Assembly: GCF_009914755.1 (NCBI RefSeq)
Contig: NC_060930.1
Reading direction: 5' to 3' (one strand)
DNA length: 64,000 nucleotides
Source of the DNA: the human T2T-CHM13v2.0 reference genome, Homo sapiens
Below, piece by piece: positions 1 through 64,000 of this stretch. Position 1 is the stretch's first letter, and every line of letters starts with the position of its first letter. Both the position numbers and the translations under genes were made by a program. The notes beneath the pieces are model-generated. The model was not told the DNA's origin, did no database searches, and saw only the letters and a program-made list of their open reading frames with translations.

Positions 1-138
1 TGGCCAGCCCAGAAAGGGGCTCCCACAGTGCAGCGGTGGGCTGAAGGGCTCAAGTGCCCCCAAAGTAGGAGCCCAGGCAGAGGAGACGCCGAGAGCGAGC
101 AAGGGCTGTGAGGACTGCCAGCACGCTGTCACCTCTCA
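1..138 (-). mobile_element. LTR12C-type (ERV9) LTR, 5' end; continues left of window
   Basis: Reverse complement begins TGAGAGGTGACAGCGTGCTGGCAGTCCTCACAGCCC, the LTR12C 5' terminus. Confidence 0.88.
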
Positions 139-879
139 TTAGTATAATCTGTATTGCACTGCGAAATAACTGCCTAAATGTTTCACCAAGTTTTATTATC
201 CATGATACTCACTGCCAAGTCTACCCAAAACACTGTAGAAGGCTATAGTCCAAATTATTACAAAGTTAATTTATTCACTTAAATCAAGTAATTTCAGGAG
301 CAATCCTTCTCCAGAAGCTTAGCAAATTTTTTACTGCTTTATATTAAAATGCAAATGCATGAACTCTAAAAATCTCACCATTATTTTTAATTACAGAAAG
401 AACACCAAGAGACTGATTTAAAATATATAATATATATAGTAAAATGCTTGTTTGTTCCATAGTAAAACTTAATTGAATGCTCAAGCAGGTTACAAATTTG
501 CTTTAAGCAACTTTCTCACGAAGTTGTAGATTCTTAAATGCCACACACAGAGTTTCAGGTTGGAATTATTCACCTTCCTGCAAAACGTACTACAGGCAAA
601 TAATAATAATAACAAAAATGACCTAATTAGCTCAGCTATATGTACAAAAAAAGCAAACATAAATGAGGTGGCTCCATATTTCATTGCTTTGTATGACTGT
701 GACACATTCACTGCCATATTCCTGAAGCTAAAATTCCTATACTAATTTGCAAAGTAAACACAGTACGAAACTAGAAGCTGCAGCATTAGATTCTAGTCTA
801 TTATGCATTCTCCATCTGCTGTCCCACACTCACAATATTTAATTTTAGCAAAATCTAATTCAGTGTATCTCTACATGAA

Positions 880-1410
880 TGCCTCATTAGACATCTCAAA
901 CTTTTAGCCTCCAAGATGGCCTCTCAAATAGGCTTTACTTCCCATCTCATTATCTAATATTTCATATCTCAGTATAAAGCACCACTCTCCATGCAGCTGC
1001 CCAAATCATAACCCAGGAATAATTCCTTCCTTGTTTTTAACCCATCCTCTACATCCAGCCTAACAACAGGCTCTGCCAATCTACCTCTAAAATAAGCCCC
1101 AAATTTACTGACTTTTCTCCATCTCTCCCAACATCACCCTAAATATCACCATATTCTTATACCTAAGACTATTACTAGAGCCACTTTCATTCTGGACTCC
1201 TATTCCATTCTACATTGAACAGCTCTTATATCATATTCTACATCTCATCACTCCCCTGCTTAAAAGTCCTCCAATAGCTTAAAATCCAAATTGTTTTCCT
1301 TGGCCTACAAGGCCTTAGATAATTTGGTTCTTTCTCATCTCTCCAAACTCATCTCGGGCCACACTTCCTCCTCAGTCACTACACCTAAGACATGCTTATC
1401 TTCTTTTGAC
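880..1410 (+). mobile_element. L2 fragment
   Basis: Diverged L2 3'-region motifs (gacatctcaaactt, tcactcccctgcttaaaa, ggcctacaaggcc). Confidence 0.6.
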
Positions 1411-1427
1411 TTCTCAAAACATACCTA

Positions 1428-1712
1428 TTGTGGACTGAATGTTTACATCCCCCTATAATTCATGTTGAAATCCTAACCTCCAACATGATAGATAAAGTGG
1501 TGGGGCATTTGGGAGCTGATTAGGTCATAAGGGCGGAGTCCTCATAAATGGAATTACTGTCCTTAGAAAACAGACCCCAGAGAAAGCTCTGTTTTAGTCT
1601 GTGAGGACACAAAGAGAAGATAGCTATGAATCAGGAAGAGGGCCCTCATCAGACACTGAATTGCAGGCACCTTCCTCTTGGACTCTCTAGCCGCTAGATT
1701 GTGAAAATAATC
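1428..1712 (+). mobile_element. MLT1A/B-type MaLR LTR
   Basis: tgtggactgaatgtt...gttgaaatcctaacctcc...ggccctcatcagacactgaa...ggact pattern. Confidence 0.7.
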
Positions 1713-4700
1713 AGACGTCTTCCCTAATCACCTTAATGTAAACAGGTCCAATTCTAATTGGTCAATATTCTCAGCACTTTATTGCTTTCAAAATAGTATA
1801 AACGAAGCTTTGTGTACTGGCAATATCATAACCAATGAGGTTCATCCAAGACATGATAATTGCTAATGGCAAACAGCATAAAACCAACTGCCAAAAAAAT
1901 GCTTTGCATCCCACAAGAACTAGATATAGACAAGTGCCATTTTTGCTACACAGAATGCTTTAAAAAAAAAAATGGTGGGAAATAGAGAAGGGTATCCTTG
2001 AAGAAAAACCTGTGTTTATCTACACTTTTAAAAGCTATGCATAGGATTAGTTCTCTGGAAGTGCCTAGAATATTCCCACTTTAGTGCCTTTGCTCTTGCT
2101 GTTCCCTCTGCCTAGGAAGTTTTTAATCCCAGATAAATATGCATGATCTCCTAAACTGCTTCAGGTCTTCATTTAATGTCATCCAATCAGTGAGGACTTC
2201 CCTGACCATCCTATTTAAAATAACAACGCCCTTTCCCAACAAAGTCCTTTCTCATCTTCCTTTGCTTTTTCTCTCATGGCACTCATCATCATAGGACACA
2301 TAATACATATCACCACTGGTATAGACCACTGGTCTGATATGACCACTGGTATAGACTCCCACTTGGTCCTTTTCAATTCCCATTTGCTTCTTTCTAATTC
2401 ATTAACCATACTGCAGCCAAAGGGATGTCTTAAAAAGGGAAATCTGATTCTGTTATAGGTCTGCTTAAAATGTTTCACTGGTCTCCTACCATCCCACTCT
2501 CTGTTCCTCCTGCCAGGGATTAAGTTCAATATTGTTAAAATGGCCTACAAAGCCCTGAACAGGCAGCGTCTCTGCCTGACTTCCAGTTTGACCTCCTTAC
2601 CACTCTCGATCTTGATCACCACATTCTAGTCAGTTCTCAGAACTTAGTAGGCTCTTTGCTTCTGAACCTAGCCCAGATCATTCCCTCAGCCTGAAACAAC
2701 TTTCATCACAACCACACCACTCTCTCTTGCCCTTCCTCCTTCCTCTACAACTCCAGTTATAAATGTAACAATTACGTAAAAGTGATCTGTTTAATGCCTG
2801 GCTCCTCTGCTACCCTACACATTCAGAGGGAAGGGATCGTGCCTGTCATATTTACCCCAGCGTCCCCTGTGCTTAGCACAGAGGCTGGCACATAGTAGGT
2901 TCTTATACTGGCTAGCTAATCCACACTACTACGGTCCGGGCATGATTCTCCTATAATGAAGACTGAATTTGCAGCCATGAAGATCAAAGACAATGAATGT
3001 TGTTTCCAAGACTTGATTAAACATGAGAGTATAAAATCTGTGAGAAATATTTGTGGCAATGGAAGAAAGAAAAATTTCCAAAAACTCACACAGACAAGGA
3101 ATGAAAAATAATAGATGAAACAAGGCTGGCCATATACTGGTAACAGATGAGACTGAGTGACCGATATAGATTCATTCTACTATTTTCTTTGCTCTTATTT
3201 ATACAATGTAATCTCAGTGTTCCAAAGACTGATAAAAATCTGAATTTTGCTAAAGACTGTAAAAAAGGAAGCTTATCCAATATCAGTCTTTCAATGAGAA
3301 AAAAGGTTCAAGAAGAGTAGTTATGCCTCCTACAGTTCTACTTAGGAATCTACTTTTACACCACCTGCAACTACAACAGAACCTGACACTGTAACAAAAA
3401 ACACAGAAATTAAAGACTCAAAATAGATACACAGGTAGTAGCTGCATCAAGTCTAAAAACTCTTGTTTCTGTTTTAGTAGTTTTTCTATGTTACCACAGT
3501 TATTTCTGGAAAGTTATCTATTTCCTTCTACCTAGTAAGTCCTGCTTAAAAAGACCGAGAAGGAGGGGGATGGGAGAACAATAAATATTATTCACCCAGG
3601 AAGTCCTTTTGAAATGAACTGAAAACATCTATCATCAGAATTAAGGTGTATGTGATTATTGCTTTACAATCCTTGAATTTGAGTCTTATGAGGCATTACC
3701 ACCTTCGTATTTGTAATAAAACTCCAGCTTTACAGACATCACCTAGGGGAAGGGAAGGGAATTGGGGAAGGGGTAGAAAAGAAAAGAAAGTCCAGCTTAG
3801 AGAGAAAAGTGACCTGCCATGATCATACAACTGATAAGAGACACAGCAATAAATAAATAGATCAGGTCTGGTGCTCCATCTCAAAACAATAATTTCTCAG
3901 TCTACTTATTCTACTATAAGCAGAAGTAGTAAAAACAAGGCAATGCAATGACAACCCACCAGTCTATATCACACAAACCTCCAAAGAGCTGGAACGGCTG
4001 CATTTAACTTTTATGTTACCTACCAAACAAAAGTATTTTCCAAATGTCGTGACTTGTTATAAAATTACCATTAGCTAATCACCATCTCCTCTTAAAAACC
4101 AGTTTTAAGTTAAAATGGCACACTATCAAATAATTATTGTCTCTAAAATATTAATTAGTTGAAAAAGCCTAACCACATTTTAGAAACACTGTACACTTTT
4201 AACATATTAGCAGTTAAACCTTGCGTTTATTTGCAGGTCTACAGAACGTATCTAATGCCAACCCTCCCCGCCTTTTTGGGATTGTATACTCCGAAAAGCA
4301 AGAAACTAAGTCATGGTAAAAACATTTTTTATAGATTTCCTCAAATCACTAGCTTATAAGAAAAACAACTTGATATTAAATAGGTAATAGCCTGCACTTG
4401 CAGTAACAACTGCTCATAAATAAAAATGCTACTTTCTTTTATTTCTTGTGGCCATTAACTTTATTTCACAGAGAGGTTAAATATTTTTATATATAAAATG
4501 AAAACTCATAAAAAAAACACTGAAAGGCACAGTATGTCCTAAATGAGTTTTCTTGGTTTCATAAGCTTTTCTTATTTCTCTTTCACAGAGTTCTGAGAAA
4601 TTAAAATTAGCATTTGAAAGTATTCAAAAATTGTTTAAACTGTTGTTTAGCTGTTATAATCTACAAGTGCAGTTCTAAATGAAATAAATGTGCCATCTAT

Positions 4701-5989
4701 TATGTCACAATATTGAGAAATTTACAATTGCACTAACAGAAAGGTTTAATATCTCTGACTTCACAAATTAATAAAAACTTCTTTTGGAAGAAAAAACTCT
4801 ACATAAAATCCAATTCCATAAATAAATTCAAACAAGACACTTCCTTTAGTTTAATAGGAAACTACTTATGAAAAATTGTTAATATTATTTCCTGTTAGTA
4901 TTAGAAAAGAATAAAATAAAGAAGTCATGCAGTTAATATTTAGTTTCTCTACTCTCTGCCAAAGACCACACTAGGTGCTGGGGATACAAAAATGTAAGAT
5001 GTACCCCAACCAGGCTAACTGATAGGCCAGCAAAATACATAAACCATATAACTATACCAGAGTGTGATAAAATACAAGAGAAAAAAATGCCTAAATGGAC
5101 AAAAGGTCATGAAAGTTGAAAGCATTAACAGTTCTGCCTCCACTTTTCTATAAAGCTCTGTGAAGACAGGAGCCATGTTTGTCCCATCAGTGCTGGATGA
5201 TCACTAGCCCCTAGCATAATGTCAGATATACACAAGGTGCTCAATAAATATCTGTTGACTAAAACAATAAAAGAAGGAAAGCTTCTCATAGAAAGTGACA
5301 ACTGAGATGAGCATTAAAGCATCAGTAGGAGTTAAAGGGAAAAAAGTATTCCTGATAAAAGAAACAGAATAGAAAACATCCACCTTTTACCCATTTACAT
5401 TAATTAACATTCAGCATTTTACTCCAAAATATATTTTCTACAAGCAACATTTACCAAGCTAAAGATTTCCGAAATGAATATTCTCATTCTGAATAAACAG
5501 AAAATAAAGTACCAAGGAATCCAGTATCCACAGCATACCTCTCATTAGACTTTGCTGTGGAGATCTCTCACAAGACTACTCAGTCTTAGAAGTATGTTAG
5601 CTCAATTACAGTAGTGTAAGCTTATTCATAATCATCACAAATAAAACCAAACATAATAGCTACAAAAATAATTTATAACCAAAAACAAAATGGAATAAAG
5701 TATATTTTAACCAAACATTATTAAGTTGGATTTAATCAAACGTCACTTTAAAATTAATTTAATAAAATTTAATAAAGAAAACTTTACAACAGTCACATAA
5801 GAAACAATATGAGCCAAGGCAGAAATAGAAAAAAAGTAATTTTATGCCCCAAAAAATTGTAATAAATGCAGTTATTAGACTAAGTCAGCTACATTATGTT
5901 ATACCCAGTTCTGAATGTGTAACATTTTGAGTCAGACTTCAGGTCAAAGATAAACATGAGCTGTAGCTTGGTTAACCAACCTTTTATGG

Positions 5990-6190
5990 GCTGACAAGCA
6001 TTTTCTTAAAAGGCCAGACAATAAATATGTTAGGCTTGTGGGCCACATAGTCTCCTCATAATGATTTAACTCTGCTACCGAAAGTAGCCAACGACAATAC
6101 ATAAGTGAATGAGTGTGGCCGGGTTCCAGTAAATCTTTATTTACAAAAGCAGATGGCTGGCCCATGATCGTATTTGCCAGCCCTCTCCTG
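5990..6190 (+). mobile_element. MER58A (hAT-Charlie MITE)
   Basis: ttttcttaaaaggccagacaataaatat...gtgggccacat...tttgccagccc. Confidence 0.7.
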
Positions 6191-6349
6191 GAATCTAAAA
6201 GTGACTTCTCACTAACTCTTTTCATCAAGACCGCTTTACTCCCTTTCAAATACTTTCACACAAACTGTATTAGTGTTTCATAAGGCCTCTACAGATATCA
6301 ATGAAGCAAACCTAACAGATATTCTCTTGTTTTATAGATTAAGAAACTG

Positions 6350-6684
<335 letters not shown>

Positions 6685-7674
6685 CTACTAAGACCTGAAA
6701 CTAAAAACCAGGCCTTTGTTGTTCTTCTAACACTTAATCATTATCCTCCATACCCAATCTTCCAATGCCCCAAATAAAACATTTAAATCAGTTTTAGAAT
6801 CCTCTGCTGAACCCCTGAGTTCTTTTTAACAGACTCAGCCATTCACAATAGACTCTAAGAACACCTACTTAACTGTCTAATTAAATTATTAACTTCAATT
6901 GTGAAGTTAACTCAAATCCTTCTCTCTTTACACGATCCTCATCTTTTTCTATTTAGGCTATCTTCTTATTTACAAGTCTCCTAAAATATCATTTAATCTT
7001 CAAATCACCAGCAAGAAACAAGGCACTACACCTTCTTAAGGAGGTGTAAATTATTGTAATCATTTAATAAGAATTTGTGAACTCAGTAATAAAAATGTGG
7101 TACGGGGCCTAGTGCTTAACTTTGCAAAGCTTATAACCTAGTTGAGAAATGCCAGATGTATAAATATGAAACTAAGGAGTGACTCCATGTAACCTAGGTA
7201 AAATCTAAAAATTTTAAAACAAAGAAATGAGAAATGAAAAAATGTAATTTACAGTATACACTGTCATAAAATGCATGCCTTACTTGCTCTTGATACCACA
7301 GAAATGCCCTAATTTTGTAAAAGGAAAGTTTAACAAATACTAAATACCTACAAACACCCATTTGATGTGGTAATAGCATAGTCCAAAAGTTAAAACTAGA
7401 TCACAGTTTTTAAAAATTATGGCAGGTGAAGGTTTTCTTCTGTTTTATTCTAGTCATTGCCATGAAAGAACATCTACTGGACTAACTCCCTGGCCAAAAA
7501 CACTGTTGAAGACACAGGAATTACAGGACATGCCCTCACTTTGCATCATAGGATGGGACTGCAGAAGTAATCATGCAAGTTAAAACTAAGCAAAGTGATC
7601 TTAATAACTAATGGGGACAATTACGATTGTTCCACAATCTTTAAAAAATTTTGTCAAAACATTAAAAACTCTTA

Positions 7675-8049
<375 letters not shown>

Positions 8050-8118
8050 TTATTTAGTACTTATAATTTAACACATTAGAAACACTGAGAACTGTTTTAT
8101 TTTTAAATTTTATTAATT

Positions 8119-8410
8119 ATTTTTTTTTAGAGACAGGGTCTCACTCTGTCACTCAGAGTGGAGTGTGGTGGCACAATCATGGCTCACTGTAACCTTGAAC
8201 TCCTTGGGCTCAAGCAATCCTCCTGCCTCAGCCTGCCTAGGACTGTCGGCACATGCGACCATGCCCTGGCTAATGTTTAGATTTTTTTGCAGTGATGAGG
8301 TCTTGCTATGTTGCCCAGGCTGGTCTCCAACTCCTAGCCTCAAGTGATCCTCCCAGTTGGGCCTCCTAAAGAATGCTGGGATTACAGGAATGAGCCACCA
8401 CACCCAGCCA
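8119..8410 (-). mobile_element. AluJ
   Basis: Poly-T then gagacagggtctcactctg...gagccaccacacccagcc. Confidence 0.9.
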
Positions 8411-9811
8411 AAAATGTTTTATTTCTTTGTAAAAACTTAAGAACTATAGTTTGAAGAGTGCTTACTTTCTCAACATATAACTTATGGGCAAGCATCTTTC
8501 CCATGCCTTGGTGAACTGAAGTCATTTTTCTACATTTTAATCAACTTCTAATATTTTATTATTTGTATTTCAATGTCATAAAATATCTGAGAGTTCCTTT
8601 AATATGAAATTTTTTATAGCATCACTTCCTTTGGGACATCTTCATCCTTTTGTCACAACTACTTTCCTTATTTATGTCAATAAGTTCACCTTTACTGCAT
8701 ATAAGTTCCTCAGTAAGTTCCCCTGGCTGCATAATCTAGTCTCTTGAAGGGCAGCCATGTCAACATTTCCAAAGTCAGCTATTGCTTCCATAACTCCATT
8801 TCTTTCTATTCAAATTTCATTCCCAACATTATCAGTTTGTTTCTTTGTTGGATTTACATCTCTCTTGGCCAATTCCCTTTTTTCAATTATCCATTTTTAT
8901 AAAATGTTACATGGGCTTATTGCTGGAGACAAGGAGGCAACACGACTATGTGCTTTGCTATCTGTGGGTAAAATGAATAACAGACATAGAGAGGCCAATC
9001 ACTGACAGACATGGAAAGAAGTGACATAATTTATCACCGATCATAAGCTCATCTGTTGTTATGTAATGATTCCTGGACTAAACTAGCAATAAAGTTTGCA
9101 TTTTATGTAATTATCTGCGGTTAATATACCACAGTAATTGAAATTTGAACCATACAGTTGGGGACCTGGTGTTACTTAACTAAACCATGATAACTGAAAT
9201 TCATGCATACTGGAACCATGGAAAGGGAGGACTATCTGTACATAAAATAACTGTTTGAAGGCACTAGAGGGTGATCAATGCAGGCAAGATCACAGAGTTA
9301 TTTACATTCTCCAAAATATGAGGGATACAGAGATGAGCACCACATTCCACTTAGCTTTTTCCTTGGGAGTATTTTCTAAACCACAGCAAGGAGAAAGGGA
9401 ATTGAAGCACAAAGCAAGTCTACTGTCCTGAGAAAGCAGAGGTTGGAGTTCAATCCCCACACGTGGAGGTATCTTTGTACATACCCAGAATTTTCCACTG
9501 TGACCACAGAAGGGTCATGACTAAGGAATAAAGACCACATCCTTAGAGTAATGGCATTTCCTTCAGAAGCTATACCCAAGTTTATATGACATATGCCATA
9601 TGTTAGGGGCTGAGCAATCAGTCTAATGCTAGAGAATCCATGAACAGAGGGACACCAAAAGAGCAGAATGTAAGGGATGACTAAAAGTAGCTTCTGTGCA
9701 AATCTGGGCACAGAGGCTACAATTTAAACTTGTACCACCAATTCTAAAATGTATCAACTACTCACAGGGTTATGGCTGTATCATATTTTATAAAGTGGTA
9801 TTCTAAAATTA

Positions 9812-9991
<180 letters not shown>

Positions 9992-10254
9992 CTATCAAAG
10001 GAAAAAATATATATATAAAACAGGATACACACATTACAAAATTAACCTCTTAAAAGAGAACTATATCCCCCAGTTTTTCAATATTTCTAGTAAACTATCT
10101 CTTAGCACTGAAATAACCCAAAATACTTTAAAATTTAACTTAAAAATCTTTAGCTATTTGGCCCATTTTGTACTTTTCCCAAATAATTCTTATGTGTTTT
10201 ATAACAACATGAAAAAAAGGCATCAAAGGGTAATAATCTGAAAAATAGCTTTTC

Positions 10255-10680
10255 AACTGACCATACCAATATTGGCAAAGATGTGGAATGGAGCCCTCAC
10301 ACACTACTAACAGAAATGTAAAATAGTATAACCACTTTGGAAAAGTCTGGTAGTTTCTTAAGAAGAGTAAACAGACACCTACCATCTGACCCAGCCATTC
10401 CACAACTAGGCATTTACCTAAGAGAAATGAAAGTATTATGTCAAAAAAAAAAAAAAAAGAAAGAAAAGAAAAAAGTATTATGTCCATATGTCCATTTAAG
10501 GACTTGCTACATGAATGTTCACAATAGTTTTATTTGTAACAGCCCCAAACAGAAAACAAATCTAAATATCAACAGGTAAATGAACATATAAATTGTGGCA
10601 TAAACTTATTCACTTTGACTAGGTTAAGCTTACTATAAGTCAATTAGACCTCAATAAAGCTGTTAAAAAAGTAGATTTTA
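10255..10680 (+). mobile_element. Old L1M 3' fragment
   Basis: ccactttggaaa...gacccagccattccac..ctaggcatttaccta agagaaatgaaa motif. Confidence 0.7.
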
Positions 10681-10809
10681 AAGTCAAATAGCTAAATTTA
10701 CATTCTATAACTTCACTGATTCTTTTAGGCGCTAAAGCAATGATCATTGGACATATAGGGAGTTAGGTAAATGAGACGACTGATGCACTTTTCACTGAAA
10801 AAAAGATAA

Positions 10810-11050
10810 TAACAGCTAACAGTTACTGAACACTTACTGTGACACCGTATTAAAACTTTTTATATGGATTATCTTATTTAATCCTAACAACACTTGAGGT
10901 AAACATTATTATTATTGCTATTTTACAGATAAAAAAATTAAAGCTTAGGGAATGTCTCAAGTCGCAAGTGTCATTCAGCTTGATAGTCATGGGGCTAGGA
11001 TTTAAGGCTAATTTGACTCAAGTCCTACATTTTAACCACTGTACAATATC
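10810..11050 (-). mobile_element. MIR
   Basis: ttatttaatcctaacaac...attttacagat...ggatttaa core. Confidence 0.65.
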
Positions 11051-12959
11051 ACTTCCTCCAAAGACTTAAATATTTAAGATAATCATTATATTCAAACATT
11101 ATTTTACAAAGTTATTATCCTATATGTCCTTTAATAAATTTAAAAGGAGCTAAAAATGGCAAAAAAACAGCATTTAGTTATAGCCTACTCCGGTTACTGT
11201 ATTCACAAACAACATTCAATTAACCCTGTCATGGAGCCTTCATAAAAAGAATGAAATGAAAAGATAAAGAAAGAAGCTCCTGAGTGACTATGAAACACTG
11301 ATGGAAAGCAGGAATTAATTGAAAGTGATTAAAGATACCATTCCTCATCTCTCTCAATAAACTTTTTTAAAAGTCAAACTTATGATTCACATACAGTGAA
11401 ATGCAGAAATCAAGAGTACAATTAAATGAGTTTTGACAATGAGTAACTGTCAGCCCAAGTATACAGCATTACCATCACCCACAAAAGTTCCTCTGTGCCC
11501 TTTGCAGTCAGTTCCCTCATTCCCTTCCCAAGGAATTACTGATAATGACATAACACCAGATTAGTTTTGCCTGTAATAAAATCTCATATAAACAGAATTG
11601 CAGTATTATGTAACTTAGTATCTTTCACTTAGCATATTTTTGAGATTCATTCCTGTTACTACACATATCAGTAATTAATTCCTTTTTGTTGCTGAGTAGC
11701 AGGCCATTTAATGAATACACCACAATCTGTTTATCTAAAAACTTGTTAATAGACACTGGGATTGTTTCTAGATACTGGCTATTATTTAAAAAGCTGCTAT
11801 GAACATTAATACACAAGTCTTTTATAGACACGTCTTCATCTTTCTTGGGTATACAGCTGGAAAAAGAAATGCTGGGTCACAGAGTAAGTGTATGTTCTAA
11901 CTTTACTTAAAAACTGCCAAACTATTTTTCAACATGATGTACAATTTTACACTCCCACTAGCAATGTATAAGAGTTCTGGTTACTCCGTGTCCTCAAACT
12001 TGCTACTGTCAATCTTTTTCATTTTAGTCATTCTAGTGAGTGTAATGTAATGTCTCTTTGTGGTTTTAATTTACATTTCCATGATGACTAAAGATGTTGA
12101 GTGCCTTTTCATGTTTGTTGGTAAATTCATATATGTTCTGTGAACTAAGTTTTTTTGCATTTGTTTAAAAGCAACTAATAGAGAACAAGTTGAGTATAAT
12201 GTGAATTTTATGGTTGCATATGTAAATACTGTTCACAAGAATTGCTAGGTGAACAGAAAATTTCACCTAGCTAAACCAATCAGCTAGGAAAACATACAAT
12301 GCACACATGTGCACACCTCCAAAATGGACCAGCTACTTCAATTCATGTTCTGAGCTGTACTCATCTACATCAGGTGCTACAATTTCTTGTCCGATTCCAG
12401 AAAATCCTCCTTTCGCTTCACCTGTCACGGCGCAAGTCTTCTATGTCCATTTCTGCAAGCAAAGTTCCAGTCTTTGCAACATGAAATGCCATATTTATTG
12501 TAGTATTTATGCATTTCTCATACATTTTACCTGTGTAAAACTGTGGTATGGTTTTTACTAGGTTCCTGTTTTTTTATCAGTGTAAGTTTGTGGATGTTGT
12601 GCCCCTAACCCTTTGCCCCAGAAGTAACCCTTTCCTCCAAAAGTCCTGTGGTTTTTACTGTACAATTTTTAATAGCAAAGTTAAGAACACATACGATGCA
12701 TTATGGAAGTGCTTACACTGAGCAGACATTCTTGCCTTTTTCCTGATCTTAGTTTGGTAAAACATTCGATAAACCATCATGTAGCATGACTTTAACTGTA
12801 GGCTTTTCATATCTATCCTTTGTCAAATTAAGTAAATTCCCTTCTATTCCTAAGCTTGCTATAAGTTTTGATGACAAACACGTATTAAATTCTGTCCATG
12901 AATGACTTTTTCTGTATCTATTGATTTTTCTATTTTATTCTGTGATTTACATGGATTGA

Positions 12960-13276
<317 letters not shown>

Positions 13277-13582
13277 TGAATGTTGAATCAATTTTGTACT
13301 CCTAGGATAAACTCAACTCAGTCATGGTGTGTACCATCCTTTTTAATTATTACGAGATTCAATTTGCTAGTACTCTGTTGAAGGCTCTTGCATCCATGAT
13401 CATGAAATATACTGGCTTATAATTTTCTTTTAATGTCTTTATCAGGTTTCAGTATCAGGGTTATTCTGGCCTCTAACACAAGTTGGCAAGTGTCTCATTT
13501 CTGGAAAAAGTTTGTACAGAGTAACAAAGCTTGTAAAGTTTGTAATATTATTTCTTAAATATTTTATTTTATTTTTATTTTT

Positions 13583-13881
13583 AGAGACAGGGTCTCATTA
13601 TGCTGCCCAGGCTGGAGTGCAGTGGCTACTCACAGGTGCACTCCCAGTACTAATCAGCACGGGAGTTTTGACCTGCTCCATTTCTGACCTGGGCTGTTTC
13701 ACCTTTCCTTAGGTAACCTGGTGGTCTCTTGCTCCCAGGAGGTCACCGTATTGATGCTGAACTTAGTGTGGAAATTCAATCGGCATAGCACACTACGGCC
13801 CAGAACTCCTGGGCTCAAGCGTTCCTCCCACCTCAGTCTTCTGAGTAGCTGGGACAACAGGCATGTGCCACCGCGCCCGAC
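13583..13881 (-). pseudogene. Full-length 7SL (SRP RNA) processed pseudogene
   Basis: ~299 nt; Alu-domain ends plus intact S-domain (atcagcacgggagttttgacctgctcc, caggaggtcaccgtattgatgctgaacttagtg); T-rich tail 13561-13582. Confidence 0.93.
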
Positions 13882-14525
13882 TAGTTCTTAGGTATTTTAT
13901 AGACTTCACCAATGAAACGATCTGTGCAGGGTGTTTTACTCTCTGAGGCTTTTAAAATTACAAATCAAAGTTACTTATCAACAGCTATTCATTTCTGTTA
14001 TTTCTTATGTCGGTTTTGGTGACTTGTGTTTTCATTGAATTTGTCCATCTGTCAAATTTATTGGCACAAAGTTATTTATTCAATTAATATAAATGCATTA
14101 TATAATGTGCAGTCTTTTGTGTCTTCTTTCACTTAACATGGTATTTTCAAGGTTGTAGCATATTATCAGTAATTCACTCCTTTTCATGACCAAATTATAC
14201 TCCATTGTAAGGATACATACAGTATTTTGTTTATTCATCAGCTGATGGACATTGGGTTATTTCCACTTTGCCTATTATGAACATTCATGTATAAGCTTTT
14301 GTGTGGACGCAAGTTATTTCCCTATTTTGCATATCAGAATTACATATTCAGTTCTCTTGGGAATATTACTAGGAATAGAACTGCTGTGTAATGTGGTAAG
14401 TATATCATTTGATGACATACCAAACTGCTTTCCAAAAAGGCTACACCATTTTACATTCTCATCAGCAACGTGTGAAGGGTCTAATTAACCTATACCCTCT
14501 CCATCATGTGTTACTGTTTTCTGTA

Positions 14526-14823
14526 TTTTGTTGTTTTTTTTTGGAGACAGGGTTGCACTCTTGTCACCCAGGCTGGGTTGCAGACATGCCATCAGGAATC
14601 ACTGCTCCTCCCAGGCTCAAGAGATCCTCACACCTCAGCCTTCCAAATAGCTGGGACTATAGGCACATGCCACCACACCAGGCTATTTTTTAAAATATTA
14701 TTTTAGTAGAGATGAGTTCTCGTTAGTTGACCACACTGGTCTCAAAATCCTGAGCTCAAGTGATACAACTGCCTCATCCCCACAAAGTGCTGGGATTATA
14801 GGCATGAGCCACCACACCCAGCC
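14526..14823 (-). mobile_element. AluJ
   Basis: Diverged antisense dimer. Confidence 0.88.
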
Positions 14824-15753
14824 TTGTACATCATCTTTTTGATGATAACCAATCTAGAGGGCGTGAAGGGGTAACTCGTTGTGTGGGGTTTTTTTTGTTT
14901 TTTTTTTTTGCTTTTCCCTAAAAACCAGTTATGCTGAACATCTTTTCATGTGTTTACTGGCCATTTATAGAACTTTACAGAAATGTCTATTCGAATCCTT
15001 TGACTAATTTTTAATTGGGTTTCTTTTTATTATCAAGTTATTTCCATATTCCGTATATTAAACTGTTATTAGATAGTATATGATTTGCAAATATTTTCTC
15101 CCTTTCTGTAGGCAACCCACACACAGTCTTGATTATTATAGCTTTGACACTGAGGAGTGTAACCATTATTTCTTAAAAATATTTCTTCTGACCCATTCTC
15201 TCTCCTCTCCTTGAATCCAATTACATGCAGACTGCCTGATATTATCCCAGAGGCTCTGTTTTTCCTCTATACCAATTTCCATCTCTCTATTCTCCAAACT
15301 GGGTAACTTCTATCGATCTGTCTTTGAGTTCAAAGAACCTTACTTCTGCCATCTTTAATTTGCTGTTAAGCCCATGTAGTAAATTCCTCATTTCAGATAT
15401 TTTTCTAAGCAGTTCTACAATTTTGTGGTTTTTTTAAGTTACTGAATTTATAATAGTTGCTTTAATTCATTTTTCCGGTAGTACCAAGATGTGGATTCTC
15501 TTAGGTCAGTTTCTATTGAGAGTAAAATTTTTTTTTATTTGATATGGACCATATTTTCTTGCTTATTTGCAAGTCAAGTAGTTGTTGATTGTATGGTGGA
15601 CACTGTGAATATGTTGTAAGGATTCTAGATTATACTGTCTTCCTTTAAGATGCTAAGTTTTGTTCTGGCTGGCAGTTAACTTACTGGCAGCTCTCCTTAA
15701 TCCTAAAAAGGCAGGTCCAGAGCAACTCTTACTCTAGGGTTAAAGACTGGCAA

Positions 15754-16071
15754 TAGAGATTGGCAAACTTTCTGTAAAGGATTAGACAGTAAATATTTAA
15801 CACTGTGCAGGTCATACAGTCTCTATCCCAAATACTCAACTAGGCTGTTGTAGCCGCAAAGCAGTCATAGACAATATGTATATGAATTTCCATGAGTGGA
15901 TGCATTTCAATGCAACTTTATTTATGGTCATCACTAAATCTGTATTTCATGCAATTTTCACGTCACAAAATATTTTTTTAAATTTTTTTCTAACCACTTA
16001 AAAATGTAAAAACTACTCTTATATCACAGGCCATGCAAAAACAGTCAGTGGACCACATTTGCCAACTCCTG
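15754..16071 (+). mobile_element. MER58B
   Basis: ttggcaaactttctgtaaagg...ccacttaaaaatgtaaaaac...tttgccaactcctg. Confidence 0.75.
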
Positions 16072-16684
16072 CTCTGATGTATGATCCTTACTCCAAAATC
16101 ATGGCCTTTCTGGCATCTCAAGTAACTGCCTAGTATGTAGCCAGATGTCTCTCCACTTTGAATGAGCTGGAATCCAACATTTCCCAGCATCATAAGACGT
16201 TCAGTATCTTTTGTCCACTCTTAACCCTACAACATCCACTATCTACTAGACCTTGCAGAGTATCAGCTATGCATGTGCAACCCAGGCCTCAGCCAAGCAC
16301 CCAGGGAGAACATACACGTACACTTTGGCTCCTTCTTCTCTGATACCCTGCCTAGCAAGTTCCAACCACTTCAGCAGCCCAGAACTCCAATTTGTGCATC
16401 CTCAGCTCAACTGAACTTCTTTGCTCTGCTTGAGCTCCACTCTCCGTACCACCGTCAGGCAACCGTTCCAAAGCACATGGGGCTCACCTTGTTTGTTCCC
16501 TTTCTAAGGTTCAGTGCTAAAAACAGCTCTATTTCATATTTTTGGTCCTGTTTTCTAATTGTTGATGACTAGAGGAAAACTCAAATACCAGTTACTCTGT
16601 CACGGCTAAAAGTATATGTTAACATCAATAAATATCTGATGAATAAATGACTAAACAAGCCTTACTTCATAAAGTTCTAAGTTT

Positions 16685-17235
16685 GCATGACCCTCCATGA
16701 TCTCCACCACCTGGTATTCCTATCTTTCTATAATCCCTTCCCCCTTGCATGTGGGCAGAACCTGTGACTTGCTTCTAACTCAAAGAATGCGGCAAAGGTG
16801 ATGGGATGTTACCCCAGTGATTAAGTCATGTTATACAGTAAGATTCTGTCTTACTACCAGACTACCTCTAGACTTTCTTTGTTGCCCTGAAGCAAGTAGG
16901 CATGTTGGGAAAGTCCACATGACAAGAACTTCACATGGTCTTTAGGTGGTCAATGCAGCTTATTACTGACAGCCAACAAGAAGATAGGCCCCTCAATCCT
17001 ACAACCATAGGATATGAATTCTGCCAGCAAACTAAGTCTACAAGTGGATTCTCCCTCAGTTGAACTTCCAGTTAAGAACGCAGCCCAGCCAACACCCTGA
17101 TGGCACCCTCATAACCTAGGCAGAAGATCCAGGTATAAGCTATGCCCAGAATCCTGACCCACAGAAACTGTCAGAGAACAAATGTTGTTTTAAGCTGGTG
17201 GTAATTTGTCAGACAATAGTAGATAACTAATACAA
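16685..17235 (+). mobile_element. MLT1E/F-type MaLR LTR
   Basis: cctgtgacttgcttctaac...ggcaaaggtgatgggatgt...ends tagataactaataca. Confidence 0.72.
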
Positions 17236-18142
17236 CATACTATTGATAGATACTATAAAACAGCTACCAACATTTATAGCTGGGAAGTGCAGGCAGTGAT
17301 AGAAGCAAAGGAGAGACCATGAAATACACTCAAGAACTTCAGGAAAGAAAAGCTACCACAGACCTATGTCAACAACACATAACAGGAGGAGGGACATGAT
17401 AAATTCCTTCAAAGAAACACAGTGGCTCTTGGCCTAGCAAGAAAAAACTTGTCCATCAGAAAAGAAGCTTGCTCAGTCACACAAAAATACTCAAGGAACA
17501 GTCAGGACCAATGCAGGGCTTTTTCAAGCATGGTAAGCAAAACAGGATTTGCCTGCTGTGCTTGAAAGACAGTTGGTTCAAAAACCTAACTTGTGTTATC
17601 TCTGGCATTCAGCAGAGTTCAGCACATAAGCACTTATCTGAATGTTGATCTTATTTTACTTAACAAATGTGAGCTCTTACCCTTAATCATTGCTGTCAAC
17701 ATTCAAAATTAAAATGTCTCCTCTCCTCAAAACCAAAACGCACCAAATCAGCACCATGTTACCAAGAGGAAGAAAGAGAAACACCAAGGTTTTATAGGAT
17801 TTGTTTACTCTATTAAACTTTATTTAGGATTTGCAACAGAACTGGGCATTTTAAAGACCCCACTATTTTCACCTGATGTCATTAAACTTTTGAATCACAT
17901 TAACTCCTTTTTTAAAAATTCCATGCACTGTTCTCAACATGGACAAAGAGAGAAAAAATTTTTTTAATTTTAAAAAATCTACATACTGTAAGTAATCTTT
18001 TAACTGTAATGTCGCTTTGCAAGCAGCATGCCTATAGAATTAATGAAAAAAAATACAGAGAGAAAACGCAAAGGTGGCAAAATGTTAAAAAGCAGCAAAT
18101 CCAAGTGAAAGGTATTATGAGTATTCACTGGACCACAATTAA

Positions 18143-18437
<295 letters not shown>

Positions 18438-18794
18438 CACAATTAATTTTTCTAATATATGTTTAAATTTTTTAATATAAAAAACTGGGGACACAGAAAT
18501 GAGATAATTTTCTTGGTAGTCTCACCAAGTTTAGGAATCAAAATGTCCTTAAAAACCAATGAGAAAAGCTTGAAGAAGGTACCATTTTCATTGTTTTGGT
18601 AAACAAAACATACATCCAAATCTATATGTTATAAAGCAATTAACACTCTACAATTATATTTATCTCCCAGAAAATAGAAAATACAAAAATGCCTATAAAA
18701 ATATTAATTTTCTGATTCACCCTTAAAAGCTTTTGGTTCTACAGACAATTACCATTAACTTTTAGATCTTCATTGTTCTCTAACTCTTGTTAAT

Positions 18795-18955
18795 CAACAT
18801 GTGGTCTGGTGGAACAATATCATAGCATTACCTATGCACTTGTAAGAAATGCAGAATCTCTCTGAATCCAACCCAATGCTGCAGAATCAGAAACTGCACT
18901 TTAGTAAGAGACACAGGTAACTTGAAAGCACATTAAAGTTTGAAAATCACTATTG
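18795..18955. mobile_element. MER5A
   Basis: cttgtaagaaatgcagaatctc...gaatcagaaactgcacttt...cacattaaagtttgaaaatcact. Confidence 0.7.
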
Positions 18956-19754
18956 TAGACATTAAAATGCATTTATTATAAACATTATAAACCTATACAA
19001 ATCACAAACATCAAAGTCAGTTAAAAATTAGAGGAAATATGTCTGTTTGAAAACTGTTTAACAGTGTTTTTTTGAAGAGTTTAGTCTGAACTACTGATCC
19101 AAATGTGTGTGTGTGTGTGTGGCAGAGGCAACAGGATCTCTTAGAAGCTTTGATATTGCACAAAAAAATCTAATCAAAATCTATTACAACCTTTGAAAAC
19201 AATTGTAAAAGAAATTCTAAGAAGTCTGGTTAAAACATCAACATTATCTGGCATACTCAATACAACACCACAGAAGATAAATGCAGAGACACCAAGTGAC
19301 ACAAAATTGTTACTCAATACATCCAATCTGTTGAATGTATAAACTATTTTCTACAAACTTTAAAAACCACTTCCTCACTAAAAGCATTGATTTTCTGCCT
19401 GAAAATTAACACTTACCCAGTTTCATTATAATCAATCAAAAATCTATAAGGCAGTACAATAGAGGCAGGCCTACATCAATCAGTACAAGCTATCAATTAA
19501 ACATGTGAAGACAACCTTTGAAGTAACCTAGGTCCTGATGCTCCCCTAAATGAATGGAACTTAGTATATACAGAAAAAAAAAAAAATCTGGGCAATAACT
19601 TTCCTCTAACAGGCCAGGATAAGAATAAGTAAGAACAGCTGAAAGAGACACACTGATAGCTTGAACAAACTCTAAATGTTCTCTGTAATTTCCTTATTAA
19701 CTGTAAGATTCTTTTTTCTATTTGCTAATAAACTTTTCTACTGGGAAGAAAATG

Positions 19755-21705
<1,951 letters not shown>

Positions 21706-22338
21706 GGATCTCCATATTTGTTGAATGAATGAATGAGTGAATAAATAAACAAGGAGACAGCTATGATATATTTTAATCTAGATTTCAAAGTATTTTAGAG
21801 CTTATTTTTCACACACAAAAAAATCTAATTATTGGAATTACCTTCCAACATTAACAGAAAAGACTCGTTAGGCAATATAGCACCCCTACCCTTAATATGT
21901 TTGAAGTAGTTTTATCTCCACACCTCTCTAAACTTAAATTGTTGTATATGCAAGCATTCCTTGCTTTGCATGTAACATGGTAAATGAAATTCATGCATAC
22001 CAACACTATGTGCTCTATCTGTACTGTTCTTTGGTAACTAACGTGTTTAATAACATGGTATTGTGCAAAGCACATTATAATAAATGTACACGGAAATAAG
22101 CTCTAATGACCCACAAACTCAAATTCAGTAAAACAGGAAGGAAAAGCATCACATGAAGAATGAATGAGCAACCTTTGGGCAGTAACTATGAATGGACACC
22201 CCGATGGGAAAGAAACTCAGACACCTAAATGACTTTTTCAAACTCTACATGCCTCTCTCCAATAATGTATTGGAGAGAGGCCAAGGCAGGTGGATCACTT
22301 GACTTGAGGTCAGGAGTTCAAGACCAGTTCAAGCACCT

Positions 22339-22468
22339 GAGACCAACATGGTGAAATCATTGCTATTTGAGAATGAATCACTGTTCGTGATCAACTAATA
22401 TAAGAGACCGACATGGTGGAATCATTGCTATTTGAGAATGAATTACTGTTCGTAATCAATTAATATAA
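22339..22468. repeat. 65-bp tandem duplication
   Basis: gagacc(a/g)acatggtg(a/g)aatcattgctatttgagaatgaat...taatataa at 22339-22403 and 22404-22468. Confidence 0.95.
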
Positions 22469-22829
22469 GTGTTTCCAATCACAAAAACCAAATGGTGTTT
22501 GTGAATTGGGGGAGGGGAACAGAGCAGAAGCAAGGTGGCTAAGGGAATGAGGGACCAGCACTTCATAAAATATTGAGACAAAATTAGGTCACACTAAATT
22601 CAGTCTGGTCTTAAAAACTACAGGAATGAACATTTTTCAAAACAGAGGTAGATCAAATCTTTGGAATTCTATCTCCTAACCCTTCTCTTAATTCATTCAA
22701 AATAGCCTTAGAATTACTCAACAGTATTAGGTTGTCCCCTCTGTACTTCCATATCCACGTCTACATGCAAGATTTTTGTTTTTTCTAGCCGACTTTTAAA
22801 AATTAACACCAACTTTCAAAACTTTAAAT

Positions 22830-22945
22830 TTTATTTTTTATAGAGGCAGGGTCTCACTACATTGCCCAGGCTGGTCTTGAAATCCTGGGCTCACCTCGGC
22901 CTCCCAAAGTGCTGGGATTACAGGCGTGAGCCACCAAGGCTGGCC
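22830..22945 (-). mobile_element. Alu monomer (FLAM/left arm)
   Basis: agaggcagggtctcactacattgcccaggctgg...gagccaccaaggctggcc. Confidence 0.85.
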
Positions 22946-23200
22946 CAAAAACTCGTAAATTTTAAAAAGTGTATTCAGCACTAATAAAGAAAAGCAGTTC
23001 ATATATTAAAAGTTTAAGTGTTTCTGCCAAGAGTTAGGAAAAAATTGAAAAGTATCTTATAGACAAATACTAATCGAAGCTTAGCAACTAAAACAGTGTC
23101 AGGGGAAAAGCAATAAATAACTTCACTTAAAAAGAAAATTCTACTCGAAGTCTATTTATTATGTATCACAAATGGGACGAAGGAGAAATGCAATTTACTA

Positions 23201-23377
<177 letters not shown>

Positions 23378-24084
23378 TCAGGGGCTTTAATCACAAATCA
23401 CAGGAAGACTACATTCTACAGTTACGTGCCTAGGCTAGTATGATCTACTTTCCAGGCATCAGGTGGTTTCCTTCTAACCACTCCATTCCCATAGAAACCT
23501 CAATATGCACAATAGGATTGTGGGCAAAGGCATTCTTTATCAGCCATGTGAACTGTTATGTCACAGTACTGTTGCATCTAATTGTCATCCCTGTATTCAT
23601 AAAGGACAGTTGATTTTTGTAAATTTATTTAAATATGTTTTTTACTTTTAGAACTTAAAATTTTAAAAAACTGTAAGAACCAAGATGAGCAACTAAAACG
23701 CATGCAAATCACCTATTCTGTGGTTATTACCATTAACATTATAGCATATACATTTCCAGTCTTTTACCTACACATACATATCTAAATACAGATTAGGACT
23801 ATCCTTTACAAACTGTACTATAACTTTTTTCACATAATATAATGTCAACATTTTCCCAAGCCACTGAATATTCTTCTGAAACCTAATTCTAAATTTAAAA
23901 AAATAAGTTCCAAAATAAGAGAACATTTCCTAATATAACCATTACCCACAGTGAAGTAAATAACTTAGCAATAAATAAACATGACTAATACAAACGTTGT
24001 AGATTTCAATGGACAAACCTTAAGTCATCCTTTTAAAAAATCTAAAGTAAATTAGCTTACTTGGTTAATCAGAATTAAATAATA

Positions 24085-24329
24085 CAGGTTGAGTATCCCA
24101 TTTCCAAAATGCTTGGGATTAGAAGTGTTTCAGATTTCAGCTTTTTTTTTTTTCTTCAAATTTTGGAATATTTGCATCATATTCTTACCATTTGAGCATC
24201 ACAAATCTGAAAATCTGAAATGCTGGAATGAGCACTTCCTTTGAGTGTCACGTCAGTGCTCAAAATGTTTTGGATTTTGTAGTCTTAGATTCTGGATTTC
24301 AAATTGTGGGATTTGGGATGCTCACCCTG
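24085..24329. mobile_element. Tigger4/MER46 (Zombi) MITE
   Basis: TA|CAGGTTGAGTATCCC ... GGGATGCTCACCCTG|TA inverted ends. Confidence 0.85.
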
Positions 24330-24709
24330 TACTCACAACAAGGGCAAAAAGAAGACTACTTGGTGTTATACACAGTCCTGTCTTTATCTGTATAATCTAT
24401 TAATGAGTTACTCCTAGATTTAAGAGCTGCAAAATTTGAAAACACATCAAATTTATCTCAAAATGAGTAACTCTGACCAAGATTCAAATATCAGTTAATA
24501 TTATTTATGCTTGTGCTACTCTGGGCACGATGCTTATGGGATAGCCCTGCACTGCAAGGAGCAGTACACATTTGCTTATATATATAAACATAGATATATG
24601 TTTATATATATAATTGTATATATAATTTATGCTTGCTTACTTGTATAGAATTATGGAAAAGTCATCAGTTTCTAGAGATCATGTATTTATTTGGTAGGAA
24701 TTTAGGATG

Positions 24710-25097
<388 letters not shown>

Positions 25098-25749
25098 TTA
25101 GTCTTATATGCATTATATCTCTTAATAATATCCCTTAAATTTCTCTCTAATCAATCCTTTCATATCCAGAAACTAATACTGAAGAAAATTCTGGAACCAG
25201 GAAAAACTCTCGCCTCAGTCAAAACCTAAAATTAAAAAAAAATATACATACACACACACACACATATACACACATATATAGTACTATAGACAAGTTATAG
25301 ATTTAATCCAATTCTGATCCTTCTCTCTAAAGTATTAAAATTGAACAAGCTCTAAATAATACCTTATACTTTTACAAAACAGACCTTTTAACGTCTTCAA
25401 TTTATTTTTTAGAATATCTCTCTTAGGTATCTGCAACAGGGTTAAAGATGAATGTAGGCACTTAATTAAAGTTTTATTCACTTGGATTTCATTAAAAAGA
25501 CTTAACATTTCAAAAGTGACACCATATTGCTTTCCAAATTCTAAACAGCACTGAAAACACAAAGAACTCCGCTAGGCAAAATAGTCTAATCTATTAGATA
25601 AGATTCACTCGAGATCACATAAAATTACTAGCAATCCAGTGTTTTACATATTCCCTGCCATTAACAAATGTGTGAAACACTTTTGTGAATTTGTAAGCAA
25701 ATTCTAAAACAAATATATCTTAAAGCAATCTATAATATAAAATCAAGTA

Positions 25750-26054
<305 letters not shown>

Positions 26055-26679
26055 TAACTCTTTAAGGAAATATCTGGATCAGAATACAAGTTAAACATAA
26101 GACTCAATCATAAATTATTTTTTTAACCCTCAATATTTAAAAAACGAGAAAACTATAAATATTTTAAAAATGAGAAAATTATAAATACACAGAAGCTTGA
26201 ACAAAGTACATAATAAACAACTGCTGAATGCATAAATCGAAGAAGTCCACAGACTAACCCTAGGTACAACATAAAGATCTAATGGAGCCAATTTTAGGTT
26301 CTGAGTTTCTTTTTTGAGCAGTTCCAACTATTTTAATGATTGACACTTCATGACTTTTATTCATTCTTAAAGGTATTCCAAAGAACAGAAAAAACTCACT
26401 TTAAAAAAAAAAAGATAAAACTTACTCCATGTAGTAATTACCACATGGAGCTACTGGACACTTTTATAAATCTAAGATATATTTTAGGGTCTTAATGATC
26501 TTATTGTTTCCTATGTATCAAAACATTTTACTATTTCATCACTCTAGAACTTATTTCATCATTATTTGTCAATTATTCCCAATAAGACACTAAAACAGTA
26601 AGAATTTGAAAAAATAACATGATGCCTAGAAGGATGATAGAAGAATGTACCCTTCTTTCATTTTCTTATGTGTTGCCTA

Positions 26680-27830
<1,151 letters not shown>

Positions 27831-27902
27831 TAAAATTTCTAATAAAGTTGTTATACACTATTCCTTTATTCTAAATTCTCTAAATTATTTGCAAAATGAC
27901 TT

Positions 27903-27903
<1 letters not shown>

Positions 27904-27945
<42 letters not shown>
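27904..27945. repeat. (CA)n microsatellite
   Basis: About 17 uninterrupted CA units then TA. Confidence 0.95.
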
Positions 27946-27946
<1 letters not shown>

Positions 27947-27961
27947 TTTAAAGTTCATTGG

Positions 27962-28430
<469 letters not shown>

Positions 28431-28525
28431 GCTAGCCTGTCAAAATCTTAAAATTTTTTTTTAAATTTCATTGGTCCCAGATGGTAAATGACGACAACTC
28501 CTTTGTCTTGGCATATTAAGAATTA

Positions 28526-28768
<243 letters not shown>

Positions 28769-29291
28769 TTATAAAAATGAATAATCATCCTGTTATGATT
28801 TTTTAAAAATAAAAATGAACCAGAAAAACGAAGGAGTAAGATAACCATTTACTTATTTCTATTGTCAAATTCCATAATTAACATGCGGTTCAATACAAAT
28901 TTTTATGTTAGAATTATTTTCATGCAAAGATATTAATTCCAAACAAATATGCTATCTGAATTCACTGGTTCCCAGATTGCTTATTTCTAATGAATCTACT
29001 GATATTCAACACAATCTATAAAAGAAAACAGAACTGGCAAAAATTAAAGGTACTGAGTTTCTCTTACACTTTAATCTGATTTACATCAAGGATTTCAAAA
29101 GTACTAATTTGTACAAGTCTTCTAAACAGATATTATATACAGTTTTGTGAGAAGCCTTCTAACCCACAACACAGAAACCACATATACCCTAAGTAAATCA
29201 TAACGTAACCATTGGCTATTATGTTGCTACTTCTACCATCTAACTTAAATTTAATAGAAAAGCAAGTAGTAAGGATTTGAACCTGGAATAC

Positions 29292-29620
29292 GGTCCACCC
29301 TTGGTACGTGTGGGGATTGGTTCCTGGACCTAGCTGGATACCAAAATTCGCAGATGCTTAAACCCTTATATTAAATGGCATAGTATTTGCATATAACCTA
29401 CACACATTCTCCCGTATACTTTAAATTATTGCTAGATTACTTATAATACCTATTACAATGTAAGTGCTACGTAAATAGTTGTTATACCATATTGGACTTT
29501 TTGTGATTTCATTTTTATTGTTGTATTATTATTAGTTATTGCTTTTTTCCCCCAAATATTTTCAATCCATGGTTGGTTGAATCCATGGATGCAGAACCCA
29601 TGGATACAGAACACCAACTC
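29292..29620 (+). mobile_element. MER2 (Tigger MITE)
   Basis: ggggattggttcc...gtatttgcatataacctacacac...ggttgaatccatggatgcagaacccatggatac. Confidence 0.82.
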
Positions 29621-30333
29621 TTATCCAGAACTGTATTTTCTGTGTAAATAAGAGGACCCAACTAGCTAAAGACTCAGTGTATTGCCCTATAGAAAATGAC
29701 TGCATAAGAACAGTATTAGGTCTATTTTTACACTTTGTTCTTTTTCTTCTTTACATTGCTCTAGTCTTCCATATTCAATTCTCGAAATGAATATATTTTA
29801 ATACTTCTTTGCTTTTTGTTTTTTATTCATTACTCCATTTATGTGTGTGTGTATGTTTGTGCATGTGTGCACATTGGCACATGGTGTAGCAATAATGGAT
29901 ATTCTCAGAAGGGACATGATTCTAGTATAAATATCTGTACTCAGATAGCAAACTAATACAAGTATTCTAAAATCAGCACTGAAAGAATTTTCCCCATACT
30001 GGAGAACTACTGCCCAAGTTCATGTCACTAAAATAAATGCCTCCTATTCGGAAAGTTGCTGCATTCTGATTCACTGGAAACGGGATTACATTTCATTGTA
30101 ACTGCAAGCATGTAACTACAAATGCAAACCAAAGTAATTTGATGATTGCTGTGAATACTGACTTACTCTATATGTAGGACAAACACAAACAACTATAGAG
30201 TAGCAATGTGTTTCACAGCTTTCTAAGCCCATTCTTATATATGAAAAAGTTCAAAAATAATGAAGGGATACCACATATATAAAATCTATGTAAGTCACAT
30301 TTCAAAAATCTAGTTTACAGAATACATTGTTAA

Positions 30334-30458
30334 CTCCTTTATGCCTAGTTTTCCATTATTGGAACGCTAAGCTTGTGGGAGTTATGTAAACTGTTCAAGG
30401 TCACTGACAAGGTCTGATTTTTCACACACAAAAAATTTTAATCTCCTGCATAAATGGG
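30334..30458 (+). mobile_element. MER85 (non-autonomous piggyBac/PGBD3 MITE)
   Basis: TTAA TSDs at 30330-30333 and 30459-30462; ends CTCCTTTATGCC...GCATAAATGGG; internal TTCCATTATTGGAACGCTAAGC. Confidence 0.88.
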
Positions 30459-30664
30459 TTAAGTTCCAGAAATTCACAACCTTAAAAAGACTGGAAATAA
30501 GACAGAAGAATCTGTTAGCATTTATGATTAAAATGTTAAATGTTTTTTAAAAAATTATACACAGGTTTTCACTAAAGCATTTTGCTAAAATCTACTTTTG
30601 AAATCACAAAGAGTATTAAATTCTGAGTCATTCTATCATGTCTATGTTTAAGATCAACATCAAT

Positions 30665-30985
30665 ACAGCCATGGGACATTTAACAACATGGATATGTTCC
30701 GAGAAATGCATTGTTAAGCAATTTCATTCGCTGTTCAAACATCACAGTGTACTTACACAAACCTAGATGCCATAGCCTACTACGTACCTAGGCTACATGG
30801 TGTAGCCTAATGTTCCTAGGCTATAATCCTGTACATCATGTTACTACACTGAATACTCTAGACAACTGTAACACAATGATAAGTATGTATGCATCTAAAC
30901 ATAGAAAGGATACTATAAAAATACAGATTATCATCTTCTGGGACCACCATCCTAAATGCGGTCCATCATTGACCAAAATCATGTA
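30665..30985 (+). mobile_element. Tigger3 (Golem) derivative
   Basis: gagaaatgcattgttaagcaatttc...gtacttacacaaacctagatg..atagcctactac. Confidence 0.78.
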
Positions 30986-32819
30986 GCCCAAGAGTATGTA
31001 TTTTTTTTTACAATTCAAAAAGTAATTTCAACTTCTTCCTTTTACCACCTGTCCTGAAAGTCAATTTGCAGAGAAAAATTTCCCATTAAAGTTATTTATT
31101 TTACAGTTGACAAAATGAGAAGCTTGTTCTAAATTTCGTGCTTGAAGGTCTAAGATCTAAACCAAAATTAGGGTTTACTTACAAAGTATTCTTCGGAAGG
31201 ACCAAGAACTGGTCTCTTAACATAATTCTAATATAAAACTAACAAATATAAAATGTGAACACCAGTTGTGGTAATAAGAAACTTCACCCCTTAAAATACA
31301 ATGTTAGAGCACCCTCTGCTGACTAACATCTCAGTCTGAAGAAAGAGACTCTATTTTGAGTTAGGCCAGCACTTTTCATTTCCCATGTAATTTTTAAAAG
31401 CTAAAGATGCAAAGATAAAGCTCTAATCAGACATAACCTCCTTGTAAGCTCTCTACAAATCGACAACAACAAATGTATTGAGTATTCATTATAAGTATAC
31501 CACTGTTCTTAAATTTTTTTAATTCTAATTTGGACAAATTGATATAAGCAATTAGAGAGAACAGATAAGATGGGAGAAAAATTTTTAAACAAAATGTTAG
31601 CAGGTGTGGTAAAAAGAGCCCTGAACTGATACTCTCAAAATCTGGGTCCTAACTTATTTGAACAAGTTACCTTACTTATTTGAGTCTCGGTTTTCCAAAT
31701 AAAAGCAAGGGGCAAATTTAGATTCATTCATTCATTCATTCACTGAACAAACATTTACTTATCCCCTCCTATATGCTGCTGGTTTAAGTACAAAGAAAAA
31801 TGATCCAAAATCTGAACCTTTTTTAACACTGACATGATGCTCAAAGGAACTGCTGCTTATTGAAGCATTTCGCATTTCAGATTTTCAGATTTGGAATACT
31901 GTAAGTATATAATACAAACATTCCAAAATCTGAAAAAATCTGAAATCTGAAAGACTCTGGTCCCAACCATTTTGGATAAAGGATACTTAACCCATATTAA
32001 CTCACTTAATTCTTGAAACAAAGTTACGAAGTACAAGGTACCATTATCATTGCTGTTTTACAGACAAGAAAACTGAGATACAAAAAGGTCAAATAACTTG
32101 CCCAAGGTTATACCGCTAGTAAGTGATGAAGCTGGGATTTGAAATCTGGTTTCTGACTCCAGAGTCAGCATCCTTAATAACCATTATGTTACAATACACA
32201 GTTATAACATGACAAGAATATAGGAAGTACACACGTAGTGTAGAGATGGCACAAACGTAGAAATGATCACTTTGGGCTAAAAAGAACCACAAAAAAGGTC
32301 ATAGTTAAGCTAGATGTTAGAAGTATGAGCTACAGGAGGGAATATATGAATGAATAATTAATTACAACCAAAACAAAGGATGCTGGAAAGAGCAAAAAAG
32401 ATTTATCAAATTAGATGAGCAAAGAAACGGAAGCCCAAAACATTATCCCACATTCATTAAAACAAGTAGCTTAGTACACCTGGAAAGACCTGGAAAGAAG
32501 TGGGATCATGGACAACCTTTACACACACATCATGCTTTAGTGTTTGGCTTTATACTGTAGATGATGGTAAGTCAGAATAGGGTTCTTGAGGACAATAACA
32601 ATGTTAGATCTGCATTTCAGAAAGAAAAATTATGGCACTGGGGAAGATAAACTAAAAGTAATAGTATTAAAAGCAGGAAGACAAATTAAGAGGCCACTAA
32701 AACAATCCATGTGAGAAATCAGATGGGCCTGAATCCCGAAAAACAAAGCAGGGAGTTTAAGGCATACTTAGAAGCCAGAATCACAATCTAGAGGCTAGAT
32801 GATGAGGGAATCAAGAGTG

Positions 32820-34980
32820 GAGACGAACATCAACAAATTTAAAAGATCCAAAATTACAGTGAGCTCTTTTTTTACTACAATAGAATCAAACTAGAAATCA
32901 ATAATGAAAAGATAACAGAAAAACCACTAAATGTGGAAATTAAACACATTTCTAAAAAAAACTAAGATTCCAAAAGAAAGCCTCAAAAGAAAATTTTAAA
33001 AATACACAGACCCAAATGAAAACAAAAACAGAACATATCAAAATTTATGGTCTATACTAAAGCCTGGCTGAAATAGATATTTGTAACACTAAATGCTTGT
33101 ACAACATTGTGAATGTAATTAACACTACCATGGTTAAGATGGTAAATTTTGTTACATGCATTTTACTACAATTTAAAAAAGAAATTAAGGTAAGAGCTCA
33201 AAAAAATAACCTAAGTCCCTTTTCAAGAAACTAGAAAAAAATAATAAAACCAAAGGAGCAGAAGGAATAAGATTATTAAAAACAAAAAACAGAAACCAAC
33301 AAAATTGGAAATTTTAAAAAGGAGAGAAAAATCCATGAACCACAACACTGGCTCTTCAAAAAAATAAGTAAAATTGGTAAACCTCTAACAAAGCTGACAA
33401 AAATGAAGACAACACTACAGATCCTAAAGTCATTCACAGACAAGGAAATACTATAAACAACTCTATGTTCATAAATTAACAACTTAGAAAAAACAAACCA
33501 ACTCCCCAAAACCCATAAACTACCAACACTCAATGAAGAGGAAATAGGCAAGCTGAGTAGATCTATATATATCAAAGAAATTGAATTGGTAATTAACATG
33601 CTCCCCAAAAAGAAATCTCCAGACCCAAGTGGTTTCACTAAAGATATCTATCAAACACTTAAAGAATTGACAGCATTTTTACACGACCTTTTCCAGAAAA
33701 TACATCAGAACAGAACACTTTCGAACTCAGTTTATAAAGCCCGTATAACCCTAATGCTAAATCAGACAATAGAAAAAACAGAAAACTACAATCCCTCTTA
33801 TGAACATAAGACACAAAAATCCTCAACGAAATATTATTTGGCAAACTGAATCCAACAATGTATAAAACTTATTACATTCCGTGACCAAATAAGATTTATT
33901 AAATGTATACAAGGTTGGTCCAACATCAAAAATCCATAAATGTCATCTATTATAGCAACCAGCTAAGGAAGAAAAGTGATACAATCATATAATTAGCACA
34001 GAAAAGGCATCTGACAAAATCCAACATCTATTCATGACAATTGTGAAAGACTAATACATTCCCCATAAAATTAAGAACACCAGAAGATGTCCACTCTCAC
34101 CACTCTTATCCAACACAGTACTAGAAGTTCTAGCTACTCCAATAAGGAAAAAAAAAAAAAAGAAGAAAAGAAATAAAAGGCCTACAGATTGGAAAAATTA
34201 TATAATTTCTATTTGCAGATGTCAAGACTGTTTACATAGAAAACCCCAAAGGATCTACCAAAAAAACACCTAGAACTAGTGTGTGAGTTCAGCAAGGTTG
34301 CAGAACACAAAAATCAATAACATTTTCCATATACTAAAAATGAACATTCACGCTCGTTTTGGCAGCACATGTACTAAAATTAGAACGATACAGAGATTAG
34401 CATGGCCCTGCACAACGATGACACCCAAATTTGTGAAGCGCTCCACAGTAAAATTTTTTTAAATTATAAAAATAAAAAATAAAGGAACATTCAGAAAACA
34501 AAATTAATTTTTATCTTTTACAATATATGTGGCTTGACACAGAAAGACCTCTAGGTGTTTTCAGCAGCTTTTCTCAATATAGTCCCAGAATGGAAACAAT
34601 CCAATGTCCATCAGTTAATGAATAAACAATTTGTGGTATAACCATACAGTGGGATACTCAGCAACTCAGCAACAAAAAGGAAAAAACCACTGATACACGC
34701 AAAAAGGATGAGTCTCAAAAACATTACTCGAGGTAAAATTCAGACACGAAAGGCTACATACTACATGAGCCCATTTATATGGCATTCTGAAAAAGGTAAA
34801 ACAACTGAGATGGAAATCAGATCAGTAATTACTGTGAGTTGGGGGAAGGAAGAGGTAACTGTAAAGGAGTACCAGGGAATTTTGTGAAATTAAATATCTT
34901 ATTATCTTGATTTTGTAAGTAGCTACACAACTGTACACAATTGTTTGAAAACTCTTCAAACCATACTCCAAAAAAGATGA
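32820..34980 (+). mobile_element. L1M ORF2/3'UTR fragments
   Basis: aaactagaaatcaataa; LPKKKSPDPSGFT (L1 ORF2 RT region); ccactctcaccactctt. Confidence 0.85.
34350..34449 (+). pseudogene. U6 snRNA processed pseudogene
   Basis: gctcgttttggcagcacatgtactaaaattagaacgatacagag..attagcatggccc..gatgacac.caaatttgtgaagcg; A-rich tail; TSD gaacattca. Confidence 0.93.
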
Positions 34981-34983
34981 ATT

Positions 34984-35282
<299 letters not shown>

Positions 35283-36574
35283 GATGAATTTTATTCCACA
35301 TTAATTATATGCTTGGGATTATTTTTCCCTTCTCACACAGAGTCTGCTAGCCAAGTAGATGAACAAAGAATAGTAAGAAAGAATTAACAGTAAAGGAAAA
35401 ATAATTTGTTTTAAGAATACTCCATTCTGCTATTATCTATAACTAACTTTACTATATGTACTATTTCTTTAAAAAATCTTTAAAACCAAGCATTTGTTTA
35501 AAAAACAAAGCCCCCGGTACTCTTCATCTATGTCCTACCAACAGGAAGATAAAGTCATATTTTTCCCAACTGAGTATGATGAAAGTCATGATTTGTCAAG
35601 GACTTTAGTTTTTTTTTCTTGTCATTGAGAACTGTCACCTTATGAAAAGACAAACTTAATTGAATTCAGGGACAGAATCAGTGACAAGGTTATAAAGAGA
35701 GAAGAAACATCAATTTCTGTTCTTTCTTCCCTCACTTATGAGTTGTCTTAACTGGCGACTAATTTCCTTTCCTACCTGAACTTATTTAAAACTCCGAAGA
35801 ATAAATATAGGAAGGACGTTATTATTCAACTCAAATAAATGCTTCTCTATCCTTAAGACACTTGTATGGTCTCAAAAGTCCAAGTCTTCCAACACTTCAG
35901 TGGTAGCTGCTTTCCTCCACTGATGGAAATTCACAGAACTATCCTATTTTGCGAAGCCCACTACTTAAATGCCAGATATTCTTATATTGATAGCCTATTT
36001 CCAGGAAGATACATTTTTTAACATGAGAGAAAACTGCTATTACTGGAAGCAAAGAGAGAAAAGATCAAGACTAAGCCCAGAGGCCCTGGATTACATTTAT
36101 GGCTCTGGAAGTTATTCACGCCTCATATATATGGAGTACTTAAAAACACTAAAGGAAAAGATGCATCAAAAGTCATATAGCTACAATGAGCTTACAGCAT
36201 GACATAACTGTGGAAGTGATATAACACATAAAAAGGTAACACCCCCAAAACTACCATAAAGATACTTGAATATAATTACTTTCACATAAGCTCTCTAAAA
36301 GGGAAAAGAACTCCACTCTTTAATAAAAGACTTTCCAAAGGGATAAATACTGACAAAGTAAGAACATGGTATAATAATATTTAAGCCAAAATCATTGTTT
36401 TGCAGTGACAAGGAGAAATGGGTCCAAACACTATTTACCCATAAACCTATAAAATATAAGCCATATTGAATACAAGAATAACCACCATGAGGGACAGCAT
36501 AAAACAGCAGCTGAAAGATGATGACTTAGCAATCACTTACTTTACAAGCTAAATTGAGGTTTCCCAAATTTTCC

Positions 36575-36780
36575 AGAGTTCCTCAACTGGGGGCGGTTCT
36601 GCCTCCATTCAGGGACATCTGGCAACATTTTTGATAATCAAGACTGGAGGAAGTGCTACTGGCACTTGTAGGAAGAGGCCAGAGCTGCTGTTAAACATCC
36701 TATAATGTACAGGGTAGCCCACCACAACAAAGAATTATCAAATTCAAAATGTCAGTAGTGACCCTATTGAGAAATCCTGC
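36575..36780. mobile_element. MER20
   Basis: ctcaactgggggcg...gggacatctggcaa...tgctactggca...gagaaatcctg. Confidence 0.78.
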
Positions 36781-37710
36781 TTTACAATAAAACTGAAAAG
36801 CCCCGCTAGTCACACAAAATTCTGAGATAATCTGTAATACATATAATGCAATACAATGTAAATAACTATAGCTAGAAATGTCAAGTGCATACATACATCC
36901 CATTGCTACTCTCCCACACTGTTTCCCCGTCCATCCTGTCATTCTACTCTTCTATTTAATAATTGTTGCTCTGTTTACACTTCCTTTAAGTCGCCTTCCC
37001 ATTCCAAAACCTCCAATTCTCCTGAGAAATAAAAAGAAATGGGAAGCATTGCCTTATCTATGCTGCGTGAGGTCTAGAACTACACAAGAAGAATCAGAGG
37101 AGTCTGATACATGATCATGAAGCTCAGTATTGTTTTGATTTAAAGAAAGAATGCTATAACAAGACAACTGTGTCATAAATTCCCAGAACCATCTCAAAGG
37201 ATTAGAGACGGGACCCAAAATACAACCTTGTTATGTTTGTAATCCATTATGAAAAATCTACTCATTCTTGGGATCTCATCAGCACAAGGTGAGTTCCAAA
37301 ATTTCTCTCCTTGCTAATAAATAGTCCTTTGATTCACATCAGCTGCATTTATTAAACACCTAAGTAGCTTCCTTTCATCTGTCCTAAAGCTCTTTCAAAA
37401 ACTCTTCATTTTAATATTCCCCGATTCAGAGAGCAAGTCCATTTTTAACCAATTTGTATTTTTCATGTTTCATTTAAATCTGTCTTAGCCTGTATTTTTT
37501 TCATTCAACTGTATCCAAATGGTAGCATTTCAACATTAACATCCAGCATACCTTCAACTATTTTTTTTTTACATTCTTCTCTCTGTAATTTCCAGTTTCA
37601 TTAAATATTTTTGGAAGCACAATGAACAAAACTCCCAATAACAGAGGAAGCACCAAAAAACATCATTAGTACATGGATAAGCACAGGTTTAGGATTTGAT
37701 TTCAATACCC

Positions 37711-37983
37711 TTTTTTTTTTTTTTTTTTTTGAGACAGAGTTTCACTCTTATTGCCCAGGCTGGAGTGGAATGTTGTGATAGCTCACCGCAACCTCCACCT
37801 CCCAGGTTCAAGCATTTCTCCTGCCTCAGCCTCCCAAATAGCCCGGATTACAGGCATGTGCCACCACGCCCAACTAATTTTGTATTTTTAGTAGAGATGG
37901 GGTTTCTCCATGTTGGTCAGGCTGGTCTCGAACTCCTGGCCCCAGGTGATCCGCCAGCCTCGGCCTCCCAAAGTGCTGGGATT
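37711..37983 (-). mobile_element. AluSp-like, 5'-truncated
   Basis: Antisense dimer ending at gctgggatt; TSD ttcaataccctt (37701-37712, 38007-38018). Confidence 0.93.
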
Positions 37984-37984
37984 C

Positions 37985-38008
37985 GTGTAGTATCTGTTCT
38001 TATCAGTT
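37985..38008 (+). pseudogene. U2 snRNA fragment (nt ~31-54) fused to the Alu 5' junction
   Basis: GTGTAGTATCTGTTCTTATCAGTT is identical to the U2 branch-point-recognition region as recalled. Confidence 0.88.
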
Positions 38009-38536
38009 CAATACCCTTCTTAAAAATGCAAAACATCAAATTTATTTTTCACGTAAAAAGGAAATCAATATATTTTAAATACTCTAAACCAAGCCTAGTT
38101 AAGATGTGTTTCTGGCACAGTGGTCAACTAAATATGGCAATCAGTTTGAACAATGCCACTTAAGGTAATCATGTATATAAAGATGTTATAAATATTTTGG
38201 TGTCAGAAATAAAATTGAATAATGTCAAGAGATGACTTTTCATAAGGGAGTTTTAAATATATCTGAAAATAGCCCATAACCAAATATATTCTTATTGTAC
38301 CATATAAAAATCTATTGCTAAAAATATATGTATCTGTCCAGTCATCCATGCATCCAAACAGAAGGCAGAAATATTTTCAATAACGTATTCTAGTAATAGT
38401 CTAAACTTCACATATTGTATGAGCTAGACTAATGACTTCTATCCTCGCAGGACTTTTTTTACAATTGTTTCAGGGCACTATACCTTTTTAAAGCTAGTAT
38501 ATACTTAATGCTTAATAATGCAGAAAAATTCACTCA

Positions 38537-38692
<156 letters not shown>

Positions 38693-40714
38693 TTATTTAC
38701 TAGTTATTATTTTTAAAAAATACTAAGTAGGTTTTTGAATTTTAAGGAAAAACAGCCGTGTTCTTTGCATTATTTTGAATATCCCACACAAAGTCTACTG
38801 CTTTTTATAGAAGATCAAAGGTTAAAGGTTAAGATGTTTTAATATTTCTTATGGGGCCATTACTTTAAGCACAGCTTACCACATAAATGCCCAGAATGAT
38901 CAACACAAATCTATCTACAATCTTCCTATAACACTAAATAAAAATGTAATTAGATGTCATACTATTTAGGATACTTATTGGTTCTATAAAATTTAACTTA
39001 AAAATTAAAATGATTCATCTGAGTCAATTAAACTGTTCTAAGAAGATAATCAACTCAAGTTCTAAAGTATACTTTGACTTATCAATCAAATCTTCTCAAC
39101 CAGTCCATCATGTTTTGAAGGCTGAGAGAGAATGCTGAGCTAGGTAAAGCCTCAAAAAAAAACAGTATGAAGAACCTGGTCAGTGTTTTTTCCCCAGAAA
39201 AGGTACCCAAAAATAAAACAGGAGTGTTTTGGAAAATCAATTATGATTTATATAAAGAACCGACAAGTAGATAAAAGAAGGAGCTTGGCAAAAATTTATG
39301 GTTTTCCTCCTTTGCAGTAGACACTCTAGCCATTTCTTGCTTTCCTAAGTGTCTGATTTCTTTTGCTGATAAAACTGCTTTGTTATTCTTTTGGCTGCTT
39401 TTATAACCGCATCATCTTTCATGCTTTTTATTCAAGGTGATATCTTTTGACTAATAAATCAAGTAGAACTACTAAGCTGACAAATATATACAGAAAGAGA
39501 TATTCTGGTTGAAGGAATTTATATTTAATCATGGGAGTCCAAGATAATAGGTACCAACCAACTAGGTAGGAGAACGTGACATTGATCCTAGGGGCTACAG
39601 AATACAGGGGTATGGGAGGGAGATAGTTGGCATGCTCCAGTATGGAATACAAGGAACTAAATACTATGAACAAGCTGCTGAATAGTATTATGCATTCAAC
39701 AGAATATAAGTTCTTCTTTTATAAAGAAATAACTGTGATTAGTGAAGAAAGAAAAAGGAATTCTTACTATTTAATATAAGAAAAAGCAGTTTTTCCCCCA
39801 CAGGAAGTATTATCGCCCCTGTTTTAAATAACTTGCCAATATCATGCTATTCTTAAATAAATGGCAGAGAAAAGATTCAGTGTAGTCTTTCAGAAATGAC
39901 AAATACAGATGTGACATTAAAGTCTCTTTAAAAAAGCAAAACAGCGTCGCAAACTAGCTGTTTTCAAAAATATGTAAGTATAATCTATTAGTCTAATAAG
40001 GTCTCTATTAGCAAATCTTGAACTTTAATTTAAAAATGATTAATGGGCATTACATAGTAATCTATTCTGTAGAAAACAATATTAACTTATGGAGACAGTA
40101 GGAGGGAAGAAACACCACAGCTAATGGGTATGGATATATCAGCTCCTGATTTTGGAGAGTGTTGTATTACATGCCTTGGCTTCACTCAAAATTGCTAAAG
40201 AACTCACAAATGATTTTTATGAAATAAAATATTTTTTACAATAAGGAAAAAAGAACATTAGACTATAACCTCAATTAAGACAGGAATTTTTGTCTGTTTT
40301 GTTCAATGCTACATTTCCACTGCCCAAAATAGTGCCTGCTTTAAAGGAGGCACACAATAAATATTTGCTGAATGAGTCAGAGATGCCAATGGTTAAGTGA
40401 GGCAGAGCCAACAACTGTAATTTTAAAAGAATACTCATTTTTAAGGCAGAATCCACACTGAAATGTAGCTGCAATTTTCTGTTCCGTTTGGCCTGTGGGA
40501 GTAATCTTTAACTAATATATCCATAGAAACACTAAGAAATCACTCTAAGATTTAAGAATGACTATTCTATAGTACATATAGATACAATTTACCTAGGAAA
40601 TATTTAAACAAATAAAAATGAAAACAACAATGAAAAGACATCACCTTCTTGTCTTTTACCTGCAGACTATATATACTACTCATTGTTTTTCTTAGGTGTA
40701 TTTCATTGGTTTAA

Positions 40715-41015
40715 GTTCTTTTTTTTTCAATGTGGTAAAATATACCTAGTATAAAATTTACCATTTAAACCATTTTTAAGTGTACAGTTTAGTAATACTA
40801 AATACATTCACTATCCATCTCCAGAACTTTTTCATCATGCTAAATGGAAACTGTACGTATTAAACAGTAGCTCCCCATTCCCTGCTTCCCCAGCTCCCAG
40901 TAACCACCATTTTACTTTCTATCTCTATGAATTTGACTACTCTAGGTACCTTATTTAAGTGGAACCATATAATATTTGTCCTTTAGTGCCTGGTTTATTT
41001 CACTTAACATATGTC
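40715..41015 (-). mobile_element. L1M(A/B) 3' end
   Basis: aaaatttaccatttaaaccatttttaagtgtacag...ctatgaatttgactactctaggtacc. Confidence 0.8.
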
Positions 41016-41339
41016 TTCAATGTTCTTTTAGTTCTTTTACTTTGAATAAGATTAACCACATTTGGAAATACTGTCAGCTACAATGGAAACTATCATTCTC
41101 TTATTCCTCATTTAGCCCTAGTATAAAGTATTCCATGACTCTGATACAAGTGATTCATTTTTATCTATACAGCTTAAAAGAATACATATTTTATGCAATT
41201 ATATGGAATACTTATGTTTCCAAAAAAGTTGCCCATAATTTTAATTCTTTATGCCAAGTCCAATTCTGTCCAACAATTTTCAATTTTAAAATTAGAGACC
41301 TTTCTAGGACAAAAATAGAAGTAAAACATACTAGAATTC

Positions 41340-43560
<2,221 letters not shown>

Positions 43561-44434
43561 CGGATCGCTGCCTAATGTTAAGGGTCCATGACATTGATGA
43601 CCATGGGTCCAATCATGATTTCCTCTAGAAACAAGTCACAAAATAGCAATCCAAATGAGTATATGTGTTTTTATACTGGATAATCTAAATGAAAAGCAAC
43701 AGTTTAAATGAACATAAACGAAAAAATACAAATTGAAAAGTTATCTAGTTTCTACAAATTTCCTTACCAATATTCTCTGAAAAATAAAACATAATGCTCA
43801 GTGATAAACATATAGGATATAGGCGGAAAGATTATGCACAGAGGCAACAAATCAAAATGCAGAAAAGAGGAATATATGTACTATTAATATTAAAAATATG
43901 TTCAAGCTTAATTGACAGCAAGGGACATATCTGAACTACAGCTATATTGGCACTAAAATCCTCATCTGTAATTCTAAGACTAGCCATCACTGATGTTTTA
44001 TATATTTTCTTCCTTGTACGTATTAACTTACACTTAAGCATGTACATATTTAAATAGCAAAATTTGGATTGTGCCATATGGTTTTAAATTCCAGTTTTTT
44101 GTTTTATGTTTATTATATGCCAGTCACCCAACAGTCTTCAAAAACACAAATCATGACTGTATAAGAGGTTTCTCTGGGTGAAGAATTAGGAAGAATTCAA
44201 GAAAAAACCAATTACCTATAAGACAAGACAATCCTCTTTCTCCTACAGTTACTGTAAACACTCTTGCCATTTTCAATTTGATTAGAAACACTAGAAAACA
44301 ACTTACGCTCTAGTGCTCACAAGTCTTTTCCAATTTAAACAGGTCTATAAAGAAAAAATACTGTATTCTTTACATGAAATTTCTCTAACTTTAGGAAGTA
44401 TGCCAAACATTAGAGTTTGATTTAAAAGTAAACA

Positions 44435-44747
44435 GGCTGGGTGGAGTAGCTCATGCCTGTAATCCGGGCATTTTGGAAGGCCGAGGCGGGCAGATCACTT
44501 AAGGTCAGGAGTTTGAGACCAGCCTGGCCAACATAGCGAAACCCTGTCTCTACTAAAAATCTAAAAATTAACCGAGCATGATGGCACATGCCTATAATCC
44601 TAGTTACTTGGGAAGCTGAGGCATGAGAATCATTTGAACCCAGGAGAGGGAGGTTGCAGTGAGCCGAGATGGCACTACTGCCCCCTCCAGCCTGGGCAAC
44701 AGGGTGAGACTGTCTCAAAATAAATAATAAATAAATAAATAAATAAA
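44435..44747 (+). mobile_element. AluS
   Basis: Full dimer, (TAAA)n tail, TSD aaaagtaaaca. Confidence 0.94.
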
Positions 44748-46197
44748 AGTAAACAGACTTAAATTATTTTTCAGTTGTTGTTAATTTGGCCAAATATACT
44801 CTTATACTCTCACATACTCTTATATACTATTACAAAGCCAATGAAGGTTAAAAGTTGTAATTAAAACAGCAAAAACTTGTTTGGAAAAAAAAAATGGTAT
44901 CCTAACCTATATTACAGAACAAGAACAGAAAAAATACCTCTAACAAATGAAATTCTTCTAAAAATAAAACTATGACCATACTTGGTTTTTAACTGTGGAT
45001 GTTTTTCTAGACAGAAAACGGTTGATATTTCCAAAGTTAAGATTACTCACGTGTATATAAGCTTGAGTACCAGTAACAAGATTGCCGAACTTCTCTAAAA
45101 CTATCATTTCTAGTAAGAAAACCCATAAAGATGATTTCAAACAAAATCCCAACATGAGCCTGGGGAAACATTCATGCACCGAGTAGTACCACTTGAGGAG
45201 CCTGTGCCAGATGCTGAGGATGCACAGAGGAAAACAAAAACAAAAAAACAGTCCTATACCCAAAAAGTGAGCGAATGGGCTCCTTAATAAGTAGCTTCCT
45301 CCAGTAATCTGACTTTCCGTAGCTGGAGCAGGCTGAGGAGCAGCACTGCCTCTCAGAGAGATGAGGGGGAAAGCAAAGGGCAGACTTCATTAAAGTGAAA
45401 CAGAAGAAGCATTTCCTCATCACAAATACACTTCTACTTTTCCACATCATCTCCAGGTAAACACTAGAATGCATACCTGAGACACAAAAAGAAAAAACAG
45501 TAACGACAATTGAGAATATCTTTGCCTATTATGGGCTATTCAGTGAACAGGCAGGATGTCATCTCTGACAGAGGCATAAACTGGGATTATACATGCACTT
45601 AGAAAAGGGAAACAAAGCACACCAAAATCAGAAGACATTTGAAAAGTGTTTGTAAAATACATAATCCATTAACTCACACCTGCAAGTCTATGTGCAATTT
45701 ATAATATATATTAAATATATATTACATATTAGCTCACATATAACATACAATAGCTCAGTGAACGTATCGTGTGTGTGTATGTGTGCATGTTTATATGTTC
45801 TTTAAGCTATAAAAACACTTTTAACAAACAGTTGCTTAGAATCTCCTAACTACAAAAGAATACAATCTGAACCTATTATTTTCAATATCTCTTCCTATTA
45901 AAAAAGCACATCTTATTATTCCATTATCATACATTTATTATATATGAATATATGCATAAGAAAAAGAAAGTCAAGAAGGCACCATAGCTGATGATTCCAT
46001 TAACATACCCACATACATGTAAGGAAAACAAAGTCCAGAACGCATCATGACAACATGCTGACAGTGGTTTTGTCCTCTGAGTGGTAGCATTAGAGGTGAT
46101 TATTTCCTTCTTTATGCTTATCTGTGTTAATTTTTTTTCCAAAATAAGCATGAATTAGCTGTATCTAAAACGTTACATAATGGCCTCCAAGTTCTTA

Positions 46198-46398
<201 letters not shown>

Positions 46399-49139
46399 CT
46401 AAATTCTTATTTCAACCAAAGCCAAACTGAAAATAAAATGAAGAGCATTAGTCAGATCCTTGCAACGATGAATGAACCTGCTAGAAAACAAAAGATTATT
46501 TTAAAAAATCCATGCCATAAAGATTATCCACTTCAAAAAAAAAAAACGATGATCACCAATCTTTAGTATAAATTCAAAGAAAAGAGTACAACAAATTCTA
46601 AATGTAAAATTATTATTTATGTAAAGGAATCAGATCAAAATTACATATGCCAGTAATATTCATTGCATATTTAAGTACTGAACCACAGTCAAAATGAAAC
46701 TGTATCTGCATCAGTCTTTCAAGCCCAGAAGAGTCTACTGCTTACCTAAAGAGGAGCTTCACCTATACCCTGTGAATCCTGACAGTCCAACTCCAAAGGA
46801 TCATTCTCGCATTTACCCCTGCCCCGTCCAATATATTCACCTTTTCCTACTCCAGATAGTTTCTCCTCTCTTCCTGCAAAACTACTCTCCCATCTTAGAA
46901 AATATCTCTTTCACATTGGGGAAAAAATCTTTCTATAAACCCATTCCCCATTCTAAATTTCATCCTCTCTACAATTTAATCCCACCAATACTTCCATTTT
47001 AATTACTGTACTTCCTTTTGTAAACCCTCTACCAAAAGTGGCCCCCTGAACACCTTTCTCTGTATCCTACTATTCCCCTACCTAGTATGCTCCTCTCTCA
47101 CTTATTCAAATCCCTACTCTGCAAACCATGCTCACAGCCCTCTGGCCCCAATGAAACAGTAAATGCTTCCACTTGGATCTCTCAGAATATTCTCTATACC
47201 ACAAATATAGCACTAGATCTGCAAAACAATATTCTAGGTATGGCATAAGGACATGGCTTTTGACCTCTGTAATATCCAAGTGCCTTCCAATGCTAATATT
47301 CTGCAACTGAATAACACATCACAATACACGATATGAGTAAATGCTGAAATAAATATTGTTGATAATATACACTTAGAGTAACTCAACATGTGGCACCTGG
47401 ATACTAAGATTCAATATACTTATCCAAATAATATTTCTCATCTTTGATAGGCAGCTAATTCATAATCTATCACAATGTAGCCTATGAAAACACTCTAAAT
47501 AATCTTACGAGTTTAGCCAAATATAAATTATTAACACTGAATTATTCAAGGAGCTTATTTCCCTTTTTTTTCCTCTTCCACTGACCAATGACATTAAGAT
47601 GGTATAAATTAATTAGTTAAAGAAAGAAAAAGTTGGAGGTCAACTGGATGCAATGTCATCTACAGGTACGTAAACTGCAAGAGGTGGAAAAAATATGTCC
47701 AACATAAAAGTACTAGGCAACAAGAATTCTGGTTATTAAACTGAGTCCAGTGCTCTTTCCAGCATACTACTAGTGTTTTAACTTTTATTAAAATATATCC
47801 ATAAAAACAACTACTTTAAGCGAATGATATACATGCATGTAAACTTCATATCATTCCACACTGATAGGCTACAAATTCAAACTATTGAGTTTCTGCATTT
47901 GGCAAAAAATTTCCAAGTTTACAAATGACACAAAATTAACTCACTGAAAATAGGAAAGACCTCACTACGTCCTGATTACATTAATAGCTTGCTCTTTTTA
48001 AAGTGAATTCACTAGTGGCAAAAAATAATGAAATCTAGGTTATGACAAATAAGTAAATCTAAAATTGAATCTGATATAAAGGTGGTATGCAGTTGTTTCT
48101 GCAGCCATGATACATCCAGTTAGTCAACAGCTGCAACTGAGATTCACCTTTTGATGATGAAGAGAAAAATAATTTGAGACGAAGAGTTCCTCTACTAAAA
48201 ATATTTAATAAAAGTTAATTACAAGCTTAAAGTTGAAGTCACTATATTGTCACTATTGATATTATTTTTCTTCTCAGAAGAAGCAGATAGAAAATATAAT
48301 CCAAGACAATTGCTCTTCCCTCCTCTTCAAGCACTGTCCTCTCAAGGAGGAATAGTAATCTGATTGGTCAGATTCCAGGACACCACTTGACATGTTTATT
48401 AATAGGCAGGGATCATCATAAACCAAAACATCATGCATGTGAGTGTGGCTCCCTTCTCTCCCCTCTAGGCTGCCAGACGAGAACCCTGACCATCCTGCTC
48501 TTTCTTTCCATAACATTCTCTTCTGTTTCTCCCTTCCACATGTCACGAACAGTAAAATGAATGACCAATGCTGCTTCTGAGTCCCTTCCCAAAAGAGATA
48601 CAAATATAGACTTAGAAGGCAGAACACCTCAAGACTCCAACTACAGGCTTGAGTTTTAAAGTCTTACGTTCCAGCAAAGTTTACCAAAGTTCTACAGTAG
48701 GATTTTAAGTACAAAAACTAGTGAAAGATAAATTGGTACTTTATTTCCCATATACCATTGTTGCTTACATGTATATTTTTTGCAAGACCTCAAGGGAAGA
48801 ACTAACTCAGCCAAGGCAGCTAAAGGTATAATGTAGTAGAGCTGATACAAATGTTGCAAAACAAACAAACTCTGCAAAACAGATTTATGAAAACTGCAAA
48901 CAAGGCTGCTTACTGCCTCAAAATACACAGACCCAAATTTATAGGATCTTAAAATGTTAATCTTTCAATATTAATGCTTACCTATAATAAATTATATAAG
49001 AAAGCATGTCTCCAGTGAATACACTTAACTTTAAAAATATGTAAGAAAAATTGGGGATACATGAATAAAACTAAAGGATGTTAAGTTTTCAATAATACTT
49101 TTTTAAAGAGGCAATAAAACAAAATTTAACTCTTGAGAA

Positions 49140-49385
49140 GCACTATACAGTAGAAGTTAGAAATGTAAAATGTGGAGCCAGACTGTCTGGAGCCAAACCC
49201 AGCTCCACCACTTACAGTGTGACCTCAAGTAAGTCATTTAACTTCTCTATTTCTGTTTTCTCATCTGTAACATGGGAAAACAGCACTTACCACATTAGAT
49301 ACAAGAATTAAATGAATACATGTAAAGCACTTGAACAATGTCTATCATATAATATGTACTATAAAGGTTATCTACTATTATAATT
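49140..49385 (+). mobile_element. MIR
   Basis: tggagccagactg...gtgacctcaagtaagtcatttaacttctct...ctcatctgtaa.atggg core. Confidence 0.8.
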
Positions 49386-51404
49386 TACAGAACAAGAACA
49401 TGTCTCAAAAATGTTTAAAAGTCAATATTTAAAGACTTCAAAAACTAATAATCATCAAAAGCATTATATAACATAAGTAGTAATTATAGGTATTAAAAAA
49501 GCTAAAAATTTTGCAGTAAACACTGCTAATAATATGCAATTTAGAGTCAAATATTTAATCGTTTGATATGCCTAGCTGTGTGGCAGGTGCTAGAAGAAGA
49601 ATAATGGACTTTTAAAAACCTCAATCATTAACAAAGTATAATCTCCAAATCTACTAAACATACTATGCACTTTCTGTCCTTTCTGTGCCTTTGCCCATGC
49701 TGGTGGTACCCTTACCCTAAAGCAGCCTTCTTTACCTTATCTTTCAACTTAAACATGCTTTAGGACCCAGCTCAAAATAACCTTTCTTCTACACATGATT
49801 CAGGCAGAACTCGCCTTGTTTTCTCTTGGCACCTCTACTTTTCCTCTACCCTTGTAAGTTTATATCAATAGTATTTATTTGTACGTCTCCTCCAGCAGAC
49901 TGTAATAGATTCCGTTAGGGAGAAGGATCATATCTCATTCATCTTTTCACCTCTGATACTTGGAATGGTATCTGGAATTCAGTAGGTGCTCAAAAAATGC
50001 TTACTGAATTTGAATTTGTTGGAAAGACAGTGTATGAATATAAAACTACAGAACCAAACAGAATCCCAAAAAATGAGGTAAGCAGGTGAGATTAGATAAT
50101 AAAAATTAGTTAACAGTAGATTATATACTACTTTAAATATCAAGTAACTCCAGAAACACTATACATTTTACATTACCTCACATGTGATACACACAAGCCT
50201 ATATGTTCCCATTTTACAAATGATAAATTTGAGATGAGGATGTCAGATGATTTTTCTAAAATCTTGTAGCTAATAAATGGCGGAGCCAAAATTAGAAGCC
50301 ACATCCTAACTCAGGTTTCTAATCTCACATTCTTTCCATCATACTATATTGATTGCCATCATCCCTCCCAACTCCAAAACATCCATTATGTCCATGGTAT
50401 AATTAAATGTTACTCTGTGAGAGTTTTCATGGGGCAGGGGAAAGAGGAGGGGTTGGAGATATTAATACATCCTATAGTGTTCAAATAATTTTAAAAGATG
50501 TGGAACTTGAAGAATGGGTAGAATATGGACAGGCAAAAAGATGACAAATATTCTAACAGGCCAAAATAGCATCAATAAAGGTATTAAGTGGGCAGGTGCA
50601 ATATATATGCCAACTTTTAAGGAAATTTTGGGTTGAGAGTAGTATTAATAGATAATGAAAGAGCTGATACCATAACCTGTCTTAACATCACACGTGACCT
50701 TTAGGCAAGTCACTTTACTTCACTAAGCTTCAATTTCCTTACTTGTGAAGTGGAATTAATATTACCCAAGTCAAAAGGCTGTTCTGAAAAAAAAAAAAAA
50801 TCCATAAAGTGTTTGATACAATAATGGACACATGGTAAGTGCTAGGAAATGCAAGCAATTATTATCCCTCTAATGTCAAATCTATAAATGTAAATAAAAT
50901 GAGACTAGACCATGAAACATACCAAACAGAAGACTGAGGGGGAATCTCAATCTCATCCACCAGTCCTATAGTGCCTACCGGTTTTAGAATGGTAAAATAA
51001 AAACAATTATCTGGTAGCAGTGCACAGAAGGGAGAGCCTTGAGTCAGAGAGGCTAGCCAGGTAGTAATTTCAGCAACTAAGGCAAAAAGTAATGAGTGCC
51101 TGACCTAGAGAGGTAGTCATGGACTGGTGAGAAACAGATGAGTCTTTCCAAGGAAGAAAGAGAAGTTGATGAAAAATGAGGGATAAAGAACAAGGGCAGG
51201 GAAGATTTAGATGCTGACAGCATGCAAAATACAATAAAATAGTTAAGGGGCTTTGAAATCAGACTGACATGGGTTTAAACCCTGATTTCCACCTATTAGT
51301 TACGTGTCTTGAACAACAAACCCATCCTCTTTGACTCTCATATTTGTAAAATGAAGATAATTATAATTTTCACAGGGCTGTTAGGTGTTTAGTACATTTG
51401 GTAA

Positions 51405-51819
<415 letters not shown>

Positions 51820-53081
51820 AACTCTTAATCCTCTTAAGTGTCGGCTTAATATCAGCTCCTTGGGAAGTTTTCCCCTATGCAGCCTCTAGTCTAATTACTT
51901 CTTTAATAGCATGCACTATCATGCAATGCAGTTATCTGTTTATCTTATCTGTCTCCTGCCCCTCCCCACATTGAACTGGGAGTTCTTTGACAGCAAAATT
52001 TAGTCATAAGTACCTTCTTATCACCAATATTAGTACAGTTAGCACATAGTAGGCTTTGAAATTTTTGTTAAATAATGGGGAAAAATATATAAATATATGA
52101 ATCTAGCTACTTAAGAAATTTTCTCCCTAAACTCCTCTCCAAATCAGTATAGTCGCACTTTAAATTCGGCATATTTTGTTATTTTAGAAAGATTTTCCCT
52201 CTCCTACATACACTACACCATCCAATCACCATCCAATTTCAAGGAACTGTCTTGGAAATAAAGAAACTCCAACCTGTGACGCAATCTACTAGAAGTAAGT
52301 TTCTTGAGGGCAGGGGCTATTATTGACTTCTATTTTCTGCATCTAGTTCAGAGCCTGGGACAGAGTAGGTGCCCACCAACAACATCTGTTAACCAATCAG
52401 TCATTCAGAAAATGGCACGGTGTGACAACAATATAATGCATAATAGTTTCTTTCACACTACATACCAAGAAAAACTAACCTACTACCTGAAGTAATTTTC
52501 ACTGACAAAACCCCCAACTACCTAGAAATATCAAATACTTACTAAACTAAGCGTGTAAACAGAAAAAAAATTATAATCTATGCTGGCTGGTCTTCCTTTA
52601 AATTCATAAACACTAGTTTCCTACTCTTCCCTAGTCCATTTATTCTCCCACTTTCCTACATCACTATTCTATACCTTCTCCTCCCTCAAATGTTCACTTC
52701 TTCCTCCTCCTCCTCCTCTCTCTCAGCTAATGACCTTGCTTTCTATTTCCTTCTATCCAGGTACTGTGAATCAGTGATTCTCAAGAGGAATTTTACTCAA
52801 CAGTCCCACCCTGGGAGGGAGGAAATTTTGTAAATCTCTCCAAACTGTAAATGTTGAAATGCCCCAGGACTCAGTCCTTGAACCACTCCCTTGAAGATCT
52901 CTCACATGGTTTTAAATAACACTTATACATTTACACTCCCACAGTTTTATCTTCCGTCCAGACTTCTCTTTTGAACTGGCTGGCTTCACATATACCACCA
53001 CATATGACATTTCCATTTAGAAATTTAACATATGCAAAACGGAAAACCATTTCAGATCTTCCTTCCTCCTCTCTCCTATCA

Positions 53082-53360
53082 TTTATTTTATTTTATTTTG
53101 AGACGGGGTCTCGCTCTGTCGCCCAGGCTGGAGTGCAGTGGCGCAATCTCGGCTCTCTGCAAGCTCTGCCTCCCGGGTTCATGCCATTCTCCTGCTTCAG
53201 CCTCCCAGTGGCTGGGACTACAAGCGCTTGCCACCAGGCTCGGGTTTGTTTTTTTTGTTTGTTTGTTTTTTTGTCTTTTTAGTAGAGACGGGGTTTCACC
53301 GTGTTAGCCAGGATGGTCTCGGTCTCCTGACCTCGTGATCCGCCCGCCTTGGCCTCCCAA
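53082..53360 (-). mobile_element. AluY, 5'-truncated, with expanded middle linker
   Basis: AluY diagnostics; TSD tctcctatcatt. Confidence 0.92.
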
Positions 53361-53422
53361 CAAAAAGTTCTCCTATCATTATCACTCTGTGGTCTTTTCC
53401 GTTTCGCTAAGTGGAAAAGTCC

Positions 53423-53454
<32 letters not shown>

Positions 53455-53700
53455 ACAGGGTCTTGCTGTCACCCAGGATGGACTACAGTGAAGGATCATG
53501 GGTCACTGTAACCTTGAGCTCAAGGGGGTCAAGTGATCCTCCCCTCCCATCTCAGCTTCCCAAGTAGCCAGGACTACAGGCTCATGCCACTATGCCCAGC
53601 TAATTTTTTATTTTTTTGTAGAGACAGGGTCTCGTTATGTCGCCCAGGCTGGGGATTCTCTCAAAGATGGTATTACAAGCATGAGCCATCACGCCCGGCC
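53423..53700 (-). mobile_element. AluJ with internal deletion
   Basis: Long poly-T, diverged dimer. Confidence 0.88.
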
Positions 53701-54281
53701 AAGTTATATTCTTTAGTTGCTCAGTCCGTAACCCTTGGAGTCGTCCTTGACCCTTCTTCTACCTGACTGCTCTCAAAAGTCTAGAATCTGGTCATTTCGC
53801 ACTACCGCCACTATTACTACCCTGATTCAAGTCACCTCGACCTTTAACCTGGATAAATGCAGTCAATGGCCTACTAACAACTCTTATTTCTGCACCTGCT
53901 GCATACAGTCAACATAGCAATCAGATCTTTTAAAACACAAGTTAGATCAACTCACTGCTTACTCAAAACCCAACTCATTCAAAGTACAAATTAAGGTTCT
54001 TATAAATTCCCACATGCTCCTAAATGACTTGGCCCCATTTCCACCTAAGTATCCACTACTTCTTTCCCTCTTGTTCATTATTTTCCAGTCAAACTAGCTA
54101 GTATGCGCCTGCTTCAGGGCTTCAGTGGCAGCTCCTTCCAAGTGGCACCCTTCTTTATCACCCGTAGGCCTCCAAGTTAATATCATCTTTTCTATGGCCA
54201 CCACTCCCATCTCTTGGCATTCCCTATACCCCTGCACTGCTTTGGTTTTTTTCTCTAGCACTTTCCGCCACTTGACGTACA

Positions 54282-54612
54282 CAGTTGGCCCTTCCTACCC
54301 ATGGGTTCTTCGTCCTTGTATTCAACCAATCATGGATGAAAAAATATTCGGGGAAGGAAAAAAAAGTCAGTACTGAACATGTATAGACTCTTTTTTGTCA
54401 TTATTCCCTAAACAATACACCATAACAACTATTTATACAGCATTTAAGTTGTATTGCGCATTATAAATAATGCAGAGTTGAACTAAAGATAGGAGGATGT
54501 GCATAGGTTATCTGCAAACACTACACCATTTTATATCAGGGACTTGAGCATTTGAGGACTTTGGTATCCAAGGGAGGTCCTGGAACCAATCTCCCACAGA
54601 TGCCGAGGGACA
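54282..54612 (-). mobile_element. MER2
   Basis: cagttggccctt...ttcaaccaa...gggaggtcctggaaccaatctccc. Confidence 0.82.
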
Positions 54613-55409
54613 GGAAAGACTGTACCTTAATTTTTGTATCAATGTCTTCTCACCCCATCCCCAAAGTGGAACTTCATGATGGCAGGGATTTTTATTCTTT
54701 TGTTTACTATTTTGTTTACTGTTTTGTCCAGTGCCTAACACATAGGAGGTACTCAGTTTGGGGGAAATTAATGAAATAAATACACACTTGAGGTGTGTGC
54801 ACTATTCTAAAAATCCATATCCATACAGTTCCATTCTGTACACTTTCCCCCAATTTTAAGTAGCATATCTTTGAAGATAAAAGCACAGGCTTAAATCTGG
54901 TGTAAAATACCTCTCAATTACTACCCTGAGCACAACATCGTTATTTTCAAATTCAAAATTCAACCAGAAACTCCCTCTATGGAAATCACAAATAGTTCAG
55001 TTCAGAGCCAAGTATCCAGTTTCAAGGTCTCAGAAATTTAACAAGCCAATTCTGGAAGGCTTTGGAAGTTCAGCTACTGTCTGGTAAGTCTCCGGGTTCT
55101 GATTGCTCAAGACAGGCTGTACCTCCTCACCCCTCAGAAAAATCTAGAACCAATAGTTTCCTAGGTTCCTCAAGTTCAGGATAATTTTAAAATAATCCAA
55201 AGTACAAATGAAGTATGTAAAAGTGTCTTGCCAACAGAAAATGTCTTTGGTAGCACTAAATATTGTTATTGAGACAGGGAATATCGTAAATAGATAAATT
55301 GCTTGGAGGACATACCCACCGAGTTTGGACAGACTCACACTGCACTGTGCAATAAAGGTTTAAATAACTGTGTTCCACAAACAATTCAGGTCCTGAACTG
55401 AACTCTAGA

Positions 55410-56100
55410 GCCTGCGACTAGACTCTCGCTTTCCTACCTTAGTAAGCAACAGACATGTACCCCAAGAGGGACCCCGCAGGCCACACCCGCCAACCGGCCC
55501 CAGGGCTCCGGGCCGGCGTCTCGCCAACTCCACCTTGCCCGGAGGAACCACCTTCACCCGCCATCGCGGCCGGGCGGGCGCTCCTCCAGGCAACTACTCA
55601 CCCCTCCTTCCTACCACACCTACCTGGCCCCTCCCCAGCCCTCCTCCTCTAGGAATTTCCTCACACAAGGTGGACACACACACGTACCCTACTCCAAGCT
55701 ATGGCTCCTCCTTCCGGCTCCCCGCACTGGTGGGGACGCCCAGATTCCGCGCTCCGGTGGGGCGGCGGGGCAAGCTGCCCGCCTGACACACTGTCCTGCG
55801 GGGACGCGGTAGCAGGACTCCAGGAAGCCCGCGCAGCCGCAAAAAGCACCGGCGCGGAGGTCGGAGCTGAACCCTGCTGCACTTCCGCCCTCTGGTATCC
55901 AGCGAATACAACCGGCAACGCTGCGGAGCCCTGGCAGCGCACCACAAGTCCAGTCACCCTCGGCGCCCGGAGATGACGTCACGAGACCCCACGTGGTCCG
56001 AACTCCGCCCTCCGTGTTCTGCCTAACCCAGCAAGGAGGCCCGAGTCGCTCTTGAGCATGCGCCAACGGGGCAGTACGCTTGAACTCGCGACCAAACCTC
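55410..56100. promoter_or_regulatory. CpG island / ATG5 promoter
   Basis: Only CpG-dense non-repeat stretch in the window; contains ETS CACTTCCG (55880-55887), CRE TGACGTCA (55974-55981), E-box CACGTG (55990-55995), GC box CTCCGCCC (56003-56010), NRF1-like GCATGCGC (56056-56063). Confidence 0.9.
55688..55960 (-). other. ATG5: ATG5 non-coding exon 1 (5' UTR)
   Basis: GC-rich, no ATG on the minus strand, ends at donor AGG|GTACGT (55688/55687); 5' end inferred from the promoter motif cluster just upstream. Confidence 0.75.
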
Positions 56101-56451
56101 TCCAAGTTCATAGCTTCTACCCTCTTCTGAGAATCTTGCGTCAAAGCGTAGTTATTGGGGCTTGGGGAGGTTAACTTAACAGTTCCACAAAAACAGTTTT
56201 TAAAATACTGAAACACTGCCTCCCTAGAGCTTGATCGCAACATCCCTTTCTTCCTGGCATCACACAACAGTATTAATAAAACATTAGTTTTCAAAGTACT
56301 TTCCCATCCATTTTCTCATTTGATCTTCTTCTCTACTTTGTTGGAACCACCGCAGGCATTAATAACCTAATTTAACAGAAGACTATATGAGCACTGAACC
56401 CTCCCACCCATCCAAGAGTACATATCTTTATCTTACTCTTTGTAAAAATAA

Positions 56452-56794
<343 letters not shown>

Positions 56795-56984
56795 CTATCC
56801 AGAAGTCTTAGCAGGCATTTAAGGTTTTTCTCTTAATTACACGTGCCTTAACGCCATGCATGTTAAGTAAGTACTGTGCTGAGACTCAAAACAGGTTCTT
56901 GATAATTGGGAACATAAGGAAAATTCTAGTAGTAGCCACAGGATTCTTTTAAAAAGAAAAATCTTCTTGGAGTTGGACTAAGTA

Positions 56985-57225
56985 CAATGATTTTCAAATG
57001 GTAAATTACAGTACATTAGTGGGTATCTAAATCAAGTTAGGGAAGCATGCCCAGCATCTTTTTAAATGAAATAAAATAGAAAATATCAGCATGCTTCACA
57101 CATGTAAAGGGTAAATATTGTGTCCCAAAATTTTTACTTCAGTATGTATGTGGTGTACACTGGATAGGAATGTGAAATACATTTCTTAGTAAGGGTAGCA
57201 GTCAGAAAAGTTTGAAAGCCACAGT
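56985..57225. mobile_element. hAT-Charlie MITE (MER112-like)
   Basis: gattttcaaa...cattagtgggt...aaaagtttgaaagccac. Confidence 0.55.
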
Positions 57226-57429
57226 TATGGTCCTCTTCACCTACTCAATGCAGAAATCCTCACTACAGTGTCCCCAGTAAACAGCTATTAGCCTCTGTAA
57301 GAAAGCTTGTGGGATTAAGGTGCATTGCCTTCCCAGTGTCAGACAAAAGTATATAAAATTTCCTTTAAAATGTATCTAAAAAATAAGATGGATTTAGGGG
57401 CGCATAGATGGATAAATATGTGATTAACC

Positions 57430-57500
57430 AAATATAGTAAAATATAATGGTAGAATATAATGGTAAAATATAATGGTAGAATCTAGATGGTAGAATCTAG
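57430..57500. repeat. 13-bp tandem repeat (AATATAATGGTAG)
   Basis: About five degenerate units. Confidence 0.85.
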
Positions 57501-57579
57501 GTTCATTGTAAATGGGTATTCACTGTAAAATTTGTTCAGCTTTGCTGTGTGTTCAAAATTATTTCCTAACAAAATGTTG

Positions 57580-57871
57580 GGACCAGGCACAGTGGCTCAT
57601 GCCTGTAATCCCAGCACTTTGGGAGGCCCAGGTAAGAGGATAGCTTGAGCCCAGGAGTTCAAGACCAGCCTGCACAACATGGCAAGACCACATCTCTACA
57701 AAAAACACAAAAATTAGGAGGGCATGGTGGCATGCGCCTACAGTCCCAGCTACTCCAGTGGTTGAGGAAGGAGGATTACATGAGCCCAGGAGGTCAAGGT
57801 TGCAGTGAGCTATGATTGTATCACTGCAGTCTAGGTAACAGAGAGAGACCCTGTCTCAAAAAAAAAAAAAA
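57580..57871 (+). mobile_element. AluJ
   Basis: Diverged dimer with A-tail. Confidence 0.9.
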
Positions 57872-58425
57872 TTGTTTTGGGGGAAACTATGTATGAAGAA
57901 ACCCAATAGGTGAAAGGTGATTACTTGATTTGACTTAAAATTCAACTTCCTGTAATTTTTATAAATTGACCGTTTTCTTTCTTTCTCCCCTTGTCCTTCT
58001 CTCTTCCTCACCCATCTACAACATACAACAGAAATAACTAACTCTTCTTCTAAAAGACAGCATTTCAATATGAAAAGGTAGCTCTTGTGCCCCGTAATGC
58101 ACTCAGGGATAAACATTGTCATTTCTTTCAGCCATTCTTCACATGCCATATCTCTCCTCTGGATATGGTCCAGTTATCAGCGTTCCTATTAAATAGTTGT
58201 TACACTTGTTTCTATATGATGATCATGCTCCTTGAGCAAAAATTTGGAAATAAAGGGAATTGTATGTTTCGTCTCTGTCATTTCCATTTGTGAACATTAT
58301 GCCTTTTCTCCAAATCAGTGGCACTGCAAATTTTTAATTTTTTTTCTATGAAGATAACTTTTAAAGGGCTCTTTTTGTTGGCCTTACCATTTCCTCCAAG
58401 TTTTAGCTTATTGGGGGTGACTCTC

Positions 58426-58896
58426 TGTTGGGAACAAGACCCCCAAAATCTGGCCATAAACTGGCCCCAAAACTGGCCATCAACTAAATCTCTGCAGCAC
58501 TGTGACGTGTTCACGATGGCCATAAAGCCCACGCTGGAAGGTTGTGGGCTTACCGGAATGAGGGCAAGGAACACCTGGCCCGCCCAGGGCGGAAAACTGC
58601 TTAAAGGCATTCTTAAGCCACAAACAATAGCATGAGAGATTTGTGCCTTAAGGACATGCTCCTGATGCAGTTAACTAGCCCAACCTATTCCTTTAATTCG
58701 GCCCATCCCTTCATTTCCCGTAAGGGATACTTTTAGTTAATTTAATAGCTATAGAAACAATGCTAATGACTGGCTTGCTGTTAATAAATACGTGGGTAAA
58801 TCTCTGTTCGGGGCTCTCAGCTCATTTCTGTGTGTGTGTCTTTAATTCCTCTAGCGCCGCTGGGTTAGGGTCTGCCTGACCGAGCTGGTCTCGGCA
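58426..58896 (+). mobile_element. MER9 (HERV-K9) solo LTR
   Basis: TG...CA ends, TSD ctctc, ctggccataaactggccccaaaactggccat motif, AATAAA at ~58783. Confidence 0.85.
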
Positions 58897-60807
58897 CTCT
58901 CAGGCAGCCTTTGACTCGTGCGAACTTGTTTATAAAGTCCTCTTTTCAACAAAAGTCAAGTACACAACTCCTCCCAAATTCTGGTTTCTAAGGAGAGACT
59001 CCAAAGAAGTCTTTGTTAATAAATTGCTCTCTTTTCTTTTCACTATAATAGTTTGTAGTTGTAAAGTCTGGCTTTTATTTTTGCACACCTCACAAAGTGC
59101 AAGACTCAAAACTGTGGGATCGTAACTTTATTCTAAACTTATTTAAATCTACTTTCCTAAAATGTAAGTTATCTTGACTGCCTCCATGAACCCTAACCAT
59201 CACTTGTTATCATGCTATTACTTCCTGACCCAAGGTCCCATTCTGCTCTCTTTTATCTCTGTCCTGTTGGTTTCAGAGGAATGATTTAAGCCTAATTTAA
59301 TTCTTCTATTAATACTTCAGCTCTAACACTTCTGACTGTGCTCCAACTAATTATCCCATCTCCCAGATTTCCCTTACTACTAGTTTCTTCCTTCATCCTA
59401 TACACATGCTCAAATGTTCTCCCATCCTATTAAAATGCTTCCTTTAACCTTCATCACTTCTGAACTATTAGGATAGCTTCCCCCCATCTCCCTGCCTCCA
59501 GTCCTGCTCTACCTGTCCCAGCATCCAACCAGTGTATGTTATCTAAAATGCATTCTAACAATGTCACTCTTCTGTTTAACACCTTTTATTGATTCCTTCT
59601 AGGCAAATTCCAAATTTCTTAGCATGGTAAACAAGGTCTTTTATGGCTAATTTCTTCTTTCCTTCTAGCTTCCTTCCCCTGCTCTCCCTGCCTTGCGCTT
59701 CAAAAAATCCAACAGTATCCAATATTTTGTAAGACTTCTGAGCCCTAAGGCTATGCCATGCTTCTATGACTTTGTTGCTGTTGTCCCTGCTGCCCGGAAC
59801 ACTACCCCCACCAGCACCATCACCACATTCTTTCTTCTTCACTTGGCACACATCACTCATTTTTAAGACTCAATTCATGTTTTGGAAAGTATTTCCTGAC
59901 CCACCCAATTTGGATTTGTTGGTCCTCATACTTTCCTCGGTAATTTTTTGATCACCAATGCCCAGCATAATGCCTGGCATTTATTAAATGTTTGTCAAAG
60001 TAACCTAAGCTGAACATGCGCTCTCTTCTAGGATTCCCATCAGTTTCACCTCATAATCTAAATTGTTCCATATAGCTTAGAGTTTAGGTAGAAAGTGGTC
60101 GTTTTCTTTGTTACTTCATCGATGTCTGAGGGAGAAAATCAGCAAGTCACGTTGAAAGTAATTGAGATGCACTGCCATTAGCAGAGTGGGTCTCCAGCAG
60201 TCACTAGCAGTTAAAGTTTTCCGCCATCACCGTATCCTGTCTCAGTGTCAGTTTTAGGATCTGTACGGGGAAAGGCATCACTTCTTCCATTTGGCTGCAC
60301 ACTCTGCAGTGCATTCCCAGAACACAACCACACTTCTGTTCCTCTATCCGTTTATCCTTACTCAAATGATACCTCTCCCCTGCTAGAATGGAGACTCCTA
60401 CAAAGCTGGCATGAATTCCTATACAAAAAGGCTACAAACTGGAGTTCCACCTGCTGGAACTGGAGAACCTGTATGATTGCTGTAACATACATTAACCTAC
60501 TTCAGCATACAAAATGTAATATTATGAATGTGGTAGTAGTACATAAGCTTCGATTCTACTCACACAAACTGAGAATTCTAGGCTTCCATGATGGTCAGGC
60601 AGCAACACATTAAAAAGACCACACTTCAGGAGCACATATCACAAGGACGCCTAGTATCACCATCTTGATCCACATCGCTTGGTTTGCTAATTAGCATAGT
60701 GAACACCAGAGATGGGTTTTTATTTTTGGCTTCCCCAAAAGTATGATAAATGTTAAAAATGGGATCTCATGTATGCAATTAGCAAAATCTAAAATATATG
60801 GGATTTG

Positions 60808-61150
<343 letters not shown>

Positions 61151-62207
61151 CTAATGTGTTGCTGCCTGACCACCACTGAAGCATAACAGAGGCATAGCTC
61201 GTTATATAGTGCTTCACCTTATTGCTCTTCGCAGAGTCTGTTTTTTACAAATTGAAGGTTTATGGCAACCCTGCATCAGGCAAGTCTTTTGGCGCCATTT
61301 TTCCAACAGCATGTGCTTACTTCATGTCTCTGTCACATTTTGGCAATTCTCCCAATATTTCAAACATTTTCATTATTATTATATCTGTTATGGTGATCTG
61401 TGATCAGTGGTCTTTGATGTTACTACAGTAATTGTTTTGGGGCAGTATGAACCACATCCATATAAGATGGTGAACTTAACTGATAAACACGTGTGTTCTG
61501 ACTGCTCAGCCCACTGGCCCTTCCCCGTCTCTTTCCCTCTCCTCTAGCCTCCCTATTCCCTGAGACACTACAATATTGAAATTAGGCCAATTAATAACCC
61601 TATAATGGCCTCTAAGTGTTCAGGTAAAAAGAAAAAAATGCACGTCTCTCACTTTAAGTCAAAAGCTAGTAATGACTAAACTTAGTGAGGAAAGCAAATC
61701 AAAAGCCAGGACAGGCCGAAAGCAGGTCTCTTGGACTAAACAGCCAAGTTATGAATGTGAAAGAAAAGCTCTTGATGGAAATTAAAAGTGCTACCTCAGT
61801 GAACTCACAAATGATAAGAAAGCAAAACAGCCTTATTGCTAATATGGAGAAAGTTTGAATGGTCTGGATAGAAGATTGAGCCAGCCATGATATCCCCTTA
61901 AGCCAAAGCCTAACCCAGAGCAAGGCCCTAACTCTCTTCAATTCTGTGAAAGCTGAGAGAGGTGTGGAAGCTGCAGAAGAAACACTGGAAGCTAGCAAAG
62001 GTTGGTTCATGAGGTTTAAGGAAAGAAGCCATCTCCATAACATGAAAGTGCAAGGTAATGCAGCAAGTGCTAATGTAGAAGCTGCAGCAAGTTACCCAGG
62101 AGACCTAGCTAAAATCATTGATGAAGGTGGCTACACTAAACAACAGATTTTCAATATAGACAAAACAGCCGTCTATTAGAAGAGGATGCCATCTAGGATG
62201 TCCATAG

Positions 62208-62521
<314 letters not shown>

Positions 62522-62754
62522 TGATGGAAATGTACAAGGAGATTAATGTTGTTTTCATGCCTGCTAATAAAACATTCATTCTTCAGCCTATGGATCAAGG
62601 AGTAATTTTGACTTTCAAGTCTTATTGTTTAAGAAATACATTTTCTAAGGCATTAGCTGCCATAGATAGTGATTCCTCTGATGGATCTGGCAAAATAAAT
62701 TGAAAATATTCCGGAAAGGATTCGTTATTCTAGATTCCATTAAGAACATTTGTG

Positions 62755-63047
62755 GGCCAGGTGCAGTGGCTCACTCCTGTAATCCCAGCATTTGGGAGGC
62801 TGAGGCAGGAGTATCACTTGAGCCCAGGAGTTCGAGACCAGCCTGGGCAACATGATGAGACACTATCTCCATAAGTAATAAAAAAGTTAGCCAGGTGTGG
62901 TGGCATGCGCCTGTAGTCCCAGCTACTTGGGAGGCTAAGATGGGAGGATCACTTACGCCTGGGTGGTTGAGGCTGTAGTGAGCTGTGCTCTGCACTCCAG
63001 CAGCCTGGGTGACAGAGTGAGACCCTGTCTCAAAAAAAAAAAAAAAA
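62755..63047 (+). mobile_element. AluJ inside Tigger1
   Basis: TSD gaacatttgtg. Confidence 0.92.
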
Positions 63048-63668
63048 TGAACATTTGTGATTCATAGGAGGAAGTCAAAATGTTGCCAACCTTAACAGGA
63101 GTTTGGCAGAAATTGATTCCAATAATCAAGTATGACTTTGAGAGGTTCAAGACTTCAGTGGAGGAAGTCACTGCAGATGTGGTAGAAATAGCAATAACTG
63201 TAACTAGAAGTGAGCCTGAAGATGTGACTGAATTACTGCAATCTCATTGTAAAATTTTAACAGATGAGGAGCTACATCTTATGGGTGAACAAAGAAAATG
63301 GTTTCTTGAGATAGAATCTACTCCTGGTGAAGATACTGTGAACACCGTTGAAATGACAACCAAGGATGTAGAATATTCCATAAACTTAGCTGATAAAGCA
63401 GCAACAGAGTTTGAAAGGATTGACCCTAATTTTGAAAGAAGTTCTAGTGTGAGTAAAATGCTATCAAACAGCATCACATGCTACAGAGAAATCTTTTATG
63501 AAGAGCCAATTACTGTGGTAATCTTCATTGTCTTATTTTAAGAAATTGTTGCAGCCACCCCAACTTTCAGCAATCACCACCCAGATCAGTCAGCAACCAT
63601 CAGCATTGAGGCAAGACCCTCTAACAGCAAAAAGATTACCACTTACTGAAGGCTCAGATGATGGTTAG

Positions 63669-63992
<324 letters not shown>

Positions 63993-64000
63993 TAAATTAA

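What the first reader, a model, noticed from the sequence alone, without database searches (positions are those of the whole stretch)
22251..22468. Complex templated insertion: fold-back hairpin, copy of an Alu 2.5 kb away, tandem duplication
Seen: (a) a perfect 14-bp hairpin GCCTCTCTCCAATA-atg-TATTGGAGAGAGGC (22251-22281); (b) its end runs through GGC microhomology into an orphan 78-bp Alu piece (22279-22356) with no tail or TSD; (c) that piece shares two non-consensus insertions (CACTTGACTTGA; AGTTC(A/C)AG(C/T)ACCTGAGAC) with the Alu segment at 24754-24831, 70/78 identical, most differences being CpG decay in opposite directions (CA vs TG); (d) a 65-bp tandem duplication overlaps the right junction and its second copy keeps the ancestral CG. 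Inference: one old repair event with snap-back synthesis and template switching (FoSTeS/MMBIR or Pol-theta-like), copied DNA-to-DNA across exon 4 rather than retrotransposed.
Basis: partly seen in the sequence, partly recalled or inferred. Interest (0 to 1): 0.7.

Follow-up and report, generated by a model that had tools for sequence, protein, structure and literature searches.

The report
Ancient DNA-repair patch in ATG5 intron
In an intron of the human ATG5 gene, a 78-letter piece of an Alu repeat carries a mark found elsewhere only in the Alu 2.5 kb away and sits between a perfect hairpin and a 65-letter tandem repeat; it is likely the scar of an ancient chromosome break patched by copying nearby DNA, a known and fairly common kind of event with no sign of function here.

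Summary
A tailless, TSD-less 78-bp Alu piece (22279-22356, ATG5 intron 4) is 70/78 identical to 24754-24831, inside a full-length Alu with 12-bp TSDs in intron 3. The second shared insertion matches exactly at only these two sites genome-wide. The first, a 5-bp slip, recurs in other Alus. A perfect 14-bp hairpin, the most stable in the window, ends in the left junction, and a 65-bp tandem pair (60/65) spans the right one. This fits a repair-mediated duplication (Pace et al. 2009, PMC2671141: 824 human cases under 5 kb). It is absent from their table, whose pipeline excluded repeat-derived donors. Two of their listed cases lie 50-65 kb away. Likely mechanism: a germline break, fold-back synthesis, then a 3-5-bp microhomology switch to the neighbouring Alu. 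The age is roughly catarrhine, with wide limits. Not shown: that all three parts arose in one event, which polymerase acted, or DNA rather than nascent pre-mRNA as the template. All need the empty allele from other primates. The site is deep-intronic with no evidence of function. New member of a known kind; low interest.

The parts
22251..22281 (.). Perfect 14-bp hairpin with a 3-nt loop; the right arm ends inside the left junction. Which arm is native is not determined.
   Evidence: (I21)
22277..22281 (+). Left-junction microhomology: 3 bp with today's donor, 5 bp (GAGGC) if the donor once had the consensus base at 24753
   Evidence: 65 of 69 aligned Alus carry A at that column; the ancestral state is inferred
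22279..22356 (+). Acceptor: internal left-monomer Alu piece, truncated at both ends, no tail, no TSD; antisense to ATG5, intron 4
   Evidence: (D2)
22298..22307 (+). Shared 5-bp micro-duplication (recurrent in other Alus, not private)
22322..22343 (+). Stretch holding the shared +10-bp complex insertion, private to acceptor and donor
22339..22468 (+). 65-bp tandem duplication (18 bp Alu end plus 47 bp single-copy flank, twice), 60/65 identical, 1-bp junction microhomology
   Evidence: (D3)
24754..24831 (+). Donor segment, 2,475 bp start to start from the acceptor, across ATG5 exon 4 (23204-23282)
   Evidence: exon from the supplied annotation
24698..25059 (+). Full-length donor Alu (24710-25047) with A-tail and perfect 12-bp TSDs (24698-24709, 25048-25059); about 10% non-CpG divergence from a local consensus
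   Evidence: (D15)

Best explanation
The 78-bp Alu piece shares a private insertion only with the Alu 2.5 kb away, and was likely copied from it as a patch when a germline double-strand break in ATG5 intron 4 was repaired, the perfect hairpin likely coming from fold-back synthesis at the same junction and the 65-bp tandem repeat likely added in that episode or soon after. Steps: (1) SHOWN: acceptor and donor descend from one sequence; the donor is the intact element (TSDs, tail) and the acceptor an internal fragment. (2) INFERRED: a broken 3' end folded back and copied about 11-14 nt of its own flank, leaving the hairpin. (3) INFERRED: the new end, reading GAGGC, paired with the neighbouring Alu over 3-5 bp and copied 78 nt. 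The mirror order, starting from the right end, gives the same product. (4) INFERRED: the strand was released and rejoined the right flank; exon 4 was neither lost nor duplicated. (5) INFERRED, about even odds for the same episode: 65 bp across the new right junction were duplicated through a nearly blunt join. The product looks like neutral intronic sequence, probably fixed in the catarrhine ancestor (loosely 15-40 million years ago).
For: Private +10-bp insertion exact at 2 sites only. The neighbour is the best genome-wide match. A random donor would lie this close with p about 1.6e-6. No tail, no TSD. The hairpin is unique in the window and ends in the junction. Tandem arrays of period 40 or more with under 3 copies are rare: this one plus 6 other arrays in 194 kb. 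Divergences agree (8/78 vs 5/65, p 0.77), and the three copies of the 18-bp overlap each differ privately from a CG-bearing ancestor. Distance, size, microhomology and filler all fall in the ranges of Pace et al. 2009. Only 295 of their 824 acceptors are intronic, so the class does not need a transcript. Fold-back inversions of 5-34 bp are seen at yeast breaks (PMC11724301). Snap-back SD-MMEJ leaves inverted repeats across junctions (PMC2943611). Multi-template insertions are 33 of 103 and 26 of 99 germline calls in two people (PMC8421209).
Against: No empty allele, so the break site, any deletion, the right-junction microhomology and the native arm of the hairpin are unknown. The tandem junction has 1 bp of microhomology, weak for a template switch. 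The 5-bp left microhomology rests on an inferred ancestral base. The snap-back primer would be a 2-3-bp A/T stem. Age limits are wide: per-lineage divergence 0.018-0.051 pooled, 0.019-0.071 for the Alu pair, 0.009-0.054 for the tandem pair, so events millions of years apart would look the same. The clocks disagree: CpG-adjusted counts favour the catarrhine/hominid classes, all-site counts the all-primate class.
Confidence: 0.58

Rival explanations
1. Same local copy, but separate events: the hairpin was there first (perhaps causing the break at its stem base) or was perfected later, and/or the tandem duplication arose on a later branch.
For: The junction lies exactly at the hairpin's base. The hairpin is still perfect while the other pairs differ by 8-10%. 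The tandem junction has 1-bp microhomology. The point estimates differ in the expected direction (0.040 vs 0.025 per lineage).
Against: A perfect 14-bp stem would survive 5% divergence about half the time (arithmetic). The intervals overlap. Chance co-location with a junction is about 1e-3 or less for each feature, unless the site stayed fragile.
Confidence: 0.21
2. The copied tract was longer (from about 22241), and the hairpin is the donor Alu's own 5' stem-loop (24730-24756) rewritten by template switches into a perfect palindrome.
For: The donor stem-loop (-5.1 kcal/mol as DNA) ends at the same GGC as the junction. Four 4-mers of the donor's left flank recur in the hairpin. A 5-mer just left of the hairpin matches donor-specific bases (1.35% in nulls, picked post hoc).
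Against: Anchored alignment of the left flank to the donor or consensus is not above hairpin-shaped nulls: p 0.14-0.36 in 6 of 8 settings and 1.0 in the other 2.
Confidence: 0.09
3. The template was the nascent ATG5 pre-mRNA in cis, reverse-transcribed from the left broken end.
For: ATG5 is on the minus strand, so a plus-strand 3' end primed on the pre-mRNA gives exactly this orientation, and donor and acceptor lie in one transcript. RNA-templated break repair is reported in human cells (PMC12065846, abstract).
Against: The class is mostly non-intronic (295 of 824 acceptors in introns) and includes copies in opposite orientation. Nothing here needs RNA: no tail, no splice junction.
Confidence: 0.06
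4. A 2,475-bp tandem duplication (22357-24831, containing exon 4) followed by a fold-back deletion that removed all but 78 bp of the first copy.
For: It yields the same right junction and the same order of sequence.
Against: It needs two rare events, the first duplicating a 79-nt coding exon (a frameshift). No remnant of the first copy's start lies left of the piece.
Confidence: 0.05
5. Independent retrotransposition of a sibling Alu (a small subfamily, or a non-classical insertion from a free Alu RNA).
For: Truncation at both ends and the absence of TSDs match non-classical Alu insertions (PMC5402677). The 5-bp slip occurs in other Alus.
Against: The second insertion is at two sites only. The 6 other slip carriers examined share 0-3 of the donor's 22 non-CpG changes, fewer than unrelated J-type elements (up to 7). 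Proximity p about 1.6e-6.
Confidence: 0.01

Closest known systems
Repair-mediated duplications (RDs), Pace, Sen, Batzer and Feschotte 2009, PMC2671141; the 'doublets' of Thomas et al. as cited there
   Same: Short copy (78 bp; class mean 162, max 619), donor under 5 kb away on the same chromosome, no polyA, microhomology in the 2-9-nt range, extra junction sequence in the 1-68-nt range, divergence in the range of their primate classes.
   Different: The donor is an Alu segment, which their pipeline systematically excluded. The filler is a perfect fold-back (the words 'hairpin' and 'inverted' do not occur in their text). A 65-bp tandem repeat spans one junction. The locus is not in Table S1.
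Complex germline MMBIR-like templated insertions (MMB-TI), Osia et al. 2021, PMC8421209
   Same: Several templates, one inverted and one direct, joined at microhomology; present as germline variants.
   Different: Those are variants against the reference with a known empty allele. This one is old, presumably fixed, and its single-event origin is unproven.
Snap-back SD-MMEJ (PMC2943611) and fold-back inversions at yeast breaks (PMC11724301)
   Same: A short perfect inverted repeat across a junction whose end supplies the microhomology.
   Different: There the new end joins the other break end; here it would join a template 2.5 kb away. The enzymes differ between systems (Pol delta in yeast) and cannot be read from sequence.
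Non-classical (endonuclease-independent) Alu insertions, as described in PMC5402677
   Same: Fragment of about 77-95 bp, truncated at both ends, no tail, no TSD, non-Alu sequence at a junction.
   Different: Those are taken to come from Alu transcripts. Here the source is identified as the neighbouring genomic copy.

Membership tests
Repair-mediated duplication (Pace 2009) | Donor on the same chromosome within 5 kb | tested here: met
   2,475 bp start to start
Repair-mediated duplication (Pace 2009) | Short copy, 50-619 bp | tested here: met
   78 bp; range
Repair-mediated duplication (Pace 2009) | One identifiable parental copy in the genome | tested here: met
   Private insertion exact at 2 sites; best non-self hit 105 vs 76 bits. 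Their pipeline's filter against repeat donors is a method limit that they state.
Repair-mediated duplication (Pace 2009) | No polyA/T tail | tested here: met
Repair-mediated duplication (Pace 2009) | Microhomology, filler or deletion at the breakpoints | tested here: met
   3 bp (5 with the inferred ancestral base) at the left junction; filler inferred; deletion and right-junction microhomology unknown
Repair-mediated duplication (Pace 2009) | Empty pre-insertion site in an outgroup or in a host repeat's consensus | not testable with these tools
   No other primate genome is held; the flanks gave no paralogue
Classical TPRT Alu insertion | Intact 3' end and A-tail | tested here: not met
   The piece ends inside the left monomer
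Classical TPRT Alu insertion | Target site duplication | tested here: not met
   Longest cross-flank repeat is 6 bp, at chance level
Non-classical Alu insertion | Truncated, no tail, no TSD | tested here: met
Non-classical Alu insertion | Derived from a diffusible Alu transcript | tested here: not met
   The source is the neighbour; chance proximity 1.6e-6
Complex MMB-TI / FoSTeS-MMBIR product | Two or more templates joined at microhomology | tested here: inconclusive
   Left switch 3-5 bp; tandem junction 1 bp; right junction unknown
Complex MMB-TI / FoSTeS-MMBIR product | All junctions formed in one event | tested here: inconclusive
   Divergences compatible, intervals wide
Snap-back SD-MMEJ / Pol theta scar | Inverted repeat spanning the junction | tested here: met
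Snap-back SD-MMEJ / Pol theta scar | Primer repeat and microhomology repeat in the unbroken allele; dependence on the enzyme | not testable with these tools
   Needs the empty allele and genetics
Dispersed Alu subfamily | Diagnostic changes shared by copies at unlinked sites | tested here: not met

The most novel reading that the evidence does not exclude
A fossil of RNA-templated break repair in the primate germline: the folded-back left end primed on the nascent ATG5 pre-mRNA and reverse-transcribed 78 nt of intron 3 into intron 4. If so, part of the 'repair-mediated duplication' class, and of orphan tailless Alu fragments, would be cis pre-mRNA copies, detectable as an orientation and donor-side bias in transcribed genes. 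Private marks in Alus, as here, would give the donor-acceptor pairs for that test.
Probability: 0.06. Interest if true: 0.6.

Novelty: new member of a known kind. Interest (0 to 1): 0.17.

Why it matters
Little by itself: a deep-intronic scar 736 bp from exon 4, overlapping no annotated exon or element, with no consensus splice donor or acceptor motif on the transcribed strand in a simple scan. It has modest value as a clean example of two points. First, an Alu fragment that looks like an endonuclease-independent retrotransposon insertion can be a local copy of its neighbour. Second, private marks can recover the repeat-donor cases that the 2009 catalogue excluded by design. It also shows a fold-back and a kilobase-range template on one junction, a fossil counterpart of junctions seen in break-repair experiments.

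Tried and rejected
Empty allele from paralogues: both flanks returned only themselves (that search skips common words, so this is not proof of rarity). The 47-bp part of the tandem unit has 2 exact hits, both here, and 2 three-mismatch hits against 1 for the control. It has no local template beyond one 11-mer in about 21 kb. Second hairpin 22475-22509: z about -3.1 to -3.3 when picked post hoc but only rank 24 in the window; not counted as a part. A 6-bp repeat across the whole feature as a TSD: chance level. A subfamily defined by the 5-bp slip: rejected. Hairpin as a remodelled Alu stem-loop: not significant, kept as a minor rival. Papers that were not held and are not used as evidence (identifiers recalled): a 1000 Genomes deletion-breakpoint study (searches did not find it), the original non-classical Alu paper, a templated-insertion polymorphism paper and the doublet paper. 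Earlier scan findings were not available, so repeats of this observation within the scan are unchecked.

Full report
Observation. All four features are at the stated coordinates. The hairpin (22251-22264/22268-22281) is the only mixed-sequence perfect stem of 12 bp or more in the window. The other long one is an AT run at 24576-24613, and 104 kb of other loci held only one dinucleotide palindrome. The random expectation is 0.0045 per window. It is the most stable 45-nt fold in the window. The piece 22279-22356 aligns without gaps to 24754-24831 at 70/78. It has no tail, and the best cross-flank repeat (6 bp) is matched or beaten by 351 of 400 controls. The tandem pair is 60/65 with a 1-bp junction ambiguity.

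Common descent. Searched against the whole genome, the neighbour scores 105 bits and the next match 76 (40 of 99 candidates scored). A 22-nt pattern over the second insertion has 2 exact hits, both at this locus; its 6 two-mismatch hits are fewer than the 12 of the reversed control. The first insertion is not private: 8 hits at one mismatch or fewer, 6 elsewhere, one of them with its mismatch inside the repeat. The 6 outside carriers in my alignment share 0-3 of the donor's 22 non-CpG changes, against up to 7 for unrelated elements, so they are independent slips and not a subfamily. Insertions of 5 bp or more are otherwise rare: none in the 17 other near-full-length Alus of the window. The donor is the intact element, 24710-25047, with a tail and perfect 12-bp TSDs (D15). 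It has an S-type left arm and several J-type right-arm bases (labels recalled, not from a library) and lies 10% from a local consensus at non-CpG sites. A free RNA would land within 2.5 kb of its source with p about 1.6e-6.

Junctions. Left: the hairpin's last three bases match the donor. 65 of 69 aligned Alus carry A where the donor now has G at 24753, so the microhomology was probably 5 bp (inferred). Right: the homology stops at 22356/24831; without the empty allele the microhomology is unknown. The 65-bp unit holds the last 18 bp of the piece, so it cannot be older than the copy. In those 18 bp the three copies each carry one private change from a CG-bearing ancestor. The left end of the copy also falls at the base of the donor's own weak 5' stem-loop. 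I tested whether the hairpin is that stem-loop rewritten; the alignment was not above hairpin-shaped nulls (p 0.14-0.36 in 6 of 8 settings, 1.0 in 2).

Age. Non-CpG differences are 2-3 of 66-68 for the Alu pair and 4 of 61 for the tandem pair (Fisher p 0.43-0.71; all sites p 0.77). A joint CpG and non-CpG estimate, calibrated on 38 S-type Alus of 66, gives 0.031 per lineage (0.018-0.051), about a third of the donor's own divergence. So the copy is much younger than the donor's insertion. Against chr6 rows of the published catalogue, class means were 10.5% (all primates, 24 rows), 6.1% (catarrhine, 10) and 4.7% (hominid, 6); I left out 1 human, 1 human-chimp, 2 mammal rows and 1 row with a chr4 acceptor. 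CpG-adjusted counts favour the last two classes about 2-3 to 1, all-site counts the first about 3 to 1. The best guess is the catarrhine ancestor, with wide limits.

Mechanism. Most likely a germline break was patched by synthesis: a fold-back made the hairpin and a new 3' end, the end paired with the neighbouring Alu over 3-5 bp, 78 nt were copied, and the strand rejoined the far side. The mirror order gives the same product. Common descent and direction are shown; every repair step is inferred. Hairpin and tandem repeat each sit on a junction, which chance would give about 1e-3 or less, but a fragile site could collect them one after another. The 1-bp tandem junction is weak evidence for template switching; I put that part at even odds for the same episode. 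Sequence cannot name the enzyme: fold-backs need Pol delta in yeast (PMC11724301, passages), and snap-back SD-MMEJ leaves the same print (PMC2943611, passages).

What is known. Pace et al. 2009 (PMC2671141; parts 1-5 of 8 read; passages) describe 824 human repair-mediated duplications with donors under 5 kb away, mean 162 bp, microhomology 2-9 nt and filler 1-68 nt. They state that donors that are parts of repeats were excluded. I saw all 120 chr6 cells of Table S1; none is in ATG5. Two rows nearby were recovered in this assembly at C6:107,518,219 and 107,532,356 with the listed spacings. That fixes the offset at about 621.6 kb and puts this locus near hg18 106,846,700, where no row exists. 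The other three supplements were only term-searched. Complex multi-template insertions are common germline variants (33 of 103 and 26 of 99; PMC8421209, passages and most of one section). Outwardly the piece matches non-classical Alu insertions (PMC5402677, passages), but its source is local. A search for ATG5, intron 4, Alu and duplication found one unrelated plant paper; the library lacks most subscription journals, so this is weak evidence of absence from print.

How ordinary. In 88 kb (the window and 24 kb beyond it) self-comparison found five local pairs of this kind: this one, an inverted 56-bp pair at 60579/61130, an unlisted 209-bp pair and the two catalogued ones. Local copies are common here. 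What sets this one apart is only the perfect fold-back and the tandem repeat on its junctions.

Function. The site is 736 bp into intron 4, overlaps no annotated exon or element, and shows no consensus splice motif in a simple scan. Its copies have drifted at about neutral rates. There is no evidence of function.

Verdict. A real, well-marked, uncatalogued member of a known class; single-event origin plausible but unproven. Interest 0.17.

Noticed in passing
window 60579-60634 and 61130-61185: Single-copy inverted pair, 56 bp, 87.5% identical, one copy just after the tail of the Alu at about 60808-61110; a candidate inverted repair-mediated duplication, or the termini of an old element.
   Followed up: partly
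L054, G000:C6:107516725-107516930 and 107518041-107518248: Single-copy direct pair, 209 bp, 85.6%, 1.1 kb apart, whose second copy overlaps by 30 bp the start of a duplication listed by Pace et al.; possibly a two-donor patch. No matching row among the chr6 rows seen.
   Followed up: no
window 22829-22945 (minus) and 24710-25047 (plus): Inverted Alu sequences flank ATG5 exon 4 (I1 and I2: 76% over 46 nt, 90% over 39 nt) and could pair in the pre-mRNA; such duplexes are linked to exon skipping (PMC13019944, search listing only).
   Followed up: no
window 22475-22509: Imperfect hairpin 6 bp right of the tandem repeat; rank 24 in the window, not counted as part of the event.
   Followed up: yes
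window 24576-24613: Perfect 17-bp AT-rich hairpin with a 4-nt loop, about 100 bp left of the donor Alu.
   Followed up: no
window 24710-25047: The donor Alu mixes an S-type left arm with J-type right-arm bases inside intact TSDs (labels recalled); L010 shows a similar mix and the same 5-bp slip but shares only 3 of 22 changes.
   Followed up: partly
L007, L017, L024, L030 near 1500-1570: Unrelated Alus show the same first bases as the donor's second insertion, suggesting a recurrent slip point in the left monomer.
   Followed up: partly

What the first reader, a model, noticed from the sequence alone, without database searches (positions are those of the whole stretch)
37701..38018. Alu-U2 snRNA chimeric insertion consistent with twin priming on a second RNA
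Seen: one TSD pair (TTCAATACCCTT) encloses a 5'-truncated antisense Alu plus 24 nt of U2 (GTGTAGTATCTGTTCTTATCAGTT) in the opposite orientation. The right TSD (TTCAATACC) mimics the continuing U2 sequence (TTTAATATC); both differences become G:U wobbles if the minus-strand 3' end anneals to U2 RNA. Known: snRNA chimeras such as U6/L1 are usually co-oriented, and twin priming normally uses one RNA. Inference: the first nick primed Alu RNA while the second nick primed internally on U2, i.e. twin priming in trans.
Basis: partly seen in the sequence, partly recalled or inferred. Interest (0 to 1): 0.8.

Follow-up and report, generated by a model that had tools for sequence, protein, structure and literature searches.

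The report
Alu insertion carrying inverted U2 piece
An old Alu insertion in an ATG5 intron carries a 22-24 base backwards piece of U2 snRNA at its far end, best explained by the second DNA nick priming on a bystander U2 RNA, which is a rare but already published by-product of LINE-1 activity.

Summary
A 12-nt exact direct repeat (37701-37712 / 38007-38018) encloses poly(T), an antisense Alu lacking about its first 26 nt, one orphan C, and 22 nt identical to U2 snRNA nt 31-52 in the opposite orientation. Two more bases are shared with the repeat.

The right repeat can pair with U2 nt 53-62 as 10 contiguous pairs, 3 of them G:U. Window 12-mers reach this with P about 1e-4 to 8e-4. The junction is unique in the genome.

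The U2 piece ends in the stem-loop IIa loop, where all 43 other 3'-truncated U2 copies examined also end (nt 48-63).

It is not new. Doucet et al. 2015 described inverted U1, U2, U5 and U6 chimeras with L1 or SVA and proposed this model. Law and Burns 2025 extended it to tRNA and 5S.

Two things are modestly new. The partner is an Alu, and the piece is shorter than the 26-nt detection limit used in 2015. I found a second Alu/U2 case (chr3) and five U2/L1 cases in the same genome.

An empty site in outgroup primates could not be tested here.

The parts
37701..37712 (+). Left target-site duplication, TTCAATACCCTT. Its 3' end is the first-nick primer that was extended on the Alu poly(A).
   Evidence: repeat family D3.
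37713..37730 (-). Alu poly(A) tail, read as T18 on the + strand.
37731..37983 (-). Alu body, sense on the - strand, lacking about its first 26 nt. It differs by 11.9% from the majority of 14 window Alus (8.6% outside CpG).
37984..37984 (.). Orphan base C at the Alu/U2 junction. It matches neither the Alu (the window Alus have the complement of T here) nor U2 nt 30 (A).
37985..38006 (+). U2 snRNA nt 31-52 in sense on the + strand, 22 of 22 identical. On the - strand it is the cDNA made from the second-nick 3' end.
38007..38018 (+). Right target-site duplication. Its complement is the second-nick 3' end. The first 2 nt equal U2 53-54, and 10 contiguous pairs (3 of them G:U) are possible with U2 53-62.
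38019..38026 (+). CTT followed by AAAAA. If the duplication is read as 15 nt with one mismatch, the first nick falls at TCTT/AAAAA, an L1 endonuclease-type site on the Alu side.
   Evidence: The endonuclease consensus 5'-TTTT/A is as quoted in PMC4476161.

Best explanation
This is one L1 ORF2p-mediated insertion event that used two RNA templates. The first nick, on the + strand at the right end of the target TTCAATACCCTT(CTT), primed reverse transcription on the poly(A) of an Alu RNA. That cDNA stopped at Alu nt 27. The second nick, on the - strand 12 nt to the left, released the 3' end ...AAGGGTATTGAA. This end annealed to the loop of stem-loop IIa of a bystander U2 snRNA (nt 53-62). It was extended by 22 nt towards the U2 5' end, stopping just before A30. 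The two cDNA ends were then joined with one untemplated or mutated base, and gap filling produced the duplication. Shown here: the anatomy, the identity of both pieces, their opposite orientation, the pairing register and the uniqueness of the junction. Inferred: the order of the nicks, the annealing itself, and that both pieces arrived together.
For: (1) On the - strand the sequence made directly after the duplication is antisense U2 nt 52 to 31. That is what extension of the second-nick 3' end on U2 RNA would give.
(2) There are 10 contiguous pairs in exactly the continuing register, P about 1e-4 to 8e-4.
(3) The U2 breakpoint (52/54) lies in the 8-nt loop of stem-loop IIa in the Rfam consensus structure. 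All 43 other non-full-length copies carrying the 22-mer end at U2 nt 48-63, and 37 of 43 end at 52-60. By my reading, 22 of the 43 are stand-alone copies with an adjacent exact repeat of 8 nt or more that usually overlaps the U2 end.
(4) Six further loci have the same architecture. L034 is an Alu with U2 30-53 and a 15-nt duplication with 1 mismatch. L018, L024/L053, L025/L054, L047/L055 and L051/L056 are L1 pieces of about 190-1450 nt with 14-16 nt duplications. The L1 identity and its opposite orientation rest on an ORF2p match of E 4e-56 and on blastn.
(5) The junction 22-mer occurs once in the genome, so there is no source locus.
(6) The same model is published for snRNA/L1 chimeras, with the same hallmarks.
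Against: No outgroup genome is held, so joint arrival is unproven.
The two cDNAs share no microhomology at their junction; there is an orphan C.
The endonuclease site is canonical only under the 15-nt, one-mismatch reading. Under the exact 12-nt reading it is CCTT/CT.
Three of the 10 pairs are wobbles, and the test was defined after seeing the data.
The other six chimeras show only 0-4 paired bases at this junction.
The 22-nt U2 piece and both 12-nt repeats carry no change, while the Alu is 8.6% diverged outside CpG. By my arithmetic, P of no change in 46 nt is about 0.016. Part of the Alu divergence is probably inherited from its source or reflects the mixed reference.
Confidence: 0.8

Rival explanations
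1. Filler capture. A free U2 cDNA or RNA fragment was caught as 5' extra nucleotides when the truncated Alu cDNA was joined to the target by end joining, with no priming from the target end.
For: 11.7% of 5'-truncated Alu insertions carry 5' extranucleotides (PMC2912911). There is an orphan C and no microhomology at the Alu/U2 junction.
Against: This does not predict the orientation, the breakpoint in the U2 priming hot spot, or the 10-pair register with the duplication.
Confidence: 0.1
2. Two steps. An ordinary Alu insertion came first. A later break at its 5' end was repaired with a U2-derived patch, with loss of 26 nt of the Alu.
For: The U2 piece has no substitutions while the Alu is 11.9% diverged.
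Against: It needs a break exactly at the Alu/duplication border that leaves the right duplication intact. The pairing register would be a coincidence. 22 nt without a change is not unusual (0.914 to the power 22 is about 0.14, my arithmetic).
Confidence: 0.06
3. Copy of a pre-existing composite, by 5' transduction or a chimeric RNA, or by template switching as in U6/L1 chimeras.
For: None specific. Co-oriented snRNA chimeras are the common kind.
Against: The junction is unique in the genome. The pieces lie in opposite orientation, which a single RNA or a template switch on sense U2 cannot give. The anchored pattern search finds only this locus.
Confidence: 0.02

Closest known systems
Inverted snRNA/L1 or SVA chimeras assigned to twin priming (Doucet et al. 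2015, PMC4476161; their Group IV 'twin' cases: U1/L1, U2/L1, four U5, one U6)
   Same: One duplication encloses both pieces. They lie in opposite orientation. The snRNA is 3'-truncated in a single-stranded segment next to the duplication, and the snRNA is complementary to the target there. The endonuclease-type site is on the retroelement side.
   Different: The partner is an Alu. That paper found only two U6atac/Alu cases and discussed them only as possible template-switch or two-event products, not as twin priming. The U2 piece here is also strongly 5'-truncated. At 24 nt it falls below their default 26-nt cut-off. Their Fig. 1B table and the PDF supplement were not readable here, so I cannot say whether their U2/L1 case is one of my five.
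Antisense tRNA-half, 5S rRNA and U5/L1 chimeras (Law and Burns 2025, bioRxiv 10.1101/2025.02.02.635956)
   Same: An antisense small-RNA fragment lies at the 5' end of a retroelement insertion, with breakpoints in loops, and twin priming is proposed.
   Different: Their pipeline starts from LINE-1 insertions, so insertions led by an Alu are outside its scope.
Classical twin priming (5' inversion of L1; Ostertag and Kazazian 2001, as cited)
   Same: The second-nick 3' end primes reverse transcription, and two cDNAs are joined.
   Different: Classical twin priming uses one RNA twice. Here the second template is a different RNA.
Tailless (3'-truncated) U2 retropseudogenes
   Same: The same internal priming zone, U2 nt 52-60, with microhomology to the target.
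   Different: Those are primed at the first nick and stand alone between their duplications.
U6/L1 template-switch or ligation chimeras
   Same: An snRNA and a retroelement lie inside one duplication.
   Different: Those are co-oriented and usually carry full-length U6. The orientation test is not met here.

Membership tests
Inverted snRNA/retroelement chimera by twin priming on a second RNA (Doucet 2015) | One target-site duplication encloses both pieces | tested here: met
   12 nt exact, or 15 nt at 93%.
Inverted snRNA/retroelement chimera by twin priming on a second RNA (Doucet 2015) | The snRNA lies in the opposite transcriptional orientation to the retroelement | tested here: met
   U2 is sense on the + strand. 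The Alu is sense on the - strand.
Inverted snRNA/retroelement chimera by twin priming on a second RNA (Doucet 2015) | The snRNA is 3'-truncated in a single-stranded segment that abuts the duplication | tested here: met
   The break is at nt 52/54, in the stem-loop IIa loop of the Rfam consensus. This is the hot spot shared by 43 of 43 other truncated copies.
Inverted snRNA/retroelement chimera by twin priming on a second RNA (Doucet 2015) | The snRNA is complementary to the target at that junction | tested here: met
   10 contiguous pairs including 3 wobbles, P about 1e-4 to 8e-4.
Inverted snRNA/retroelement chimera by twin priming on a second RNA (Doucet 2015) | An L1 endonuclease consensus site when read from the retroelement side, plus a poly(A) tail | tested here: inconclusive
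   The poly(A) tail of 18 nt is present. The site is TCTT/AAAAA only if the duplication is 15 nt with 1 mismatch; otherwise it is CCTT/CT.
Inverted snRNA/retroelement chimera by twin priming on a second RNA (Doucet 2015) | Both pieces arrived in one event (empty site in outgroups) | not testable with these tools
   No primate genome other than the human assembly is held.
U6/L1-type template-switch chimera | The snRNA is co-oriented with the retroelement and upstream of it | tested here: not met
   The orientation is opposite.
Classical twin-priming 5' inversion | The inverted segment derives from the same RNA as the 3' segment | tested here: not met
   The inverted segment is U2, not Alu.
Stand-alone tailless U2 retropseudogene | The duplications directly flank the U2 piece alone | tested here: not met
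   The left duplication lies 272 nt upstream of the U2 piece, beyond the Alu (row WIN).

The most novel reading that the evidence does not exclude
Priming of the second-nick 3' end on abundant bystander nuclear RNAs may be a regular side reaction of ORF2p. It may occur at Alu integrations too, where no L1 RNA lies in cis. If so, part of the short '5' extranucleotides' at Alu and L1 junctions would be inverted small-RNA cDNAs too short for existing pipelines. In support, 7 of the 44 truncated U2 copies examined here are such chimeras, against the one U2/L1 case reported in 2015, and two of the seven are led by an Alu.
Probability: 0.35. Interest if true: 0.5.

Novelty: new member of a known kind. 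Interest (0 to 1): 0.3.

Why it matters
It gives sequence-level support that the free 3' end at the second nick can start reverse transcription on an unrelated RNA during an Alu insertion. It also shows that imperfect pairing, including dG:rU wobbles, in the U2 stem-loop IIa loop may be enough. That bears on how second-strand synthesis begins in LINE-1-type retrotransposition and on where unexplained extra bases at insertion junctions come from. As a single fixed intronic insertion it has no evident consequence for ATG5.

Tried and rejected
Old U2 pseudogene in the right flank: the Rfam U2 match is only 20.3 bits against a cut-off of 46, and it rests on the 24-nt stretch. blastn-short finds only U2 31-59. 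Rejected.

Source locus or transduction: the junction is unique in the genome. Rejected.

More Alu/U2 cases by an anchored pattern (an Alu 9-mer, 0-30 nt, a U2 13-mer): only this locus.

Shorter U2 pieces, by the exact 16-mer of nt 37-52: 50 hits, 8 not seen before.
- One lies in a full-length copy.
- Seven were fetched.
- Three of the seven belong to an unrelated repeat family.
- Two are bare 16-mers; the reversed control gave 2 hits.
- Two are ordinary truncated pseudogenes.
- None is a new chimera.

L010: an Alu lies next to U2 6-56 but appears to have a short direct repeat of its own, so by eye I read it as an independent insertion, not a chimera.

Pfam scan of three L1-derived reading frames: no family. 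The ORF2p match from solved structures was used instead.

Supplement of PMC4476161: the one spreadsheet searched had none of my terms, file 1 was not searched, and the PDF is unreadable here.

One literature search returned only unrelated papers.

Full report
**What is there.**
Read on the + strand, the stretch runs as follows.
- 37701-37712: TTCAATACCCTT
- 37713-37730: T18
- 37731-37983: an antisense Alu
- 37984: a single C
- 37985-38006: GTGTAGTATCTGTTCTTATCAG
- 38007-38018: TTCAATACCCTT again

The repeat finder reports the repeat as 15 nt at 93% identity (37701-37715 / 38007-38021), of which the first 12 are exact.

The Alu identity rests on three results. There are 30 blastn matches to other Alus of the window, and every near-full-length one starts at AATCCCAGC. 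A MAFFT alignment with 14 window Alus shows that the Alu head runs on for 26 nt in the two best-kept copies; 24 columns pass a 9-of-14 majority rule. A sub-threshold 7SL/SRP match lies on the - strand. The Alu differs from the majority of those 14 copies at 32 of 269 aligned positions (11.9%; 8.6% outside CpG), so it is an old insertion.

**The U2 piece.**
The window's assembly is held and searchable. The Rfam U2 model finds the chr17 RNU2 array at 193-197 bits. Its last two bases are also the first two of the right repeat, so 22 nt (31-52) are unambiguously inserted. The C at 37984 fits neither partner. The right flank is not an old U2 pseudogene. The Rfam U2 match scores 20.3 bits against a cut-off of 46 and rests on the 24-nt stretch, and blastn-short sees only U2 31-59.

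**Is the pairing more than chance?**
U2 53-64 is TTTAATATCTGA and the repeat is TTCAATACCCTT. That gives seven identities and three T-to-C differences, then two mismatches. If the complement of the repeat, which is the - strand 3' end left by a second nick, pairs with U2 RNA, the result is 10 contiguous pairs from the primer's 3' end, three of them dG:rU. Among all window 12-mers a run of 10 or more occurs at 9e-5. Among those that start with TT it occurs at 2.5e-4 to 8e-4. The repeat's best register anywhere on U2 is this one (10; the next best is 5). The test was framed after seeing the data, so these values are indicative.

**Geometry.**
The + strand reads repeat, poly(T), antisense Alu. 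So the + strand 3' end at the right edge of the target primed on the Alu poly(A). The - strand reads complement of the repeat, then antisense U2 from nt 52 back to 31, then sense Alu. So the first DNA made from the - strand 3' end is a cDNA of U2. This is what twin priming predicts, except that the second template is another RNA. If the duplication is read as 15 nt with one mismatch, the first nick lies at TCTT/AAAAA, an L1 endonuclease-type site on the Alu side. Under the exact 12-nt reading it is CCTT/CT.

**Context from the same genome.**
The 22-mer, with at most one mismatch, has 67 hits and the reversed control has none.
- 23 hits lie inside full-length U2 matches.
- One is the window.
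- The other 43 were fetched with 500-nt flanks.

All 43 are 3'-truncated. Their U2 matches end at nt 48-63, 37 of them at 52-60, and none runs further. The lower bound is set by the query; the upper bound is not. This zone is the 8-nt loop of stem-loop IIa in the Rfam consensus structure.

By my reading the 43 divide as follows.
- 22 are stand-alone copies with an adjacent exact direct repeat of 8-20 nt. Two pairs of these, L011/L012 and L044/L046, are duplicated loci.
- 6 have an antisense retroelement directly 5' of the sense U2 piece.
- 15 remain unresolved or are of other kinds. L027, for example, looks like a co-oriented chimera with an A-rich piece. L010 has a neighbouring Alu that appears to have a short repeat of its own.

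**The six other chimeras.**

| Locus | Partner | U2 nt | Duplication |
|---|---|---|---|
| L034 (chr3) | Alu with long degenerate poly(T) | 30-53, 1 mismatch | CTCCATC[C/T]CTTTCTT, 15 nt, followed by AAGAAG |
| L018 | L1, about 190 nt | 6-60 | 16 nt |
| L024/L053 | L1, about 830 nt | 14-56 | 14 nt |
| L025/L054 | L1, about 650 nt | 17-58 | 15 nt, 1 mismatch |
| L047/L055 | L1, about 850 nt | 25-55 | 14 nt |
| L051/L056 | L1, about 1450 nt | 16-55 | 14 nt, 1 mismatch |

In each L1 case the upstream copy of the duplication is followed by a T-rich run.

L1 identity and orientation were tested rather than assumed. A frame on the strand opposite to U2 in L055 matches solved LINE-1 ORF2p residues 1069-1157 at E 4e-56. 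The other L1 pieces align to that reference in minus orientation relative to U2 sense.

At the U2/duplication junction these six show 0-4 paired bases; the window's 10 is the longest. Counting the window, 7 of 44 truncated copies are inverted chimeras.

**Rivals.**
A source locus or transduction is excluded because the junction 22-mer occurs once in the genome. Orientation also excludes any single chimeric RNA or a template switch on sense U2. Capture of a free U2 fragment as filler remains possible: 11.7% of 5'-truncated Alu insertions carry extranucleotides (PMC2912911, passages read). But it predicts neither the breakpoint in the priming hot spot nor the pairing register. A later repair patch at the Alu 5' end would need a break exactly at the border and a coincidental register. 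Mild tension for the one-event reading: the U2 piece and both 12-nt repeats are unchanged, while the Alu is 8.6% diverged outside CpG. By my arithmetic P is about 0.016 for 46 nt. The mixed reference and changes inherited from the source element inflate the Alu figure.

**What is known.**
Doucet et al. [quoted passage not shown] Seven of them (U1/L1, U2/L1, four U5 with L1 or SVA, one U6/L1) are 3'-truncated, inverted, inside one duplication, and complementary to the target at the junction. Their endonuclease consensus appears only when read from the L1 side. They propose twin priming directly on the snRNA. They also show that truncations of stand-alone copies cluster in single-stranded segments.

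They found only two U6atac/Alu cases, which they discuss only as possible template-switch or two-event products and not as twin priming, and they comment on the rarity of snRNA/Alu chimeras. Their default cut-offs are 97.5% identity and at least 26 nt, so the 24-nt piece here would have been missed.

Law and Burns 2025 (bioRxiv 10.1101/2025.02.02.635956; abstract, passages and section 23 read) describe antisense tRNA-half, 5S and U5/L1 chimeras and again invoke twin priming. Their pipeline starts from LINE-1.

A full-text search for 'twin priming' + 'Alu' + 'U2 snRNA' returns only Doucet 2015. A search for snRNA + Alu + 'opposite orientation' + 'target site duplication' + chimera finds three records, which the tool lists as one work, the 2025 preprint. 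I therefore found no printed inverted snRNA/Alu case in the held library. Fig. 1B, the PDF supplement of the 2015 paper and the preprint's supplementary tables could not be read and may list some of the U2/L1 loci.

**Verdict.**
It is a new member of a known kind, not a new mechanism. The modest additions are four.
- The partner is an Alu, and there are two such cases in this genome.
- The pieces are very short.
- There is an unusually long wobble-containing priming duplex.
- This genome holds more inverted U2 chimeras than the one published.

The decisive test, outgroup empty sites, could not be run here.

Noticed in passing
window 37985-38018, - strand: ATG5 is transcribed from the - strand, so its intron between exons 38538-38665 and 23204-23282 carries the antisense of U2. 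That is 22 nt perfectly complementary to U2 nt 31-52, a span that includes GUAGUA (recalled as the branch-point-recognition sequence). With wobbles the complement extends to nt 62. It lies about 520 nt downstream of the donor side of exon 38538-38665. Whether it binds U2 snRNP or affects splicing is unknown.
   Followed up: no
window 37984-37985; L034:500: Both Alu-led chimeras have U2 cDNAs that end at nt 31 and nt 30, next to A30. A30 is the internal Am/m6Am site of U2 (bioRxiv 10.1101/2020.01.24.917575, passages read). The 16-mer scan found no piece starting at nt 32-37. With two cases, and with a 22-mer query that required nt 31, this is only a hint of a reverse-transcription stop.
   Followed up: partly
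L024/L053 and L047/L055 (chr13 and chr11): Two independent U2/L1 chimeras break the L1 within about 10 nt of each other, in the ORF2 C-terminal part. Short shared bases with U2 lie at the junctions (CTTTT; GAT), which suggests microhomology-guided joining of the two cDNAs.
   Followed up: partly
L027 (chr17:16313144): U2 20-55 is followed by about 40 nt that end in an A-rich run. An 18-nt duplication with one mismatch encloses this together with 19 unexplained bases 5' of U2. It looks like a co-oriented chimera of another kind.
   Followed up: no
L058, L059, L061: An interspersed repeat family carries by chance the exact 16-mer of U2 nt 37-52, with no further U2 similarity. It is a source of false hits in short-word scans for U2 pieces.
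   Followed up: partly
L011/L012 (chr1) and L044/L046 (chr11): These are pairs of truncated U2 copies with near-identical flanks. They are segmental duplicates rather than separate insertions.
   Followed up: no
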